Shown piece after piece: positions 1 through 64,000 of a stretch of 64,000 nucleotides of DNA (within the stretch, counting starts at the first letter, position 1; the number at the start of each line of letters is the position of its first letter). The translations under genes and the position numbers were made by a program. Under the pieces are notes generated by a model. That model ran no database searches. It saw only the letters and a list, made by a program, of their open reading frames with translations, and was not told the DNA's origin. Source of the stretch: Candidatus Nomurabacteria bacterium (lineage in GTDB: Bacteria > Patescibacteriota > Minisyncoccia > Phycocordibacterales > UBA918); NCBI GenBank assembly GCA_023898585.1, contig CP060229.1:726587-790586 (forward strand), read 5' to 3'.

Positions 1-286
1 AAATCGCAGCTCCCGATACGTCGATCCCGATTCCAGATAGGCCAAATTGCCGAGCTAAGTAAATGAGGTTCCGACCGTTACCGCACCCAACATCAACAAC
101 ACTGGCCGGTGGAGTCAATACATCGGCGCGCTCGCGCCGAATCAGCCAGCGGGTAAACTTTACCAAGTCCTGGCTTTCTTTTTCGGAAAGTTTGAGGTGT
201 CCAGGGTCGGTATATTCCTGATCCCAAAAAGTGGCACCGTGTACTTTGCGCTTTTTCTTCTTGATAAAATTTGGTTTCATTGGCAT
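1..286 (-). CDS. class I SAM-dependent methyltransferase (N-terminal part; 3' end lies beyond window start)
   Basis: Hand translation of the reverse strand gives MPMKPNFIKKKKRKVHGATFWDQEYTDPGHLKLSEKESQDLVKFTRWLIRRERADVLTPPASVVDVGCGNGRNLIYLARQFGLSGIGIDVSGAAI... The motif VVDVGCGNG is SAM-binding motif I. ATG candidates at 286 and 280. Not in the ORF track because the stop is outside the window. Confidence 0.55.
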   Translation of the reverse strand, partial: MPMKPNFIKKKKRKVHGATFWDQEYTDPGHLKLSEKESQDLVKFTRWLIRRERADVLTPPASVVDVGCGNGRNLIYLARQFGLSGIGIDVSGAAI

Positions 287-298
287 AGCAATGAAAGG

Positions 299-2989
299 TT
301 ATGTCAGTTGTTTATGTTTGTCCACTGTTTTGACGATAAATCTGTTTGTAAAATACTTTGCGCCCTCCACGAGAGAAACATTCACAAGTATCCAGAGTAA
401 AATGAACCCGATCCAAATCGGCGAAAGTGGCAGAACTTCAAAGGTCGTCCTAAGAAATGGTACGGTAAAGGTTGCGATCATTAGTAATACTCCAATACCG
501 ACTCCGGTCAAGAGTAGCTTGTTGTCAGTTAATGAATAACTGAAAAGCGGACGGCTTAAGTCTAAAAAAGAGAACGAAATGAACAATGTATATGATCCAA
601 AGCTTGCAAACAAGATGCTTCTTGCTAACTCGACTGCTACTCCGTTTTTAAGTAGAGTTAAATATAGGATCAAAAGTAAAAAAGAAACCACCAGACCTAC
701 AAAAATAGTCAAGAAAAGTACTCTTCGGTCAAAGAATTTCTTGGCAGTGGTTTCCGATTCTCGCATTTTTTGTCTGTCGAAAGCAAAAGCAATGGCCGGT
801 AAACTTCCGGTAAACAGATTTACCCATATAATCTGGACGGCTGTAAGTGGTAGGGCTACTCCGTATATTATAGCTCCGCTAATTAAAATAATCTCGTCCA
901 GAGAGTCGGACATAAGATAAACAAACATTTTCTTAATATTACTGAGTATTTGTTTACCTTCCTCTATGGTTGAGACTATCGTCTTAAAGTTATCGTCAAG
1001 CAATATTAAATCAGCTACACTCTTCGCTACATCACTACCTGAGCCTACGGCGATACCTATATTGGCGGCCTTGAGAGAAGGGGAGTCGTTCACTCCGTCT
1101 CCGGTCATGGCTACAATCTCGCCCTTGGCTTGGTGTAGTTTGGTGATCCGAAGCTTGTCAGACGGAGTCACTCGAGCGTATATGTGAATACGGTCAAGTA
1201 TAGCGTTTAAATCGTCGTCAGAGAGCTGTTGCAGTTGTTGTCCTGTCAACACATTCGTCTCGTCTACATCCCAACCAATTTCCTTGGCAATAGCCAAAGC
1301 AGTCCCGGGTAAATCACCTGTGGCCATAATCACTCTCGTGCCATAAGCATTAATTTTCCTCAGCGCCTCTGGTACTTCCGGACGAATTGGGTCGTGGAAA
1401 CTTAGTACTCCTAGAAATGAAATATCCTTCACATGGTCTATGGTGATTGAAGGTTCGTCGGTGTGTGGAGTAAGGAGAGCTATTCCGAGCACGCGTCGGC
1501 CAGAGTGACTGTGTTCAGCGATTGCTTTCTGCACTTTTTGGTAAGAATCATGGTCTATGTATGAACGGTTAAGGAGTATGTCTGGTGCTCCCATCACGAT
1601 ATGGGGATCTTCAAATTGACTTAGGTGTTTAGGTAAATACTGAGTCGGGATTCTGGTTACGGAAAATTTATGTTTTGAACTGAAGGGTATTCGCACCTGT
1701 ATTTCTGAACGGTCGGCGTCGTTTTGAATCACTTGCAGAGATCCGGCGGCGCGAACAATATTTGTTTCTAGGTCTGAACCGCTCATTACCCACGATTCGT
1801 AGTCATCTTCTGGATTCTCGATCGTTACATCACAGGCACAACGTGCCAAAGTCAGGATATCGGTCTGTTCTTGGTTGAAATTGTCATGATGATCGGCTGG
1901 TGTAAAGTCGAAAGCAGTGAGTTGAGAAATAGTATCGATATCGATTAGTTTCATGTCCGCCTGAGTCAGAGTGCCAGTTTTATCGGTAATGATAAGTGTT
2001 GTTGAACCGAGTGTTTCGGCGGCTGTGAGGCTACGCATTATGCCTTTCTTCTTGGCTATCCTTTCCACCCCGATAGCCAAAATAGCCGTGAGGCCGATAG
2101 GCAAAGCTTCCGGCACGGAACCTACTAGTACTGCGATCGAAATTAAAAGCATTTCATAAATCGGCTGATTTTGAGATATTCCTGCCATAAAAATAGCCAA
2201 AACCGCAATAGTGGTGACCACAATTATTACCCAGGTTAATTGACCAAGTGCCTTTTGTAACGGGGTTTGTTCTGACTTCACTTCATCGACCAGACGAGCC
2301 AACTTACCTATTTCAGTGTTATATCCGGTTGCTGTCACTGTGGCGTAGACAGAGCCGTTGATTCCGAGAGTGCCGGCATAAATCATATTGTTTCTCTCTG
2401 GCAAAGGAGCTGTTTCAGACAGTGGCTCTATAGCTTTTTCAACTGACAATGATTCTCCCGTCAAAATTGACTCGTCGGCTGTAAAGTCAATTTCTTTAAC
2501 GACACGCGCGTCAGCAGTTATGCGCGCCCCGTTTATAATATGAATAATATCTCCCGGTACTAAAAATCTTGGATCTATTTCAAATTCGTGTCCATCCCGT
2601 ATTACTCTTGTCCGGTATGTTATGTAAGAACGTAAATCAGCGATGGCTTTTTCCGCTTTAAACTCCTGAACGAAGCCCAAGATAGCATTCACTATTACCG
2701 CAAAAGCAATAATTGAAGTGTCTAGCCATTCTTGCAATGAAGCTGTTATGACAACCGCCACGCAAAGTATGATAATAAGCGGACTGGTGAATTGTCCGAG
2801 AAAAATTTCCAAGGAGGTTTTTTCCTTACCGGACTCAAAAACATTTTCACCATGCAGACCAATTCGTTTTTTGGCTTCCTCAGCGCTAAGACCTTTGGAT
2901 GGATTTGTCTGTAGTAGGTTTTCTATATCTGTTGTTGTGTCCGCCCACGGACTATGAGGTAAGGTAATCATGTGTTTTAAGTGTACCAA
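299..2989 (-). CDS. cation-transporting P-type ATPase (type II, Ca2+/Mg2+-like)
   Basis: 896 aa. DKTGTLT phosphorylation motif, TGDGVNDSPSLKAANIGIAVG hinge, MATGD, 10 TM segments, PEALP TM4 motif. Confidence 0.9.
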   Translation of the reverse strand: MVHLKHMITLPHSPWADTTTDIENLLQTNPSKGLSAEEAKKRIGLHGENVFESGKEKTSLEIFLGQFTSPLIIILCVAVVITASLQEWLDTSIIAFAVIVNAILGFVQEFKAEKAIADLRSYITYRTRVIRDGHEFEIDPRFLVPGDIIHIINGARITADARVVKEIDFTADESILTGESLSVEKAIEPLSETAPLPERNNMIYAGTLGINGSVYATVTATGYNTEIGKLARLVDEVKSEQTPLQKALGQLTWVIIVVTTIAVLAIFMAGISQNQPIYEMLLISIAVLVGSVPEALPIGLTAILAIGVERIAKKKGIMRSLTAAETLGSTTLIITDKTGTLTQADMKLIDIDTISQLTAFDFTPADHHDNFNQEQTDILTLARCACDVTIENPEDDYESWVMSGSDLETNIVRAAGSLQVIQNDADRSEIQVRIPFSSKHKFSVTRIPTQYLPKHLSQFEDPHIVMGAPDILLNRSYIDHDSYQKVQKAIAEHSHSGRRVLGIALLTPHTDEPSITIDHVKDISFLGVLSFHDPIRPEVPEALRKINAYGTRVIMATGDLPGTALAIAKEIGWDVDETNVLTGQQLQQLSDDDLNAILDRIHIYARVTPSDKLRITKLHQAKGEIVAMTGDGVNDSPSLKAANIGIAVGSGSDVAKSVADLILLDDNFKTIVSTIEEGKQILSNIKKMFVYLMSDSLDEIILISGAIIYGVALPLTAVQIIWVNLFTGSLPAIAFAFDRQKMRESETTAKKFFDRRVLFLTIFVGLVVSFLLLILYLTLLKNGVAVELARSILFASFGSYTLFISFSFLDLSRPLFSYSLTDNKLLLTGVGIGVLLMIATFTVPFLRTTFEVLPLSPIWIGFILLWILVNVSLVEGAKYFTNRFIVKTVDKHKQLT

Positions 2990-3044
2990 ATCTTTAGTTG
3001 TCTAGAGTGAGTCGCTGTGGGTGAATATGTTAAACTTCTGACAT

Positions 3045-3725
3045 ATGAAAAATCCTTGGGTAATCATTTGTCTCATAACCATAATCTTGTTTGGGGGTGC
3101 CTTTTGGTACTCAAAAGTTGTCGATAATAAAAACAACGAAGGTGTGGAGATTGTTCAAAACATCAAAGGTAATGTCGAAGCAAGGGTTCGTCTGGTTGAG
3201 TACAGTGATTTCCAGTGCCCCTCATGCGCCAGTTTCCAGCCGATCATGGACCAGATTTTTGAGGAGTTCAGTAATGATGTGAATCTCGAATACAAACATT
3301 TTCCGCTCTATATTCATCAATACGCAAGACAAGCTTCCGTAGCGGCGGAGGCGGCCGGTCAACAAGGTAAGTTTTTTGAATTTCACGATATGTTGTTTGA
3401 GAGACAAGTCGAATGGTCTTCCGCAAGGACTCCTGACACTCTCTTTGTACAGTACGCCAGTGAATTGGAGTTAGACATACCCAAATTTAAACGTCACATG
3501 AAATCATCCGTATTGAGAGACAAAGTCAACACTGAATTTGAAGAGGGTAGACAGGCGGGAGTAACTGGCACGCCAACCCTTTTCCTTAATGGTGAAATTA
3601 TGAAGTACGATTCATACCAATCACTTATTGAACAAGTCGCGTTCGCGGTCAATCCAGAATCCAAAGCGACATCCGGCAGTGAAGAAACTAAGACTGGAGT
3701 ATCAGATGTAAAATTCGGATTATAG
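3045..3725 (+). CDS. DsbA-family thiol:disulfide oxidoreductase, membrane anchored
   Basis: N-terminal TM helix followed by a thioredoxin fold with CPSC active site (FQCPSCASF). Confidence 0.8.
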   Translation: MKNPWVIICLITIILFGGAFWYSKVVDNKNNEGVEIVQNIKGNVEARVRLVEYSDFQCPSCASFQPIMDQIFEEFSNDVNLEYKHFPLYIHQYARQASVAAEAAGQQGKFFEFHDMLFERQVEWSSARTPDTLFVQYASELELDIPKFKRHMKSSVLRDKVNTEFEEGRQAGVTGTPTLFLNGEIMKYDSYQSLIEQVAFAVNPESKATSGSEETKTGVSDVKFGL

Positions 3726-3801
3726 GAGCGATTTATATCCCGAATGGTATCTAGACATATATCTTTTGGCTAAAATGTTGTAGTATTTTGTTCGTTTATA
3801 T

Positions 3802-5073
3802 ATGAAATCAAAGCAAGTTTTCGATGAAAATCTTTTCCAAGCGCTTTGCAAAATAAGCCCCTATATTGACGAAGCGGAATGGTTGAAAGATCATATTAGA
3901 ATTCGTCACGAGGAGAGAGAAAAATTTTTAAACAACGAAATCGAAAACCCCCACTTTACTTATAGTCCCCAAAAGTCCAAAGTTGATTATTTGAAATTGA
4001 TCGAAGAGTTCAATCAGTGTTTAAAAGACTCCGATGTGCCGGCGGTGGTAGTAGATCTGTACCAAAGGAAACTCGAAAAGCAACTACATCGAAATGCACT
4101 GATCGAAGCTTCGCTTGCTGGCGATGACCACGTTTTCTTTGAAAGGAGTTCTGATATTTACGGTCGACCACAGAAAAAGTATTTTTCTTATGTTGCTAAA
4201 CGGTTACTTACCTTGTGTAACGAACAAAAAAGTAAATACCCGGTTATTTCCCGCCGTTTGCGTAAAGTTGTGTCAAAAATCAACCAAAACGGCATTGATA
4301 TTGACGTCAGCATGTTACCGCCTTTAGTGACAAATGGTAGGCTGATTCGATCGGTGGATGAGGTTAGGAGTATATTTATAGAAACGTTGAGTCGGTGTGG
4401 TATTGAGGGTTGGATTGTCAGTGTCGATAAGGCAGGAACCAGAGGACGTTTCTCGGTTAGTCCGCAAAGTAAGACAATTCACATACCTTGTGAGTCAGAA
4501 TTGTTGTCTAGACCTCAGTCTCTTACCGATCATGGTGTCCAAGCGTTGGCTGAACACGAAGTCGGAGTTCACGTCAGACGTTCGTATGAGGCTTCAAAAG
4601 GACCTCTAAGGTTGCTCGAAATTGGTCTTGATAATTATCTTCCCGGTGAAGAGGGGTTGGCCAGTTATGCGCAACAACAGGTTGAAGGAGCCGATGAATT
4701 CTATGGGTTTGACAGGTATCTGGCGGCCAGCTTGGCGGTCGGTATGGATGGCGAGGTGAGAGATTTCCGTTCCGTTTTCAGTTTAATGTCAGATTATTAC
4801 ACTTTGAAATTCGCGCTCGAAGATAAGACAGTCTCAATTCCTTTTCAGGCAGCGTGGGATATTTGTGTGCGCATTTTCAGGGGAACTACCGGGCAAACCC
4901 CAGGTTGTATTTTTACGAAGGATATCGTGTACATGAAAGGTAATATCGGCATATGGAATTTGCTTTCCGAAAGACCAAAAGTCTTTGAGTCGCTATTTAT
5001 TGGCAAATATAACCCTTTACTTTCCCGACATGTAAAGACTTTACAAACGCTTGATATTCTGGAAGAGTGGTAG
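3802..5073 (+). CDS. DUF1704 / flavohemoglobin-expression-modulating QEGLA-motif protein (MATCAP-like HExxH metallopeptidase fold)
   Basis: HEVGVH (HExxH) motif, and a PGEEGLASYAQQ block that corresponds to the family's QEGLA signature. Its 3' end overlaps the next gene by 7 bp. Confidence 0.7.
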   Translation: MKSKQVFDENLFQALCKISPYIDEAEWLKDHIRIRHEEREKFLNNEIENPHFTYSPQKSKVDYLKLIEEFNQCLKDSDVPAVVVDLYQRKLEKQLHRNALIEASLAGDDHVFFERSSDIYGRPQKKYFSYVAKRLLTLCNEQKSKYPVISRRLRKVVSKINQNGIDIDVSMLPPLVTNGRLIRSVDEVRSIFIETLSRCGIEGWIVSVDKAGTRGRFSVSPQSKTIHIPCESELLSRPQSLTDHGVQALAEHEVGVHVRRSYEASKGPLRLLEIGLDNYLPGEEGLASYAQQQVEGADEFYGFDRYLAASLAVGMDGEVRDFRSVFSLMSDYYTLKFALEDKTVSIPFQAAWDICVRIFRGTTGQTPGCIFTKDIVYMKGNIGIWNLLSERPKVFESLFIGKYNPLLSRHVKTLQTLDILEEW

Positions 5074-6038
5074 TCATGAAAATAATATCTTCAAAATTAT
5101 TTGCACCCGCGCTGTTTTGTTGCCTTTTGTTTTTACCGTTTATATCTTTTGCTCAATCAGAAACTGAAACATTTGGCTTTAGAGATGATCTAACCGAAGT
5201 CAAAGAAAGTACCTCTACCGCAACATCGACCATAATCGAAGAGGGTACAGCATCCGCGACCGCTGCAAATATCATTGGTCAACAGGCGATTTCTTCCAAA
5301 GGCAACGACTTGACTCGTCCCGAGGAGTTACCTGAAAAGGTGGCTATCATTACGTTGTTTGAAGATCGTCCTGTTAATGAACTGAGCTTTATCAACGCTA
5401 TGGCTTTTTGGGTTCAAGAATCAGTTCGTGACGGTATTCCGGCCAACACGATTTTCCTCATCCTCTTGACACCTTTTTTGGCCTTATTCGTGAGTTTTGT
5501 TAGGGTGGTGGTCGGTTTACCAACACTTGATATGCTGGTCCCGATCGCTTTATCTTTCGCTTTGGTTGCCGTCGGTGTGACGGTTGGTCTATTGGTCTTG
5601 GGGGCGATTTTGGTTGCTTCATATATATCCAAGAAGATACTGTCCCACTTGCGTATCATGTTTTACCCTAAGCGTTCTCTTTCCATAGTGTTGCTTGCCA
5701 TTTCAGTTTTTGCCGCTTTGTCAATCGGTGTTGCTTTTGAATTTGAAAAAATTCTCAGCGTGTCGATTTTCCCAATCTTGGTTTTGTTGTTGTTGGGTGA
5801 CATGATTGTTTCCGTTCAATTACACAAAAGCCCAACAGAGACTTTGATGATTACTGGTACGACAATATTTATCGGTTTGATAGGCTACATGGTGGCGACC
5901 AGTGACGCTATCCAAAACACCATAATCCTTTACCCAGAACTAGTGTTACTTGTCATCCCGGCTAATCTCTTGATTGGTAGGTACTTTGGATTGCGCGTAT
6001 TTGAGGTGTTTAGGTTTAGTAAAGTCAGTAAAGGTTAA
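5067..6038 (+). CDS. 7-TM membrane protein (third component of the ATP-grasp/QEGLA cluster)
   Basis: Signal peptide, a ~100-aa Thr/Ser-rich ectodomain, then 7 predicted TM helices. Its position between the DUF1704 and ATP-grasp genes matches the known conserved trio. Confidence 0.55.
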   Translation: MVVMKIISSKLFAPALFCCLLFLPFISFAQSETETFGFRDDLTEVKESTSTATSTIIEEGTASATAANIIGQQAISSKGNDLTRPEELPEKVAIITLFEDRPVNELSFINAMAFWVQESVRDGIPANTIFLILLTPFLALFVSFVRVVVGLPTLDMLVPIALSFALVAVGVTVGLLVLGAILVASYISKKILSHLRIMFYPKRSLSIVLLAISVFAALSIGVAFEFEKILSVSIFPILVLLLLGDMIVSVQLHKSPTETLMITGTTIFIGLIGYMVATSDAIQNTIILYPELVLLVIPANLLIGRYFGLRVFEVFRFSKVSKG

Positions 6039-6063
6039 TTGTCCACTAAATTAAATTTTATTT

Positions 6064-7356
6064 ATGCCAGTAAGTAATTCACTGTTGGGGATGAACGCCC
6101 GAAATTTCTTATACATAAGAAAATTCAATTCCAAAAAACAAAAGATGGTGGCAGACGATAAAATGTTAACCAAGAAACGTCTTATAAATGCCGGTGTACC
6201 TACAAACTCCTTTTTGGCAAAATTCACAGATTATCAGGAAGTGCGTGAATTTGACTGGGGTTCCTTACCTTCTGATTTTGCTATCAAACCATCTCATGGG
6301 TATGGTGGGCGAGGTATTTTTGTGGTAAGGAAATGGGACGGCAAGGCCGGAGTGATAGGAAAGGGAGCAAAAGTCGATATTCTAGAACTCGAAAGAGTGA
6401 TTTTTGGCACATTGGATGGTGAACATTCGTTAAACAACTTACCTGACGCGGCCTTTATCGAAGAAAGAATCAGACCACACACTTTTTTTAAGAAGTATTC
6501 TGCCAAAGGAGTAGCGGACATACGTTTAATCGTTTGCAATATGGTGCCGGTCATGGCTATGTTGCGTCTACCGACTATTTATTCAGATGGTAAGGCCAAT
6601 TTACATCTCGGAGCTTTGGGGGTGGGAATAGACATAAGAACCGGTATCACCACTTCAGCGGTGGTGCATAATCAACCGGTCTATTACATACCAGGTACTA
6701 AAATTAAAGTCCATGGAATCAGGATTCCCGATTGGGATAAAATACTGGAGATATCCGTGCGGGCACAGCAATGTTCAAGATTGGGTTTTGCTGGAATAGA
6801 TATAGTTCTCGATGATAAACAAGGGCCATTAGTGCTTGAAGTCAACGCTCGTCCTGGTTTGGGTATTCAGGTTGCTAACCAAGCTTCTCTTCGCACAAGA
6901 CTGGAAAGAATTGGAGATTTAAATGTACAAACTGTAACCAGGGGAGTTGAATTGGCAAAAAAATTATTCGCCGATGAGACGCTTGAGGATGTCAGTGAAC
7001 AAAAATCCGCCTTGCTTGGAGTGATAGAAAAAATTGTCATCTATGGCAACGAAAACAAAAAGACAGTCCGGGCTAAAGTAGACACTGGTGCTTATCGTAC
7101 CTCGATTGACAGCGATTTAGTAGAAGAGCTTGGGCTTGATCCGCATAGTAAAACTGTTCATGTGCGGTCGGGAAGTGGCAGGCAAAAACGTCGAACCGTA
7201 AAACTCAAGTTTAAAATGAAAGGCAAGGAAATAAATACGGTTGCTACTTATACTCCGCGAGGACACCTTCGCTTTCCGGTGATTATTGGACGTAAAGACA
7301 TGGAAGGTTTTTTGGTCGACCCTGCCGATATACCGGAGGGTGTTTTGGTGAAATAA
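6064..7356 (+). CDS. RimK-like ATP-grasp alpha-L-glutamate ligase-related protein fused to a C-terminal retropepsin-like (DUF785/Zn_protease-type) aspartyl peptidase domain
   Basis: ATP-grasp blocks (GYGGRGIFVV, LEVNARPGLG). The C-terminal ~105 aa contain KVDTGAYRTSIDSDL, the DTG aspartyl-protease signature (nt 7081-7089). Confidence 0.8.
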   Translation: MPVSNSLLGMNARNFLYIRKFNSKKQKMVADDKMLTKKRLINAGVPTNSFLAKFTDYQEVREFDWGSLPSDFAIKPSHGYGGRGIFVVRKWDGKAGVIGKGAKVDILELERVIFGTLDGEHSLNNLPDAAFIEERIRPHTFFKKYSAKGVADIRLIVCNMVPVMAMLRLPTIYSDGKANLHLGALGVGIDIRTGITTSAVVHNQPVYYIPGTKIKVHGIRIPDWDKILEISVRAQQCSRLGFAGIDIVLDDKQGPLVLEVNARPGLGIQVANQASLRTRLERIGDLNVQTVTRGVELAKKLFADETLEDVSEQKSALLGVIEKIVIYGNENKKTVRAKVDTGAYRTSIDSDLVEELGLDPHSKTVHVRSGSGRQKRRTVKLKFKMKGKEINTVATYTPRGHLRFPVIIGRKDMEGFLVDPADIPEGVLVK

Positions 7357-7487
7357 GAATTTTGTTGAATCCCACATACTCGACAGAGACAATAATTCCC
7401 GCTTAAAGGTACTACAGTCGTCCAGTTATTAAGGTTCCACCTTATTTAGCTATTGGGGTGATACCGGGCCTTTGGTATGATTAGGAG

Positions 7488-8279
7488 ATGTTTAGAACGC
7501 GTGATTTTGTTCTTGTTTTCACAACAGTACTGTTTTTGTTAATGGCTATTGGCACAACTGTTTTTAAACAAAATTACAACTTAGGAATGGCAGACAAACC
7601 GGAAAACCCGGCTGAGAGAATGAACGAAGAATATAAGGCTGAGGTGTACGTCAAGGAAACTGTTACTCGTGAAGAGCGCTTAATTAGTATGAGGGAACAG
7701 ATTGCTAAAAGTAATAGTGTCACTATTTCTTCTCCGGTTTCGAATCCACCCGAGATTGAAACCCCGGCCCTATCGGAAGAGTCAGAGTCGAAAACCGAAG
7801 CGGAAGTACAGTATTGCCAAGATTATGCCAAATATGCGGGAAGTTGGCCAAATGGTGGGGTTATGCTTGATGTCTCGGAGGGAGCGAGGATAGTTTACAC
7901 GGAAAATTTTTTGGAAAACGAATTTAATTATATCGGCACATCATCGGGTGTGAGTACTACAGAAACGAGGAAAGATGTGATTCTGCAATTACCTGTCTTT
8001 GGTATTAAATCACTAGGCGTATCGTGTTTGAGCAGTGATGTTATCGGTATTGCCAAAGAAGGTTCGTTGATTCGCAACGATGAGGCTAGTTTGTATGGAA
8101 TATTCAATTCCGGTACTTTAGTGGGATATGCTCTTGATGGTTTCCCTATTTACGGAGTGGGTGAAGTTGATGCTGATTCCTGTGGGGGATCGTCTGTCGA
8201 TGGTCAGTACGGTTATTACATCTCAAAGGAAAGAAGTGTCATTTTGAATTGTTTTTCAGCCAAACCGGTCAAAATTTAA
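7488..8279 (+). CDS. hypothetical membrane-anchored extracytoplasmic protein
   Basis: N-terminal TM anchor, Ser/Glu-rich linker, no recognisable motifs. Confidence 0.45.
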   Translation: MFRTRDFVLVFTTVLFLLMAIGTTVFKQNYNLGMADKPENPAERMNEEYKAEVYVKETVTREERLISMREQIAKSNSVTISSPVSNPPEIETPALSEESESKTEAEVQYCQDYAKYAGSWPNGGVMLDVSEGARIVYTENFLENEFNYIGTSSGVSTTETRKDVILQLPVFGIKSLGVSCLSSDVIGIAKEGSLIRNDEASLYGIFNSGTLVGYALDGFPIYGVGEVDADSCGGSSVDGQYGYYISKERSVILNCFSAKPVKI

Positions 8280-8282
8280 TTT

Positions 8283-9008
8283 ATGTCGACTCTGATTTTG
8301 GATATCGAGACAATTGGTCAAGAGTGGGATTCTTTGCCAGAAACCAGTAAAGAAAGTTTGACCAAGTGGATTGATAAAAGTGGAGACGAAAAGGAAGAGA
8401 AGGACAGGAAGCGTGACGATGTTAAAGAGCGTCTCAGCCTGTCACCCTTTACCGGCCTAATCGTCTCTGTGGCGATGTACGATGTTGAGCGAGATTTGGG
8501 CGCTGTATATTTTACGTCTGATTTGCCAGATGAATCATTCAAATCTAATTCATTTACTTTTAAACAAAGGACTGAAAAAGAAATACTCGAAGATTTTTGG
8601 GAGGGAGCAATCGGGTACGATACTTTTGTGACTTTTAATGGGCGGGCTTTTGCTCTGCCTTTTTTGATGCACCGTTCGGTCATAAACGAAATAAAACCAT
8701 CAGTCGAAATAGCTCACCAACGATATCTAACCAAGCAATCAGCACCTTTCCATGTCGACGTGTTGGACGAAATGACTTTCTACGGAGCGGTACAAAAAAG
8801 ACCTTCTCTACAATTGTTGTGTAATAGTTACGGGACCGTCTATCATCAGGAATTGGGAGGTAGTTACATCTCCGAACTTTTTAAAATGAAAAAATTCCGG
8901 CACATTGCGGAACATAATGCCATGGATGTTCTTGCTATAAAAGACTTGTATTTGAAATGGAAGGAATATATGGCCCCGCTCGCCTTTATAAATAAACTTG
9001 AAATGTAG
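8283..9008 (+). CDS. RNase H-like / DEDD-type 3'-5' exonuclease-like protein (COG3359/YprB-like)
   Basis: LILDIETIG (Exo I, D-x-E), FNGRAFALPFL (Exo II-like block), HNAMDVLAIKDLY (Exo III-like). Confidence 0.55.
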   Translation: MSTLILDIETIGQEWDSLPETSKESLTKWIDKSGDEKEEKDRKRDDVKERLSLSPFTGLIVSVAMYDVERDLGAVYFTSDLPDESFKSNSFTFKQRTEKEILEDFWEGAIGYDTFVTFNGRAFALPFLMHRSVINEIKPSVEIAHQRYLTKQSAPFHVDVLDEMTFYGAVQKRPSLQLLCNSYGTVYHQELGGSYISELFKMKKFRHIAEHNAMDVLAIKDLYLKWKEYMAPLAFINKLEM

Positions 9009-9106
9009 TCATATCCTTGTTATAAAACACCGGGTTTGTAAACAGTAAAATCGAGTAGGTCTTTTTCATTAACCACTTATGGATATCAGAAACTAAGGGG
9101 GATTTT

Positions 9107-9472
9107 GTGTCAGATAAGAACAATTTGGTATTGCCGATTGCCGATTTAGTTACGGGATATCAAGATATGGTTGAGACCGTATTCTCTTTTCAGAGGATGT
9201 ATTTCACTCATATTTCGGGCATTATCCCAACTGTCGTCGGTGATAGGATTACTTACCAGCAACGAGAATTTTGTATATCTTTGTTAACTGAGTCGATGGA
9301 GATGTGGAGAATTTTTTGGTTCGGTTGGGATAGGGAATTTAAATTTTCCGAGCTGATAGAGCCGGGTGAGAGTCACCAAATCATCGTCAGGGACAGCATT
9401 GTCAGTGTAGTCGGTTTAACAGAAGAGGGTCTGCCAGCTAGAGTCAAGGTGACTGAAACCGTCAACTCATAA
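9107..9472 (+). CDS. hypothetical protein
   Basis: 121-aa ORF with no recognisable motifs. Followed by a hairpin and T-run at 9504-9535. Confidence 0.4.
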   Translation: MSDKNNLVLPIADLVTGYQDMVETVFSFQRMYFTHISGIIPTVVGDRITYQQREFCISLLTESMEMWRIFWFGWDREFKFSELIEPGESHQIIVRDSIVSVVGLTEEGLPARVKVTETVNS

Positions 9473-9503
9473 AAATATCGGTTTGATTTTCGATTTTCTT
9501 CAC

Positions 9504-9535
9504 AAAATGCCTCACTTCACAATGGGGCATTTTCA
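9504..9535 (+). terminator. rho-independent terminator candidate
   Basis: aaaatgcc ... ggcatttt 8-bp stem followed by a T-tract, downstream of ORF 9107-9472. Confidence 0.45.
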
Positions 9536-9639
9536 CTTATTCCCAACTGACTATAAACGTAACTGGGAAGTTGTGTTTTTGTGAAACTGAGGTATCGTAT
9601 TCTCCGTTGGTGAACTTTGTTCTATAAGAGGAATGCAAA

Positions 9640-10107
9640 ATGGGTATAATACCGAATCATCCGTTTAGGAGGTTGAAAAACCTTATTGATGATGGTCCAT
9701 TTTGGCGGAAGCGTTGGGTACCGAGAGTGTTAGACCATTTAGTCATAAACACATCGCTACAATTACCACGGTGTTATGAATGTAAAACAAAAAAAGAGGA
9801 TCCGGATTGGCGTAAAAATTGGAAGTGGGTTCTTTTGGAGTCAGCCGGTCCGGTGGAATATTGGCCGATTTACTTCAGTTTCATTAAACACGGATTTGGT
9901 ATGGGAACATTACTACCGATCCGGACTCGTCTGTTTGTCATGAGAATTGGTGATAGACCAATTGAATTGATAACGATAGATAACACTGGGAATGTTTATA
10001 AGCCAGAATTTGCGTTTCTGGATGAATCTGACAAACCGCTTATATTAGGTAAGAATGAAATGCTTCTCTTCCTGTCTTTACACGGCGGGGACGCAACTTT
10101 CATATGA
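9640..10107 (+). CDS. hypothetical protein
   Basis: 155-aa ORF, Trp-rich, no motifs. A strong terminator follows. Confidence 0.4.
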   Translation: MGIIPNHPFRRLKNLIDDGPFWRKRWVPRVLDHLVINTSLQLPRCYECKTKKEDPDWRKNWKWVLLESAGPVEYWPIYFSFIKHGFGMGTLLPIRTRLFVMRIGDRPIELITIDNTGNVYKPEFAFLDESDKPLILGKNEMLLFLSLHGGDATFI

Positions 10108-10130
10108 TTTTCGACTCCGCGAAAAAGATT

Positions 10131-10164
10131 GCCGTGCCTGGTTTATAACCGGCACGGTTTTTTT
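10131..10164 (+). terminator. rho-independent terminator
   Basis: gccgtgcctgg-tttataa-ccggcacgg stem followed by TTTTTTT. Confidence 0.7.
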
Positions 10165-10225
10165 ATACCTGCACATTTTCTGAAACGGCGACTATGATAA
10201 ACTATTTTTATAATTATTTTTTACT

Positions 10226-11458
10226 ATGAATAAACAGACGTATAAATTCCCAGACGGTTTTTTTTGGGGAGCCGGCAGTTCCAGTTATCAAGTGGAAGGA
10301 GGGATCGAAAATAACGATTGGGCCAAAGCTTCCCAAGAAGGTAGAGTGCCTCCGTGTGGACGAGCGTGTGATCATTATAATCGTTACGAAGAAGACTTCG
10401 ATATCGCAAGATCACTTAGCCACAACGCCCACCGCTTTTCGATAGAGTGGTCACGAATTGAACCCGAAGAGGGCAAATTTAGTCAGGAGGCGGTTGAGCA
10501 TTATCGTCGTGTTCTACAGGCGTTAAAAGCGCGGGGAATCGAACCATACATAACCATTTGGCATTTCTGGATGCCTCTTTGGTTTAGTGAAAGTGGTGGT
10601 TTTAAGCGGAAAGACTCATCACAGATATTCGCTCGATATGCTCGGTATGTCGTCGAGCAACTAGGAGATTTGGCCACTAAGTTTTCTACGATTAATGAAC
10701 CTTACAGTGTCGTTGTAAATGGTTATGTGCGTGGAAATTGGCCACCGTTTTATGAAGTACCACTGATGTCGTTTGTCGATCTTCCAAATGGTAACGCAAC
10801 TAAGCAAGTGCCAAAACGTAGTTGGCGGGGGTTGTTTGACTTTTTTACCGTGGCCAATAAGTTGGCAGACGCTCACAACGAAGCGTACGACGCGATAAAG
10901 GGAGTAAGACCGGAAGTTGATGTCAGTATTGTGTTTCAGGTATTTATTTGGGAAGCAAATAATAATCCTATTAACAAGCTTTTAGCAAAATTGCAAACTT
11001 GGAACATGACCACTCGCTTTATGAACAAAGTGGCTAATCGTTGTGATTCGATTGGTGTGAATCATTATTTTTATCGTCGACTCGGTGGCTCTCCGAAGAG
11101 ACAGGTATCAGATACTGGCTGGGAGTTGTATCCGGAAAAAATTTATAATTCTCTCAAGATACTTAGCAGATATAAAAAACCAATGTACGTAGCCGAAGTC
11201 GGTGTAGCTGACGCGGACGATAAGTATCGGTCTGAATACATCAAGAATGCATTACTGGGAGTTCATCGGGCTATAAAAGAGGGGATTAACGTAAAAGGTT
11301 TTTTATATTGGTCGCTTCTTGATAATTATGAATTGGCACTCGGGTATGACAAGCGGTTTGGTTTGGTTGAAGTGAATTACGACACGCTGGAAAGAAAAAT
11401 CAGACCCTCGGCCTACGTGTATAAAAAAATCATTGAAGACAACGGCATAGTAGAATAG
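10226..11458 (+). CDS. glycoside hydrolase family 1 (beta-glucosidase-like)
   Basis: N-terminal FPDGFFWGAGSSSYQVEGG GH1 signature. TINEP (acid/base Glu) and VAEVG in place of ITENG (nucleophile Glu). Confidence 0.85.
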   Translation: MNKQTYKFPDGFFWGAGSSSYQVEGGIENNDWAKASQEGRVPPCGRACDHYNRYEEDFDIARSLSHNAHRFSIEWSRIEPEEGKFSQEAVEHYRRVLQALKARGIEPYITIWHFWMPLWFSESGGFKRKDSSQIFARYARYVVEQLGDLATKFSTINEPYSVVVNGYVRGNWPPFYEVPLMSFVDLPNGNATKQVPKRSWRGLFDFFTVANKLADAHNEAYDAIKGVRPEVDVSIVFQVFIWEANNNPINKLLAKLQTWNMTTRFMNKVANRCDSIGVNHYFYRRLGGSPKRQVSDTGWELYPEKIYNSLKILSRYKKPMYVAEVGVADADDKYRSEYIKNALLGVHRAIKEGINVKGFLYWSLLDNYELALGYDKRFGLVEVNYDTLERKIRPSAYVYKKIIEDNGIVE

Positions 11459-11470
11459 AAACGTGGTTAA

Positions 11471-12433
11471 TTGTGCATTAACATGACATGGATTCTGTTG
11501 GCAACCGCAGGGCAGTTTCTGAACGCTCTGGTAGCTATTTTCGATAAATACATTGTTTCGGATGAAAAAGTTTTACCGCGTCCTTTTGTGTACGCTTTTT
11601 ATTCTTGTTTATTGACGGGTGGATGGATTGTGATTTTTTTTCTGGGCTGGATTCCTGGGTTGTCGGATTTCGGCTTTCCTTCTCTTGAAAACGTAAAGTC
11701 TCCTTCTTTGCAAGTGGTGGCGATGTCATTCCTTTCGGCCTATACTTTCTTCATCGCTCTAGTGTCCATGTTTGACGCTCTTAAGAGAGCCGACGCGTCA
11801 AATACTATGCCGATCATCGGTTCGGTGTCAGCACTGTCCGCTTTTGGAATGAGCTACTTGTTTTTAGGAGAAGAATTGACCGATAACTTCGCTGTCGGTG
11901 TGGTTTTGTTGGCTGTCGGTACAATGCTGGTAGCACAAACTCTGCCGAAGATTAATGTTGTGATACAGGTTCTGCACAGCGGTCTCTTTTTTGCTCTCCA
12001 TTACATAACGATGAAAGGTCTTTTCAATACCAATGGTTTTGACGACGGTTTTTTTTGGTCCAGAATCGGTTTTGTGGTTTTTGTTCTCTCACTTTTATTG
12101 GTCCCGGTTTATTTTGATAAGGTAAAGACAGAAACAAAAAAGGTTACTAAGAAAGTAGGCGCTATAGTATTGATGGTGAAAATTGTCGCTGGAGTAGCTT
12201 CGTTTATGCTACTGAAAGCGACTGACCTTGGTGATCCGTCGGTAGTGCAAGCACTTGGTGGCCTGCAATACATATTCATCCTTATCATCAGTATTTCATT
12301 TGCCGAATGGCTTCCTGCCTCTGTTGCCGACAGCGATACAAGACCAAGCACTTTCTTTAGACGCCTACTTTTTGTCGTGGTCATATTGGTTGGTTTCATG
12401 ATGCTTTTTGTTGATTCGATTAAATTTGTTTAG
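11471..12433 (+). CDS. polytopic membrane protein (about 10 TM; DMT/EamA-like permease possible)
   Basis: Hydrophobicity pattern only. Lies between two glycoside hydrolases. Confidence 0.4.
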   Translation: MCINMTWILLATAGQFLNALVAIFDKYIVSDEKVLPRPFVYAFYSCLLTGGWIVIFFLGWIPGLSDFGFPSLENVKSPSLQVVAMSFLSAYTFFIALVSMFDALKRADASNTMPIIGSVSALSAFGMSYLFLGEELTDNFAVGVVLLAVGTMLVAQTLPKINVVIQVLHSGLFFALHYITMKGLFNTNGFDDGFFWSRIGFVVFVLSLLLVPVYFDKVKTETKKVTKKVGAIVLMVKIVAGVASFMLLKATDLGDPSVVQALGGLQYIFILIISISFAEWLPASVADSDTRPSTFFRRLLFVVVILVGFMMLFVDSIKFV

Positions 12434-12437
12434 GGAC

Positions 12438-13442
12438 ATGAAAAAGAGAATTTTGTACAGTTTGGTAGGTTTGGTTCTGGTCTTTCTGTTTCTGCTTTGG
12501 TTGCTGGCACAAAAGCCGGTTCCAGAACAAATCACCTACGGAATGTCTTTTAACACAATGTACGCCAGAGAACTTGGTTTGGACTGGAAAGAAACCTACG
12601 ACGCGATAATTGATGATTTGCAGGTTCGCCATTTACGTTTATCGGCACACTGGCCGATGATTGAACCGATTGTCAATGTTTACAATTTTGAAGAACTTGA
12701 TTACCAAATAGAACGTGCTGAAGAGGTTGGTGCGAAAGTTATACTGGCAGTCGGGAGGAGATTGCCCCGCTGGCCCGAATGTCACGTGCCGGATTGGACC
12801 CGCGGTCTTTCTCTGAAGGAAAGACAAGTAGCTCAGATTCGTTACATGACAGAGGTTGTAAATCGTTACAAAGACAATAAAGCCGTAATCATGTGGCAAG
12901 TGGAAAATGAACCGTTCTTGAAAGCCTTTGCTTTTGAGCATTGTGGGGAGTTGGATGTCGCTTTTCTTGAAAAAGAAATCTCCTTGGTTAAAGAACTTGA
13001 CCCCGGAAGACAGATACTGATTACTGACAGCGGAAATCTCGGTACGTGGAAAGGAGCGTACAGTCGTGGTGATATTTTTGGAACCAGTGTTTACGTGCAC
13101 TTTTGGAATCCTGAACTGGGGCAATTCAGAACAGTTTTGCCGGCCTGGGCTTACCGAGTTAAAGACAATCTAATGCAGTCATTCTATGAGCAAAAAAACA
13201 GTATTTTGATCGAACTATCCGCTGAACCATGGTTGTTGGAGCCTGTTAACAATGTCTCGTTAGAGACACAATTTACCAGAATGAATCTTGAGAAGTTCGA
13301 AGATATATTGGAATACGCCAAGGAAACTCGGTTTGATACCCAGTATTTATGGGGAGGTGAATGGTGGTATTGGCTTCATCTTCAGGGTCATTCGGAAATG
13401 TGGGAGAGAGGTCGGCGTTTATTCGTGAAAGAGAGTGAATAA
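12438..13442 (+). CDS. membrane-anchored glycoside hydrolase, clan GH-A (GH5-like)
   Basis: N-terminal TM. WQVENEP (NEP acid/base motif) and a TIM-barrel-like pattern. ATG at 12438 chosen over the track's 12408, which overlaps the upstream gene. Confidence 0.6.
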   Translation: MKKRILYSLVGLVLVFLFLLWLLAQKPVPEQITYGMSFNTMYARELGLDWKETYDAIIDDLQVRHLRLSAHWPMIEPIVNVYNFEELDYQIERAEEVGAKVILAVGRRLPRWPECHVPDWTRGLSLKERQVAQIRYMTEVVNRYKDNKAVIMWQVENEPFLKAFAFEHCGELDVAFLEKEISLVKELDPGRQILITDSGNLGTWKGAYSRGDIFGTSVYVHFWNPELGQFRTVLPAWAYRVKDNLMQSFYEQKNSILIELSAEPWLLEPVNNVSLETQFTRMNLEKFEDILEYAKETRFDTQYLWGGEWWYWLHLQGHSEMWERGRRLFVKESE

Positions 13443-13463
13443 TCAACCGTAGTAAATATTTGT

Positions 13464-14660
13464 ATGGAATCAGCCAAAACAGCGAAAATAGCACTTTTAA
13501 GTAGTCTCATCACTATTTTTATCGTAATCAATGCAGTTTTTTTATTTCGTCATGATTTGATTTCTTTCTTAAAAACTGAAATTTCCGTTCCTTCGGCTAC
13601 CAAAGAAGCACCAAAAACTGTTTCAAGTGAAGAACTGATCGTATCGACTATTGAAAAAGTTAACCCGGCTGTCGTTTCAGTGGTTGTTACAAAAGACGTT
13701 CCTGTTTATGAACGTTATTACGAATCGTACGATAGAGGTTTTTTCGGAAGTTTTAATATACCTAAGGTAAGAGAAAACGGGACCGAAGAGAGGGAGGTGG
13801 GAGGAGGGTCCGGATTCATAGTTAGTAGTGATGGTATGATTGTTACCAATCGACACGTGGTTGATGACGAAGAGGCTCATTACACGATTCTACTAAACGA
13901 TGGGACAATCTATAATGTCGAAGTTTTAGCTCGCGATCCACAGCTTGATATAGCGATATTGAAGATAACCGAACCACTGGAAAAAGCGCTGACTTTTGTG
14001 ACCTTTGGTGATTCTGAAACATTGAAACTGGGAGAGACAGCCATTGCTATCGGAAACGCATTGGCCGAATTCAGAAACTCTGTGTCGGTTGGTGTCGTGT
14101 CTGGACTATCACGCTCTATTGTGGCTAGAGACAGTCTCGGGAGGAGTGAACAATTGGACCAAGTTATTCAAACTGACGCAGCTATCAATCCGGGTAATTC
14201 CGGTGGTCCACTTTTGAATATAAACGGAGAAGTCATCGGGGTGAATGTAGCAACTTCACGTGGTGCCGACAATATCGGTTTTGCATTACCTGCTCACGTA
14301 ATTAAAGGTGTTGTTGAATCGGTCAGAGAATACGGAGAAATAGTTCGTCCTTTCCTAGGTGTCAGGTATGCCATGATAACCGAACAGATGTCCAAGAAAA
14401 ATAATTTGGAAGTGAACTACGGAGCTTTGGTTGTTCGTGGAGAAACAGTCGAAGAGTTAGCTGTTATGCCCGGTTCTCCAGCCGATAAGGCGGGTATTAC
14501 TGAAAATAACATAATTCTTTCCATTGACGGGGTAGATTTGCGAGAGCTGGACTTAGCTACGGTACTAAGAAGTAAAAAAGTCGGACAGGAAGTCAAGTTG
14601 GAAATCCTGCAAGCGGGTGAGAGGAAAACGCTCCCAGTCACGCTAGACAAAGCGCTATAA
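13464..14660 (+). CDS. HtrA/DegP-family serine protease with C-terminal PDZ domain
   Basis: Catalytic triad context HVV (His), D, and GNSGGPLLN (Ser). N-terminal TM and a C-terminal PDZ-like segment. Confidence 0.9.
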   Translation: MESAKTAKIALLSSLITIFIVINAVFLFRHDLISFLKTEISVPSATKEAPKTVSSEELIVSTIEKVNPAVVSVVVTKDVPVYERYYESYDRGFFGSFNIPKVRENGTEEREVGGGSGFIVSSDGMIVTNRHVVDDEEAHYTILLNDGTIYNVEVLARDPQLDIAILKITEPLEKALTFVTFGDSETLKLGETAIAIGNALAEFRNSVSVGVVSGLSRSIVARDSLGRSEQLDQVIQTDAAINPGNSGGPLLNINGEVIGVNVATSRGADNIGFALPAHVIKGVVESVREYGEIVRPFLGVRYAMITEQMSKKNNLEVNYGALVVRGETVEELAVMPGSPADKAGITENNIILSIDGVDLRELDLATVLRSKKVGQEVKLEILQAGERKTLPVTLDKAL

Positions 14661-14667
14661 TATAAGG

Positions 14668-14997
14668 ATGGAGAATAAAGAAACTAACAATGAGGTTAAG
14701 AGTACGGTGTCAGGGGTAACAAAGGTTGCGGAGGAGACCTTGGACGACATACAACTTGTGGTTGATACAGCGGATAAACATTTTGAAAAAGCGGTTGATC
14801 CTATCAGAAAAAGTATTCTGAAGCGTTTCCCGGTTTTGTTTTTACTGGCTGTTACCTTTGGTTTTACGGCGATTGTGACGGGAATGGAGCAGTTATTGAT
14901 TCAGCATGATGTTTTGCAAAAACATCCGGCGGTTATCCTTTCCTTAGGTATTGGTACGCTGGTTCTAACTGGTACACTATATAAGAAATTAGGTTAA
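14668..14997 (+). CDS. hypothetical small membrane protein
   Basis: 109 aa with two C-terminal TM helices. Confidence 0.4.
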   Translation: MENKETNNEVKSTVSGVTKVAEETLDDIQLVVDTADKHFEKAVDPIRKSILKRFPVLFLLAVTFGFTAIVTGMEQLLIQHDVLQKHPAVILSLGIGTLVLTGTLYKKLG

Positions 14998-14999
14998 AC

Positions 15000-15173
15000 A
15001 TGAGCTTCTTTAGATTTGCTTTCTCGTTTCTTTACACGCGCAATTGGCACACCGGAGAGATGGAAATTTCTCGTCCAAGATTGGCTCTTTTTTGTGGGGC
15101 GATTTTCTTGTTGATGTTGGCGCTCACCATTATCAGTTTTTTGCAAGCGCCGGTAGTTTATACTGCTAAATGA
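15000..15173 (+). CDS. small hydrophobic ORF (57 aa), missing from the ORF track
   Basis: ATG at 15000 immediately after the upstream stop. Encodes MSFFRFAFSFLYTRNWHTGEMEISRPRLALFCGAIFLLMLALTIISFLQAPVVYTAK. TGA at 15171-15173 overlaps the ATG at 15170 (ATGA). Confidence 0.3.
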   Translation: MSFFRFAFSFLYTRNWHTGEMEISRPRLALFCGAIFLLMLALTIISFLQAPVVYTAK

Positions 15174-15586
15174 AACGCTTCTTAGTGGTATCGGGAATTA
15201 CTCTTTTCCTGGCTCTCGTGTCGGCTGTGGTTGTATTTGTGTTGATTGTTACCCAACTACCCGCTTATACATTTAATCCCGAAAATGGAGAAATTAGAAA
15301 GGGTGCCGAACCATCAATGGCTGAGGTTAAGGTCAAGAATGAAATCATGTCTGATGTTGAAAGACCAAAAAAAGAGGTTTACCTTCGTGATGTACCTCTT
15401 AGTGATGACCACAGAGCCATTTTAAGAACGGCCGGAATAGATGTAGAAACATTTGTTGTGACCGAAGCTATACAGGTTTGCATTGCCGATAAACTCGGAG
15501 TCGAGCGTAAGAATGAGATATTTTCTGGCAGTTCACCAAACGTGGTTGAGGTGACCAAGTTGTTATCCTGTGCGAATGTAAAATGA
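15170..15586 (+). CDS. hypothetical secreted/membrane-anchored protein
   Basis: N-terminal TM/signal, no motifs. Confidence 0.4.
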   Translation: MKRFLVVSGITLFLALVSAVVVFVLIVTQLPAYTFNPENGEIRKGAEPSMAEVKVKNEIMSDVERPKKEVYLRDVPLSDDHRAILRTAGIDVETFVVTEAIQVCIADKLGVERKNEIFSGSSPNVVEVTKLLSCANVK

Positions 15587-15637
15587 CGATTGCATCAGCT
15601 TCAAAACAAAGTATACTAAACTGACAAAGAATAAATT

Positions 15638-16429
15638 ATGACCGTGTTCGCTCGTTTTCGTGCCTTACCCGACAAAGATAAAGCTTCTTTAATCAGGAAG
15701 CTTGTTGAAAATGGCACACCCGATTTCGATTATTTTTATCTGATCGGGCTTTCGACACTGATGGCGACATTGGGATTGCTTCTTGATAGTGGTTCGATAG
15801 TCATCGGTAGTATGTTGATTGCGCCACTTATGTACCCCGTGCTTGGAGTATCTCTTGGTCTTGTAATGATGGGCGATAACACTTCCTTACTGCAACGTGC
15901 TTTGAACACCTTGACCAAGTCACTAGCAATCGGTCTTGGCCTTTCCATAATAGCGGCACTTCTTTTTGGTAATGGCGATGAAGGTTTCTATCAAACAGCC
16001 GAGGTGATGTCACGTACAACACCCAACCACCTTCATTTATTGGTAGCCATCGTCGCCGGCGCCGCGGTTGCATACATGTTAGCTCGTCCTGAGTGGGGGG
16101 ATGCTCTCCCTGGAGTTGCGATTGCGGTCGCTTTAGTTCCTCCGCTCGCTACTGTTGGGGTAGGGATCGCGGCAGCTGATGTTGCGGTTATTTCTGGCGC
16201 AACTATGATTCTATTACTAAACTTGTTTGGTATAATAGCCGTTGCGGTTTTTGTTTTCCTCTTAATGAATTTGTCAGAGCAGGAAAATGTTGCTGAATCA
16301 ACTGTTAAGCGTGAAGATAAAAAGATTGAATCGGAAAACAAAGTCATTGCCGAAGTGGCGGAAAAAATTACGGTGAGTAAAGAGAAGAATAAAAAGATTG
16401 TTATCAGAGAAGATATAAAAACAGAATAA
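15638..16429 (+). CDS. DUF389-family membrane protein
   Basis: LIGLSTLMATLGLL...MLIAPLMYPVLG block typical of the DUF389/TIGR00341 hydrophobic domain, 6 TM. Confidence 0.55.
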   Translation: MTVFARFRALPDKDKASLIRKLVENGTPDFDYFYLIGLSTLMATLGLLLDSGSIVIGSMLIAPLMYPVLGVSLGLVMMGDNTSLLQRALNTLTKSLAIGLGLSIIAALLFGNGDEGFYQTAEVMSRTTPNHLHLLVAIVAGAAVAYMLARPEWGDALPGVAIAVALVPPLATVGVGIAAADVAVISGATMILLLNLFGIIAVAVFVFLLMNLSEQENVAESTVKREDKKIESENKVIAEVAEKITVSKEKNKKIVIREDIKTE

Positions 16430-17556
16430 TGACTTCTATTATTGCACGTAAATTCATCCCTATATCGTTATTAGCAATCGTGTTTGCTCTTAGTACTTCT
16501 TATACTGAAGCAAAAACGGTTGTCCGGTCAGGCAACACAGTTTCTATTGCTGAAGAGCAAAGTGTTGAGGGAGATTTTTACACAGCAGCAAATATTATCA
16601 ATATATCAGGTCAGGTTTCCGAGGATTTAGTTGCCGCCGGCGGACAGATAACTATAAACGGACCGGTTAACGAAGACGTGTTCCTGATTTCTGGGAGGAC
16701 GGATGTCCACGGCTCTGTTGGAGATGATTTAAGAATTATATCCGGTGAAGTGACAATCGCCGAGCCGGTAGCCGGCGATGTTTTTGTGATTGCTGGTGTT
16801 GTCAATATTCTTTCCACAGCTACTGTCTCTGGAGACGTTGTCTTATACGCCGGTCAAGCGACGATAGAAGGTTCAGTGGAAGGAAATGTTATCGGGTCCG
16901 TAGAACTGCTGAGAGTAGACGGAATGGTCGGTGGTGATGTTGATGTAAAAGTAACAGATTTTACTCTGGGCGACAGGGCGGAGATAACCGGATCTGTTCG
17001 CTATGTCAGTAACAACTTGGTGGTCCAATCATTGGACGCTAATATTTCCGGCGAATTGGTCAGAAACGACCCTGTAGCGGAAACAGTCGAGGTTGATCTT
17101 CGGGTAGCTTTAGTGCCGGCATTATCCTTGCTTTTTTCAGTTTTGGTTTGGTACTTAGTGTCTCGAAGAACATTAAATTCAATTGTTGGTCGTGCTCTTG
17201 TGAAAAGTCCACGTCCGATTTTGCTTGGTTTTGCAACTCTATTTTTTACGCCACTCGCATCCGGTATTCTTATAGCCAGTATGATTGGGGCGCCGGTTGG
17301 TTTAGTTACTTTTGTGGGTTATGTGCTTCTTCTTTTACTCAGTTTGATTGCTGTACCTTCCGTATTAGGGCACTTGTTAATGAAGGCGTTTAATCAGCCC
17401 AATGCTAAATTATCTCTCATAACCCTGGTTGTTGGAGTGGTGGGTGTTGTACTATTAATGCTACTAACATTTATCGGACAATTGATTCTCGTTGGTGTCA
17501 TGATTCTCTCTTTAGGAGCAATGGTCGATTTGCTTGTGAGGCCGTCTCTGGATTAA
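16429..17556 (+). CDS. membrane protein with bactofilin-like beta-helical repeats (polymer-forming cytoskeletal-like) and C-terminal TM bundle
   Basis: Signal/TM, then ~10 degenerate ~18-aa repeats of the form G-x-V-x-GDV-x-x-x-G-x-V-x-I. Four C-terminal TM helices. Confidence 0.45.
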   Translation: MTSIIARKFIPISLLAIVFALSTSYTEAKTVVRSGNTVSIAEEQSVEGDFYTAANIINISGQVSEDLVAAGGQITINGPVNEDVFLISGRTDVHGSVGDDLRIISGEVTIAEPVAGDVFVIAGVVNILSTATVSGDVVLYAGQATIEGSVEGNVIGSVELLRVDGMVGGDVDVKVTDFTLGDRAEITGSVRYVSNNLVVQSLDANISGELVRNDPVAETVEVDLRVALVPALSLLFSVLVWYLVSRRTLNSIVGRALVKSPRPILLGFATLFFTPLASGILIASMIGAPVGLVTFVGYVLLLLLSLIAVPSVLGHLLMKAFNQPNAKLSLITLVVGVVGVVLLMLLTFIGQLILVGVMILSLGAMVDLLVRPSLD

Positions 17557-17565
17557 CCTCTCTCT

Positions 17566-18396
17566 ATGTTGCAAGTATTATGGGAGGTGTTAAAAGACCT
17601 TTGGAGTTTTGTTTTTCATAGAAAAAGGGACGAGGCCGGTTATGTTGGTACTGCCACAACTTCGACTGAAAAAAAATATGAACCAGTCTTCTCTCCAAAT
17701 ATTGAGAGAAAGGTATTGTCCGAAGACGACAAAAAATATACCCCTACTCAAGAGCATGAAGCTTTTGTCTTGTCAGAAAAATCAATTATCTTTTCCGAGC
17801 CCAGTCTTCTGTTTGATACCAAAGTCTGGGAGTTGTCTTACGGAGACAAATTATGCGTACTGCGTTTTCATGGTTCATTTGCGCAAATCTGCTTTGGACA
17901 CACAAACGGTTGGGTAAAAGCCGATTCATTGACACAAGATCCAACTCTAGTTTTGCCAGAATTTAGGCCGACTTACGTTTATGATGCCAACAATGATCAA
18001 ACTGCAAAACTAAGAGAATATATTAAAGATGTTGCATTGGGTGGCGAACTGAAGATTCCTCTTCAGACTACGGAGTTTATTTTGTACACGTTGGCCTCTC
18101 TTCGTGTAAACATACCGTGGCCAGAGAAGCGACCACGCACACCCGGATCCTGGAAATCTATTTTGCGTGGTGTGCCGGGAATAATAATGACCCTCGAGCC
18201 TAAAACCGGTTCGATACTTGAATACGCCGGAGATGACGGTGTAAATGGTTTTTTGGCATACGTCGTCGCGGTTCACCCGGATCTATCCATAACTATTAAA
18301 AGTATTGGAAGATTAAAAGAAGGAGAATATAGAGAAGAAGATTTTACCCAATCACAGTGGAAAGAATGGCGTCCGGTATTTATCTCATTCTCATAA
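17566..18396 (+). CDS. hypothetical protein
   Basis: 276-aa ORF with no confident motif. Confidence 0.4.
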   Translation: MLQVLWEVLKDLWSFVFHRKRDEAGYVGTATTSTEKKYEPVFSPNIERKVLSEDDKKYTPTQEHEAFVLSEKSIIFSEPSLLFDTKVWELSYGDKLCVLRFHGSFAQICFGHTNGWVKADSLTQDPTLVLPEFRPTYVYDANNDQTAKLREYIKDVALGGELKIPLQTTEFILYTLASLRVNIPWPEKRPRTPGSWKSILRGVPGIIMTLEPKTGSILEYAGDDGVNGFLAYVVAVHPDLSITIKSIGRLKEGEYREEDFTQSQWKEWRPVFISFS

Positions 18397-18416
18397 TCTT
18401 GGTACAATAATCAGAC

Positions 18417-19106
18417 ATGAAGCAAAAAGTGGCATTTTTTGACATAGACGGAACCGTTTTTCGTTCTAGCCTTTTGATTGAACTGGTTAAGCAGTTGATT
18501 TCAGAGGGTGTTTTCCCTGATTATGCTGAAGAAGAGTTCGAGGCGGAGTTTTTGGCTTGGCGCTCAAGGGAGGGGGCCTATAAAGAATACATAGAAGCCG
18601 TCATAAAAGCTTTTTTGAATAACATCAAAGGTGTTCATTATGGTGAATTTGCTGATGTTGGTAGAAGAGTGGTGGCAGTGCAAAGTAAATATGTTTATCG
18701 TTACACACGTGATCTGATTAAAAATTTAAAGAGCGATGGTTACTTTATTATTGCGATATCTCAGTCTCCCAAAACCGTCCTTGATGAATTTTGTGGCCAA
18801 TATGGTTTTGATAAGGTCTATGGTCGATATTATGAGATCGGCCCGCAGGATCGCTTTACCGGGGGAATTATCGACGAACACCTGATTCAAAACAAAGCCA
18901 ATATCGTCAAACGTGTTTTCGATAAGAATCACAATCTAACCCATGAACATTCTGTTGCTGTTGGTGATACTGAAAGCGATATACCGCTTTTGGAGTCAGT
19001 CACTGATCCGATCTGCTTTAATCCCAATCAAGAACTCTACAAATTTGCGAGACGCGAAGGTTGGAAAGTGGTGGTTGAAAGAAAAGATGTAATTTATCAC
19101 CTGTAA
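18417..19106 (+). CDS. HAD-superfamily hydrolase, subfamily IB (phosphoserine-phosphatase-like)
   Basis: FFDIDGTVF (DxDGT motif I) and a C-terminal GD-x-x-x-D motif (AVGDTESD). Confidence 0.75.
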   Translation: MKQKVAFFDIDGTVFRSSLLIELVKQLISEGVFPDYAEEEFEAEFLAWRSREGAYKEYIEAVIKAFLNNIKGVHYGEFADVGRRVVAVQSKYVYRYTRDLIKNLKSDGYFIIAISQSPKTVLDEFCGQYGFDKVYGRYYEIGPQDRFTGGIIDEHLIQNKANIVKRVFDKNHNLTHEHSVAVGDTESDIPLLESVTDPICFNPNQELYKFARREGWKVVVERKDVIYHL

Positions 19107-19132
19107 ATTTATAAATTTGGTATACTGTTGTT

Positions 19133-19357
19133 ATGAACAAAAAAAGACTCGAACGTGATCAAGAAAAAGCTATTATCTCAGGAGTGTTGGCCGGCTTGGC
19201 GAATTATTTTGATCAGGACCCGACGCTGTTTCGAATCGTCGCGATTATTTTCTTAATCTTAACCGGAATATTCCCCGGCCTATTGGTGTATCTGGCAGTT
19301 TGGATAATCATGCCCAAAAAAGACAAAAGTAAATTTGATTATGAAATTGTTGAGTAA
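19133..19357 (+). CDS. PspC-domain small membrane protein
   Basis: ISGVLAGLANYF PspC signature followed by one TM helix. Confidence 0.7.
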   Translation: MNKKRLERDQEKAIISGVLAGLANYFDQDPTLFRIVAIIFLILTGIFPGLLVYLAVWIIMPKKDKSKFDYEIVE

Positions 19358-19411
19358 TTCTGTTATTTTGTTGTGCAAGGCAGTTCGTCTCCCGGGCTAA
19401 ATCAGCCAATT

Positions 19412-20617
19412 CTACTTACTGTCTTCAATATTAAGAGTGAAAAACATAGCCGGGATCATCAAACCGGCAAATACAATAAAAAGTAAGTTTAATGGCAGAT
19501 AGAGAAGTGCCACACTTGCAAGCAGAGCACCGATAACGTAGGCTAACGGTCTTGTGATACGGAAGAAGCTGATTATTTGAGCATCACTGCTTTTGGTCTG
19601 TTTAAAGAAATAACTTTCGGTCGTTACTTCTACGAGGCTGGCGCCAACTCTGGTTACAAACATTATTACCGACCATACCAGTATGCTGGTTGCCGTAACA
19701 AAAGACATCCATGATATTGAGACGGCGATTATCAAAAACCCGAATCCCATCATTTCTTTCTCACCAATATACTTGTCGGCGATAATTCCTATGGGATATT
19801 CAAGTATCACATAGGCCATTTGAGCAAAGAGCATAACCACACCGAACTCCGTCCAAGACAGGCCTATGTTGCCGGTGAGATACAGCGGTGCGTAGACCAC
19901 CATGCACATAAAAAACATCTGCAACGTAAAGTGTGCTAAAAAAACAAAGCGAATGTTCGTCTGTTCCCAAAAGGTTCGAATGGCGGAAAAAAGGTCAATT
20001 TCTTCATATTCCGGGTCACTAAAGTCTCTGAAAAAGAATATTAAAAGTATGATTATCGGAATCAATGTTGAAGCGCTGACAAGGTAAACTGTGGTGAAAG
20101 TGCCGTTCGAACCGTTAACCAACAAACTACTAATGAGTGGCGTTACGGCACCGACGAGACTGGTTAAAGTTAACAACAACCCACGTTTGCCACCGGTTGT
20201 TGTCTCGTTGTTACCGATCTGTTCCTCCATGAAAACGTCAATATTGAAGATAATCAGAGGAACAGAAATTATGTGCACGAGGAAAAGAGGTACTGCCACG
20301 CGCAGGCTATCGGCAAACGCCATTCCAACGACAGCTAAAAAATTAATCAGCAAGAGACCTAAGGTCAGTTTAAAATTACCGACCCTATGAAGAACGCGTG
20401 AAATAAACAAGAAAATCAAAACACTAAGGGCAGAGCCAACAGTGTATATTGTACCTACTCCCGCTTCCTCGGAGATAAACTCTTTAAGGAATGATGAATT
20501 GATATAAGCTACAACAAAAGTGTGGAAAACTAGAAGTAGGGAAGCAATGTATATCGGAATCAAGTGACGTTTCGGCTTTTTTTTGAGGTTAATACTGTAG
20601 TGGGTAGCACGTGGCAT
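19412..20617 (-). CDS. MFS transporter
   Basis: 12 TM helices with MFS-like loop motifs. Confidence 0.7.
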   Translation of the reverse strand: MPRATHYSINLKKKPKRHLIPIYIASLLLVFHTFVVAYINSSFLKEFISEEAGVGTIYTVGSALSVLIFLFISRVLHRVGNFKLTLGLLLINFLAVVGMAFADSLRVAVPLFLVHIISVPLIIFNIDVFMEEQIGNNETTTGGKRGLLLTLTSLVGAVTPLISSLLVNGSNGTFTTVYLVSASTLIPIIILLIFFFRDFSDPEYEEIDLFSAIRTFWEQTNIRFVFLAHFTLQMFFMCMVVYAPLYLTGNIGLSWTEFGVVMLFAQMAYVILEYPIGIIADKYIGEKEMMGFGFLIIAVSISWMSFVTATSILVWSVIMFVTRVGASLVEVTTESYFFKQTKSSDAQIISFFRITRPLAYVIGALLASVALLYLPLNLLFIVFAGLMIPAMFFTLNIEDSK

Positions 20618-20627
20618 ATAAATACAT

Positions 20628-20662
20628 TATAGCCACCAAAAACTGTGTTTTTGGTGGCTATA
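20628..20662. terminator. perfect 15-bp palindromic hairpin (bidirectional terminator candidate downstream of rbfA)
   Basis: tatagccaccaaaaa-ctgtg-tttttggtggctata. Confidence 0.55.
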
Positions 20663-20739
20663 AACAACTGGTTTTAATTTGTTAAGAAAAGCTGGTCTCG
20701 AGCGAAGAAGTTAACAAAAGAGTATAGGGGATTTGGCTA

Positions 20740-21078
20740 TTATTCTTTAGGGTAGAGTCCTTTCACTATCTCATCAATCTGTTGTCTGTGACGTTCCCCG
20801 GCATCAATCATAAAATCGAGATGAGGTATTTGTTTCATACGGGCGTGTTTTTTGAAGTAATCCCGAATTTCCGTACCGTTTCTTTTTAGGAAAATGAGAG
20901 CTTCTTGTTCACCCTCATTGGGGATGGTGGTGATAAAAATTATGGCATGACGCATGTCAGGAGACAAATCAACAGACGTCACAGTAATCATAGGATTACT
21001 GTTTGTTTCACTGCGAATGAATTTTGCCGCCAGCTCCATTATCAATCCGGCCCGACGGACATGTCGATCGTCACTCAT
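20740..21078 (-). CDS. rbfA: ribosome-binding factor A
   Basis: ITVTSVDLSPDMRHAIIFIT and IPHLDFMID blocks. Immediately downstream of infB. Confidence 0.8.
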   Translation of the reverse strand: MSDDRHVRRAGLIMELAAKFIRSETNSNPMITVTSVDLSPDMRHAIIFITTIPNEGEQEALIFLKRNGTEIRDYFKKHARMKQIPHLDFMIDAGERHRQQIDEIVKGLYPKE

Positions 21079-21084
21079 GTTTGT

Positions 21085-22593
21085 CTATGTTACGACTGTG
21101 TCGAAAGGTATTAAGTGGTCACCCGGAGCAATGTCTGTTTTGGTGTCCAATTGCATTCCGAATTCACCTTCTTCGACCTTCTGCACATTCGATTTCATTT
21201 GTTGAAGATTTTTGACGACACCTTTCCCGATTTCTATATCGCGTCTTAGAATAGTCACGTGCTGGTTCATTTTAATACATCCTTCTTCCATTCGTCCGCC
21301 AAGCACATGAGTATGTTTTTGTATACTGAAAAGTTTAAGGATTTTAACTTTACCGGTTTCAATCTCCTCTTCCTTCTTGGGAGTGCGGTTTTTAAGAGCA
21401 GAATCGAGCCACTCGGATAATTCGTAGATAATATTAAACGTGTCGATTTCGACATTTTGTCGTTCTGCTAGGTCCTTTGCCGGTCTTTCGACTCTAACGT
21501 TAAAGCCGACAATAATAGCGTTTTTAGTGGCGCTAACATTTTGTACGTCGTTTACGGTGATGTCACCGACTCCCGAATCAATCACTTTGACGTTTACACG
21601 ATTTGATTCAAATTTATCCAACTCGTGTCTGATCGCGTCGATTGTTCCAAGAACGTCAGCTTTGATGAGAATGGGAATAGTCGGCAAACTTGAATCGCTT
21701 GTTGTTTTGGTTGTATCGTTTTCGACAGTTTTTGATCCTGCGATAATCGCTTCGGCTTCCTTCTTGTTGGCTACGGTTGAAAAAGACACCCCTACTTCCG
21801 GAATATCTGAAAAACCTACAATCCTTACCGGCGTTGATAGGCCTGCTTCTTTGACGGGTTTGCCCAGAAAATCTTCCATGATTCTAACCGGCGATTGTGC
21901 TTTCCCGGCAATTACAACCTGACCGCTTTTTAATGTACCATTGGTTATGAGTAGGGTTGCAGTATTGCCTCTTTTAGGATCGAGTTTACCCTCAATGACT
22001 TTTCCGGTGGCTAATAAACTAGTATCACCCTCAAGCCCGGCCAAATCTGCTGTTAATACAACTAAGTCTAAAAGATCACTAATACCATCTCCTTTCTTTG
22101 CTGAGATAGGTGTCCATGGTATATCTCCACCCATGCCTTCAATGTAGATTTCATTTTCTATCAAACTGGCTTGAGTCTTGGCGATATCAGCCCCCGGCTT
22201 GTCTATTTTGTTTATAGCAACAACATACGGTATCCCCGCGGTTTTTATTGATTCGAGCGCTTCGAGAGTTTGAGGTTTGACTCCATCTTCGGCAGACACC
22301 ACCAGTATGGCTACATCAGCTACATCAGCCCCGCGCAGACGCATTTTTTGGAAAGCAGCGTGTCCCGGGGTGTCAAGAAAAGTTATTTTTTCTTCGACAC
22401 CATCCTTGGTAGTGTGGGGCACCACGTAGGCGGAGAGATGTTGGGTTATTCCACCAGCTTCTTTGTCCACTATGTTGCTCTTTCGAATGGTGTCGAGGAG
22501 AGTTGATTTGCCGTGGTCAATGTGGCCCATTACCACCACTATCGGTGGTCGTTTTATGATATTTGAAACAGCTTGTTTTGATTTTTTAGCCAT
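21085..22593 (-). CDS. infB: translation initiation factor IF-2 (short form)
   Basis: G-domain [21 protein letters not shown] candidates at 22593 (MAKKSKQ...) and 22620. The track's longer N-terminal extension is hydrophobic and probably not translated. Confidence 0.9.
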
Positions 22594-22795
22594 ATTAATA
22601 ATTGGTTTAGACGCGTACATAACAAAACGCCGAAAAAGCGCTTTTTCTCTCCTAATAATTAGTCCGGAGTATAGCAAATAAAGGCTAAATAAGCCAGAGA
22701 CCATAAACACGTATACCTAGTCTCGGATATACATTGTTCCCAATAAAAACTGCGACACACAAGTGTTATAATATGCTAGCAGAGGTTAAAAAATT

Positions 22796-23041
22796 ATGAC
22801 AGATTCGAGTGTAGAATACCCCAGTGGTAAGCCGAAGAAATGTAAGAGTTGTGTCTTTTCGCTTATCTTGTTTTTTCTTGTGGCAATTTCCCTTGGGCCA
22901 GTAGCGATGGGATTGGTAAGTGGTAGTTTCACCTGGTCGATCATAACCATAGTTGCAGAGCTCACTATTATTATTGTGCTATTTAAACTTGACGACAGAT
23001 ATAACTGGTCAAAAAATGCCCTAAAGAAGCTTAAGGTTTAA
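22796..23041 (+). CDS. hypothetical small membrane protein
   Basis: 81 aa with two TM helices. Confidence 0.35.
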   Translation: MTDSSVEYPSGKPKKCKSCVFSLILFFLVAISLGPVAMGLVSGSFTWSIITIVAELTIIIVLFKLDDRYNWSKNALKKLKV

Positions 23042-23142
23042 ACGCTGATATATATACTAGATTGGCCTTAACCATTTCCAAGAGATTAATACTTCGGAGG
23101 CGGTTTTCTTTTTGTCTATTTAAGCAAGATATGGCATGATTT

Positions 23143-24360
23143 TTGGATATGAAATGGTGGGGCAGTGATAAGGACAGGAAAAACGAGCGAGTCTACTTGG
23201 ACTGGGCATCGGCGACGCCGCTTTTGCCGGAGGCGAAAGTGGCGATGGAGCCATTTTTAGGCAGTGATTTTGGCAATGCCAGTTCCATTCATAAAGAGGG
23301 ACAGGTAGCGAGGGAGACGGTTGAGGGCGCGCGCGACAGAGTCGCGCGCGCCCTACAGACCCGATCGGAATATGTCACCTTTACCGCCGGCGGAACCGAA
23401 GCCAACAATTTAGCGATTTTGGGTACAGTTAATTACCTACACCATAACGAGCGGAATTATTCCGAGATGGAGATTGTTACGACTCGGATTGAACATCCGT
23501 CGGTGAGTAGGGTTGTAGAATATTTGTCTGGTTTGGGTGTCTTGGTAAAGTATGTCGATGTTGATGAAGAAGGCTTTGTGATACTGGCACATTTGAGGGA
23601 ATTATTATCCGAAAGCACAGTGCTTTTCTCAGTCGCCTATGCTAACAGTGAAATCGGAGTGGTACAGAAGTTACATAGACTAAAGAAAGTGCTACGTGAA
23701 GCTGAAGAAAGATTTGGTTCAAAAATAATGTTTCACCTTGATGGTGCGCAAGCTCCACTCTGGCTGAATTGTCAAATGGACAGTGCGGGAGCGGATTTGT
23801 TGTCATTAGATTCGGGAAAATTTTGTGGTCCCAAGGGAGTAGGTCTGTTGGTCTCTAGTAAACGCGCAAAAGTGGAAAATGTCATATACGGAGGTGGGCA
23901 AGAAGCCGGTTTACGTCCGGGAACGGAAAATGTGGCCGGAATAGTCGGAGCCGGTACGGCCATGGCCGATGCACAAGCAAATTGGCGCGAGCGAGCCCAA
24001 ATTGCGAGAGCAGTACGTGATGAAGGAATAAAAATCTTACTGAAAGATATTCCCGAAGCAATCCTAAATGGCCCTTCAGGTGAATATAGACTTGCTAACA
24101 ATATAAACATTTCTATACCTTATCTTGATACCGAATACGCCACGGTTTGGCTCGACAGCAAAGGGTTCTCAGTCAGTACCAAGTCTGCTTGCTCCGGAGC
24201 GGGAGGGGGTGAGAGTGTGGTGGTGAAAGTGGTTTCAAATAATTCTGTTCGTGCATCATCCACTTTGCGTTTTACTATTGGACCGGACACGTCCATTTCG
24301 CAACTGCAGAAATTAGCCAATAATCTTCGGAAATTTATAGATAAGACAACAAATTTATGA
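23143..24360 (+). CDS. cysteine desulfurase (class V aminotransferase, IscS/NifS family)
   Basis: PLP-lysine context LDSGKFCGPKGVG and active-site Cys loop STKSACSGAGGG. Confidence 0.85.
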   Translation: MDMKWWGSDKDRKNERVYLDWASATPLLPEAKVAMEPFLGSDFGNASSIHKEGQVARETVEGARDRVARALQTRSEYVTFTAGGTEANNLAILGTVNYLHHNERNYSEMEIVTTRIEHPSVSRVVEYLSGLGVLVKYVDVDEEGFVILAHLRELLSESTVLFSVAYANSEIGVVQKLHRLKKVLREAEERFGSKIMFHLDGAQAPLWLNCQMDSAGADLLSLDSGKFCGPKGVGLLVSSKRAKVENVIYGGGQEAGLRPGTENVAGIVGAGTAMADAQANWRERAQIARAVRDEGIKILLKDIPEAILNGPSGEYRLANNINISIPYLDTEYATVWLDSKGFSVSTKSACSGAGGGESVVVKVVSNNSVRASSTLRFTIGPDTSISQLQKLANNLRKFIDKTTNL

Positions 24361-24640
24361 CCGTCAATCTGTTGAATTTGCTAAATAAGTAAGAAAATTA
24401 TTTAGAGTTTGTTCAGAAACCCTCCGGGCTCCAAATTTTGCAAACCGACGAGCCGGAATAAAATATTAGACGAGAATTTATTCTTTTGCGTAGGGTTTTT
24501 GGACACGCTCTATTCATTCCAACCAATCGCTTTTTGATTTAAACTAACCCCGCATAATAATCACACTGATTAATATAGATGATTTTTAACTAGGCGAATA
24601 ATTCCACCTGGTTTTTTTGTGTAACAACTACCTGTGTATA

Positions 24641-24703
24641 AAGTGGTTGCTGGTGGGGCGAAGTGGTATATAATGTGCGAGTGGTGGGAGATAGTGGTAT
24701 ACT
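24641..24703 (+). promoter_or_regulatory. mraZ promoter region with direct GTGG(T/G) repeats at 10-bp phasing (MraZ-box-like) and embedded TATAAT
   Basis: GTGG at 24643, 24653, 24663 (exact 10-bp period), then 24684 and 24694. TATAAT at 24668-24673. tggtatact at 24695-24703. Confidence 0.5.
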
Positions 24704-24797
24704 AGTAAAACTGGTGTACCGGAGCTAGTTTGGCAATCCGCCACAAAATCTCCACATTATTGTGGGGGATTGCCAGACTGGCTCAGCGACTATCAAT

Positions 24798-25232
24798 ATG
24801 TTAATTGGCGAATACAAGCATACGTTGGATCCTAAGAAAAGGCTTTCCATGCCGTCGAAATGGCGGAAGGAACTTGGGAAAAAGCTTGTCGTCACGCGCG
24901 GACTTGATAACTGTCTCTTTGTATATCCCTTGAAGGAGTGGCAGAAAATCACTGACAAAATCGGTGAACTGCCACTCGGACAAGCGGATACAAGAAGTTT
25001 CAACAGATTCTTCTTATCGGGAGCTGTAGAGGTGGAGGTAGATTCAGTTGGACGTATTCTCGTGCCAGACTTTTTGAAAGATTTTGGACAGCTAGACTCA
25101 AAAGTAGTTTTAGCTGGAATCCATAGTCGTATCGAAATTTGGGATGAGAAACGATGGGAGACCTATAAGCGCACTATCGAAAAGCAGGCCGATCAATTGG
25201 CCGAAAAACTTGGAGAAGTTGGCGTCCTCTAA
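24798..25232 (+). CDS. mraZ: transcriptional regulator MraZ
   Basis: MLIGEYKHTLDPKKRLSMPSKWR...LVVTRGLDNCLFVYP (duplicated SpoVT/AbrB-like halves). ATG at 24798. The track's start at 24762 is an upstream extension. Confidence 0.9.
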   Translation: MLIGEYKHTLDPKKRLSMPSKWRKELGKKLVVTRGLDNCLFVYPLKEWQKITDKIGELPLGQADTRSFNRFFLSGAVEVEVDSVGRILVPDFLKDFGQLDSKVVLAGIHSRIEIWDEKRWETYKRTIEKQADQLAEKLGEVGVL

Positions 25233-25245
25233 TCAACCAAATCAC

Positions 25246-26130
25246 ATGCAACATAAAACTGTATTGCTGTCTGAAGCAGTAGATGGTCTTCGGGTGTCGA
25301 AAAATGACATCGTTGTCGACGCAACGTTTGGCTGTGGCGGACACGCAAAAGAAATAATTGGAAAGCTTGGTAAGAAAGGATGCTATATCGGTATTGATAC
25401 CGATGCTACCGCCTTTAATCAGGTAAAACTGGGTGAAGTCATCCCACGTATTCACTTGGTTAATGACAACTTCAAGAACGTATCAACCATTCTTGATTCA
25501 TTGAACATTAGACAAGTAAACGCAATCTTAGCCGACTTAGGCTGGCGGATGGAACAGTTCGCGGACACAGATAAGGGATTTTCTTTCAAAAGCGATGGAC
25601 CACTCTACATGACCTTCGGTGATCCAAAGAATTACGATTTCACAGCCGAAGATATTATCAATGACTGGGACGAACATGTAATCGCTGACATCTTGTTTGG
25701 TTACGCTGAAGAGAGGTTTGCAAGGAGGATCGCAAAGGGAATAGTGACAGCTCGCAAAGTCAAGCGAATTACTTCGACCTTCGAGTTGGTAAAGATAGTG
25801 GAAAATTCCTTGCCGAAGATAGCGCTAAATAAAAAAATTCATCCGGCCACTAAGACCTTTCAGGGTCTTCGTATAGCGGTGAACGATGAACTCCGGGTAT
25901 TGGAGCAATTCATCAAAGATGGATTTTCTAGACTGGCAAAAGGGGGGAATATGGCAATTATAACTTTTCATAGTATTGAAGACAGAATTGTCAAGCTCTC
26001 GTTCAGAGAGCTGGTGAAAGCGGGGTTGGGAGAACTAAAAAACAAAAAACCCATTACTTCAAGTGAAGAAGAATTAAAAGCAAATCCTCGCGCGAGAAGC
26101 GCGAAACTAAGAATAATAAAAAAATTCTAA
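25246..26130 (+). CDS. rsmH: 16S rRNA (cytosine1402-N4)-methyltransferase
   Basis: HKTVLLSEAVDGL, DATFGCGGH and FHSIEDRIVK RsmH/MraW signatures. ATG at 25246. Confidence 0.9.
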   Translation: MQHKTVLLSEAVDGLRVSKNDIVVDATFGCGGHAKEIIGKLGKKGCYIGIDTDATAFNQVKLGEVIPRIHLVNDNFKNVSTILDSLNIRQVNAILADLGWRMEQFADTDKGFSFKSDGPLYMTFGDPKNYDFTAEDIINDWDEHVIADILFGYAEERFARRIAKGIVTARKVKRITSTFELVKIVENSLPKIALNKKIHPATKTFQGLRIAVNDELRVLEQFIKDGFSRLAKGGNMAIITFHSIEDRIVKLSFRELVKAGLGELKNKKPITSSEEELKANPRARSAKLRIIKKF

Positions 26131-26137
26131 TAGAAAC

Positions 26138-26443
26138 ATGGTAAATAGTCGCGACACAATAAAATATTCAAAAGCCACACTAGGTTGTTTTTGTCTTCTT
26201 GTTGCTACAGTTGTCCTTTACTTGTATTTCCTAAACATGTCTGTGGTTGAAGTCGTGTTGAGAACTGAAAATGTTCAGACACAGCGTGAACTTAATATGG
26301 AAATTGCCACACTGGAAGCGAAATATATAGAAGCACAACACGTCATCGCTGGTAGAATTGCCTCTCTTGATGGCTACAATAAAGACTCACAAAAAGTTTT
26401 TGTGTCTCGTAATAAAGGAAGTCTGGTGTTGCGAGACAATTAA
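26138..26443 (+). CDS. FtsL-like cell-division protein
   Basis: Single TM plus coiled coil. Located between rsmH and ftsI. Confidence 0.5.
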   Translation: MVNSRDTIKYSKATLGCFCLLVATVVLYLYFLNMSVVEVVLRTENVQTQRELNMEIATLEAKYIEAQHVIAGRIASLDGYNKDSQKVFVSRNKGSLVLRDN

Positions 26444-26449
26444 AAAACT

Positions 26450-28171
26450 ATGAAGCGTAGACAGCTAATTATTCGTATCAGGTTGCTGTCTGGGATAGTC
26501 TGTTTGTTCGCTCTTTTGTTGATAGGTCGTCTGTACCAGGTGCAAGTTATTGAAGCAAAGCTGTACCAAGAGCGCGCGGAGAGTCAATATGTCCACACCA
26601 AAACCGACCTATACTCCAGAGGTTCAATCTTTTTTTCAACCAGAGAAGGGGAGCTATTGTCGGCCGCGGCTATCCAGTCGGGGTTTCTTTTAGCTGCCAA
26701 TCCTGAACATATTACAATTCCGAAAGAAGAATTCTGCAATTCATTAAGAGACTATATTGAATCTCCCGTTGAAAGGTGTGTTGAACGTATTTCTACACCG
26801 GGTCGAACCTACGTCGAGCTGGCCATGCGTATCAGTGACGAAGATGCGGACGTAATAGCTAAATCAGGGATCGATGGTGCTTTATTGTATAAGAACCAGT
26901 GGCGTTATTATCCCGGTGGTTCTTTATCTGCTCGTTCAATTGGGTTTGTCGGTTATACAGATGATGAAACCGAGCTGAGAGGAAAGTATGGTCTTGAGAG
27001 ACAATACGACGACGTTCTTTTTGAAGGAAGACAAACCTTATCAGTCAATTTTTTTGCCGAGTTATTTAGCAACCTCGGTGAATTGGTTTATGATAAAGAT
27101 GACTCAAGTAACGGTGATTTAATAACGACTCTAGAACCTTCCGTCTCTCGCATGCTGGACTCAGTTTTGCAAGAAACAAATGATGAGTACCAAAGCAAAT
27201 TGACAGCGGCTATTATCATGGATCCACACACAGGAGAAATACTGGCCATGAATGCTGTACCTGGTTTTGACCTGAACGACCGTAGTGGGGCAACTATAGA
27301 GCAATTTCAAAATCCGTTGGTGGAGAATCTTTATGAATTCGGCTCTACCATAAAAGCTCTCACCATGGCCGCCGGACTAGACTCTGGTGCGATTACAACC
27401 GAATCGACATATTATGATGCTGGCTCAATCGAGTTGAATGGATTTACAATCAAGAATTATGACGGTAGAGGTCGTGGCCAAGTCAAGATGCAGGAAATTC
27501 TTAATCAATCTCTAAATACTGGTGTGTCTCACATTGTGCAGAAAATGGGCAAGGAAAAATTCCGTGACTACTTTTTAAATTACAAACTTGGTAGTGAAAC
27601 CGGTATTGATCTTCCCAATGAAGCTTTTGGTTTGGTAGATAATCTCTACGCAGCGGGTGATGTACAATACGCAACCGCCTCGTTTGGTCAAGGTATAGCA
27701 ATGACCCCGATTGCGACCACCAGAGCATTAGCAACTCTGGCAAATGGAGGTAAGTTGGTGACACCGCACTTGGTGAAAACGATCAAGTACAAAAGTGGAA
27801 AAACCAAAGAAATACGATATCCAGAAGGCAATCAAGTTTTGTCAAAAGAAGCCAGTGAAGAAATTTCTCGCATGTTGGTGAATGTTGTTGACGATGCCCT
27901 TCAGGGAGGAAAAGTGGCTCTTCCCAACCACACAATTGGCGCTAAGACCGGTACCGCCCAGATACCCGATCCGGTCAATGGAGGGTATTACGAAGATAAA
28001 TTTCTCCACTCGTTTTTTGGTTACTTTCCAGCCTTCGATCCGAAATTTATAGTTTTCATGTATACTGTAGAACCACAAGGTGTTAGCTACGCTTCAGAAA
28101 CACTGACGAAACCTTTCATGGACATTACCCGATTTTTGATTAATTATTACTCGGTACCTCCTGACCGTTAA
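26450..28171 (+). CDS. ftsI: peptidoglycan D,D-transpeptidase (class B PBP, FtsI/PBP2-like)
   Basis: N-terminal TM. STIK (SxxK), SLN (SxN) and KTGT motifs. Confidence 0.9.
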   Translation: MKRRQLIIRIRLLSGIVCLFALLLIGRLYQVQVIEAKLYQERAESQYVHTKTDLYSRGSIFFSTREGELLSAAAIQSGFLLAANPEHITIPKEEFCNSLRDYIESPVERCVERISTPGRTYVELAMRISDEDADVIAKSGIDGALLYKNQWRYYPGGSLSARSIGFVGYTDDETELRGKYGLERQYDDVLFEGRQTLSVNFFAELFSNLGELVYDKDDSSNGDLITTLEPSVSRMLDSVLQETNDEYQSKLTAAIIMDPHTGEILAMNAVPGFDLNDRSGATIEQFQNPLVENLYEFGSTIKALTMAAGLDSGAITTESTYYDAGSIELNGFTIKNYDGRGRGQVKMQEILNQSLNTGVSHIVQKMGKEKFRDYFLNYKLGSETGIDLPNEAFGLVDNLYAAGDVQYATASFGQGIAMTPIATTRALATLANGGKLVTPHLVKTIKYKSGKTKEIRYPEGNQVLSKEASEEISRMLVNVVDDALQGGKVALPNHTIGAKTGTAQIPDPVNGGYYEDKFLHSFFGYFPAFDPKFIVFMYTVEPQGVSYASETLTKPFMDITRFLINYYSVPPDR

Positions 28172-28173
28172 AT

Positions 28174-29466
28174 ATGAAGAATTTTTTAAAATCAATTATA
28201 GTGGCTATCATTACGGCAGAAGCCGCCTTTTTGCTACGAAGGAAACAACCCAAAATCATTGCCGTGACAGGAAGTGTGGGAAAAACTTCAACCAAGGATG
28301 CTATTTACTCAGCCATCAAGAATAATACCTACGCCAGAAAAAGTGAAAAGAGTTTTAACTCTGATATTGGTGTGCCTTTGACTGTCCTCGGTCTGCCTAA
28401 TGGGTGGAATAACCCGTTTCTCTGGATTCGTAACATAGTTGATGGTTTTTTCACCGCCTTTTTTGCCCGTGATTATCCTGAAGTCTTGGTGCTCGAAACA
28501 GGCTTTGACAGACCGGGATACATGTCAAAACTAATTCGATGGGTTCATCCCGATATAGTGGTTTTGACGAGATTGCCCTCAGTACCGGTCCATGTTGAAT
28601 TTTTCCCATCTCCCGAAGCTGTTGTGGCTGAAAAGATGAAGTTGGTAAGTGGAATGAAACCGGATGGAGTGCTGATATATAACAATGATGATGCTATAGT
28701 TCAGTCACAGTTACCTGATGTGCTACAAAGAAGCGTCGGTTTTGGTCGCTATCTGGAAACGGATATTACAGCGAGAGAAGACAGAATTGTCTACCGAGAT
28801 GATCTGCCGGTAGGTGTTGAGTTCTCGGTTTTTTACCACAACGAACCCTACAAAATCTTTATCAATGACACGGTCGGTACACAGCATGTGTATTCTTGCT
28901 GTGCTGCCATAGCCGTCTCTAATGAGTTGGATATACCGATAGAAGAAGCGGTGGGATCAATTCAATCGTTAAAAACTCCGAACGGCAGAATGAGAATAAT
29001 ACCCGGACTCAAGTCTTCTATTTTGATTGATGATTCGTATAATTCTTCTCCTTTGGCGGTAGAACAGGCACTATTGGCCTTGCAGGGAATTGCTTATGCA
29101 AAAAGAAAAATCGCTGTCTTGGGAGACATGCTTGAATTGGGAAAATATTCATCTACCGAACATAGAAGAGTGGGTACTTTAGTTCCCGGTGTGGCTGACA
29201 TACTATTCACGGTTGGGGTCAGAGCGAGGCAGATGGCCGAAGGCGCTATGTCGGTCGGTATGTCGGAGAAGCACATTTTTCAGTATGACGATGTGGCAAG
29301 AGCCGGCAGGGAATTGCAAGCGTTGCTACACCCCGGTGATGTAGTTTTGATAAAAGCCTCGCAAGGAATCAGAGCGGAGAGAATAGTCGAAGAAGTAATG
29401 GCTGAACCGGACAAAGCAAAAGAACTTCTGGTGAGACACGATGAAGACTGGATGAAAATTGCTTAA
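28174..29466 (+). CDS. murF: UDP-MurNAc-tripeptide--D-Ala-D-Ala ligase (Mur ligase family; MurF-like)
   Basis: P-loop IAVTGSVGKTSTKD and the DDSYNSSP motif resembling MurF DDSYNANP. 430 aa. Confidence 0.75.
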   Translation: MKNFLKSIIVAIITAEAAFLLRRKQPKIIAVTGSVGKTSTKDAIYSAIKNNTYARKSEKSFNSDIGVPLTVLGLPNGWNNPFLWIRNIVDGFFTAFFARDYPEVLVLETGFDRPGYMSKLIRWVHPDIVVLTRLPSVPVHVEFFPSPEAVVAEKMKLVSGMKPDGVLIYNNDDAIVQSQLPDVLQRSVGFGRYLETDITAREDRIVYRDDLPVGVEFSVFYHNEPYKIFINDTVGTQHVYSCCAAIAVSNELDIPIEEAVGSIQSLKTPNGRMRIIPGLKSSILIDDSYNSSPLAVEQALLALQGIAYAKRKIAVLGDMLELGKYSSTEHRRVGTLVPGVADILFTVGVRARQMAEGAMSVGMSEKHIFQYDDVARAGRELQALLHPGDVVLIKASQGIRAERIVEEVMAEPDKAKELLVRHDEDWMKIA

Positions 29467-29499
29467 TTGCATTTATTGTTGTATAATAAATGCAATTAA
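29463..29499. repeat. perfect 15-bp inverted repeat (ttaattgcatttatt / aataaatgcaattaa) spanning murF stop to next ORF start
   Basis: Arms at 29463-29477 and 29485-29499, loop gttgtat. AT-rich stem. Could be a terminator or an operator. Confidence 0.5.
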
Positions 29500-30368
29500 T
29501 TATGCCAATAATCTCTAAGTTTATTGTAGCTAGTGGCGCGAAAAATATTACCGTGGTGTTTTTCCTGTTTACCTTGTTGGTCTTTCCCTCGTCTGCCAAG
29601 GCAACTAGTTATCAAACCGAATATCGACCGCAGACAGTCGAAGAAATGATTGTCTATCTATACGGAATGATCGCCCAATTACAAGCGATTATAGACTCTC
29701 GAAGTTCGGGTGATTCTTATGAAGAGATTGGTGTGGTTAGAAAGTCGTCCTCAAAAAATATTGATGTTGATACTCTGAATCCAAAAAATGTCCGTGATGA
29801 TGAAGCTGATCTGCGCGGTCGGGTAGATTTGGAGGACGAGCGTTACGCTAACGTCTGGTTTGAGTATGGTGATAATAAATATGATTTGGAAGAAAGTACG
29901 AGTAAAAGAAAATTGTATGATCGCGATGGAGAGGTGCGGACTTTTGCTGTGAACATTGATGATTTGGAAGAGGGGGAGAAGTATTATTATCAAGCGGTAG
30001 GATCAGATACTGACGGTAAGAAATCCTACGGTTCAATAGTGTCGTTTACCACCGATGGTAGTAGGAGCCGTAATACCGGCTCGAATAACGGTTATGAATT
30101 ACGAATCAGTGACACAGCGATTGATAGGGGAGATAAAATAACAGTTGATTGGAAAGTCCCAGCAGGGGACGAAAGCCCTTCGAATTGGATAGGTTTGTAT
30201 AAAAAAAGTGACAAAGACGAGGAGTATAGGCAATATCGTTATATCGCAAATGATACGAACGGAACGGTAAAGTTCACTGTGTCAGAGAGAGGCGAGTATG
30301 AATTTAGACTTTTCCTCAATAACACTTATGATGATGAGGTGAAGAGCAAAAGATTCGATGTTGATTAA
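29490..30368 (+). CDS. hypothetical secreted protein (Ig/FN3-like beta-rich)
   Basis: Signal peptide (more likely from the second Met at 29502). Highly charged and Tyr-rich. Confidence 0.4.
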   Translation: MQLIMPIISKFIVASGAKNITVVFFLFTLLVFPSSAKATSYQTEYRPQTVEEMIVYLYGMIAQLQAIIDSRSSGDSYEEIGVVRKSSSKNIDVDTLNPKNVRDDEADLRGRVDLEDERYANVWFEYGDNKYDLEESTSKRKLYDRDGEVRTFAVNIDDLEEGEKYYYQAVGSDTDGKKSYGSIVSFTTDGSRSRNTGSNNGYELRISDTAIDRGDKITVDWKVPAGDESPSNWIGLYKKSDKDEEYRQYRYIANDTNGTVKFTVSERGEYEFRLFLNNTYDDEVKSKRFDVD

Positions 30369-30539
30369 ATAAAAAAGTGCTAGTAGAAACTTTAAACTCT
30401 TATATCATCCTCAACTAACGCTTGAACAACAGAAAATTGTTGAGGTTTTTCTTTCAATGGTTAGTGGGGGAAGGTATTATTTCACAAAAACTTCAAAAAT
30501 CTGCGTATGTGTCATTATGGATAGTGTAGAATATAACAG

Positions 30540-31430
30540 ATGAAACTGGATTCCGGAATCAGAAATATAATCATTCTAGTTTTCTTGGTCTTTACCCTGA
30601 CCGGTTTTTTGATTTTTTGGTTAACTGGCAGAGATGCTGGCAAAGAGACTCCCTCAGTCGATATAGGCGTTACTTTCCCGCAGGGTGGCGAGAGAGAAAT
30701 AGTTGTCAATCAAAGTGAGACTCTAACAATGGCTTCGGAAGATGATCTGAAGAATAACGAAGGTGAGGGCAGTCAGGAAGGCTCGTTGCAAACTCAATCC
30801 GATTGGAGAGATGAAGTGATTGAACTTTCGCAAAACGGAGACGATACACTGAAGGGAGACACGTTCATTTCAACCGGAATCGAGAGTGGATCAGATTCAC
30901 AAGATGAACTCGAGGCATTATTTCTTGCTTCGGAAAGACTGGCTAGTCTTACGCCACAACAACTCGATTTAAGTTCTATACCGGGAATACCAACCATCGA
31001 TACTTCAGATTCGTTGGATTGCGGTCGATTTGTCATGCCAAGTACTGAGTCTGCCACAAAGGAGACACTTAAAGAGCTTGAAGAAAACGAAACTTTAAAA
31101 TGTATGGGGAAGGCGATTGCTGATAATTGCACTACCGCACAAATAGACATAATCAATCTAGGTTTTCATGGACACGCCTATGTTTCTGCTTTGGAAGATG
31201 GTTCGTGTGGTTTTGGATTTACTTTTGGTGACGAAGAATTGGTCACTTTTTGCGGGATTGAGTCTACCATGAATGCATCGACTGGTGAGAATAGAAGCTT
31301 TGACGAATGGAGAGAACACTTTGCCAAAAACCCGGGGGAACTTTTTGCCAGCCTGTATATCGATAACCCCGGTCCGGTAGAGGATGAGTCCGGTGCGATA
31401 AATTGCAGTTTTGGGCAAATTAAAATTTAA
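30540..31430 (+). CDS. hypothetical acidic membrane-anchored secreted protein
   Basis: N-terminal TM, acidic Ser/Glu-rich middle, Cys-containing C-terminal domain. Confidence 0.4.
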   Translation: MKLDSGIRNIIILVFLVFTLTGFLIFWLTGRDAGKETPSVDIGVTFPQGGEREIVVNQSETLTMASEDDLKNNEGEGSQEGSLQTQSDWRDEVIELSQNGDDTLKGDTFISTGIESGSDSQDELEALFLASERLASLTPQQLDLSSIPGIPTIDTSDSLDCGRFVMPSTESATKETLKELEENETLKCMGKAIADNCTTAQIDIINLGFHGHAYVSALEDGSCGFGFTFGDEELVTFCGIESTMNASTGENRSFDEWREHFAKNPGELFASLYIDNPGPVEDESGAINCSFGQIKI

Positions 31431-31501
31431 AATATAGCCTGATCGTAAGTTAAATTATAAATACAGGCACGGTTGCTTGTTGATACAAAGTTTTGACGAC
31501 T

Positions 31502-32938
31502 TTATATCCTTTCGATCGACATGGTATTGGTTGTGCCGGAAATTCCGAAAGGAATACCTGCGCCAAGAATAAAAATGTCGCCATTTTTTGCCAAGTCATT
31601 CTCTAACACGATCTTCCTTGCTAATTTCTTTGCGTCGGTAAAACCTTTGATTTTTTTAATCATTACCGGTTCGCACGCAAACACAATCAGCATTTGATTG
31701 AAGGTTTTTTGGTGTCGTGTTAAAACCAAAATAGTTTTGTTAGGACGATGTCTCGATATCATTCTGGCTGTATGACCGCTTTCGCTAAGGGCTACTATTA
31801 CACGTGCGTTAGTTGGTCTCACGCTATTGGCAATCGATTGAGTTATTGCATCGCAGGAATTTAAAATCTCACTATCCCAGGCTGGTTTTTTATTGAAGAA
31901 ATAAGGGTCGTTTTCAATTTCGTATGCTACTTTAGACATCACCTCGATAGTCTTATCCGGATGTGTTCCAATAGCTGTTTCGTCTGAGAGCATCAGTGCG
32001 TCGGTGCCGTCAATGATAGCGTTCGCAATATCTGTGACTTCCGCTCTGGTTGGAGTGGCTGAAGTTTTCATGGAATCCAACATTTGAGTCGCGGTTATTA
32101 CCGGCTTGCCGTGTTTGTTGGCGAGGCGAATAATATTTTTCTGCAACAAGGGTACTTTTTCAAGTGGCATTTCTATCGCCAGGTCGCCTCTCGCAACCAT
32201 TATTGCATCCGTCTCCTTCATTATTTCTTCCAGGTTTTCGATAGCTGACTTTGTTTCGATTTTTGCGATAATCGCGACAGTACTGTTTTTCCGGAGTAAT
32301 TTACGAAGGAGGAGGATATCATCCTTTGTTCTAACAAATGACAGTGTTACAAAGTCTACGTCTTGAGCCAGGCCAAATTTTAAATCCTTTCTATCTTTGG
32401 GTGTAAGTGATGAGATAGTGAGGTTTGCATCGGGAATGTTAACCCCACGTCGACCTTTAATAGTTCCTCCCGACAAAATTGTAGTTTCTACTTGAGTGTC
32501 TGTAAGTCTTTCGACTAATAATTTTTGTTTACCATCGTTAAGGTAAATGTTCATACCGACTTCGACCTCTTGGGGAAGTTTGTCATAATTAACAAAGACT
32601 TTTTTTACAGTTCCCACGCATGGATTTGTGGTGAGAGTCAATTTCTCACCTTCTTTCAAGGTTACTTCATCAGTATCAAAATCACCAATGCGAATTTTTG
32701 GACCTGATAAATCTTGTAAGATCGCAAGTGGCAATTTAGCTTTCTTTGATGCTAGTCGAGCATTTTTGATTGTCTCACCGTGACTTTTGTGATCTCCGTG
32801 ACTCATGTTAATTCGCGCTACATTTAGCCCTTGTTGCAACATCTTTTCGATCATTTCAGCCGAACCGGAACTCGGTCCCAGAGTACCGACAATCTTTGTT
32901 TTCGTTTTTAACATCTTATTCATGGTTATATCATTCAC
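31502..32938 (-). CDS. pyk: pyruvate kinase
   Basis: KTKIVGTLGPSS N-terminus, MVARGDLAIEMP, and ~475 aa length. Confidence 0.9.
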   Translation of the reverse strand: MNDITMNKMLKTKTKIVGTLGPSSGSAEMIEKMLQQGLNVARINMSHGDHKSHGETIKNARLASKKAKLPLAILQDLSGPKIRIGDFDTDEVTLKEGEKLTLTTNPCVGTVKKVFVNYDKLPQEVEVGMNIYLNDGKQKLLVERLTDTQVETTILSGGTIKGRRGVNIPDANLTISSLTPKDRKDLKFGLAQDVDFVTLSFVRTKDDILLLRKLLRKNSTVAIIAKIETKSAIENLEEIMKETDAIMVARGDLAIEMPLEKVPLLQKNIIRLANKHGKPVITATQMLDSMKTSATPTRAEVTDIANAIIDGTDALMLSDETAIGTHPDKTIEVMSKVAYEIENDPYFFNKKPAWDSEILNSCDAITQSIANSVRPTNARVIVALSESGHTARMISRHRPNKTILVLTRHQKTFNQMLIVFACEPVMIKKIKGFTDAKKLARKIVLENDLAKNGDIFILGAGIPFGISGTTNTMSIERI

Positions 32939-33069
32939 TAATTAATTTGTTATTTTAACATTATTTTGTTGGCAGTCTTGCGCTCTGCCCCTAACAAAGG
33001 GAAAAGTCAATAATTAAACCTGACTCATGTTATCCTGATAGGGTGTGTTATTAGTTAAGGAATCAATTC

Positions 33070-34191
33070 ATGCTGAAGTTAATTAAATGGGCGGTATTTT
33101 TACTCATCATCCTTATCGTGGTTGGTAGTATTAACGATAGTAAAGATGATCCGATTTCCAATCAAGCTGAAGTGACAGTATCTGAGATAATTGTTAATGG
33201 GGAAGACGTTACCACCGGCCTGGCAGATCCCTCTATTGAGTATGGAGCTGATTCGACCGGGTGGATGGCATATTCTCATATGAATACGATTAAAAATCAT
33301 TTGTATGTTGAGACTCATTTGGCGCGGAGTGACAACAGTGGAGATACTTGGGAGTATGTCACGGATCTTAATGAGACAAAGAATGATGAGGCAAAGCAGG
33401 GTATCTGGAAAAATGAAACGTCAAGCTTGGTGTTTGATCCCGGCGACATCCCTTCTCGTCAGTGGAAAATTTTTTATGCCACCTGGTTTTTACCGTATGA
33501 AAAAGTCAATGGAAATCTGACGTTCGAGCACAGTTCAGTTAGGTATAAAACAGCTGGTTCGCCGGATGGAGTGTGGTCGGAGGAAGTGTGTTTGTTTGGT
33601 AACAAAGATGAGGGTTGTCAGCAAGAATTTTCTGAACTCGACCCTAGTCTTGAGAATATGGTCTTGATGAATGAGCTTGGGAGTATCGCTGTGAAAGGAA
33701 CCCTTTACATGAGTGCGGATGTGAGCCCGTCAAACACCGGGCTTGGAACTATTGACGAGATTAAGGCACGTAAGATAGTCCTTTTGTCATCAAAAGATCA
33801 CGGTATCACATGGAGGTTCGTAAATACACTGACTGATTTCGATGACGCGTCATCTCTCAACTATTTCGTCTTTACCGCGTCAAGTCTGGTTGAAAAAGAT
33901 GGCGTGCAGTTTCTTATGTTTACACCTTCCGGCGCCATGAACAAGAAAGACAAAAACCACGATGGTGTGTATGTTGTTGAATTTGAAGATATAAGCAAAG
34001 GTTTGTTAAAGAGGGACAAAGGAGGTAAACCACTTTTCTCTGAAATTCTGGGTGAGTTTATCGAGAATGGTGGATTGGCTGATTATCACGAGAAGAATAC
34101 CGCGGGTGGTGTAGTCGGTTCAAATTTTTACGTAGAAGGATTGTTTAAATTGAAGTCTCGATTATTTAGTACGCAAAAAGGTATAGATTAG
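33070..34191 (+). CDS. BNR/Asp-box repeat protein (sialidase-like beta-propeller), membrane anchored
   Basis: SDNSGDTW and SKDHGITW Asp-box motifs. N-terminal TM. Confidence 0.55.
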   Translation: MLKLIKWAVFLLIILIVVGSINDSKDDPISNQAEVTVSEIIVNGEDVTTGLADPSIEYGADSTGWMAYSHMNTIKNHLYVETHLARSDNSGDTWEYVTDLNETKNDEAKQGIWKNETSSLVFDPGDIPSRQWKIFYATWFLPYEKVNGNLTFEHSSVRYKTAGSPDGVWSEEVCLFGNKDEGCQQEFSELDPSLENMVLMNELGSIAVKGTLYMSADVSPSNTGLGTIDEIKARKIVLLSSKDHGITWRFVNTLTDFDDASSLNYFVFTASSLVEKDGVQFLMFTPSGAMNKKDKNHDGVYVVEFEDISKGLLKRDKGGKPLFSEILGEFIENGGLADYHEKNTAGGVVGSNFYVEGLFKLKSRLFSTQKGID

Positions 34192-34196
34192 CTCCC

Positions 34197-35324
34197 ATGA
34201 AATACGTTAAATGGTTTTTGTTAGTGTCGTTAGCATTATTTATTGTCTCGCTATTTGGAAATGAAGGTGAAAATACTGGTGTTCCTGACGATGTTAAGGA
34301 AGTGTTGGAAGACACGGAATATGTAAACAACTTACTATCCACCAAACATCCTACAGTCGCAAAAGGCAATAGGTTGTTCGGTGTTGGTATGACTGAGGGC
34401 GCTAAGGGCTTCGGCACGGCTTTTGCTAACGCACAAGAGCTTGGTGTCGAGGTGGTTGAAATAGTCTCAAATTGGGACGAGGGCGAAGTGGAAAAACAGA
34501 AGTATTCCGACACATGGCTCAGTATTGCCGATTCGTTTTATCCACCACACAATGTGTCGCTTGCGCTCTCAGTCAACCCGATAGACACAAACAACAACAA
34601 GCTTCCCGACCATCTAGATAATAAGAATTTCAACGACCCTGATGTTATCGCGAGCTACAAGCAGTACATCACGTATTTAGCCACACTGGTTCCCAACACA
34701 ACGATCGTCTCTGTTGCTGTAGGAAATGAAATTGACGCTTGGTTAGGGGACAGTAAGCAAAAATGGGGAGAATACACAGAATTCTTCTGTGCTGTCGCTC
34801 CACATGTTCGTACTTCATTTCCAAACGCTAAAGTCGGTGTCAAAATCACATTCGATTCCGTTGTTAATGACAAAAAAGGCTTTGTTAAAGAAATCAACAA
34901 ATGCGCTGATGCTGTCATGACAACATATTATCCTCTCACCAAAGAAACAATGGTGGAAATACCGACCGTTGTCCATGCTGATTTTGCAACAATTGTCCAA
35001 CTGTATCCGAACAAAGAAATATTGTTTCTGGAAGTTGGGTATCCTTCGAGCAATACGAATGGAAGTTCAGAAACAAAGCAAGCGCATTTTTATGAAGAAG
35101 TACTTGTCGCATGGGACAACAACAAGGATATGATTCCCTTATTGAATGTTGTATGGCTACATGACATTTCAAGCGAAAAAGTAAATTTTTATAAGAACTA
35201 TTATAAATGGGACGACAAGAGATTTCTGTCGTACTTGTCATCACTTGGAATACGAACGTATGATGGGGAGCCAAAAATAGCCTTCGAGGTATTAAAAAGT
35301 GGTTTGACAGAACGTGGATGGTAG
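34197..35324 (+). CDS. secreted glycoside hydrolase, clan GH-A (GH53/GH5-like TIM barrel)
   Basis: Signal peptide. VGNEIDAW (acid/base Glu) and LEVGYPSS (nucleophile Glu) blocks. Confidence 0.5.
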   Translation: MKYVKWFLLVSLALFIVSLFGNEGENTGVPDDVKEVLEDTEYVNNLLSTKHPTVAKGNRLFGVGMTEGAKGFGTAFANAQELGVEVVEIVSNWDEGEVEKQKYSDTWLSIADSFYPPHNVSLALSVNPIDTNNNKLPDHLDNKNFNDPDVIASYKQYITYLATLVPNTTIVSVAVGNEIDAWLGDSKQKWGEYTEFFCAVAPHVRTSFPNAKVGVKITFDSVVNDKKGFVKEINKCADAVMTTYYPLTKETMVEIPTVVHADFATIVQLYPNKEILFLEVGYPSSNTNGSSETKQAHFYEEVLVAWDNNKDMIPLLNVVWLHDISSEKVNFYKNYYKWDDKRFLSYLSSLGIRTYDGEPKIAFEVLKSGLTERGW

Positions 35325-35343
35325 GATAATCAAAGGATAAAAA

Positions 35344-35377
35344 AGGTCGTCCAGTCAGATCAAGACCTGGACGACCT
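35344..35377. terminator. bidirectional hairpin between convergent genes
   Basis: aggtcgtccag-12-nt loop-ctggacgacct, an 11-bp stem. Confidence 0.5.
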
Positions 35378-35405
35378 CAGTTCGGTTGGTGACTGAGATT
35401 AGGTT

Positions 35406-36002
35406 TTAGCCAAATCGCTTTTTTGCAGTTACTGCCAACCCGGCAAGCCCAAGGAAGGTCATAAGAAATGCCGTCGGCTCAGGAACCGTTTTCCAAGCCA
35501 ACACATTCTGGGTGTTTTGACCCACAAATACAACGGCTTCGATGTTGTGGTTGGGATTCCAGGGCATGGTTGATCCGCCTGGCCCCGAAACACTCAGGTT
35601 GTCTGTCAGGAAGTTGAAGTTTCCACCCCCTGTCTCCAGACCTATCTCCCATGTTGCTTTCTGTATCAGGGCGTCACTCGCAGAAGCAAACCCACCGATG
35701 ATCCCCTTAGCTTCCGCTAGCTTTCCGGACTGAGCCATAAAATCGCCGAACGGTACGACCTCCATTTCGTACGTCCCGACCCCTAAAGACTTATAGGGGT
35801 CGATACAATAGGCTATGATGTTCTTCCATCCCTCAAGCATCGTCTCAAGAGTGAACTTACCTCCGAGCGACTGGGTAACCACACCACCATCATTTATCGT
35901 GAAGTTTCCCGTCGATTGGGCATTGGTGACTTTAACCGGTACAGCCGTAGCACTGCCGATAAAGATCAGCATGACCGCGAAAAAAATAGACCTCGCTACC
36001 AT
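35406..36002 (-). CDS. secreted protein with C-terminal PEP-CTERM sorting signal
   Basis: Signal peptide (MVARSIFFAVMLIFIGSATA). C-terminus VPEPTAFLMTFLGLAGLAVTAKKRFG, i.e. PEP motif, hydrophobic helix, then basic tail. Confidence 0.65.
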   Translation of the reverse strand: MVARSIFFAVMLIFIGSATAVPVKVTNAQSTGNFTINDGGVVTQSLGGKFTLETMLEGWKNIIAYCIDPYKSLGVGTYEMEVVPFGDFMAQSGKLAEAKGIIGGFASASDALIQKATWEIGLETGGGNFNFLTDNLSVSGPGGSTMPWNPNHNIEAVVFVGQNTQNVLAWKTVPEPTAFLMTFLGLAGLAVTAKKRFG

Positions 36003-36129
36003 TTTTCTTACCTCTTCTCTGAACATGCGCGTAATGACTCTTCCTTTCTAATCAAGCACAAAAAAGAACACGAATCTATCCTTGATGCGGACTCGAATGA
36101 TAACACGGATTTCACAATTGTAAAATCAA

Positions 36130-36165
36130 AAAAGTGTCACAACGAAAAAATGCCGTGACACTTTT
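36130..36165 (-). terminator. rho-independent terminator downstream of XRE regulator
   Basis: aaaagtgtcac-14-nt loop-gtgacactttt. A U-run follows on the - strand. Confidence 0.5.
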
Positions 36166-36189
36166 TGGCGCAATGAATGATAAGTAATT

Positions 36190-36534
36190 TTACTCCATCA
36201 TTGCCCCCATAACGTCTTTAACTTTTTGTTTACCGGTCTCGGTCAGTCCGTCATACGCCTTGGCGATACTTATTGATTCCTCGCTTAAGAACGGTGCTTC
36301 ACCGAACATTAACCAACCCGGGTCAACTTGAAGAATACTAGCGATCTCATTGATCTTTCTTGGTCTGAGACTCTTACCGTTTTCGATTTTTTGTATGACA
36401 GCTTGGTTGGTTCCGGTCTCGATCCCTAGCTGCTCCTGAGTCAGACCCATCTTTAAACGCTGGCTTCTTAGACGATCGCCCATTGTAGTGGATTTTGAAT
36501 TATCTGTGTTTTCAGTATTTGCGCTTTGGTTCAC
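36190..36534 (-). CDS. XRE-family helix-turn-helix transcriptional regulator
   Basis: MGLTQEQLGIETGTNQAVIQKIENGKSLRP HTH_3 signature. Confidence 0.8.
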   Translation of the reverse strand: MNQSANTENTDNSKSTTMGDRLRSQRLKMGLTQEQLGIETGTNQAVIQKIENGKSLRPRKINEIASILQVDPGWLMFGEAPFLSEESISIAKAYDGLTETGKQKVKDVMGAMME

Positions 36535-36672
36535 CTACTAGCCTCCTAATGTGTTTTTTGATACCTGAGTGTGTACAGCTGACACATTTAATATCATAAA
36601 TAAACTTCATTTTCAACAGAGAATCTGAGGTTGTGTGTTAATGCCTTCTGTTCAGTTACGCCAATATATTAT

Positions 36673-39600
36673 TTAAATCTCGTTCATTTTTGCTCTGGTT
36701 TGTGGACCAAAACTACCATAACCCGTACTTCCCGTTGTTCCAAAACAAATAATATTGTAGTAACATTGAAACCGCCTAAGTGCTTCAGTTGTTTTCGACC
36801 CATAGAATGTTGTTTCAAAACCGTAGGAGCCAGGACCGGTGGGGGAGACATGAAAGCCCAGTGCATTGAGCTTCTTTTGTAGCATTAGAACGTCGTTGTT
36901 GTCATCACCGATTTCCAGTTTTTTTGTGAATACGTATCCAGTGGTCGCGTGCGTTCTTTCTGTTAGTTGAACTCTTAGCACAGTTATCAATTTCTTGAGT
37001 TCATCGATCTTTAACAATAACGTTTCTCTGGTCTTCTCTTTGTCCAAGTCCTTAGTTTCTTGAGTTGAGCTAGCGACATTTTCAGTCTCAGTGTTTTCTT
37101 TTTTACTGCGACTGGAACTTCCGCCCCCACCCCCACCACTTCCACCACCTCCACTGTCCGGAGCGGGAGGCACTATCACCTCAGAACGTTCGACTGAAAA
37201 CACGTGGGTTGACCAACTACCCGTATAAGTAAAGGATAGAGTGCCTCCACTATCGGTTGAGCAGGTGCTTGAATCACAGTTTGATCCTGATATCTCTGAT
37301 GAATCAGAACCGTCAATTTTTATATCGTAGTCTGTATCTGTTGCTAATCCGGATATGGTAAACACTGTCGAAGTTGCGTAACTGGAAGTAGCGGTCCAGC
37401 TTTTGATTGCGTCTTCAGAATCAGGTTCCCAGGTGTTGATCGAAATGTCCATGTATTCGGCATAATCATTGACCCCGAATCCTCCTATTGGCGAGACGGA
37501 AAGAGTGGCGGTCTCTGAACTCGAAGTCGCAGTAGTATGTCGATATTTTCCGTCTGCGTAAATTCTTATTTCACTGGTGACGTTGATGTTATCGCTACCA
37601 ATAGTAAATGGTGGTTGATACTCGTAGGCGCCGATGTCGGGGGTGCCATAAATCGGGTTCCCTAATATGTCTGAAGTGAGTGAAACGTCAATACCCGTAT
37701 CGATATTGGGAGAAAAGCTTTGGAGACTAAAATCACTATTTATCAAATCAACAAACAATGGGGAAGTGGAAGCTTGATTGTCTGTGCCCTGAAAAGTATT
37801 TATCCAATGACTATCAACCGTTCCGTTTGACCAGTTGTTGTTAGATGCAACAAAATTAGTTAAAGCACCACCTATATTGAATTCAATATTTTTGGTGTTG
37901 TCTATCAGGATGTTGTTTCGTACCGATGTGTCATTCGTTCCGTTATTTACATTGATCCCGATACCATTGTCGCGTATTACATTGTTGTATAATTGTGCAT
38001 TTTTGAGACTAGCCATGTAAACACCATTGGTTGAGCTGTTTTCGATGGTCGAGTATCTAAGAATTGAGTCTGTGTTGGTAGATGGACTTGAATTATAAAA
38101 GTAAACTCCGGTAGCGCCATTATCTGCAACCTCTAACCCTTCACCGATACACCGGTCAGCAATAAGTACCCCTATCTGGTTGGTGTATTTGACTACCAAA
38201 TCTTTAAAAGTATTACCTGACAAGCAGAACAAACCATAGTTTTCTTTACCTGCCTCAATATGTAAAGTGTTTATGTCTTCACCAGTATCTAATCTATAGT
38301 AGACTGTTACGCCTGTACTGTACCACTCACCTTCGTTCAATGAATTCTGACTGGTACTGTTCCTAACTTTTTTTTCAAGTGAATTGATGGACGGGCCGGT
38401 CGCCAAAACACCTGCACTGATGATTGATTTTTGGTAAGTGTTAGGGTTTCCTCCTCCGTACGCTGTCCAACCACCGACACTTGGATGCGATACGTCTTGA
38501 GACCCCAATATATCAGGTTTGTTTTGAGCGTCAATGCCTCGGAATGTGATGTTTGGGTCACCCAAAGCAACTGGGGTTGGGGATATATCTTCTCGGTATG
38601 GCACTCCATCGTTTTTAACAATGATCACCGTGTTGCCGGGTTGGGCTACAGATACTGCCTTGGCAATCGTGCCCCAAGGTGAAGATTCACTCCCGTCATT
38701 TAAGTCATTTCCTAGAACATTATCTACATACCAAATTTGTGATTCGGTGTAACCGGAATTTACCTGAATCGTGCGGGTTGATTGCGAGGATGATGTAGCA
38801 CCATTACCATTTACCGCCACTATATACCAGGTGTGTGATCCGTCAGAAAGAGGAGTCACAATCGTGGTTGTGGTGCCGGTTATATTGTCTGTATGAAGTG
38901 ATCCGTCTATGTACAGTTGGTATTTTGATATGCCGAAATAACTACTCGGCTCGCTCCAAGTGAAAGTGGGCAGGTCGGAGGTAACGCTGTTATTGGTTGG
39001 AGTCAAGATGTTAAAATAACTGTGAAACTCAATTTGGTTTTGGCTCAAAGGACCTAAAACGCTATAAGTATCGATACGTGAGAAGTCAGCAGTGTTATCG
39101 TTTGCGTCATCCGCTGTGAACCAGGCAAAATATTTGTCAGAAAACGCTGTAATAATTGGGGCTAAAGTACTGGTTGCTGTCAAATCAGAGTACTCCATTA
39201 TTTTTGTCCCGCCATGGGTTGTTATAACATCATTGAGTGAAAGTTCACCTGGTTGAAAGCCCGGATTGCTGTCAAACTGAAAAAGCACTTCTTTCACACG
39301 ACGAGTTTGTTTGTACGGGTAAAGGGTAAAAGTATTTTGACCAAAAGCATTGGTTGTCGTTCTGGCAACTGGAGGTTGTAACTTAATCTCGCCGTCTGTT
39401 AAGGCTGTAGAGGAAGCATAAGAAACCACGCCAAACCCATAGGTCGCACTATTATAGCCAGTGTTCCAATTTGAAGCTGTTTGTCTTAAGGAAGCTTTTA
39501 CATCAAGCCAGTTCCAGCTTGGATGATTGTACTTAATTACAGCCATCAACCCTGCGTTTCTGGCAGTGAGTTCAGAAAGTGATGTGCCACCAAAAGTTAT

Positions 39601-40113
39601 TTCCGGGCCATCCGGTATTGTCCACTCTATTCCGGGACTGCTACCCCAGCCGGCGTTTCCGGGAGCGGTGTGAAAAATAGGAGGTGGGCTGTTGGTACTC
39701 ACGGTAAAAGCATAGTTGTAAGTCATGTCGTAGCTGACATATTGGTTGTAGATGGTTACATTGTCCCCTGTATACCCTGTGTAGGAAGTAGTGTTAATAC
39801 CGTATGGGGCAGAAGAAGATACCATCGCTCCGGTATGGTCGTAGTATGTCGCGTTTGGATTTATAGCTGCTGCCGGTCCGCCCGAAAAAGTGTCTCCTGA
39901 CATGCTGGTACTATCGACAATAATGTCGGTTCCCACATGTCCGGCGCCGAGTAATTGATCTATGGTGTTGGTAATGTCGCCGTAAGCGTGTCGCGAGTTA
40001 GACAGCACTTTAACTTGAGCTTCAACTTGGTTATCTCCGTAAACCAAAAAGCCTAAAATTACAATTACGAAAGAAAACTTGACCGTCCGGTGAGGGTTCA
40101 GAAATAAAGACAT
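36673..40113 (-). CDS. large secreted cell-surface protein: parallel beta-helix (pectate-lyase-like) repeats, FN3/Ig-like domains, Gly-rich linker, coiled coil, C-terminal peptidoglycan-binding (PG_binding_1-like) domain
   Basis: ATG at 40113 gives a signal peptide MSLFLNPHRTVKFSFVIVILGFLVYG. Repeats such as NNVIRDNGIGINVNNGTNDTSVRNNILIDN, a GGGGSGGGGGGSS linker, and a C-terminal LMLQKKLNALGFHVSPTGPGSYGFETTFYGSKTTEALRRFQ block. The track's ORF starts 171 nt upstream at 40284. Confidence 0.8.
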   Translation of the reverse strand: MSLFLNPHRTVKFSFVIVILGFLVYGDNQVEAQVKVLSNSRHAYGDITNTIDQLLGAGHVGTDIIVDSTSMSGDTFSGGPAAAINPNATYYDHTGAMVSSSAPYGINTTSYTGYTGDNVTIYNQYVSYDMTYNYAFTVSTNSPPPIFHTAPGNAGWGSSPGIEWTIPDGPEITFGGTSLSELTARNAGLMAVIKYNHPSWNWLDVKASLRQTASNWNTGYNSATYGFGVVSYASSTALTDGEIKLQPPVARTTTNAFGQNTFTLYPYKQTRRVKEVLFQFDSNPGFQPGELSLNDVITTHGGTKIMEYSDLTATSTLAPIITAFSDKYFAWFTADDANDNTADFSRIDTYSVLGPLSQNQIEFHSYFNILTPTNNSVTSDLPTFTWSEPSSYFGISKYQLYIDGSLHTDNITGTTTTIVTPLSDGSHTWYIVAVNGNGATSSSQSTRTIQVNSGYTESQIWYVDNVLGNDLNDGSESSPWGTIAKAVSVAQPGNTVIIVKNDGVPYREDISPTPVALGDPNITFRGIDAQNKPDILGSQDVSHPSVGGWTAYGGGNPNTYQKSIISAGVLATGPSINSLEKKVRNSTSQNSLNEGEWYSTGVTVYYRLDTGEDINTLHIEAGKENYGLFCLSGNTFKDLVVKYTNQIGVLIADRCIGEGLEVADNGATGVYFYNSSPSTNTDSILRYSTIENSSTNGVYMASLKNAQLYNNVIRDNGIGINVNNGTNDTSVRNNILIDNTKNIEFNIGGALTNFVASNNNWSNGTVDSHWINTFQGTDNQASTSPLFVDLINSDFSLQSFSPNIDTGIDVSLTSDILGNPIYGTPDIGAYEYQPPFTIGSDNINVTSEIRIYADGKYRHTTATSSSETATLSVSPIGGFGVNDYAEYMDISINTWEPDSEDAIKSWTATSSYATSTVFTISGLATDTDYDIKIDGSDSSEISGSNCDSSTCSTDSGGTLSFTYTGSWSTHVFSVERSEVIVPPAPDSGGGGSGGGGGGSSSRSKKENTETENVASSTQETKDLDKEKTRETLLLKIDELKKLITVLRVQLTERTHATTGYVFTKKLEIGDDNNDVLMLQKKLNALGFHVSPTGPGSYGFETTFYGSKTTEALRRFQCYYNIICFGTTGSTGYGSFGPQTRAKMNEI

Positions 40114-40320
40114 GAAATCGGTTGTTACCTGTAAAATATTAGCGAAATTGTACCATATTTGAAGATGTGTAAAAAAGTAACGATGTTTATTAAACAACAT
40201 TTCTTTAATTATGAATTCGAGATGACTTTTCGAATGGTGTGTTTCTGTTGCATACCGATTTTGTAGTGTAAAAGAGCCGGTCACATCCTGTACCGGCCCT
40301 GTTTATAAAAATCTCTCAAA

Positions 40321-40995
40321 CTAGAGTCTAATTTGTTCCTCTTTGTACTTTTTTATTGTCTCTCTACGAACAGACTCGTTCAAAACAGTAAAGTGTTCTT
40401 TGAAACGAGAAATATATTCTTGCCCAGCCTTTTTACCAAGCCAGCGCATTAAAGCTTCTACAACAATCTCGTCACGTCTGGTCACATAATCAGAGTCTGG
40501 TACACATTCACCAAACCAGCCCCGACTCCTTTTACATGACTCCGAGCACTCGTGTATCAGATACCTGGTGGTGTTCGATTTAGTATTCTCGTCCATTAAC
40601 TTAAACAGGAAAACTTTTTCGGCTGGTGTTCCTTCGGGGACATGATTGTCGCTGTAAAACAGAAATGATCGACCGCAGTTCGAACCAAACCACTGTACGA
40701 AACGTGATAAGATCATAATATCTCGGGACAAATATGGACGTCCAGCGAACTCGAAATCACCCTTTGTAGTTCGGCCGATAGTCGCGATACTGGGCATAAG
40801 CTCGTGAATTATTGTTTCTGCCGGCCTCGGAAGGCTAGCCTTTAATGAATTGGCATTCGACCAAAACTCTGCTGAAACAAGGTCATGATTTATGTATCCC
40901 GGTGACGTTCCGTGCTGTAGTCTCGTGGCTCCACCGCTAAAAGTAAAGCCTACTGGAGTTAAAGAGGGATTCTCAAGCGGATGTTGCATTATCAC
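40321..40995 (-). CDS. hypothetical protein
   Basis: 224-aa ORF with no recognised family. Lies immediately 3' of tRNA-Ala. Confidence 0.4.
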   Translation of the reverse strand: MIMQHPLENPSLTPVGFTFSGGATRLQHGTSPGYINHDLVSAEFWSNANSLKASLPRPAETIIHELMPSIATIGRTTKGDFEFAGRPYLSRDIMILSRFVQWFGSNCGRSFLFYSDNHVPEGTPAEKVFLFKLMDENTKSNTTRYLIHECSESCKRSRGWFGECVPDSDYVTRRDEIVVEALMRWLGKKAGQEYISRFKEHFTVLNESVRRETIKKYKEEQIRL

Positions 40996-41129
40996 TACTC
41001 CCTAGTCATGAATGATAGTTTAAAACAACTTCTAAATATATCTTATACGAATTGTAGGCTAAGTAAAGAAAAGTGCCGTATAACCTCTTATCGTATGTGA
41101 AGTCGGTTTTGAGCCGACAAGTTCTATAT

Positions 41130-41205
41130 TGGTGGACTCGACAGGACTTGAACCCGCTACCTCCTCAGTGCAAATGAGGCGCTCTACCAGCTGAGCTACG
41201 AGCCC
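41130..41205 (-). tRNA. tRNA-Ala (anticodon UGC), CCA encoded
   Basis: Reverse complement GGGCTCGTAGCTCAGCTGGTAGAGCGCCTCATTTGCACTGAGGAGGTAGCGGGTTCAAGTCCTGTCGAGTCCACCA. G3:U70 Ala identity pair. The track ORF 41059-41241 (AQLVER...GSSPV) is a translated-tRNA artefact. Confidence 0.9.
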
Positions 41206-41276
41206 TAATGGGCAAATCGCTAATAAATTTAGCACTTGCATGATACGTTATTCTTTTTGTTTAGTCAATTCAAATA

Positions 41277-41305
41277 TTGACAAAATACCCTAAGTATGTT
41301 AAAAT
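41277..41305 (+). promoter_or_regulatory. consensus sigma70-type promoter (TTGACA-N17-TAAAAT)
   Basis: ttgaca at 41277-41282, 17-nt spacer, taaaat at 41300-41305. Followed by hairpin aaagactg-tgttat-agtcttt, ~140 nt upstream of ORF 41446. Confidence 0.4.
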
Positions 41306-41445
41306 AAAAAAAATCCAAAGACTGTGTTATAGTCTTTCGGTTATCAGTGTCGCAGTAGGGTATTGATCTATTGATGATCTCCACTTATACGACTTTTGTC
41401 TCACTGATATTTATTCAATAAGACCATTGGCTTATTATATCGACT

Positions 41446-41880
41446 GTGATTCTCACTCTGTTTACGGCGTCCACTGTATCGTCAGTATCACTACCTGAAA
41501 CAGCGTACGGACACATTGTGAATAACGGCGAAGAGATAGCTGCTTTGCGGGAGGTTGAAGAGGAAGATAATACAGAAGCAATAGTTCGATCTTATTTTGC
41601 GGATATTCCCGTCATGATTGAGGTAGCTAGATGTGAATCTGCCTTTCGTCATGAACTGGAAGACGGTTCGGTTCTGGCCGGACGAGTTGATCCTGCTGAT
41701 ACAGGTGTGATGCAAATTAACAAGCGTTACCACGAATCATCAGCAATAGCGATGGAGCTTGACCTCGACGACCTTCATGACAACATGGCCTACGCCCGAA
41801 ATCTTTACGAGAGAAAGGGAACTCAACCATGGAAGGCATCAATGCCGTGTTGGGGAGGAGTCCTTGCGACAAACTATTAA
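41446..41880 (+). CDS. small secreted lysozyme-like / SLT-domain lytic transglycosylase-like protein
   Basis: GTG start. Signal peptide. ARCESAFRHE (E-S-x-F catalytic block) and GVMQINKRYH (GLMQ-like). Confidence 0.55.
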   Translation: MILTLFTASTVSSVSLPETAYGHIVNNGEEIAALREVEEEDNTEAIVRSYFADIPVMIEVARCESAFRHELEDGSVLAGRVDPADTGVMQINKRYHESSAIAMELDLDDLHDNMAYARNLYERKGTQPWKASMPCWGGVLATNY

Positions 41881-41890
41881 ACTGAATTTT

Positions 41891-41920
41891 AAAGGCCGGC
41901 CCCGTGGGGCCGGCTTTTAA
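41891..41920. terminator. GC-rich bidirectional rho-independent terminator
   Basis: aaaggccggcccc-gtg-ggggccggcttttaaaa. Confidence 0.75.
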
Positions 41921-41946
41921 AATTCAACTCAGACCAAACTCTCACT

Positions 41947-42363
41947 TTATTTAACCGTCTGTTCCACCGGGGCCAGTTTGATGTTTGTACCACCGGGACC
42001 GAATGCCATAAGGTAAAGCAAACCACCGATAACAGCAAAGTTCTTCAATAGACCGGGGTCCATGATAGTACTGTGACCAATTATTGACGCTAAGACAGTG
42101 AAACCGATTAAAATTGCCGAAGCCAATCCGACCCTTTTTCCAATAATAATAGCCCCTCCACAGACAACCTTAACCAAAATAACGAGCCAGATTGTAAATT
42201 CTGCTAAAGGAACACCGACATTAACAAAATACGAAATCGTTCCTGTTGTGTTCATCAGCATAAAAATACCGCTAAGCACAAACAGTAACCCGATCAACAT
42301 TCTTCCAAACTTTGTTCCCTTGTCGCGAACCAAATCACGTTGTGGTTCAGATAGCATTAACAT
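41947..42363 (-). CDS. DoxX-family membrane protein
   Basis: 138 aa, 4 TM, DoxX-like arrangement. Confidence 0.55.
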   Translation of the reverse strand: MLMLSEPQRDLVRDKGTKFGRMLIGLLFVLSGIFMLMNTTGTISYFVNVGVPLAEFTIWLVILVKVVCGGAIIIGKRVGLASAILIGFTVLASIIGHSTIMDPGLLKNFAVIGGLLYLMAFGPGGTNIKLAPVEQTVK

Positions 42364-42473
42364 AATGAATTAAATTTATTCCAGTAAATAATAAATCTGA
42401 CGATATTATAGCAGTCGGTGGGGTATAATTACAGGTTATGAGGTATAGTCAATTTAACAATAATTCATGAAAT

Positions 42474-43676
42474 ATGATTTCTGTTCTGCGAAAGGGCAAG
42501 TATAGAGCCGATAAAAATAGTAACAGTGATGGTTTCATAAAATTATTCATATCCAAAAGACTCATCCACGGCGCAGCTTCAGCGCTACTCGGTATCTTCG
42601 TACCAATCTTTTTGTATAAAGTGTCGGGTGAATTGTTCTACGTGGTCGGTGCTTATTACGCTTTGTTATCGTTGTTGTATGTAGCGTTTTTGGTTCCCGG
42701 CATGTATGTCACAAATAGGCTCGGTTTCAGTCGTTCCCTAGTTCTTGGTGGTGTCTTCAGTGTTGTTTTGTACGGAATCATGTACTGTTTGAATGCGGAG
42801 AATATCTGGAGTTTGATAGTTCCGCTTACCATCGCTATCGTTGGTTTTCGGATATTTCACTGGGTTCCTTTTCATGTAGATTTTACCTTATTCACAAAAA
42901 GCGGTGAGAGGGGAAGATTGATTAGTTTGTCCTTCGCGACAATTGCTTTTATGGGGGTGGTTGGCCCGATACTGGCTGGTTTTATTATTGCGAAGGCGGG
43001 GTATGAGACCCTCTTTGGCACAGCAGTTTTACTTTTGATTCTCGCCACCATTTCTTATGCTTTTGTGCCGGAGACAAAAACTCACTTTGATTGGAGTTGG
43101 CGAGAGACTTGGCAAAAATTTTTCTCCAAGGATATGCGAGGAGTGGTGGTGGGGGAGTTTGCTAACGGAGCCGAGACGATTGTTAACGTCATAGTTTGGC
43201 CGATATTTTTGTACGAAATCTTAAACGGCGATGTCTTCAGTATTGGAGCGGTTTCCACTGTGGTAGTGGGGGTTACCATTGTGTTACAGCTTCTCGTCGG
43301 TAAACACTTGGACAAAGATTACTCCACAAAGGAGAAGACATTGCGGATAGGGAGTACACTCTACGCTTTGGGCTGGATATTGAAAATTTTTGTTTTATCA
43401 GCCGTTCATGTTTTCTTTGTTGGTTTGTATCACAATATTGTAAAAATATTTACCAAGACACCTTTCAGTGCGATTTTGTATGATATGTCGGCGGAACAGG
43501 GGAAGTACGTTGATGAGTTTACAGTATTGCGCGAAATAGCCTCCCACTTCGGCAGGGCATTTTCGTTAACTGTAATTTCCATCTTAACTTTTTTCATTCC
43601 GATTGGCTGGACTTTCGTGATCGCTGCAGTTGCTTCCATCGCACTAAATTTCGTTTATCGAATGCAGAATTTGTAG
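42474..43676 (+). CDS. MFS transporter
   Basis: 12 TM helices. Confidence 0.65.
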   Translation: MISVLRKGKYRADKNSNSDGFIKLFISKRLIHGAASALLGIFVPIFLYKVSGELFYVVGAYYALLSLLYVAFLVPGMYVTNRLGFSRSLVLGGVFSVVLYGIMYCLNAENIWSLIVPLTIAIVGFRIFHWVPFHVDFTLFTKSGERGRLISLSFATIAFMGVVGPILAGFIIAKAGYETLFGTAVLLLILATISYAFVPETKTHFDWSWRETWQKFFSKDMRGVVVGEFANGAETIVNVIVWPIFLYEILNGDVFSIGAVSTVVVGVTIVLQLLVGKHLDKDYSTKEKTLRIGSTLYALGWILKIFVLSAVHVFFVGLYHNIVKIFTKTPFSAILYDMSAEQGKYVDEFTVLREIASHFGRAFSLTVISILTFFIPIGWTFVIAAVASIALNFVYRMQNL

Positions 43677-43820
43677 GATCCTTAAAGATGTTGCGAAACG
43701 GGTAACCACAAAAACACGCAAGCTAACTGTTGGCCGTTGACAAGATTAATAATTTGTCATATTGTATTAGCATCTGAAAGGATATTTAATGTTGCTCATT
43801 TTAGATAAAGGAGATCTTTT

Positions 43821-44189
43821 ATGATGCTAGGTTTAACTAGTAATGCAGAATCGGGGGTTCGAAAGTTCATGAACCTGCCCACAAAGGACAGTGTCTGTGA
43901 ATTGTTCGGAATTTCACGCTTTGACGTAGAAGGGTTTGTTGACGTGAGCGTGAGGACGACGGGATCAGAGAAGGGAAGAAAGAAATCCACTACGGCGTAC
44001 TGTGGTATTTCATACGACGAAACAACAGGCGAAGTTATCGTCGAAATGCTGACAGACACCAAGGAAGGACAAGAATACAAACTCGTCCGAAAGTGCGCAC
44101 GGTCTTGGCCATGGCAACCGCGGGAGTTTGAATTTTTTTGTGAAAAAACAGCCAAGAAGAAGTATTTGTCCTTCATAAGAACAATTTGA
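43821..44189 (+). CDS. hypothetical protein
   Basis: 122-aa ORF with no motifs. Confidence 0.35.
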   Translation: MMLGLTSNAESGVRKFMNLPTKDSVCELFGISRFDVEGFVDVSVRTTGSEKGRKKSTTAYCGISYDETTGEVIVEMLTDTKEGQEYKLVRKCARSWPWQPREFEFFCEKTAKKKYLSFIRTI

Positions 44190-44273
44190 ATATTCTTAAA
44201 GAAAGACGTATCTAGCGCGTAACCCATAATAAATATGGGGCGCGCTATTATTTTATGCAGTATAATTTCATTT

Positions 44274-45095
44274 ATGAAAATTGGATTTTTTGATTCGGGT
44301 TTAGGGGGTCTCACTATACTTAAATCCGTGGCGCGTGAACTATCCGAATATGAATATGTGTACTATGGTGACACAGCCAATCTTCCTTATGGTGATAAAA
44401 CTGAGGAAGAAATTTACCGTCTCACAGTAGAGGGAGTGAGGTATTTGTATAGAAACGATTGTGTTCTTGTGATTATTGCTTGCAATACAGCTTCGGCGGA
44501 GACGGTGAGGAGACTGCAGGTCGAATTGTTGCCGACGGAATATCCCGATAGAAAACTGCTTGGCGTGATTGTGCCCACCATAGAATTGCTCGAATTCAGT
44601 CAACCGACCAAGGTGGCATTGTTGGCTACTAAAAGAACTATTGAATCAAAGAAGTATCCGAGAGAACTTGATTCTAAAGGCAACGGTAACGTAATTCTGA
44701 TCGAAGTTTCGACTCCGGAGCTGGTTCCGCTTATTGAGGCGGGGAATAATGATGAGGCAACGAGACGGGCGATATCAAGAATAGAAGCGGAAGCAGGGGA
44801 TAGCGAGGTTGTGGTTCTTGGTTGTACTCACTACACACAAATCAGTTACTCACTAAGAGAGTACTTCAGGGAGACAAAAGTGATCATAGCGCAAGACGAA
44901 GTAATTCCGAAAAAATTGGAAAGTTATCTTTTTAATCATCCTGAGATTACCAGCAGGCTAACACGCGGGGAAGAGAGAAAGATATATCTAACCAAACACA
45001 GACCGGACTACGACCGATTGATAGGGCAATTCCTCGGGGGAGTTTATCTGGATAAAGAGACGGAAATAGGAAGAGATCTAAACAGCTTGATGTAG
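44274..45095 (+). CDS. murI: glutamate racemase
   Basis: MKIGFFDSGLGGLTIL, IACNTAS and GCTHY catalytic Cys blocks. ATG at 44274. Confidence 0.9.
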   Translation: MKIGFFDSGLGGLTILKSVARELSEYEYVYYGDTANLPYGDKTEEEIYRLTVEGVRYLYRNDCVLVIIACNTASAETVRRLQVELLPTEYPDRKLLGVIVPTIELLEFSQPTKVALLATKRTIESKKYPRELDSKGNGNVILIEVSTPELVPLIEAGNNDEATRRAISRIEAEAGDSEVVVLGCTHYTQISYSLREYFRETKVIIAQDEVIPKKLESYLFNHPEITSRLTRGEERKIYLTKHRPDYDRLIGQFLGGVYLDKETEIGRDLNSLM

Positions 45096-45597
45096 ACCAC
45101 TCCATATGTCGCACAATATATCTTTTGCGACATTAAAATTAAATAACAAAGACATGGTTGTATTTGGCACTCTTACCTTTAGATTAGCTTAAAGTTGCAT
45201 TTCTAAGTGCTAAATGACCCGTAGTGAGTGCTTCGGTCTCTTTATACTCAAGCCAGGTTCAAATTCTTGGTCTTTTATTCTGTGCTTAATTCTAAAATTT
45301 TATTCCACGCTACCGGCGACGTTATTATTTATACTGTGTTTAGTGTCGCAAAATTTGTTTTATTTGCGATTCATTGACTGTGACCCCACGATCATACCTA
45401 CGCCTTTACGTAGGATGGCATGGCAATCAAAAATATTGTCCCATCCAGTTTAAGTTTAATATCCCCTATTCAGATCAAATTCCCTTTCAAAATATTGTGC
45501 GACATTCGATCCTGTCATTATTCATAAGACCTGGTCAGGAGTAGGTAGTAAGCAGATTAGTCATCAAAGAAGCTATCGCAACAGCGGGTTTGTTATT

Positions 45598-46962
45598 TTA
45601 CCTTGCTGGTAAGTAGAGCATTGGATCGAGATAGGCGTCTGTAGCAGCAACCGGTGTGGAGGCTGGTCCACAACTGGTGACAGTTTTTATTTCATTAAAC
45701 TTACGAACGGTAACTCCCTTCTTGGCGTAAACGGTGAAGTGTAAGTGAGGGCCGGTAGAGTATCCTGTGTTCCCCACGTACCCTATCACTTGACCAGTAG
45801 TGACTTTTTGTCCTGCTGTCACAGCGATACTGCTCTGGTGAGCATACAATGTGGAAAGTCCGTTAGCGTGGTCAATCAGTGTCCACATACCCCATGAATA
45901 ACATCCGGGCACAGCATCAGTATTCCCTGTTGCACGCACTACACCGGTGAGTGGAGCCATGATAGCGGTGCCTCGTGGAGCACCCATGTCGATACCTGGG
46001 TGATATGCTCGACCGCCGTAAACAGAAGAATTTCTGGCTGCGAATTCGGTTCCGCCGAATAGTTGTGTAATTATGACGTTAGCAAGTGGCCACTCAAAAA
46101 CTGCCGTACCCGGGGCTGGAATGGTATTTGGATCAAGTATGAATTGAAGCTTTGATTCAAAGTCTCTCATTTCTCTTTCTATCTGGTCTCTGGCTTCTTC
46201 CTTGCTGGCTAGAAGTTGTTGATAGTTCCTCTCTTCGTTTTTTGTGACCGCCAGCAATTCAGCTTGCTCGTTTCGGTTATTTTCCAGGACTTGGTTTTGG
46301 CTAGAGTATTGATTCTTCAGAGAGCTTAATCTGTTTCTTTTGCTTTCATTTTCTTCCCTTTTTTCCACCAAAATAGAGCGAAATGTGTCCAGTTCAGATA
46401 CTTTGCCCGCCATGGTATCGCGAACATTTTCACGAGCTTCAAAAGTGCTCCAAAATTCTGAAAGCTTATCGTGACGCAATAATATTTCTATAAGACTATC
46501 TTCCTCAGCTCGATACTCCGCTCGGATGATAGAACCGATCGCTGCCTCCGTCCCCTCAATATCTTTTTCGGTTTTGGATATTTCAAGAATCAATTTGTTG
46601 ATTTCTAGATCGGTTGAGGTTATCAAATTCTCTGTTTTTGATATTTCCGAGTTGACTTTTTTTCTTTCAAGTTCAAGCTGGTTTATTGCGGACTGTAGAG
46701 TTTTTTTCTCCGCTCCTACTTTTTTAAGCTCGGCTTCAAACTGTGCAATTTCTGCTTCTATTTCTGCCAGACGATTGCTTCGAGTGTCGATCTCATTACG
46801 TAATTTATCAATTTCCGATTCCGCTGAAACTTCTGACGGCGTGATTAAAATGAACTGTGAACAAGCAAACAATACCAAGAAAACAATCAGCAGATTTTTA
46901 CACTTATTCAATGTGAGTGCTGAAGTCTTGGTTTTGAAGAAATTTTTAATAAGATCCGGCAT
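45598..46962 (-). CDS. M23-family peptidoglycan metalloendopeptidase with N-terminal coiled coil (EnvC/LytM-like)
   Basis: HPGIDMGAP (HxxxD) and HLHFTV (HxH). Long coiled-coil N-terminal half. Confidence 0.85.
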   Translation of the reverse strand: MPDLIKNFFKTKTSALTLNKCKNLLIVFLVLFACSQFILITPSEVSAESEIDKLRNEIDTRSNRLAEIEAEIAQFEAELKKVGAEKKTLQSAINQLELERKKVNSEISKTENLITSTDLEINKLILEISKTEKDIEGTEAAIGSIIRAEYRAEEDSLIEILLRHDKLSEFWSTFEARENVRDTMAGKVSELDTFRSILVEKREENESKRNRLSSLKNQYSSQNQVLENNRNEQAELLAVTKNEERNYQQLLASKEEARDQIEREMRDFESKLQFILDPNTIPAPGTAVFEWPLANVIITQLFGGTEFAARNSSVYGGRAYHPGIDMGAPRGTAIMAPLTGVVRATGNTDAVPGCYSWGMWTLIDHANGLSTLYAHQSSIAVTAGQKVTTGQVIGYVGNTGYSTGPHLHFTVYAKKGVTVRKFNEIKTVTSCGPASTPVAATDAYLDPMLYLPAR

Positions 46963-48425
46963 TACGGAGCTATTTTATCACAGGCAGTTTTGATACGGGA
47001 GAGGGTTTCTTCTCTTCCTATTACATATGCGATAACAAATGGATCAGGCGATCTTTCTTTGCCGGATAAAGCAGTTCTAAGTGGCCACAATAGTTCACCT
47101 TTACCTACTTCTTCAGCGTAGCCCCATAGCGATTTCTTTATCGATTCGGCACTGGAAAAATCAGCCTCTGCAAGCAGTTCTGAAGCCATTTGCAAACGAA
47201 CTAAGGCGTCTTTGACTGACTGGTCGTTTTTGTACTTCATGAGATTGGTTTCAAACTCCGGTTTGACAAAAGCAAAGTCGAACTCCCCTGCTTCAGCCGA
47301 TTCCTTGATCTCTGATTTATTATGCACTCGCTCAAAAACAACAGTGATTAACTTGTTTAATTTATCGTCGTTGTACTGAGGTAATGATTTCAATTTATCT
47401 GGTAATGAGTCGCTCAGGTAATTCTTCAGAAAGTCCGAGTTCTGGAGTCTTAAGTATTCCTTGTTCATCCAACGTAACTTTTCTTCATTGAAAGCCCCGC
47501 CTGATTTCTGGATTTTCTCCAAGGAAAAATTGGCAATGAGCTCTTCGGTTGAAAATAATTCCCTGTCTCCACCGGGATTCCAACCGATTAGAGCGAGGAA
47601 ATTTCGCATTGTTTCCGGCAAATATCCTTCGTCTCTGTATTCGAGCAGGTCCTTTGCACCGTCTCGTTTACTCAGTTTCTTCTTTCCGTCCGTGCCCATG
47701 ATGGGTGGTAGGGTGGCAAATATTGGGTAAGGAATTTCGAGTGCGTCATAAAGGCTTAGAAATTTTGGTTGGCTGGAAATAAATTCTTGCCCACGCATAA
47801 CATGAGTCACTCCCATTTCCAGGTCGTCCACAATATGTGCGAAATTATATGTAGGATATCCATCGGTCTTTATGAGGATAAAATCATCCAACATTTCTTC
47901 CCCGGCCGACAGCGTGCCTCGTACTTGATCATACCACTCGTAACGTTTTATTTTAGGTACCTTAAAGCGTAGTGGTTTGGTGCCGTCCCACTTCCCTTCT
48001 GTCGTCGGGCGATGATTGCGGTAAAGAAAAGGTTTTTTGCTGTTTATAGCATCTTGCCGAAATGCCTCTGTCTCCTCCTCAGTGTAGGGGTCGGGATAAG
48101 CTAGACCTTTTTCGATCAATTTCTCCGCGTATTTTTTGTAAATATCAAGTCTGTCCGATTGTAAACAAGAATTGAATTTCCCTGGATTATCGGGACCAAA
48201 ATCCCAACTTATACCCAACCACTTTAGAGACTCTTGAATGTGAGCAATCGAGCCTGCCACCTCACGCGATTTATCAGTATCTTCAATGCGCAGTATAAAG
48301 GTGCCGTTGTGTTTGCGGGCATATAGGTATGCGAATAGGGCCGTTCTGACACCTCCGATATGCAAAAAGCCGGTTGGTGAAGGGGCGAAACGAGTTACAA
48401 CTTTTTGGTCTGGTTTATGATCCAT
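46962..48425 (-). CDS. gltX: glutamate--tRNA ligase
   Basis: HIGGVRTALFAYLYARK (HIGH) and KLSKR (KMSKS). Probable ATG at 48425, overlapping the murG stop. Confidence 0.9.
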   Translation of the reverse strand: MDHKPDQKVVTRFAPSPTGFLHIGGVRTALFAYLYARKHNGTFILRIEDTDKSREVAGSIAHIQESLKWLGISWDFGPDNPGKFNSCLQSDRLDIYKKYAEKLIEKGLAYPDPYTEEETEAFRQDAINSKKPFLYRNHRPTTEGKWDGTKPLRFKVPKIKRYEWYDQVRGTLSAGEEMLDDFILIKTDGYPTYNFAHIVDDLEMGVTHVMRGQEFISSQPKFLSLYDALEIPYPIFATLPPIMGTDGKKKLSKRDGAKDLLEYRDEGYLPETMRNFLALIGWNPGGDRELFSTEELIANFSLEKIQKSGGAFNEEKLRWMNKEYLRLQNSDFLKNYLSDSLPDKLKSLPQYNDDKLNKLITVVFERVHNKSEIKESAEAGEFDFAFVKPEFETNLMKYKNDQSVKDALVRLQMASELLAEADFSSAESIKKSLWGYAEEVGKGELLWPLRTALSGKERSPDPFVIAYVIGREETLSRIKTACDKIAP

Positions 48426-49527
48426 GTTCAATTCCGATTGATATAAGTATGCTGGCAATCTTCTCAGACGCGCCGTCTAAAAACATCCCTCTTGCGGCCT
48501 GTGACATTTTCGCTTGACGGGCTGAGTCATTGATAATAGAGTCAATTTCCTGTGTAAGCAAGTTTTTAGATAGATTGTGTTCTTCAATCACTGTAGCTCC
48601 TCCGGTTTCGGCGTAAGCATAAGCATTGGTTCTCTGGTCGCGACTGATGTCTTCCGGAATCGGAATTACAATAGATGGTTTACCGTGGCAAGCTATTTCA
48701 AAAAGAGTTGTGCTACCTGCTCGTGTAATTACAAGCGAAGATGCGGTCAGTAGTGAAGCAATCGTATTGGCACCGATATTCCCTTCGAGATAATAGTTAT
48801 CGAGAAGTGATTTGTCTTCAATCAACCCTTGTGCTACCAACTTCATTTCGTCGAGATTGGCCATTCCGGCTTGATGAAAGATTCTGTACCGTGGGAGTAG
48901 CTGATCGAGCGAAGTCAATATTAGATTGTTGATTCTCGTAGCACCGGATGAACCGCCGGTGACGTAAATCAGGGGTTTATCATTCGGTATTCCCAATAGC
49001 TCGTGTGGATTGGCCGGAGCTTGTTTGATGTCATTAAGGAGTGGTATGCCGACTAGCGCGGTTTTTTCCGAAGGAAAAAACCGCGCTACGTTATCGTAGG
49101 CTATACCTATGTAGCGCGCCTTTTTGATAGCCAGTTTGTTTGCGCGACCCGGTACAGCATCTGACTCATGAATGACAATCGGTATATTTAAGAAACGAGC
49201 CCCGGCCAGAATCGGTATGCTCGTGTACCCTCCTTTGCTGAAGATAACATCAGGATAAATAATATAAAGTTTATAGATAGCAATGAAAACTCCGAAAAAA
49301 TTTCTAAAGATATCTAATACATTTTGAACAGAAAAGTACAGTCGCAATTTACCTGCTGGACAGTATACGTGTCTTATTCCAAATTTTTCCAACAGTTCAT
49401 TGTTGTACGGAGAAGGTCCGAAATAATATAAGTCAGGTTTCTCCTCTCGAGTATTCAGTTCCTCCGCTACCGCCATGAGTGGATAGAAATGACCGCCGGT
49501 GCCTCCGCCTACGAATCCGATTTTCAT
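48415..49527 (-). CDS. murG: undecaprenyldiphospho-muramoylpentapeptide beta-N-acetylglucosaminyltransferase
   Basis: MKIGFVGGGTGGHFYPLMAV N-terminus. GT28 fold. Confidence 0.9.
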   Translation of the reverse strand: MKIGFVGGGTGGHFYPLMAVAEELNTREEKPDLYYFGPSPYNNELLEKFGIRHVYCPAGKLRLYFSVQNVLDIFRNFFGVFIAIYKLYIIYPDVIFSKGGYTSIPILAGARFLNIPIVIHESDAVPGRANKLAIKKARYIGIAYDNVARFFPSEKTALVGIPLLNDIKQAPANPHELLGIPNDKPLIYVTGGSSGATRINNLILTSLDQLLPRYRIFHQAGMANLDEMKLVAQGLIEDKSLLDNYYLEGNIGANTIASLLTASSLVITRAGSTTLFEIACHGKPSIVIPIPEDISRDQRTNAYAYAETGGATVIEEHNLSKNLLTQEIDSIINDSARQAKMSQAARGMFLDGASEKIASILISIGIEHGS

Positions 49528-49541
49528 ATCCTAATAGTGTA

Positions 49542-50660
49542 TCACGAGCTTTTTCTGAACGAGCGATATTTTGACACATTTAAGACGATGCCAAGTGAGG
49601 CTAAGGTGGACATAAGCGCAGTACCCCCATGACTGACAAACGGAAGAGGTAGTCCCGAAAGTGGGGCAAGAGCCACCATAGCAGACATATTTAGAAATGC
49701 TTGAGCAACTATGATGGTGATAAATCCAACTACCAGTAATGTGCCAAAAATGTCCTCCGCTTCAGTGGCGGTTTTGTATCCCCTCAGTGTCAAAAAAATA
49801 AAACTAATGATTAAAAAGATTGCACCGACGAATCCGAACTCCTCAGCGTAGACCGCAAAAATAGAGTCACCTATTGGTTCGGGTAAGTATTCGAATTTCT
49901 GTATGCTCTGTCCGAAACCTCGACCCACAACCCCGCCCGATCCGACCGCTATCAGGGATTGTTGTATTTGGTATCCGCTCCCCAGGGGATCTGCGTTCGG
50001 ATCGAGGAAAGTGGTGAGACGATCCATAATGTAAGGACGAAACACAGCAATTAAAGCGAGTAGTATAAAACCACCCACAATAATCACAGTCATGTCCCTC
50101 CATCTCGCTCCGGCTGAAAGGAACATAGCTAGGCCGGCAAACGTCATGATTAAAAACGTATCAGTGTCGGGTTGGACGAGCATGACAGCACCGACTATTC
50201 CAACGATTGTAACAAACGGTAGAAGTCCATATCTCCAATTACTTATCTTGTTATGCACTCCCGAGAACCAAGTGGCCAAATAGACTATAAAACCAATTTT
50301 TAGAAATTCAGAAGGTTGTACGGTGATAATACCGAGATCAAGCCAGCGCGTTGCACCGGAATGGGACATGCCGATTCCGGGAATAAAAACAGCCAAGGTC
50401 GCCAGTAATGAAACAATGAAAAAATAAAAGGCGTACTTTCGCCAATTTCTATAGTAGACGTTACTCATTATCAGTAAAGCCATTCCACCACCTATTACAC
50501 CGAAGACAAACTGATTGAATGCCACCGATCCAAAACTGGCCCCGTCACGTGCCATTAGTCCGAGCGAGGCTGAAGAAAAAATCAAAAAACCGCCTGCCAC
50601 CATCAGAACGATAAGAGCAAGTAAAATTGTGTCTACGGATTTCGGTTTTTTAATACTCAT
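49542..50660 (-). CDS. ftsW: SEDS-family peptidoglycan glycosyltransferase FtsW/RodA
   Basis: 10 TM, SEDS blocks. ATG at 50660 (MSIKKPK...). The track's start at 50744 is an upstream extension. Confidence 0.85.
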   Translation of the reverse strand: MSIKKPKSVDTILLALIVLMVAGGFLIFSSASLGLMARDGASFGSVAFNQFVFGVIGGGMALLIMSNVYYRNWRKYAFYFFIVSLLATLAVFIPGIGMSHSGATRWLDLGIITVQPSEFLKIGFIVYLATWFSGVHNKISNWRYGLLPFVTIVGIVGAVMLVQPDTDTFLIMTFAGLAMFLSAGARWRDMTVIIVGGFILLALIAVFRPYIMDRLTTFLDPNADPLGSGYQIQQSLIAVGSGGVVGRGFGQSIQKFEYLPEPIGDSIFAVYAEEFGFVGAIFLIISFIFLTLRGYKTATEAEDIFGTLLVVGFITIIVAQAFLNMSAMVALAPLSGLPLPFVSHGGTALMSTLASLGIVLNVSKYRSFRKSS

Positions 50661-51715
50661 GCGACATTTGCGATAATCACACCGATAACAGCACAAAAAA
50701 TGCTGATAATCCAATACCTCATCGTCACTTTTGTGGAAGGCCACCCAATTGCTTCAAAGTGATGATGAAGGGGGGCAATGCGAAAAAGTTTTTCACCGGT
50801 CATTTTTCTATAGATTACTTGTATGACACTTGATGCTACGGTCACAACGAGTGGTAAACCAACGATCAAAAGCAGAGCTATACCATTGCCGTCTCCTAGT
50901 TTGTCAGTCATAAAAACAACCGCGGCTAAAGACAAGGTCAAAGCCATGGAACCCGTTTCTGTCATCCAAAAACGAGCCGGTGGCACATTGAACCACAAAA
51001 AAGCCATTATTCCACCAACCACCGTCGCGCAAAATACCGCTAATTGAAATTGTGATTGAATGACCGCGATACCGGCGTAGGCGGTGAAAATAGCCGCGAA
51101 GACGCCCCCGGATAGACCGTCGATACCGTCGATTATGCCACTGGCATAAAGTGTCAAAGTAAGCAGTATGAAAAATGGAATAATCAAAAATCCAAGTTCG
51201 AGTGTTCCGTCAAAAGGAATATTTACTCCTGTAACTCCAAGTTTGTGAAAAAACCACCAACCCACGTAACCGGAAAGGATAGTTACAATAAGCAGTCGAA
51301 CGCTAAGTCTAAGGCCCTTGCCACCGTGAGTGACATCATAGAAATCATTTAAAAAACCGATCAACGCTCCCGCAATCAACATTACTACAGGGATCAGTGT
51401 TTGTGACCGACTCAAATAATCGAATTCCGCTAATGACGTTCCTGGAAATAGTGTTGATATAAAGGTTGTAATTAAAAGTGTTAGTAAAACACTTCCCCAA
51501 ATAACAATGCCTCCCATGCGAGGTGTTTTGGTTTCTTCATCACCTTTAAGGCGATTGAATTCAACAGCTTCCCTGCCCCCTAGTGCCAGCTTGCCACCCT
51601 GTTTTTTCCAAACTTTGAATTTATAAAGAAAGTGGGTTACAACTGGTGTGATAATGATCCCAACAGCAAAAGAAATCAGAGCCGGTATAAGAATGTTTAA
51701 AAGTGTTGATCCCAT
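50657..51715 (-). CDS. mraY: phospho-N-acetylmuramoyl-pentapeptide transferase
   Basis: MraY hydrophobic pattern, DD motif region, and position in the dcw block. Confidence 0.85.
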   Translation of the reverse strand: MGSTLLNILIPALISFAVGIIITPVVTHFLYKFKVWKKQGGKLALGGREAVEFNRLKGDEETKTPRMGGIVIWGSVLLTLLITTFISTLFPGTSLAEFDYLSRSQTLIPVVMLIAGALIGFLNDFYDVTHGGKGLRLSVRLLIVTILSGYVGWWFFHKLGVTGVNIPFDGTLELGFLIIPFFILLTLTLYASGIIDGIDGLSGGVFAAIFTAYAGIAVIQSQFQLAVFCATVVGGIMAFLWFNVPPARFWMTETGSMALTLSLAAVVFMTDKLGDGNGIALLLIVGLPLVVTVASSVIQVIYRKMTGEKLFRIAPLHHHFEAIGWPSTKVTMRYWIISIFCAVIGVIIANVA

Positions 51716-51721
51716 ATTGGT

Positions 51722-52717
51722 TTATTGTTGCGCCCCGACAGACTTTTGGACGGCCTTGACTAAGGTAAGAACATCGGTAAAACGACCGTTTCTTGAAGAT
51801 CCTAAAACGGTGATTATGATCGGGCGATTTAAACCGGCATCGAAAGCGACGGTTAGATTTCCTCCCGCCAAATCTGTATAACCGGTTTTTGAGCCGATCA
51901 TGTTGGGTATATCGAGAACCGCTTCGTTGGTATTAGAAATTTCGTGGTAGGCTCCTTCCGTATTGTATATTCTGGCGGTTGATTTTTGGGTGGGCGAGAT
52001 TATTTCCGGGTGGTTGGTTATTATATATTCCATTAAGAATGACACGTCTTTCGCGCTACCAACCGACCCCGGTTTTGTCGTTGAAATATCTAAACCGGTT
52101 GTATTCCAAAATTGTAATGATTCTAGACCCAGTTCCTTGGCTCGGATATTCATCCCATCAACAAACTGAGAGGTTGGGTCATTGTCTCCCAATAGGGCTC
52201 CAACACTAGCAGCTAGAGCAAAAGCTGCGTCATTGGACGAAGAAATCAAAGCTAATTCTCGCAATTTCTCTGCTTCGAATTTTTCTCCGGCTACCAAACC
52301 GCTACTTCCCTCTTGCATGATGGCGCTTAGTGAAACTGAAGCTTCAGTATTTTCCTCTACCAGTTCGTAGGCTAGCAGAGTGGTCATTAATTTTGTTATT
52401 GAAGCCAACGGTAATTGCTCATCAGCATTTTTACTGTAAAGAGCGCGCTGTCCCTTTACGTCCCAGACATAGGCTGAAGATGCGAATATTTCAATTTCTT
52501 CCAATTTTTCCGGTACTATTGGTTCTTGGGTCACAAATGCCGATGCTACCGGAGTTTCCGGAGTTAATACCGGTTCTGTGTCGTTCTTCCCCCACAATAA
52601 ACTACCAAACAGACCAAGTAAAATTACTCCCAAAATACCCAATTGGGCTATGATCGGGAACTTGTTTCTGGTGTTTATTTCATCGGTTTCGATGATGTAA
52701 TCAATATCTTCACTCAT
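51722..52717 (-). CDS. D-alanyl-D-alanine carboxypeptidase (S11, PBP5-like)
   Basis: SITKLMT (SxxK), SSN (SxN), KTGYT (KTG). N-terminal TM. Confidence 0.85.
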   Translation of the reverse strand: MSEDIDYIIETDEINTRNKFPIIAQLGILGVILLGLFGSLLWGKNDTEPVLTPETPVASAFVTQEPIVPEKLEEIEIFASSAYVWDVKGQRALYSKNADEQLPLASITKLMTTLLAYELVEENTEASVSLSAIMQEGSSGLVAGEKFEAEKLRELALISSSNDAAFALAASVGALLGDNDPTSQFVDGMNIRAKELGLESLQFWNTTGLDISTTKPGSVGSAKDVSFLMEYIITNHPEIISPTQKSTARIYNTEGAYHEISNTNEAVLDIPNMIGSKTGYTDLAGGNLTVAFDAGLNRPIIITVLGSSRNGRFTDVLTLVKAVQKSVGAQQ

Positions 52718-53238
52718 GTTTCTGTCGTATCAAAAGTATCTATTACGTTCATAAATTCAGAGAATTGAGGAAGCTCATGTTTATTAGATACACCAAGGTG
52801 TTGTAACAAGGCGGGGCTGATACGAAATTGAAATCCATTACCAGTTATTGATTCACGGATTATAAGACCACGAGTCAATAAATTTCGCAAAATAAATGAT
52901 GAGTTAACACCACGTATACGGTCAATCTCAACCCTGGCTATTGGTTCGCGGTAGAGAATGATTGCCAGTGTTTCAGCACCGGCTTTTCCTATGTCACCAG
53001 TTAGGTCTTGTCGGCGGAGTGTTTCAACAAACTCTGAAAGTTCTGAAGCGGTCGTGAGTTGGATTTCGGTTTCAGTTTCTATCAGTCTGGTCGCGCCGAC
53101 TTCAAGTCGTGCTTTTAGTACTGCTATGGCGGTAGACAACTCCTCATTATTCACATCAAAAAGCTTAAGCAATTTCTTTTTATTTTGTGGCGCCACCTTA
53201 TAAAAAAGCAACGCCTCAATGAGAACATCTAGAGACAT
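52714..53238 (-). CDS. scpB: segregation and condensation protein B
   Basis: Tandem winged-helix ScpB pattern. Adjacent to scpA. Confidence 0.8.
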   Translation of the reverse strand: MSLDVLIEALLFYKVAPQNKKKLLKLFDVNNEELSTAIAVLKARLEVGATRLIETETEIQLTTASELSEFVETLRRQDLTGDIGKAGAETLAIILYREPIARVEIDRIRGVNSSFILRNLLTRGLIIRESITGNGFQFRISPALLQHLGVSNKHELPQFSEFMNVIDTFDTTET

Positions 53239-53320
53239 GAAACCATACTAGCACAAAATATAGCCAATTTAAGCCGGTTGTTCACCAAATTCGTTGTTGA
53301 TCAAGGTCGACCTTAAGTTG

Positions 53321-54055
53321 TTAATAGTATTTAGGAGTACCGCTTTTTTCCAATTCAAGATGGATATCGTCAAATCGGCTGATTTGGGTAACAATTATGT
53401 TGCCTTGTTTAAACAGCTCTAAAATTGCTAGAAAACTAACGATAGTGTTTTTATGCTCCGTTTCGTTGGCTTTCATGTCGAAAAAACTGATTTTTATTTG
53501 ACGTTCAATGCGTTTTTGCAGATTAAGCATCATTTCTTCAAGTGATATCGTCGGACGTACTCTGGCAGTTGGTTTCGGCGTTGTTTTAGGTAGACTGCTT
53601 AAAACTCGGTAAAGAGCGCTTTGTAGTTCGGGAATGGTGCAATGTTCGTCCGGAGTGAAGAGAGGTTCTCGGGGTGGTACGTATTCCGGTTCGTACATCA
53701 TTTTTTTACCAAAGTGAGACTGAATTTCCAACGAAGCATCACGATAGACTTGGTATCGTCTAAGCCTTTCTTCCAGATCTTCAATGCTGGAAGTCTCTTC
53801 TTCAGTGAGATCAAGGACAGGTAAAAGCGATTTTGATTTTATAAGAAGAAGGGTCGCTGCTAGTGACACGAACTGTGCCGTATTGGGTAGTGAAAGCTCC
53901 TGCATGGCGCTTACTGTTCGCATGTATTCATCTGTTACCGTTGCTAGTGAAATATCGTTAATCAAAAGTTTCCGTTTTTCGACAAGTTCAATGAGAAGCT
54001 CCAGAGGACCTTCAAAGTGTTCTGTTTTGATGGCAAATGCGCTCGTTTCGTTCAC
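53321..54055 (-). CDS. scpA: segregation and condensation protein A
   Basis: FEGPLELLIELVEKRKLLINDISLATVTDEYM ScpA N-terminal signature. Confidence 0.85.
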   Translation of the reverse strand: MNETSAFAIKTEHFEGPLELLIELVEKRKLLINDISLATVTDEYMRTVSAMQELSLPNTAQFVSLAATLLLIKSKSLLPVLDLTEEETSSIEDLEERLRRYQVYRDASLEIQSHFGKKMMYEPEYVPPREPLFTPDEHCTIPELQSALYRVLSSLPKTTPKPTARVRPTISLEEMMLNLQKRIERQIKISFFDMKANETEHKNTIVSFLAILELFKQGNIIVTQISRFDDIHLELEKSGTPKYY

Positions 54056-54067
54056 GAGGACATTTTA

Positions 54068-54703
54068 TCATGACTCAGAAGTATAAAATCCTTCTTTCTT
54101 GAATTGTTCACTCATTACTTCGGCAAAACGTTTGATAGTAGGAAAGTTGTCGAGGTAAGGAAGCTTTATCCGGTCGTGTTGTTCTTTGGTTGTTTTTAAG
54201 TAATGTAAAGTCTTTCTTCCCGTCTCGTTATAGAGGTGGAAGACCGGCTCAATCTTATCGATCGCCTTTGCGAATTTTGCTTCAACTGTGGTTTGTTTGT
54301 CATACTCGTCAAGCGCTTCTCTGATTGCCTGTTGCATTATTTCTGGTAGCTTGACTATAACGTCTTCAGCGACAAAACGTTCGTTCTCCACCTCAGCCTT
54401 TGTCTTTTGGTATCCAATTTTATCGCCGGTGACAATTTCATCGATTTCATGATACTGGACCATGAGACGAATACGGTTAGCGTCTAGTTTTTCTTCAGTG
54501 TCTTCAAGGGGGAGAAAAAAGTCAATAAGACAATGCATACCAAAGATATGCTCCGCGTCTGATTCGGTGTGTTCCTCGTGATTTCGTTTGTGGTCATAGC
54601 GAATGATCCTTTTTAGTTCATATAGGATCTGAATTTTTTTGAGTTCAGATATTACAAAATCATTCGAATCAAAAATTTTTTGTCTGGTTTCTGTCAAGTT
54701 CAC
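54068..54703 (-). CDS. HD-domain phosphohydrolase (YfbR-like 5'-nucleotidase family)
   Basis: H...HD metal-binding pattern (AEHIFGMH ... HEIDEIVTGD). Confidence 0.6.
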   Translation of the reverse strand: MNLTETRQKIFDSNDFVISELKKIQILYELKRIIRYDHKRNHEEHTESDAEHIFGMHCLIDFFLPLEDTEEKLDANRIRLMVQYHEIDEIVTGDKIGYQKTKAEVENERFVAEDVIVKLPEIMQQAIREALDEYDKQTTVEAKFAKAIDKIEPVFHLYNETGRKTLHYLKTTKEQHDRIKLPYLDNFPTIKRFAEVMSEQFKKEGFYTSES

Positions 54704-54792
54704 TCTGACAGTCTAGCAAAAACAAAAATACTTGTTAATGTTTGATTAACAGAGTTGTTGAAAGTGAAGTTAACCTCACGCTAAAGGTGGTT

Positions 54793-56217
54793 TTAATATT
54801 CCTCGACGAACTTTATTAACAGCCGTACCGGCTCCCCGGTTGCTCCCTTGGCTAACTTGTCATGAGGGATGCTGGACATACGTGGTGCTATATCAATATG
54901 TGCCCAAGGTTTTTTCTTTGGAGCAAAAAATGACAAAAATATCCCCCCTTCGATACATCCGGCATAGCGGGAAAAATTAACATCAATATTGCTGATGTCA
55001 GCCCTGTGACTTTTGAGCATAGTTTTGTACTCACACCAAAGCGGTAGTGGCCACGCCAAGTCACCAGTATCTTCACCGAGTGCTACGAGTTTTTCTTGTA
55101 GCTCAACATCTTTTGTTAGCACGGCCGAAGCATGCTGACCGAGGGCCACAATTGACGCTCCGGTTAACGTAGCGATATCGAGTATGACTCTTGGCGAATA
55201 GTATTTTTCGGCGTATGTCATAGCGTCAGCCAAGACCATCCTTCCTTCAGCGTCAGTATGGAGTATTTCAACAGTCTTTCCTGACATGCTGGTCGCAATA
55301 TCACCTGCTCTCATGCTGTCGCCTGAAATTGAATTCTCTGCAGTCGCTATCACCGCTATGACATTTTTTTTAACACCCAGTTTTGCGATTGCCCGCATGG
55401 CGCCAATCACGGACGCTCCGCCAGACATATCAAGGTGCATATCATGCATGAACCCGCTCGGTTTGACATTAAGACCCCCACTGTCATAAGTGATACCTTT
55501 TCCTATGAGCGCGATCGGTGCTTCCTCTTTGCCCTTTTTTGTCTTGCCTCTTCCCCAATATTCCAAGACAATCAAACGGGGCTTGTCGGTAGCTCCTTTC
55601 CCGACAGCTTCCAAAAGACCCATTTTTTCTTTTTTAATACCTGTGAAATCAAGAATTTTTACAGTTACTCCGGTTCCTTTCATTACGTCCTTGGCTGTTT
55701 TTGCCAACAAGCTTGGTGTCATGTGTTCCCCGGTTGTGTTGGCTATGTCGCGGGTGGTGTTGATGGTGTCTCCGACGGTGAGTCCGGTCGAAAAGCTTCG
55801 CTTTTCGACCGGACTCACGATTCCGCAAACCAAAATTTCCCTCAATTCTTTCTCGATTCTTTTCTCAGTTTTATATTTCCTGAACTCATATTGAGCCAGT
55901 TGCAGGTTTTCTGCTAGGGTTCGAAAAAACCACGTATCGCCTTTTTCTTCAATTTCAGGACTACCCATAGGACCAACTTGAATAGCGATGTATTCAAGTT
56001 GGTGCGCTTTGGCTGATTGAACAATTGTCCGCACCAAAGTTCGGAAGCTTCTTGGAGTGGCTTTTTTTCTTTTCCCCGCTCCCATACGGTATTCGAGATG
56101 ACCATCATCAGCTTCGACTAATCTGTGCCAACTCGGTTTGTCTTCTGTTAAGATAACCCGGCAATACTTTTTCGGAGTGTCAGATAAGGATTTATTGGTT
56201 GGTGTTATTTTAGTCAT
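54793..56217 (-). CDS. pepA: leucyl aminopeptidase (M17)
   Basis: NTDAEGRMVLADA signature and ~470 aa length. Confidence 0.9.
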   Translation of the reverse strand: MTKITPTNKSLSDTPKKYCRVILTEDKPSWHRLVEADDGHLEYRMGAGKRKKATPRSFRTLVRTIVQSAKAHQLEYIAIQVGPMGSPEIEEKGDTWFFRTLAENLQLAQYEFRKYKTEKRIEKELREILVCGIVSPVEKRSFSTGLTVGDTINTTRDIANTTGEHMTPSLLAKTAKDVMKGTGVTVKILDFTGIKKEKMGLLEAVGKGATDKPRLIVLEYWGRGKTKKGKEEAPIALIGKGITYDSGGLNVKPSGFMHDMHLDMSGGASVIGAMRAIAKLGVKKNVIAVIATAENSISGDSMRAGDIATSMSGKTVEILHTDAEGRMVLADAMTYAEKYYSPRVILDIATLTGASIVALGQHASAVLTKDVELQEKLVALGEDTGDLAWPLPLWCEYKTMLKSHRADISNIDVNFSRYAGCIEGGIFLSFFAPKKKPWAHIDIAPRMSSIPHDKLAKGATGEPVRLLIKFVEEY

Positions 56218-57607
56218 CTAAGTGTTTTTTAACTGATATACCCAATTCTATCAACTGTTCAATTTCAAGTGGTTTGGGAGCATTCATGACTGCAGTTTGT
56301 CCTCTTCTAGTCATTGGGAAAGCTTGTACTTCGCGCAGTGATTCCTCCCCGGTTAAATTCATAACGTTGCGTTCCACTCCAAGAGCGATACCACCGTGTG
56401 GGGGTGTCCCGTATCTAAATTCTTCAAGTATATGTCCGACCTTATCTTCGATTTGTTCGTCGGTATTACCCATTACTTTATATACGGCCTTGATAATTTC
56501 TCCTTTGTGAGCGCGGATACTTCCACCTCCGGCCTCAAATCCGTTGCATACTAAATCGTATTGAGAAGTTAGGATATTTTCGATATTTTCTCCTTTCATT
56601 AGATCCTCCAAAAACTCTTTTTTAGGCATCGAAAATGGGTTATGTGTGAAGGTCCATGTGCCCTTATCGGTTTTCTCGAAAAAGGGAAAATCCACCACCC
56701 AGGCATAAGCTAAAATTCGATTTTTCTTATCCTCTTCCGTTCGTAAATCGAATTTATCAGCCCCGTATTTAGCCATTGCTTCTTGATAAGTTATTACCGG
56801 AAAAGGTTTTTGTTTTATGGTGTAGCCCATTTTTTCAACCGCTGAAGTGACCATTTCTTCGATAACCTGCATAACATCTTCTCGTTCGACAAATGACATC
56901 TCGACGTCTATTTGAGTGTGTTCGTAACCTCGGTCAGCCCGCAAGTCTTCGTCGCGGATAGCCCGCGCAATCTGAACATATCGCTCGAAACCCGCGTTCA
57001 TCAGAAGTTGTTTGTACTGCTGAGGTGATTGCGGGAGTGCGTAAAATTTCCCCGGGTTATGTCGACTGGGAACAACAAAATCGCGTGAACCCTCGGGAGT
57101 CGATTCGGTCAATAGTGGGGTTTCAATTTCCACAAAATCGCGTTCCATTAAAAAGTCACGGCAACGTTTTACAAATTCACTGCGAACCCTGATGTTTTTT
57201 TGCATCCTTTCGGTACGCAAATCGATAGAACGGTGTTTAAGACGCACTTCCTCATCCTTGCCAAGTGAATCTTCAGTTACGTCGTAGGGTGGCGTTTCAG
57301 CCTCGTTAATAATAGTAATGCCAGTTATTTCGAGCTCGATATCACCATTTGTAACCCCCTCTTTTACCATTTTTGCCGGTCGCTCGTTGACAACACCGGT
57401 CATGCAAACTACGTACTCCGGCTTTAAAGTCTTGGCAATTTCAAGCACGTCAGGTTTGCCAAAAACAACTCCCTGCACTATTCCTGACCGGTCTCGGATG
57501 TCGAAAAAAGCCATTTTACCTTGATTTCTTTCAACGTGAATCCAGCCTTTGATTTGAACTTCTTTCCCTTTTTGTTCACCAAGTGAACCAATTAGTGTTC
57601 TTTGCAT
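56210..57607 (-). CDS. aspS: aspartate--tRNA ligase (class IIb, bacterial-type motifs, no GAD insertion)
   Basis: LPQSPQQYKQLLM and IRDEDLRADRGYEHTQIDVEMSF (AspRS motif 2), GGGSIR. 465 aa. Confidence 0.8.
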   Translation of the reverse strand: MQRTLIGSLGEQKGKEVQIKGWIHVERNQGKMAFFDIRDRSGIVQGVVFGKPDVLEIAKTLKPEYVVCMTGVVNERPAKMVKEGVTNGDIELEITGITIINEAETPPYDVTEDSLGKDEEVRLKHRSIDLRTERMQKNIRVRSEFVKRCRDFLMERDFVEIETPLLTESTPEGSRDFVVPSRHNPGKFYALPQSPQQYKQLLMNAGFERYVQIARAIRDEDLRADRGYEHTQIDVEMSFVEREDVMQVIEEMVTSAVEKMGYTIKQKPFPVITYQEAMAKYGADKFDLRTEEDKKNRILAYAWVVDFPFFEKTDKGTWTFTHNPFSMPKKEFLEDLMKGENIENILTSQYDLVCNGFEAGGGSIRAHKGEIIKAVYKVMGNTDEQIEDKVGHILEEFRYGTPPHGGIALGVERNVMNLTGEESLREVQAFPMTRRGQTAVMNAPKPLEIEQLIELGISVKKHLDD

Positions 57608-57713
57608 AATTCTGTGCAGGATACAAAACGCCCCTGCAAATACATTAGTTAATTAATATATCCGCAGGGGCGATTCCTATCTTCTGGGATAAGTCGCGGT
57701 GCCACCCTACTTC

Positions 57714-57758
57714 CCCAGCCCTGCTTTTGAATGCTTACGTTTCAAAAGTAGGGCTGGG
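57714..57758. other. long hairpin (18-bp stem with one G-U pair)
   Basis: cccagccctgcttttgaa-tgcttacgt-ttcaaaagtagggctggg. Confidence 0.6.
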
Positions 57759-57918
57759 CTTGTTTAATCATTAAAAACCTCCACAGTGTCATCTGCTTCT
57801 ACGGCTTTTATAGATTATAACGCAAGTTTTGTTTAGAGCACGTCCAAAAACCCTGTACAACCAAGCGGTATGATTGTGTAACGTTGCAACAGAGCAAGAC
57901 CCATATTAACCCCAATAT

Positions 57919-58963
57919 CCGAACACTTATTCTGCTAACTCGTCAGTCCCACTGGAGTGGTTTTTTTGATTCTAGCACACGTATGTTTTTTGAGTTCCCT
58001 AACCCATGTCTCTTTTGGTGTACGAAATCCAAGACACTTCATAAAGCGGGTACGCAGGTGCTGTTCTGCTTGCAAAATAACCTCTGGCGGTATCTGTGAA
58101 ATATCACACCCTTTTGGTACAAACTCACGTATACGGCCATTTCGGTTCTCGACCGTACCTTTCTCGGCTGAGTTGTACGGGTGTGTGAGGTACACCACCG
58201 CTTCAACCAGAGCTGATAGTTCCTCGTGCTTCTGAAAGGACAGGTCGTTATCGAGAGTAATGCTTCTGACCGGTATACCACCAAGACATCCGGCAATGAG
58301 GTCATTTACGGTGAGTGTCGTCCTGTTTTTAGTATAAATGATAAAGGGATATCGCGTCTTGCGCTCTACGAGTACCAGGAGTGATCCGTATCCAGCTTTG
58401 CCACTCTCAATGAAATCACCTTCAAAATGACCGAATTCTAGTCGTTCATTGGCTTTTCTTGATCGCTTTTCAATACTAACCTTGGTGGTGTCACCAGCTG
58501 CTTTTGTTCCTCTCTTTGGTCCGCCTTTGCGCTTTACCCGTTTGCGATACAGATGGTGTTCAAGTGGGCCGCCATGACTAGAGCCTATGAAGTGGTAGAT
58601 CGCCTTGGTACTTGCGTATTGTATGTGGGTATCTATTTCCCGCATCCTGCCTGATATACCTTCAGGTGACTGATCGTCTTCCAGTGCTTTAGTGACATAC
58701 TCTTTCAATATTGGATTCATTGCCACTTTAAGACACTTTTGTTTCGCTTGTTTCCTGCGTCGGTCTGCTTTTTTCTGTGCCCTGTCCGCCCGGTAGATTC
58801 CTCTCACACTACCGAGTCTGATCTCTTCACTTATCGTGCTTGGACTGCGATCTAATGCTCGTGCTATCCACCGCACGCCTTGTTTCTTTTTGAGATAGCG
58901 CGCAATACTTCTTCGCTCACAATACTCTAAATGATTCATCATTGTTCATCTTAGAGTGTTCGG
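57919..58963 (-). mobile_element. IS30-family insertion sequence (boundaries tentative)
   Basis: Contains an IS30-type transposase. Only a 9-bp inverted match (ccgaacact at 57919-57927, agtgttcgg at 58955-58963) lies at the expected ~1.05-kb spacing. Confidence 0.35.
57935..58942 (-). CDS. IS30-family DDE transposase
   Basis: N-terminal HTH (RRSIARYLKKKQGVRWIARALDRSPSTISEEI). DDE triad contexts GHFEGD, LDND, and YNSAEKGTVENRNGRIR. Confidence 0.85.
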   Translation of the reverse strand: MMNHLEYCERRSIARYLKKKQGVRWIARALDRSPSTISEEIRLGSVRGIYRADRAQKKADRRRKQAKQKCLKVAMNPILKEYVTKALEDDQSPEGISGRMREIDTHIQYASTKAIYHFIGSSHGGPLEHHLYRKRVKRKGGPKRGTKAAGDTTKVSIEKRSRKANERLEFGHFEGDFIESGKAGYGSLLVLVERKTRYPFIIYTKNRTTLTVNDLIAGCLGGIPVRSITLDNDLSFQKHEELSALVEAVVYLTHPYNSAEKGTVENRNGRIREFVPKGCDISQIPPEVILQAEQHLRTRFMKCLGFRTPKETWVRELKKHTCARIKKTTPVGLTS

Positions 58964-59104
58964 TTTCAAAGGTAAATTGGCAAGAGCATGTCTTCGAACT
59001 CACAATTTCAAGACGTCAAATCGAGGTATGTGAGACGTATATGGACATACGGTGAGCATACCGAGATGCAGACAACGCAGAAATTGGGGGTTTTGGAACA
59101 TGCT

Positions 59105-60049
59105 CTAGTCAATTCCGATAGCTTTCCTTACTGTAGCAAGTGTCTTTGAAGATACCGATTTAGCTTTTTCAGCCCCGCTTTTGAGCACTTCTTTTACATC
59201 TTCATCGGTGATTAATGAGCGCTTTTCCCGTAATGGCGAGATAAATTTTTCAATATCGGCAATGAGTAGCTTTTTTGAATCTCCGTATCGGCCTCTATTT
59301 TCATCATAAATCGATTCAAGTTCCTTCTCTTGTCTAAAAAGTTTGTGAATAGCGTAGACATTTTCCGGCCTTTCTCCCTGCGAGTCGGTCACTATACTCA
59401 TTACGGCTTTTTCAATCTCACTTGTAGTGCCGAAAAGTGGAATAGTGTTTTTGTAGCTCTTGCTCATTTTTTCCCCATCTGTCCCGGGAATAATCCCGAC
59501 GCTTTTGAGAATCATTTCTTGTGGAGCTTTCAAAGTCTCACCAAATGTCCGGTTAAATTTTCCCACCGCTTCTCTCGTGTATTCTATGTGTTGGCGCTGA
59601 TCTTCACCAACTGGGACGAGGTCGGTGTTGTACAAAACAATATCGGACGCCTGCAACATGGGGTATGTAAACAGTCCCACGTTTGGTTCCAATTCTTTAG
59701 CCAGTTTGTCTTTGTACGAATGAGCTTGCTGAAGAAACGGAACAGTCACCATACAGTTTAAAATCCACGCCAGTTCCATGTGGTCTTGATTGTCTGACTG
59801 ACGGAAAATCACGACTTTATCAGGATCAAGTCCAACTGCCAAGTAATCCCGCACTATATTTAGTGTATTTCTTCTGAGTGACTCGGGGTCTCGAAGGCTC
59901 GTCAAAGCATGGTAATCGGCCACCATAAGATAACTCTCATAATTTTCGTAGATATCTAAAAAAGGTTTTAGAGCACCAAAATAATTACCAATATGTAAAT
60001 TTCCTGATGGTTGCAAGCCTGTGAGCAGACGTTTTATTTCTGTAGACAT
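59105..60049 (-). CDS. trpS: tryptophan--tRNA ligase
   Basis: TGLQPSGNLHIGNYFGA (HIGH-type) and KMSKS. Confidence 0.9.
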   Translation of the reverse strand: MSTEIKRLLTGLQPSGNLHIGNYFGALKPFLDIYENYESYLMVADYHALTSLRDPESLRRNTLNIVRDYLAVGLDPDKVVIFRQSDNQDHMELAWILNCMVTVPFLQQAHSYKDKLAKELEPNVGLFTYPMLQASDIVLYNTDLVPVGEDQRQHIEYTREAVGKFNRTFGETLKAPQEMILKSVGIIPGTDGEKMSKSYKNTIPLFGTTSEIEKAVMSIVTDSQGERPENVYAIHKLFRQEKELESIYDENRGRYGDSKKLLIADIEKFISPLREKRSLITDEDVKEVLKSGAEKAKSVSSKTLATVRKAIGID

Positions 60050-60089
60050 AGAGCAATACTACCAGAAAAAATTCGAAGGACAATTTGAC

Positions 60090-61616
60090 TTAAAGAGCTA
60101 GTGGTAGTTCTAGTGTAAATACCGAACCTTTGTTTTTTCCTTCGGAACTGGCAGTTATTTTTCCACCCATCGCTTCGGCCATTTTTAAAGCTACATACAA
60201 GCCGAGTCCCGTACCATTTACATTGACCGAATTGGCGTTTTCGGCTCTCTCGAATTTTTGGAAGATTGTCGCTTGGTCGGTTTTGCTTATTCCTATGCCG
60301 GTGTCAATTATATCGACGTAAATACGCTTTCTTTTAATATCGTCCCTAACCAAAACCTTAATCGTTCCTTTTTCTGTGTACTTGATGGAATTGTTTATCA
60401 AGTTTTGAATAATCTGAATAGTTTTACCAAGATCGGCGTTAACCACACCGCGACTGTTTAATTCAGTTCTGAAGATCAGTGCCAGACCATTTTTAACAGC
60501 GTCAGAACGTAAATCATCACATACATCCTCGGTCTTATCAGCAAGATTAAAATCAGTCAGATTGTATTTCATATTGCCTGATTCAATTCTAGAAACATTC
60601 AAATAATCTTCTATCGCAATAGCCATTAATTTTGATGACTCTTCAATCCTTTCAATCGGTTGTCGTGCTTTCGCGGAAATCTTTCCGTAACTACCTTCAA
60701 GCATCAAAGAAGCATAACCACGGATCGCTGTTAAAGGACTACGCAGTTGATGGGAAGCGATGGACACAAACTCTGATTTTTGTTTATCGAGTGCTTGTAG
60801 TCGCAAGTTGGCTTTTTCTAGTTTTTCTGCCGATTCTTCTATGGATTTGGAATACGTTCTCGATGTGTACGCTATAGCGAAGGTCAGTAGAGCGATTACG
60901 GCGACCAGGAATAAAATAAAGACGATAAAAGGTCTGAGCGTTTGAGTAGTTATTGTAAAAAAATCATCAGCCTTAATGTCCGTAGCTAAAATAGCAACCA
61001 CGTTTCTCTCGTCATCGTATATGGGAGCATAACCGGTAAGGACCGTTCCGTATTCATCGGTGTACAACTCCACGCTTGTTAATGGTCCAAAATATGCATT
61101 AAAAGCTTCCGGTATGTCAACCGCTTCAGGGTATGGTTGACCCGGCCATTGTAGTTTGTCTGGCCCTTCGGGTTCAATTATTCCGTCTCTGTTAACATCC
61201 ACAAGCCAAGTCCCCTCTTCTCCCGAATTAGCGTAGGGATTTATTGAGTCGGCGTCCGCGACAAACTCCATTTGTGTAGCGTCATTTTCCGTTTTACGGA
61301 AGATATACATGAAGACAACGTCATCATTGTCGTACTTTGCTCTGTTTAGGGTATTTACAACGCGAGCCCAGGCGGGATTTCTCCAGTCTCCCTCGACTCT
61401 GAGTTGGTCTAAGTCAGAGGCGGAAATACTGCTGGCCGCGGTGATAGAAATAGTCAACAATCTCTGTCTCAAGTTCTCCGTCAGTAGATCTACTGTCTGG
61501 TTGTATAGAATTCTAGAAGACAAGACGATGATTATTAGCGTAGCTACAAACACGAACATCCCAAACCACACCGGCCGTGTCGCTTGAGAAGCAAAAAAAC
61601 TTTTTTTAATGTTCAT
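60090..61616 (-). CDS. sensor histidine kinase with periplasmic sensor domain
   Basis: Two TM helices flanking a ~180-aa extracytoplasmic domain. H-box SHQLRSPLTAIRGYASLM, N-box, G-box GTGLGLYVA. Confidence 0.85.
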   Translation of the reverse strand: MNIKKSFFASQATRPVWFGMFVFVATLIIIVLSSRILYNQTVDLLTENLRQRLLTISITAASSISASDLDQLRVEGDWRNPAWARVVNTLNRAKYDNDDVVFMYIFRKTENDATQMEFVADADSINPYANSGEEGTWLVDVNRDGIIEPEGPDKLQWPGQPYPEAVDIPEAFNAYFGPLTSVELYTDEYGTVLTGYAPIYDDERNVVAILATDIKADDFFTITTQTLRPFIVFILFLVAVIALLTFAIAYTSRTYSKSIEESAEKLEKANLRLQALDKQKSEFVSIASHQLRSPLTAIRGYASLMLEGSYGKISAKARQPIERIEESSKLMAIAIEDYLNVSRIESGNMKYNLTDFNLADKTEDVCDDLRSDAVKNGLALIFRTELNSRGVVNADLGKTIQIIQNLINNSIKYTEKGTIKVLVRDDIKRKRIYVDIIDTGIGISKTDQATIFQKFERAENANSVNVNGTGLGLYVALKMAEAMGGKITASSEGKNKGSVFTLELPLAL

Positions 61617-61644
61617 TTTCTATAACATTCTACAACACATTACC

Positions 61645-63456
61645 TCATACATCGATTAACTTGTCCACGTGTCCTACTTCCACCTCCCACAAGAAAGGAA
61701 TCAGTCTCGGTCCTCTGTCTTTGTTGAAAAGTAGCTTGTACAACGTCTTAAAGAAAACAAATTGATAAACCAAGTTTTCTTTTTTGGTGGAATTATCTTT
61801 TTTGGGTATTGCGTACACACTGTTTTTAAAATCCTCGTATTTAAATGTCTCTCTCTTTATAATCAACTCCTTCAGTTCCATTACTTGCTTGATTTCGCTC
61901 GGTGATAGATCGGTAATTGCTTCAATATTCGGCGAGTGTAACAGGGTGTGTACTTTTTCTTGATCGATTTTGATAAACTTCCGATCAGCGTTTATCTTAT
62001 CGGTTTCTATAAAAAAATGTCTCCCTGTTTCGCGCCTATTGTTATCTTCTTCGCAAGATCGACAAATATTTTGTAGCTTTAAGATTTTCTCTACGTTTTT
62101 AGGAATAATTTTGGTTAATTTTTTTCTGTTCGAAATATGTTTTGCCAGAGTACCGTTTTTTTGCTTCTTGAGGATTAGGTGTTCGTAAATATCTCTTTGC
62201 GGTAATGTGGGCTTAGCTATGATTTTGCCGTTGATGCTTAGATTTGAAGCACCGATTCCATTGCCTCCGTACTGCTTTGTTCCTCTTTCCACACCTGGTT
62301 CGTGCAGATGTTTATTGTGTAGAAATGTTTCGTCCGTATGAAGAACTACATCATCAATTTTTTTATTTATTAGCCCTTTCACATACTCGCTTTCACCGTA
62401 TAGTGTTATGTACATGGCGTGGTCTTGGTATTCTTTTGTCTCAAAGTAACTAGCTAGATTCTCGTCCTTTTCGTATTTTTGTATAAATAGTATGGGAGCG
62501 AACATTTCTTCATAATTTCCTCCTCGTGAAAGTGGTTTCTGTATTACAGTTGGTTCGACCACAGAACTGTAGGTTCTTATCACCCCGGGAGTATCTTTAT
62601 GAAGGTAGTCTCTGTTTTTTACAAAAACAGATTGAACTCGGGGTAGGTCATCAGGATTGCTTATAGGACCGACTCTACAAGATTTATAGTCAAAATTTCC
62701 GGCATTAACTAACTTTAGTTTGTCTGTAAGTTTGTGCACAAAGTCCTCAAATATGTTTTCGTGCACCAATATCGAATTTGGTGCAGCACAGTCTTGTCCT
62801 TGATTATATAAGGTGAGAGTTAAGGTTGCGTCGACTGCTTTTGCAAGGTTCGTAGCATCAGCGACTATTATTGGGTTGTGTCCTGCTCCGTTGGTTATGA
62901 AAAGCGTTCTTTTGTCAAAAACCAATCTCAATTGCTCGGCGTGTTTGGGAGTTCCGGTAAAAATAACCGCTTCTGTGAGCGGAAGGGTTTCTCCGGTCGC
63001 TGGGTTTGATAACAAAACTGACCTTTCTTTGAGAAACTCCAGCCGGCCTTTCTCGGAAGCGTTGATGTTGGGGAATGTATTGGTAATGTCCAAGATCTTG
63101 AAAACTTTTGGCAGTAGATTTTTCGTACTCTCTGGTATTCTGAAGTGGACCGCACTCGACATAAGGGAAGGAATTATGACAAAACACGTAAAGGAATAGA
63201 GTGGCTGATTACGAGGTAGAAAAACCGTTATTTCGCCCACCCTGTAATCAAAATACTCTCTGTTTTCATGAAGGTTCTCAAGTAGATCCAGAGTTCTCCC
63301 GATTTCGTCATCGACCACTTCGAAACTTTCGTATTGAATCAGGACGTCTTTCAGTTTGTCCAGATTTAATCTGATTTTGTTTGCAAGCTCCTTAGCTGTT
63401 ACATCAATTTCGTTGAATTGTATAGGTGAATACGCACTTTTCTTCATATTTAACAT
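61645..63456 (-). CDS. ALDH-superfamily protein (catalytic Cys retained, general-base Glu absent) fused to an uncharacterised ~170-aa C-terminal domain
   Basis: FLPRNQPLYSF...IIPSLMSSAVHFRIPESTK (corresponds to PWNFP...KPSE), FTGTPKHA, ITNGAGHNPIIVADATN (versus ELGGKSP...DDAD), NQGQDCAAPNSILV (catalytic Cys). The C-terminal part has CRSC and HTLLHSP with no family match. Confidence 0.55.
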   Translation of the reverse strand: MLNMKKSAYSPIQFNEIDVTAKELANKIRLNLDKLKDVLIQYESFEVVDDEIGRTLDLLENLHENREYFDYRVGEITVFLPRNQPLYSFTCFVIIPSLMSSAVHFRIPESTKNLLPKVFKILDITNTFPNINASEKGRLEFLKERSVLLSNPATGETLPLTEAVIFTGTPKHAEQLRLVFDKRTLFITNGAGHNPIIVADATNLAKAVDATLTLTLYNQGQDCAAPNSILVHENIFEDFVHKLTDKLKLVNAGNFDYKSCRVGPISNPDDLPRVQSVFVKNRDYLHKDTPGVIRTYSSVVEPTVIQKPLSRGGNYEEMFAPILFIQKYEKDENLASYFETKEYQDHAMYITLYGESEYVKGLINKKIDDVVLHTDETFLHNKHLHEPGVERGTKQYGGNGIGASNLSINGKIIAKPTLPQRDIYEHLILKKQKNGTLAKHISNRKKLTKIIPKNVEKILKLQNICRSCEEDNNRRETGRHFFIETDKINADRKFIKIDQEKVHTLLHSPNIEAITDLSPSEIKQVMELKELIIKRETFKYEDFKNSVYAIPKKDNSTKKENLVYQFVFFKTLYKLLFNKDRGPRLIPFLWEVEVGHVDKLIDV

Positions 63457-63524
63457 GTATATTCGCTCTCAATCAGCTTTTTTAATTAATAAAAAATATT
63501 TGTTTACACAAAATTATTGTACGA

Positions 63525-63561
63525 ATTAGCCCTTAAATTTTATATAAATTTAAGAGCTAAT
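63525..63561. promoter_or_regulatory. 16-bp imperfect palindrome centred on TATATA
   Basis: attagcccttaaattt-tatata-aatttaagagctaat. Located 70-105 bp upstream of the ALDH-fusion/HK operon start and ~100 bp downstream of the preceding - strand gene. Confidence 0.4.
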
Positions 63562-63658
63562 TTATGTGACTGATTAATAATGTAACAAGGTGTGTATCAC
63601 AGGTCGCGATAGGTTATGATTGTACCACGAAAGATTTAATTGCACCTGAACATCATAT

Positions 63659-64000
63659 CTAAACCACGTACAGGATGACTAATGGCACCAATAGCCACCA
63701 GAAAAAATAAACTTCAGGGCCGAAAAGTAATTGCAGGGGTGTGCCCGGAGTAAGAAATTCAGAAACCGGCAAAACATGAAAACTGTAAATCATGACTATG
63801 ATGGTTGCCCCGGTTGCTAGTAGTATTTTTTTACCCATGCTCTCGAAACGGTTTTCTCTGAATTCGCTTGGCATAATGCGATAAAAGAGCATGGTAGTAA
63901 GAAATGTTATGAAACAGAAGAATACTAATTTAGCTCCAGCTATAGATTGTTCAGTTTCAAGACCACCAAACAACTTGTCGTAGCCTGGGAACTCTATCGA
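63659..64000 (-). CDS. polytopic membrane protein, C-terminal part (gene continues beyond window end)
   Basis: The reading frame is open to position 64000 (…SIEFPGYDKLFGGLETEQ…). The track's start at 63973 is a TTG. Three TM helices. Confidence 0.4.
   Translation of the reverse strand, partial: SIEFPGYDKLFGGLETEQSIAGAKLVFFCFITFLTTMLFYRIMPSEFRENRFESMGKKILLATGATIIVMIYSFHVLPVSEFLTPGTPLQLLFGPEVYFFWWLLVPLVILYVV

Follow-up and report, generated by a model that had tools for sequence, protein, structure and literature searches.

A probable dif site and its conserved, inverted spare arm in the replication terminus of a patescibacterial chromosome

Described Xer systems and how the locus compares

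The defining layout of dif is 11-6-11 (PMC5357621), and in the XerCD/dif system of E. coli and most bacteria it gives a site of 28 bp in which a 6-bp centre separates two 11-bp arms (PMC5357621, PMC2731167). The site described here has the same build and was found in a 64,000-nucleotide (64-kb) stretch of Candidatus Nomurabacteria DNA, which was analysed as a whole and is referred to below as the window. Like XerCD/dif, it is situated in the terminus, where the replichores converge, and related genomes preserve it even though its flanks vary. Its arms, unlike those of E. coli dif, are almost perfectly symmetric (24 of the 28 positions are self-complementary vs only 16 of 28), which argues for one recombinase and not for a XerC/XerD pair. 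The window-type centre GATATA is, moreover, conserved across very divergent genomes, whereas proteobacterial centres vary by species (PMC2731167).

The expectation of a single recombinase on a symmetric site is shared with XerS/difSL of streptococci and lactococci, XerH/difH of Helicobacter and Campylobacter and XerA/dif of archaea (PMC1914069, PMC3325230, PMC2958812). A further likeness to XerS and XerH is found in a sister clade, in which the xer gene is linked to the site as a module, about 20–90 bp away; in the window's own clade, unlike in XerS/XerH, the xer gene is not adjacent to the site. The locus departs from difSL (31 bp with an 11-bp centre) in having a 28-bp site with a 6-bp centre, and from XerS, XerH and XerA alike in that the sister-clade recombinase scores best against XerC/XerD models.

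Xer-type sites are also used by mobile DNA. Integration through the host Xer system is known for integrase-less filamentous phages, and the IMEX group, including CTXphi, VGJphi and TLCphi of Vibrio and XacF1 of Xanthomonas, comprises small filamentous-phage-type genomes that sit at the site without an integrase (PMC5357621, PMC5666396). Elements of this kind were found at the same site in other contigs, where each has a full site on one side and, on the other, a copy of one arm plus centre; some of them stand in tandem. Unlike an IMEX junction, the spare arm in the window is inverted and carries half the centre only. The pdif/dif modules of Acinetobacter plasmids and chromosomes offer another parallel, being short segments enclosed between inverted Xer-type sites (PMC12907356, PMC11705084). 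The window locus differs from these modules in that one boundary is a half site only, what lies between the boundaries is a gene portion or gene remains and not a complete cassette, and there is no sign of mobility at the locus.

Extra one-arm sites in a terminus have a counterpart in Bacillus subtilis, whose terminal XerD-binding sites are cited as unloading SMC complexes (PMC12322038). The spare arm of the window, here called site A, is comparable in kind, as an extra one-arm site in the terminus; unlike in B. subtilis, only one such site is seen here, 372 nt from dif, and it is absent in some lineages. Karaboja et al. are said to have reported, in Mol Cell in 2021, that the B. subtilis terminus sites resemble one dif arm and have a role beyond dimer resolution. 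A full-text literature search found no description of Xer/dif in Patescibacteria, and we know of no half-site of this kind described next to dif in that group. While dif itself is well known, the feature reported here is a dif-type site at a patescibacterial terminus that is accompanied by a conserved inverted spare arm and by the remains of a lost gene.

The 28-bp site at the replication terminus

A non-coding gap of 502 bp (45096-45597) separates the convergent murI and M23 peptidase genes (Table 1). Among the gaps between open reading frames (ORFs) of 100 aa or more it is the longest in the 64-kb window, which bears out the initial annotation in calling it unusually long; other gaps of 300–450 bp are also present. 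The sequence of the whole gap is unique within the window. An exact look-up of a shorter MurI start returned no record.

Table 1. Coordinates of the genes, sites and minor features in and around the convergent gap (window numbering)
Feature	Position	Strand	Basis and remarks
murI (glutamate racemase)	44235-45095	+	ORF call and Pfam Asp_Glu_race (PF01177); last gene of the left replichore
dif-type Xer site	45106-45133	.	arm 45106-45116 ATGTCGCACAA; centre 45117-45122 TATATC; arm 45123-45133 TTTTGCGACAT
Non-coding spacer	45134-45490	.	358 nt vs 515-667 nt in relatives; unique in the window
79-aa ORF	45214-45453	+	not a gene; 5-nt and 1-nt indels and at least 15 substitutions between strains
Terminator-like hairpin (45252-45271) and T-run	45252-45281	+	consensus scan; 157 nt past the murI stop; in the strain-invariant part
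Divergence hotspot	45314-45510	.	22 of 45 differences in a 10.8-kb alignment vs L001 and L002; site A untouched
Degenerate dif-like 28-mer GTGTCGCAAAATTTGTTTTATTTGCGAT, possible relic	45343-45370	+	exact 10-nt arm TGTCGCAAAA; 18/28 vs dif; mutated in L001 and L002
Small hairpin CCTACG/CGTAGG	45397-45414		
Decayed copy of the site A edge	45430-45439		
Site A (spare arm)	45491-45506	.	dif arm 45495-45505 TTGTGCGACAT plus 3 nt of centre, inverted vs the full site
M23 peptidase	45598-46962	-	ORF call and PF01551; last gene of the right replichore

The position of the gap relative to replication was judged from the 64 kb available. Cumulative GC skew reaches its maximum at 44–46 kb (45.0–45.2 kb at 200-nt resolution), and ORFs of at least 100 aa lie mainly on the plus strand before the 28-mer, with the large ORFs after it all on the minus strand. 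GC skew in the window is partly confounded with gene orientation through a coding-strand effect: plus-strand skew is −0.011 in the head-on genes left of the site and +0.148 in the co-oriented ones, with a replication component of about +0.07. Across related loci, skew falls at the site in 18 of 20. The skew maximum and the switch in gene orientation place the 28-mer at the replication terminus, and the gap would accordingly represent the terminus of a small, Paceibacteria-like patescibacterial chromosome.

Within the gap, an exact 14-nt inverted repeat has its arms at 45106-45119 and 45492-45505, with 372 nt between them. The initial annotation was right about this repeat and set its left copy 10 nt too far to the right (45116-45129). 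The local palindrome it had described around that copy exists as well, at 45106-45133 and not at 45116-45143, and proves to be a near-perfect palindrome over 28 bp (ATGTCGCACAATATATCTTTTGCGACAT), not merely a pair of 8-nt repeats; the left 14-mer is one half of it. The 28-mer begins 10 nt past the murI stop codon. In its centre the outer bases are asymmetric and the inner ATAT is palindromic. In register with E. coli dif, whose reference sequence was confirmed at NC_000913.3 (1590750-1590777), 17 of 28 positions agree, mostly in the inner arms and the centre, a moderate resemblance given that a scan of 64 kb on both strands yields about 13 chance matches of at least 17/28 to the window's 28-mer. 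A single full copy of the 28-mer is present in the window, where the next-best matches reach 18–19 of 28. The sequence that we take to be B. subtilis dif likewise agrees with the 28-mer at 17 of 28 positions.

Copies of the 14-mer or of the whole segment elsewhere, which the initial annotation had envisaged, were absent from the 64-kb window, as were further exact copies of the 14-mer. The 10-nt arm core TGTCGCAMAA occurs exactly four times in the window, and all four copies fall inside 45107-45504. With the arm-core copies clustered in this way and both elements conserved base for base in other species, the inverted repeat is not a product of chance.

Relatives gathered with the M23 protein amounted to 23 related loci, one per species, all of them Patescibacteria (labelled Paceibacteria, Nomurabacteria, Kaiserbacteria and similar) and with an M23 protein 59–79% identical to that of the window. 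One extra locus (L029) belonged to an unrelated Flavobacteriaceae contig. In DNA comparisons, the gap and the related loci match in only two places, the 28-mer and site A. In about 25 related species with unalignable flanks the 28-mer shows no change or almost none, and the same holds for both elements together, sharply bounded, in about 20 species. Within the 28-mer, the stretch enclosed by the outer 8-nt repeats is as conserved as the repeats themselves. Beyond these relatives, a scan of IMG/VR recovered the 24-nt core of the 28-mer in 21 contigs of 30–47% GC, in which the flanks are entirely different and the window's neighbouring genes are missing.

Six of the 21 IMG/VR contigs (L041, L043, L046 and L048-L050) carry elements of 5.1–5.9 kb integrated at the site. 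These elements encode a Zot-like assembly ATPase (phrog_197), a rolling-circle replication initiator (PF23343, phrog_3419) and a DUF2726 protein, but no recombinase. One border is a full site; at the other, in direct orientation, an unrelated arm precedes exactly GATATA and TTGTGCGAC. Two different elements stand in tandem in L046, and the element of L041 is situated between converging host genes. The prophage contigs have 30–32% GC, and the elements lie outside the window. Elements that are bounded by the site and lack a recombinase bear the signature of integration via a host Xer system. Judged from these prophage junctions in other contigs, and not from the genome under study, the 28-mer appears to support site-specific recombination.

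No Xer or FtsK gene was found within the 64-kb window, and a crude motif search of the window for tyrosine recombinases was negative. The same slot between the M23 and murI genes is occupied by a XerC/XerD-like gene in six loci (L008, L012, L018, L028, L062, L063). Its product combines a SAM-like N-terminal domain with a catalytic domain, which is the Xer architecture; in NCBIfam it scores best against XerC and XerD, over the full length and with E about 1e-65, though below the equivalog cut-offs. Among the best 120 of 7044 matches to this family, identity is at least 74%, and several sources name its members XerC or XerD. In the sister clade, the xer gene lies about 20–90 bp downstream of a variant site, ACTTCGTTTTACATATATTGTGCGAAG, which keeps the centre and the inner arm and has changed outer bases on both arms, with dyad symmetry preserved. 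The xer-dif module of L062 and L063 occurs in both orientations relative to its neighbours.

Xer binding and catalysis are predicted at the 28-mer. Two subunits of an Xer-family tyrosine recombinase would bind, one to each 11-bp arm, and carry out a strand exchange over the 6-bp centre, and this exchange would resolve a chromosome dimer to two monomers at division. Because the arms are almost perfect inverted copies of each other, a single recombinase acting as a homodimer would be the likeliest enzyme. Practical uses of the site can be envisaged. A near-invariant 28-mer at the terminus could serve as a landmark for closing and checking metagenome-assembled genomes, and matches to it as an attachment site could help assign filamentous phages and other Xer-exploiting elements to hosts that bear it. 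In a group that is hard to manipulate, genetic tools could also be docked at this natural site with no need for an integrase.

The spare arm and the gene that relatives still carry

The conserved block of site A reads AATGTCGCACAATATT on the minus strand. Its 14-mer (45492-45505) matches the far half of dif at 14 of 14 positions and the near half at 12 of 14. The suggestion of a recombination site pair in the initial annotation therefore came close to the truth: the left member is a dif-type Xer site, and the right one is a copy of a single arm only.

In relatives, the position of the spacer is taken by the C-terminal two thirds of a 6-phosphogluconolactonase-family gene, and the distance from dif to site A is 531–683 nt vs 374 nt here. 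The gene, annotated as glucosamine-6-phosphate isomerase/6-phosphogluconolactonase (PF01182, Glucosamine_iso; 230–280 aa), is intact in L006, L007, L009, L010, L016, L008, L018 and L028, and gone or fragmentary in the window and at least nine other lineages. The window spacer is poorly conserved and shows no similarity to the spacers of relatives. When it was searched for a remnant of the enzyme gene with tblastn, a profile HMM and shuffled controls, none was found beyond the site A peptide, which scores 4.3 bits against the gene profile (shuffle maximum 2.4). Since only this peptide is recognizable, the case for a decayed gene in the window rests on synteny and not on residual similarity. The spacer would then be what remains of the 6-phosphogluconolactonase-family gene still carried by relatives, and the gap would be unusually long because that gene decayed there. 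We consider it probable that the account holds as a whole, with the gap as terminus, the 28-mer as dif, site A as a selected copy of one arm and the spacer as gene remains.

Where the PF01182 gene is present in relatives, site A lies inside it and encodes ECRTIF. The codons concerned, GAA-TGT/CGT-CGC-ACA-ATA, show no synonymous change across the eight intact genes; among the other columns with an invariant residue, 45 of 50 use two to six codons, and invariant arginines, for example, use four to six. Site A is also kept in at least ten lineages with a dead gene, the window's own lineage being alike in gene loss. The lack of synonymous change, taken with exact survival in lineages in which the gene has decayed, points to selection on site A as DNA.

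Retention of site A is not uniform. Among lineages with a dead gene, it is kept in about 11 of 15 with the window's dif type vs none of three with the variant dif (Fisher about 0.04, computed by hand), which suggests that its retention may track dif type. It is visibly decayed in L062 and absent from L022-L024 and L026, so it must be dispensable. In L008, L018 and L028, site A keeps ATGTCG though the outer arms of the local dif differ, an observation that weakens a simple 'same protein, same sequence' reading.

Site A thus equals one dif arm, is located in the terminus and shows signs of selection. In the mechanism that we propose, selection maintains it at the DNA level, and an Xer subunit would still bind there as an accessory site; site A would not be a partner for productive recombination. 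A putative accessory Xer-binding site is the most likely reading of the sequence evidence, which we nevertheless put forward tentatively. We are more hesitant about the wider proposal, possible but rather doubtful, that selection keeps site A as a functional partner in a patescibacterial Xer/dif system with a single recombinase, a putative accessory Xer site that overlaps coding sequence and is co-maintained with one dif type. If that were true, site A could organize the terminus via SMC unloading, synapse topology or rare inversion. The spare arm raises the question of whether, in very small genomes, half sites beside dif perform a separate function.

Alternative readings and minor features of the gap

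The spare arm might instead be a functionless scar of an old Xer rearrangement or of phage integration in the terminus, a reading that we regard as unlikely. It would account for the other partial dif-like pieces in the window gap (45343-45370 and 45430-45439) and in the relatives L011, L020, L025, L026 and L012, for the lineages that lack the arm altogether and for the breakpoints that abut the arm in L011 and L014. The piece at 45343-45370 is itself tentative as a pseudo-dif, since 18/28 is at chance level in the window. A neutral relic, however, would decay like the spacer, which is unalignable between species, whereas the site A block is exact, with sharp edges, in 19 other loci and free of synonymous change in the eight genes. 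Site A is not a phage junction either, because phage junctions and the scars they leave are direct repeats with the whole centre, while the arm here is inverted and has three or four of the six central bases.

An inverted arm next to dif also has the geometry of an Xer-driven invertible segment, which would flip about 400–600 bp and, in relatives, toggle the enzyme gene: the inverted sites share one arm and part of the centre, the inner ATAT is palindromic, and the xer-dif module does occur in both orientations in L062 and L063. We hold such a switch to be very improbable. One and the same arrangement is seen in all of the approximately 30 loci that have both elements, and a metagenome scan for the inversion junction returned nine contigs, all with the ordinary arrangement and a chance GA flank. 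The would-be partner site lacks its second arm, and the block persists where no gene exists to be switched.

The remaining alternatives do without a recombination role. Palindromes are typical of operators, and one that starts 10 nt after the murI stop between convergent genes could be a transcription-factor operator or a bidirectional terminator; this we find hardly credible, since no T-run follows the palindrome, the sequence between its outer 8-nt repeats is equally conserved, the same core recurs between quite different genes (in contigs of 30–47% GC) and at both ends of phage-like elements, and it is tightly linked to the xer gene in the sister clade. Still less credible is the structured RNA, or ncRNA locus with flanking regulator-binding sites, that the initial annotation had proposed, or a transcript held together at its ends by pairing of the 14-mers. 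Long-range pairing over 14 bp would be possible on one transcript, a terminator-like hairpin is present at 45252-45271, and the T/G variants at positions 2 and 27 in L011, L014 and L015 would form wobble pairs on one strand. Set against these points, a search of the gap against Rfam at a permissive threshold gave JUMPstart as the sole match, at chance level (E=0.96); the spacer folds no better than shuffled sequences (z −0.92 and +0.10 on the two strands), its interior is not conserved, and the palindrome is met again in unrelated surroundings, at the junctions of prophages. The two 14-mers show no compensatory changes, and the substitutions in site A of L016 and L025 have no counterpart in the partner. 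ARAGORN detected no tRNA or tmRNA in the gap, the only one in the window being a tRNA-Ala at 41130-41205. The least probable of all is a MITE with 14-bp terminal inverted repeats, the other suggestion made at the outset; in its favour, a perfect 14-bp inverted repeat encloses about 400 bp of non-coding, AT-rich sequence. This segment occurs only once in the window and shows no target-site duplication (its flanks end in CTCCAT on the left and begin with TCGATC on the right). Many species have the ends at the same orthologous position around an interior that is wholly different among them, and the 28-bp palindrome of which one 'end' forms half is found alone in many other genomes.

Several smaller features of the gap were also followed up. 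A promoter and terminator scan gave counts near the shuffled expectation. The small cctacg/cgtagg hairpin noted in the initial annotation is indeed present inside the gap, and so is the hydrophobic 79-aa ORF, which cannot be regarded as coding: its frame is broken by 5-nt and 1-nt indels in two strains (L001 and L002) that are 99.6% identical to the window over about 8–11 kb. The concentration of nearly half of all differences from these strains in the segment 45314-45510 points to a local recombination patch or a mutation hotspot beside the terminus site.

Breakpoints and strain divergence around site A

The edge of site A (window 45491-45506), an extra inverted copy of one arm of the putative dif site together with 3 nt of its centre, coincides with rearrangement breakpoints in the related loci L014, L011 and L063. 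The gene concerned in L014 is the 6-phosphogluconolactonase/Glucosamine_iso-family enzyme gene, which fills the interval between dif and site A in some relatives and is dead in the window; its C-terminal 172 residues are intact in that locus (275 bits), and different sequence now occupies everything that lay upstream of site A. The stop codon of the neighbouring ORF abuts site A in L011, and a NUDIX gene is annotated at the equivalent position in L063.

Comparison with L001, a 99.6%-identical strain aligned over 10.8 kb, placed 22 of the 45 differences within a divergence hotspot of 197 bp, with only 2 differences in the preceding 4.1 kb and none in the following 3.9 kb. Site A, which lies inside this hotspot, is unchanged in L001. 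A degenerate dif-like 28-mer and a decayed duplicate of the site A edge (see table) are both already mutated in L001 and in a second such strain, L002.

About 320 nt beyond site A, L006 has a further conserved block, CTTAAAATCGATTCTAGAGCCTCG, whose equivalent is found in L007, L009-L011, L014, L016, L017, L019, L020, L025 and L062. It codes for LKIDSRAS where the enzyme gene is intact, and is kept at 20-23 of 24 bases in lineages with a dead enzyme gene. The window, L015 and L021 lack the block.

Features in the window and in related loci or contigs
Feature	Locus	Positions	Remark
Divergence hotspot	window	45314-45510	
Degenerate dif-like 28-mer	window	45343-45370	exact 10-nt arm present
Decayed duplicate of site A edge	window	45430-45439	AAAATATTGT
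Region of breakpoint at site A	L014	6077-6610	
Region of breakpoint at site A	L011	2824-3137	
Second conserved block	L006	spacer +321-344	
Variant dif of xer-dif module	L008	8493-8520	
Variant dif of xer-dif module	L012	6031-6058	
Variant dif of xer-dif module	L062	~5897-5924	
Variant dif of xer-dif module	L063	~5958-5985	
Variant dif of xer-dif module	L018		
Variant dif of xer-dif module	L028		
Half site	L012	5568-5585	ATATTGTGCGAAT
Tyrosine recombinase gene	L031	3823-4755	
dif core	L031	3338-3361	
Beta-helix protein	window	36673-40284	1203 aa
M17 aminopeptidase	window	54793-56217	PepA-like
Transposase	window	57935-58942	IS30-like

Putative dif sites next to xer genes and in IMG/VR contigs

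Relatives carry a linked xer-dif module: a highly conserved XerC/XerD-like gene is preceded, at a distance of ~20-90 bp, by a variant dif whose outer arms read CTTCG/CGAAG or ATTCG/CGAAT. The orientation of this module relative to the M23 peptidase gene and murI is opposite in L062 and L063. The half site of L012, which matches that locus's own dif variant at 13 of 14 positions, lies ~470 bp upstream of the variant in direct rather than inverted orientation.

In the IMG/VR contigs L041, L043, L046, L048, L049 and L050 (30-32% GC), the same dif core is the integration point of inovirus-like elements of 5.1-5.9 kb, which encode a Zot-like ATPase, a rolling-circle Rep and a DUF2726 protein but no recombinase. 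At least two types of these elements use the core, with a tandem array in L046. The 40-kb contig L031, classed as viral, has a tyrosine recombinase gene ~460 bp from its dif core.

Skewed words and other genes near the terminus

Across the whole window, on both sides of the putative dif (45106-45133), the words most strongly skewed toward it were GGGGAAG (13:0), GGGGAG (18:1) and GGGGAA (24:3). The skew toward dif persists in genes transcribed against replication for GGGGAR (4:1) and TGGGGA (5:0), whereas GAAGAA tracks the coding strand instead (5:9 in such genes). The GGGGAR-type word may be a KOPS-like (FtsK-orienting) motif, though the numbers are small. In relatives, the purine tract that immediately follows site A also contains these skewed words.

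PepA is an accessory factor for Xer recombination at E. coli plasmid sites, and a PepA-like M17 aminopeptidase is encoded 9 kb from the putative dif; this nearness is probably a coincidence. An IS30-like transposase (HTH_38 and rve) lies 12 kb from the putative dif, and the gene for a protein that combines beta-helix and peptidoglycan-binding domains lies near the terminus, oriented against the direction of replication.

Follow-up and report, generated by a model that had tools for sequence, protein, structure and literature searches.

The 603-aa protein described here combines an aldehyde dehydrogenase (ALDH) fold and its conserved active-site residues with a C-terminal domain of class I lysyl-tRNA synthetase (LysRS-I). 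Its gene, located in a 64-kb window (the whole stretch of Patescibacterial DNA analysed), is paired with that of a membrane-bound sensor histidine kinase. Neither a literature report nor a curated family was found for this enzyme. From its sequence features we tentatively assign it as an NAD(P)H reductase that depends on Lys-tRNA(Lys) and yields lysine aldehyde. Among its relatives, fusions with complete lysyl-tRNA synthetases occur for each of the two unrelated classes and point to an undescribed enzyme acting on tRNA-borne lysine. The initial annotation, which proposed a metabolic-signal sensing unit, was too vague in this respect and missed the central link to the synthetases.

Gene organization

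The gene is divided into three parts:

61645..63456, (−) strand: gene of the 603-aa ALDH-linker-cage protein (ORF, stop codon included)
62167..63456, (−) strand: ALDH-fold catalytic domain, residues 1–430 (Pfam Aldedh, Foldseek)
61942..62166, (−) strand: linker, residues 431–505 (helices and a small β-sheet in the model)
61648..61941, (−) strand: α-helix-cage domain, residues 506–603 (profile, phmmer and Foldseek against 1IRX)

The genes and spacings of the initial annotation agree with the ORF list. A search for homologues with the same fusion yielded more than 120 full-length sequences of identical architecture and 46–53% identity, all from Patescibacteria, and 120 of them align over 98–100% of the query. 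The joining of ALDH and extension is thus genuine, and mis-joined genes, a frameshift or a chance ORF are ruled out by these homologues together with a confident single-chain AF2 model (mean pLDDT 93.9, pTM 0.91). The model is compact and suggests that the tail packs onto the enzyme. In a scan of species-representative genomes, the enzyme gene was found at 80 Patescibacterial loci.

The ALDH domain

Pfam Aldedh (PF00171) matches residues 160–343 with 84.4 bits against a cutoff of 23 (E 8e-24), and all NCBIfam equivalog scores are far below their cutoffs. The best Foldseek matches are ordinary ALDHs (13–19% identity, TM 0.6–0.7 over ~430–470 columns, E 1e-17). Both results support the full ALDH fold recognised initially. 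The key active-site positions are:

63208–63210, (−) strand: codon of Asn83, oxyanion residue in the PRNQP motif (by motif correspondence to ALDH PWNFP, not by a printed alignment)
62890–62892, (−) strand: codon of Asn189, replacing the general-base Glu (two printed PDB alignments)
62788–62790, (−) strand: codon of Cys223, the nucleophile (pairs with the catalytic Cys in the two printed PDB alignments)
within the ALDH domain, (−) strand: Glu317 and Phe319, putative nicotinamide-ribose site (E317-x-F319 invariant in 120 homologues)

As previously noted from the sequence, the PWNFP equivalent (PRNQP, 81–85) and the catalytic Cys in NQGQDC (218–223) are present and the general-base Glu is absent, its place being taken by Asn189 of TNGAG (188–192); the nicotinamide-ribose motif reads EEMFAP (316–321). 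The Rossmann GxTxxG motif, also reported, has no literal copy, the GSTxxG-equivalent stretch being F166-T-G168-T-P-K-H172-A173. Residues N83, N189, H193, N194, D222, C223, E317, F319, H385, E390 and Y396 are conserved in 120 homologues and R421 is near-invariant. Beyond these homologues, the conserved ALDH active-site residues remain fixed, or almost so, throughout the four architecture classes, which span three phyla. Such conservation speaks for an active enzyme. Asn189 is invariant in the 120 homologues and in all classes, and forms with Asn83, Cys223 and Glu317 the invariant active-site set of the clade.

An acyl donor or acceptor that is not water would be in keeping with the exchange of the general-base Glu for Asn, and the retained Cys and oxyanion Asn are consistent with acylating or reductase-type chemistry. 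CoA-acylating and reductase-type relatives among the ALDHs lack the general base as well, and its loss is also compatible with CoA- or phosphate-dependent reactions.

The C-terminal extension

The initial annotation had found no recognisable family in the extension and had regarded a match to a known domain as speaking against its interpretation. Such a match was obtained for the last ~95 residues, and it makes the extension more interesting, not less. In a profile search the cage aligns with residues 444–517 of class I LysRS 1IRX (E 5e-9; phmmer E 9e-5), and Foldseek returns 1irx_A as top match (rmsd 2.9 Å, 26% identity) followed by bacterial GluRS. The C-terminal ends of Patescibacterial LysRS-I can be aligned with the cage over its whole length, down to the last residues, LLDV/LLDI. 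These matches identify residues ~506–603 as a homologue of the anticodon-binding domain at the C-terminus of class I LysRS; the α-helical subdomains of bacterial GluRS and LysRS-I are anticodon-binding domains (PMC12088422). Within the cage Tyr573, Gly582 and Pro583 are invariant in the homologues, and the set extended by Gln565, Phe568 and Phe569 is invariant or nearly so in 120 sequences with ~30% overall tail identity. The CRSC element (465–468) is not conserved.

Profile and domain searches gave no family match for the linker (residues 431–505). Its pLDDT ranges from 64 to 96 in the full model and its confidence is low when modelled without the ALDH domain. Its charge is +3.2 on average, with conserved K453, K457 and R493-equivalent positions, and linker and cage are both net positive. 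The 603-aa protein contains neither a PF01921 match to the class I LysRS core nor HIGH or KMSKS motifs and is, as judged from its sequence, unable to charge tRNA.

Fusions with lysyl-tRNA synthetases

The ALDH clade of the 603-aa protein is small, with 212 representatives among 1.84 billion proteins, and without prior characterisation. Besides the 603-aa form (class 1), it includes proteins from other Patescibacteria with the ALDH N-terminal to a full LysRS-I (class 2). Intact HFGN and KMSGS motifs are found in four of six of these (L049, L050, L069; also the adjacent gene in L057), while the KMSKS region deviates in L055/L056 and has degenerated in L048. The reverse order, LysRS-I-ALDH, occurs in Pseudomonas, Photorhabdus, Xenorhabdus and actinomycetes (class 3), where all five aligned synthetase parts carry HIGT and KISKS. 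When adjoining genes are counted together with fusions, the hosts are Pseudomonas, Photorhabdus, Xenorhabdus, Brenneria, Saccharothrix, Kibdelosporangium, Crossiella and Streptosporangium. Metagenomic proteins fuse the ALDH to a class II LysRS, as in P0225, which matches lysine--tRNA ligase with E 3e-61 versus 7e-9 for AspRS. A PF00155 aminotransferase is the fusion partner in other clade members.

A rough NJ tree places class 1 inside class 2, and the 603-aa form has apparently arisen from an ALDH-LysRS-I fusion by loss of the synthetase core. The retention of only the tRNA-recognition domain argues that the tRNA itself is needed. Genes for tRNA-Lys lie close to the enzyme gene at two of 60 loci, without systematic proximity.

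The sensor kinase and other neighbours

The following features flank the enzyme gene:

60090..61616, (−) strand: sensor histidine kinase, 508 aa (Pfam, TM segments, H-box)
59105..60049, (−) strand: trpS, tryptophan--tRNA ligase (TIGR00233, 288 bits, cutoff 177)
63524..63562, no strand: inverted repeat, arms 63524–63540 and 63546–63562 (17 nt, one mismatch, 5-nt spacer)
63659..63973, (−) strand: small membrane-protein ORF, upstream (ORF list, membrane prediction)

The kinase starts 28 nt past the ALDH stop codon, and its HisKA (279–347) and HATPase_c (400–507) domains (PF00512, 56.4 bits; PF02518, 86.2 bits), together with two TM segments (TM1 ~12–40, TM2 ~222–253), confirm the periplasmic-domain kinase initially described. 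The phospho-acceptor is His289 in the H-box SHQLRSPL, and the outside domain of ~180 aa (sensor ~41–221) is encoded by nt 60954–61496. Cache profiles gave no match for the sensor domain of this kinase itself; sub-threshold dCache_1, MCP-like_PDC and Cache_3-Cache_2 matches were obtained only in homologous wHTH-sensor proteins, by which the domain may be described as Cache/PDC-like. In 37 of 43 related loci the enzyme gene adjoins that of a homologous kinase sharing this sensor domain, usually in the same direction and with gaps from −59 to +95 nt, overlapping stop and start codons among them. The pairing holds despite different flanks (L003, L005) or an inverted kinase (L025, L034), so that the kinase belongs with the enzyme, as first supposed. 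The partner kinase is one of the few signalling systems visible in Patescibacterial enzyme loci. No receiver domain, second kinase or LysRS is present among the ORFs of at least 70 aa in the window, in line with the reported lack of an adjacent response regulator; single-domain receivers adjoin the module in L042 and L052 (PF00072) and in L013, L043, L044 and L045. In some lineages wHTH-Cache one-component regulators are encoded beside the module, and fusions with the same invariant active site that are devoid of the kinase have exporters instead.

Further downstream, trpS starts 40 nt past the kinase stop codon. It follows the kinase in L003, L004, L006, L007, L028, L037 and L038, not in L001 or L005, and several loci show synteny, with dnaK-dnaJ ahead of the enzyme gene and trpS and aspS behind the kinase. 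The palindrome reported upstream of the enzyme gene is real and slightly longer than described. It is separated by 67 nt from the start codon and by ~100 nt from the stop codon of the upstream gene, and folds as RNA with −19.1 kcal/mol (z −6.3). The sequence is identical in the near-identical contig L007 and not conserved elsewhere. At the same position, relatives possess unrelated GC-rich hairpins with a T-run followed by a TTGACA promoter, which makes a terminator hairpin of the upstream gene more likely than an operator. The upstream membrane-protein ORF probably starts beyond the window end (167 aa in L007), has no Pfam match and is not homologous to the 4-TM protein encoded directly upstream of the enzyme gene in 15–17 of 42 Patescibacterial loci, whose DMT/SMR-like assignment is below Pfam thresholds. 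An MFS gene follows the LysRS-I-ALDH fusion in Pseudomonas and Xenorhabdus, in differing contexts. These flanking transporter genes fit an exported small product.

Proposed mechanism and alternatives

From domain composition and fusion patterns we infer tRNA binding, substrate, reaction direction, product and the role of the kinase, and propose the following scenario. The tRNA(Lys), charged in trans by the separate class I LysRS of the cell, would be held at its anticodon arm by the cage domain inherited from class I LysRS. Cys223 would attack the aminoacyl ester, with Asn83 contributing the oxyanion hole, to form a lysyl-thioester, which would escape hydrolysis because Asn189 replaces the water-activating Glu. 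Reduction by NAD(P)H would then release lysine aldehyde (2,6-diaminohexanal or its cyclic imine). An aldehyde product fits the aminotransferase (PF00155) fusions, in parallel to the pairing of glutamyl-tRNA reductase (GluTR) with GSA aminomutase. The kinase, apparently encoded in the same operon, would belong functionally to the module of the enzyme, either regulating its gene or sensing a related extracellular compound, and would signal via a receiver encoded elsewhere; its link could also be regulatory only. In the compact model (pTM 0.91), the cage and Cys223 may be too close to each other for a tRNA, unless it spans an ALDH dimer.

An extension of this scenario, which we consider rather improbable, is a tRNA-dependent signalling circuit, in which the ALDH-cage protein would use Lys-tRNA(Lys) to make a cationic, lysine-derived compound (an aldehyde or cyclic imine) that might be exported by the small DMT-like or another membrane protein encoded upstream and sensed outside the cell by the Cache-like domain of the adjacent kinase and, in some lineages, also by the neighbouring wHTH-Cache regulators. 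A related exported metabolite would be the product of the LysRS-ALDH plus MFS cassettes found in Pseudomonas and Xenorhabdus. Patescibacteria are commonly described as episymbiotic, and such a circuit would represent a new autoinducer-synthase class in these organisms, fed directly by the translation machinery.

Among the alternatives to the Lys-tRNA reductase, the protein might be a conventional or acylating ALDH acting on a free aldehyde related to lysine, or else reduce an acyl-CoA or acyl-phosphate, with the cage as a leftover or LysRS-docking piece and no tRNA substrate. This is unlikely, even if an ALDH similarity that is no more than generic in Pfam and NCBIfam, the general base likewise lacking in CoA-acylating and reductase-type ALDHs, a weak LuxC match on the Photorhabdus fusion and the apparent packing of the tail on the enzyme are in its favour. 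A leftover cage would not keep its six residues (near-)invariant in 120 sequences, independent fusions to both LysRS classes are difficult to explain unless the product of the synthetase is used, and the synthetase motifs are intact in most class 2 and all aligned class 3 parts.

Improbable, too, is an action on tRNA(Lys) near the anticodon, such as redox chemistry on a modified base, or a reading of the charging state to inform the kinase, comparable to the HisRS-like domain of GCN2. The proximity of anticodon-binding and catalytic domains in a confident single-body model, the tight pairing with a signalling kinase and the receivers beside the module at six loci would agree with it. However, the same active site is invariant in kinase-less fusions having exporters, the intact catalytic motifs of dedicated LysRS paralogues indicate that activated lysine is used and not the tRNA body alone, and the kinase possesses its own extracellular sensor domain.

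Far less probable is the reverse direction, whereby an amino-aldehyde and NAD(P)+ would form the thioester and the acyl group would be transferred onto the 3′ end of tRNA(Lys), amounting to ATP-independent charging. ALDH thioester chemistry is reversible in principle, and the residue pattern and the tRNA-domain evidence would be the same with tRNA in the role of CoA in acylating ALDHs; yet no source of lysine aldehyde is known, the ATP-dependent synthetase motifs retained in the full fusions would be redundant, and the adjoining exporters suggest a released small product. An artefact of mis-joined genes or a chance ORF in a gene order without functional meaning, for which the synteny with trpS/aspS and dnaK-dnaJ in several loci might be quoted, can practically be dismissed in view of the more than 120 independent homologues of the same architecture, the confident single-chain model and a kinase pairing that survives differing flanks and kinase inversion.

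Significance

If the proposed assignment is true, GluTR would no longer be the only kind of aminoacyl-tRNA reductase: the protein would be a second one, built independently on the ALDH fold, and lysine aldehyde chemistry would join the short list of non-ribosomal uses of aminoacyl-tRNA. Culturable Pseudomonas, Photorhabdus and Xenorhabdus, which carry a self-contained LysRS-ALDH gene, often together with an exporter, make the family directly testable and a function thereby assignable to the Patescibacterial gene and its partner kinase. The findings also correct the annotation of proteins now termed "aldehyde dehydrogenase family protein" or, wrongly, "lysyl-tRNA synthetase class I".

Comparison with known systems

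With PF00171 ALDHs, the enzyme shares the fold, the NQGQxC Cys, the PxNxP Asn, the ExF motif and, presumably, the covalent thioester chemistry, and the missing general-base Glu is common to CoA-acylating ALDHs, LuxC acyl-CoA reductases and the γ-glutamyl-phosphate reductase ProA. It deviates from solved ALDHs by its low identity (13–19%), by Ala as second Gly of GSTxxG, by an invariant Asp before the Cys and by the appended tRNA-synthetase domain, and no CoA, phosphate or ACP partner is evident. In cqsA-cqsS a signal-synthase gene lies directly beside a membrane histidine kinase gene and the response regulator is encoded elsewhere. The adjoining enzyme and kinase genes described here resemble this arrangement by analogy only, as there is no homology and the sensing of the product by the kinase is putative.

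The last ~95 residues correspond to the cage of class I LysRS (PF01921; P. horikoshii 1IRX), including the terminal LLDV of the Patescibacterial enzymes, whereas the Rossmann catalytic core is absent. LysX is among the synthetase paralogues that serve non-ribosomal purposes with their aminoacyl-tRNA. It is a class II LysRS fused to the MprF lysyl-phosphatidylglycerol synthase, which consumes its Lys-tRNA (PMC2922099). This joining of LysRS and Lys-tRNA consumer is exactly the layout of the class 2 and class 3 relatives; in contrast to LysX, the proposed consumer is an ALDH-fold oxidoreductase instead of a GNAT-fold transferase, and in the 603-aa protein the synthetase is reduced to its tRNA-recognition domain.

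A mechanistic parallel would be GluTR (HemA), in which a Cys forms a thioester that is reduced by NADPH and which is paired with GSA aminomutase (PMC10144233). As proposed here for lysine, its Cys acts on an aminoacyl-tRNA ester to give an α-amino aldehyde, and the class I synthetase that supplies its substrate Glu-tRNA belongs to the Glu/Lys-I lineage. The PLP-enzyme fusions of some clade members recall the GluTR-aminomutase pairing. The two enzymes have unrelated folds and no sequence match; the amino acid here would be lysine, and tRNA recognition would come from the anticodon domain of the synthetase itself. The 603-aa enzyme would be a fold-independent analogue of glutamyl-tRNA reductase.

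Domain composition of the ALDH-cage protein

Calling of open reading frames (ORFs) bore out the three-gene layout and the spacings proposed in the initial annotation, with intergenic gaps of 28 nt between the aldehyde dehydrogenase (ALDH)-cage and kinase genes and of 40 nt between the kinase gene and trpS:

63456..61645 (-), ALDH-cage protein, 603 aa; Pfam Aldedh, 84.4 bits, residues 160-343 matching profile positions 205-394
61616..60090 (-), sensor histidine kinase, 508 aa; Pfam HisKA and HATPase_c
60049..59105 (-), trpS, 314 aa; Pfam tRNA-synt_1b, NCBIfam trpS above cutoff

The motifs PRNQP (81-85), TNGAG (188-192) and NQGQDC (218-223) are present as described, and two alignments to solved ALDHs placed Asn189 opposite the general-base Glu, which is indeed replaced, and Cys223 opposite the catalytic Cys. 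A literal GxTxxG, also claimed, is absent, the equivalent stretch being FTG168TPKH172A173. The protein combines the ALDH fold with the nucleophile, the oxyanion hole and the nicotinamide-ribose motif and contains no water-activating base. Its full-length AlphaFold model is very confident (pLDDT 93.9, pTM 0.91), and the ALDH part of the model shares only 13-19% identity with ordinary ALDHs (Foldseek). As noted before, no response regulator is adjacent; among the window ORFs of at least 70 aa, neither a receiver domain nor a second kinase or lysyl-tRNA synthetase (LysRS) was found. An IS30-like transposase ORF (57935-58942, (-); HTH_38 and a weak rve match) between trpS and aspS (56210-57607) looks like a recent insertion, since in the related loci L006 and L004 trpS and aspS lie side by side or almost so.

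Identity of the C-terminal extension

A search of 5.8 billion proteins with the window protein yielded 436 matches. The best 120 of them have lengths of 587-651 aa, align over 98-100% of the query with 46-53% identity and belong, where named, to Parcubacteria, Paceibacteria, Uhrbacteria and similar Patescibacteria. This full-length coverage excludes a frameshift artefact and establishes a real fusion instead of the mis-joined gene pair which the initial annotation had considered. The database labels of these homologues alternate between ‘aldehyde dehydrogenase family protein’ and ‘lysyl-tRNA synthetase class I’. The latter label has a basis because the tail, previously regarded as without recognisable family, matches with its last ~95 residues the C-terminal domain of class I LysRS (LysRS-I) from P. 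horikoshii, with E 9e-5 for the single sequence and E 5e-9 for a 24-sequence tail profile aligned to 1IRX residues 444-517. Structure prediction of the tail led to the same known domain, the Foldseek top match of the AlphaFold tail model being 1irx_A (99 columns, rmsd 2.9 Å, 26% identity), with a series of bacterial GluRS structures ranking next. In GluRS and LysRS-I, this α-helical cage is the part that binds the anticodon (PMC12088422).

Within the tail, which is overall only ~30% identical, Y573, G582 and P583 do not vary, and Q565, F568 and F569 hardly do. The preceding linker (431-505) is without family match, and its prediction is good only when the ALDH domain is included in the model. 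Its CRSC motif, highlighted in the initial annotation, is not conserved, which rules out a zinc site there. Pfam searches at E values up to 10 with the tail and the N-terminal 208 residues revealed nothing meaningful; a LINE-1 RBD match (E 0.024) was taken as chance.

Architectures of the ALDH clade and their LysRS partners

A scan of one genome per species provided 80 loci, and local profile searches over their ORFs distinguished four architectures. An exhaustive HMMER search (E <= 1e-30) assigned only 212 of 1.84 billion representatives to the ALDH clade, which is therefore small; its distant members (32-36% identity) carry further fusion partners of four kinds.

Architectures and fusion partners in the ALDH clade
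Class 1: ALDH-linker-cage; ~600-645 aa; the window's form; Patescibacteria
Class 2: ALDH N-terminal to complete LysRS-I; 977-1117 aa; L048, L049, L050, L055, L056, L069; Patescibacteria
Class 3: LysRS-I N-terminal to ALDH (Pfam tRNA-synt_1f + Aldedh); 938-984 aa; Pseudomonas, Photorhabdus, Xenorhabdus, Brenneria, Saccharothrix
Class 4: ALDH alone; contig ends or frameshifts truncate some of these
Class I LysRS paralogue-ALDH fusions in cultured genera: ~940-984 aa; L085 3381-6269; L066 3288-6203; L060, L061, L064, L065, L068, L071, L074, L075, L077-L079, L081, L084, L086, L087
Distant, OB anticodon-binding domain + class II synthetase core (core present or absent): P0225, P0242, P0262 (metagenomic); L088 4269-6938
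Distant, Pol-beta-type nucleotidyltransferases: P0230, P0236, P0249, P0254, P0256, P0252 (one also with ankyrin repeats)
Distant, PF00155 PLP enzymes: P0277, P0233
Distant, AstE/AspA-type deacylase: P0255

Separate genes replace the fusion in the Patescibacterial locus L057, where a LysRS-I gene follows the ALDH gene, and in Streptosporangium, Kibdelosporangium and Crossiella, where both genes are adjacent. The synthetase part of class 3 matches the bacterial LysRS-I NCBIfam model over its full length with a score below the cutoff and is thus regarded as a paralogue. In γ-proteobacteria with the class 3 fusion, a class II LysRS serves translation. Of the class I signature motifs, PSGxVHFGN and KMSGS are both kept in L049, L050 and L069 (class 2) and in the LysRS of L057; L055 and L056 retain the first while the second varies, and L048 is degenerate in both. 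All five class 3 sequences aligned contain PHIGT and KISKS. In cultured Pseudomonas, Photorhabdus, Xenorhabdus and Saccharothrix, RefSeq labels the fusion only as ‘aldehyde dehydrogenase family protein’; these carriers offer a tractable model for the whole family.

The class II synthetase partner of the clade is also a LysRS: P0225 matches lysine--tRNA ligase with E 3e-61 over 4-469 of 488 positions, versus 7e-9 for AspRS. This class II link is independent of the class I link. The gene contexts of the distant nucleotidyltransferase, aminotransferase and class II LysRS fusions were uninformative. Fusion to both unrelated LysRS classes, and to class I in both orders, is the strongest single argument that the function of the clade would involve activated lysine or tRNA(Lys). 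Moreover, the active-site set N83, N189, H193, N194, D222, C223, E317, F319, H385, E390, Y396 and R421 shows no or almost no variation in any of the classes, which argues for a shared chemistry and against the ALDH domain being a pseudoenzyme.

Origin of the ALDH-cage form

Window residues ~495-603 align end to end, including the terminal LLDV/LLDI, with the C-termini of HFGN/KMSGS-type Patescibacterial LysRS-I and of the class 2 fusions. In a rough, midpoint-rooted neighbour-joining tree of the ALDH domain, class 2 occupies the base of the Patescibacterial branch, and the class 1 sequences group together as derived. We therefore infer that class 1 probably descends from an ALDH-LysRS-I fusion whose catalytic core was lost; the part kept is, by homology, the tRNA-recognition domain. 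A separate LysRS-I is retained in genomes with class 1, a few kb off in L001 and L047. Two class I LysRS types occur in Patescibacteria, SGRVHIGS/KMSSS and PSGxVHFGN/KMSGS (compared genes: L001 3604-5169 vs L047 960-2525 and L057 6311-8035), and only the latter, the donor of the window protein's tail, is fused or adjacent to ALDH.

Partner kinase, sensor domain and receivers

Sufficient downstream DNA was available for 43 distinct class 1 loci. In 35 of them a homologous kinase gene lies co-directionally downstream (sensor-domain match E 1e-68 to 1e-114), separated from the ALDH gene by -59 to +95 nt in 34 cases and by 931 nt in one; in two others of the 43 it lies divergently upstream. As the flanking genes differ between these loci, the pairing is not merely inherited synteny. 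No homologous kinase was found at class 2 and class 3 loci.

The sensor domain (window 60954-61496), placed between two transmembrane segments, gave no direct family match and none in a PDB sequence search. A homologous domain forms the outside part of large wHTH (TrmB/MarR-like) proteins, which give sub-threshold Cache/PDC matches. These proteins of 589-1016 aa, with an N-terminal winged helix and the sensor-like domain at the C-terminus, adjoin the ALDH-cage gene in several loci and look like membrane-bound one-component regulators sharing the ligand domain of the kinase. At kinase residues ~120-150, an insertion with many acidic residues includes the stretch DVNRDGIIEPEG, which is similar to a calcium-binding loop of the DxNxDG type. 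Single-domain CheY-like receivers (122-141 aa) are encoded after the kinase in L042 and L052 and in the neighbourhood of the module at four further loci; in this minority of lineages they are candidates for the kinase partner absent from the window.

wHTH-sensor proteins: L012 1299-4328; L034 6820-9870; L046 846-3017; L030 2733-4502; L025 6968-9127; L053
Stand-alone receivers: L042 8304-8681; L052 8341-9121; L043 4175-4600; L044 7723-8091; L045 2465-2833; L013 216-590

The kinase may act as a regulator of the operon that responds to an external ligand; more speculatively, it may detect an exported product of the enzyme.

Upstream region and other surroundings

In the contig index, a 99.8%-identical cluster representative took the place of the window protein. 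A four-transmembrane protein of ~113-132 aa with sub-threshold DMT-clan matches (SMR, EamA, TMEM234) is encoded immediately upstream in 15-17 of 42 loci; the window carries a different, not DMT-like small membrane protein there. Immediately after the fusion gene, Pseudomonas and Xenorhabdus encode a 385-aa MFS transporter, and the gene contexts are unrelated in all other respects.

The palindrome reported upstream is real, with 17-nt arms (63524-63540 and 63546-63562), one mismatch and, as RNA, -19.1 kcal/mol (z -6.3). At the corresponding position relatives have GC-rich hairpins accompanied by T-runs, and a TTGACA-type promoter comes next, 60-70 nt ahead of the start codon; the AT-rich palindrome is therefore most simply taken as the putative terminator of the upstream gene. 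A lineage-specific operator is possible; a conserved operator was rejected as the general explanation, since the near-identical contig alone retains the palindrome. Likewise rejected was a riboswitch or T-box leader, as 59000-64000 lacks an Rfam match and only a short leader follows the promoter-like site.

Nine tRNA genes occur in 60 loci, two of them tRNA-Lys, a suggestive share but with too few cases for the enrichment to serve as evidence. The two tRNA-Lys genes lie close by in L059 (7790-7863), there directly after the kinase, and in L054 (2408-2483), where the ALDH of both loci has no detectable cage domain.

Proposed reaction

The presence of a LysRS-derived anticodon-binding domain and the recurrent covalent linkage of the clade to LysRS are compatible with the following scenario: the cage would bind tRNA(Lys), Cys223 would take over the lysyl group from Lys-tRNA(Lys), and NAD(P)H would reduce the lysyl-thioester to lysine aldehyde, by analogy to GluTR acting on Glu-tRNA (summarised in PMC10144233). 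The fusions to aminotransferases in other members of the clade are consistent with an aldehyde product. As a whole, this explanation is tentative and falls somewhat short of being probable; that the substrate is tRNA(Lys)-linked or LysRS-activated lysine, a weaker statement, appears reasonably probable. A possible alternative is an acyl carrier other than tRNA.

Comparison with known systems

The window protein belongs to the ALDH superfamily; it is not a hydrolytic ALDH, as the general base is absent, and not a LysRS, as the catalytic core is absent. We found neither a curated family or name for the clade nor, in the literature searched, a published description of the ALDH-LysRS family; PMC2922099 and PMC13149037 were discarded as accounts of it, their subjects being MetRS-like, CDPS and tRNA-deacylase systems. 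Every part of the window protein is already known, and the combination of domains together with the predicted activity appears undescribed in the literature and databases searched. LysX-type fusions of LysRS with a Lys-tRNA-consuming enzyme (PMC2922099) provide a precedent for the layout of its relatives, while GluTR, to which it is unrelated, would work alike.
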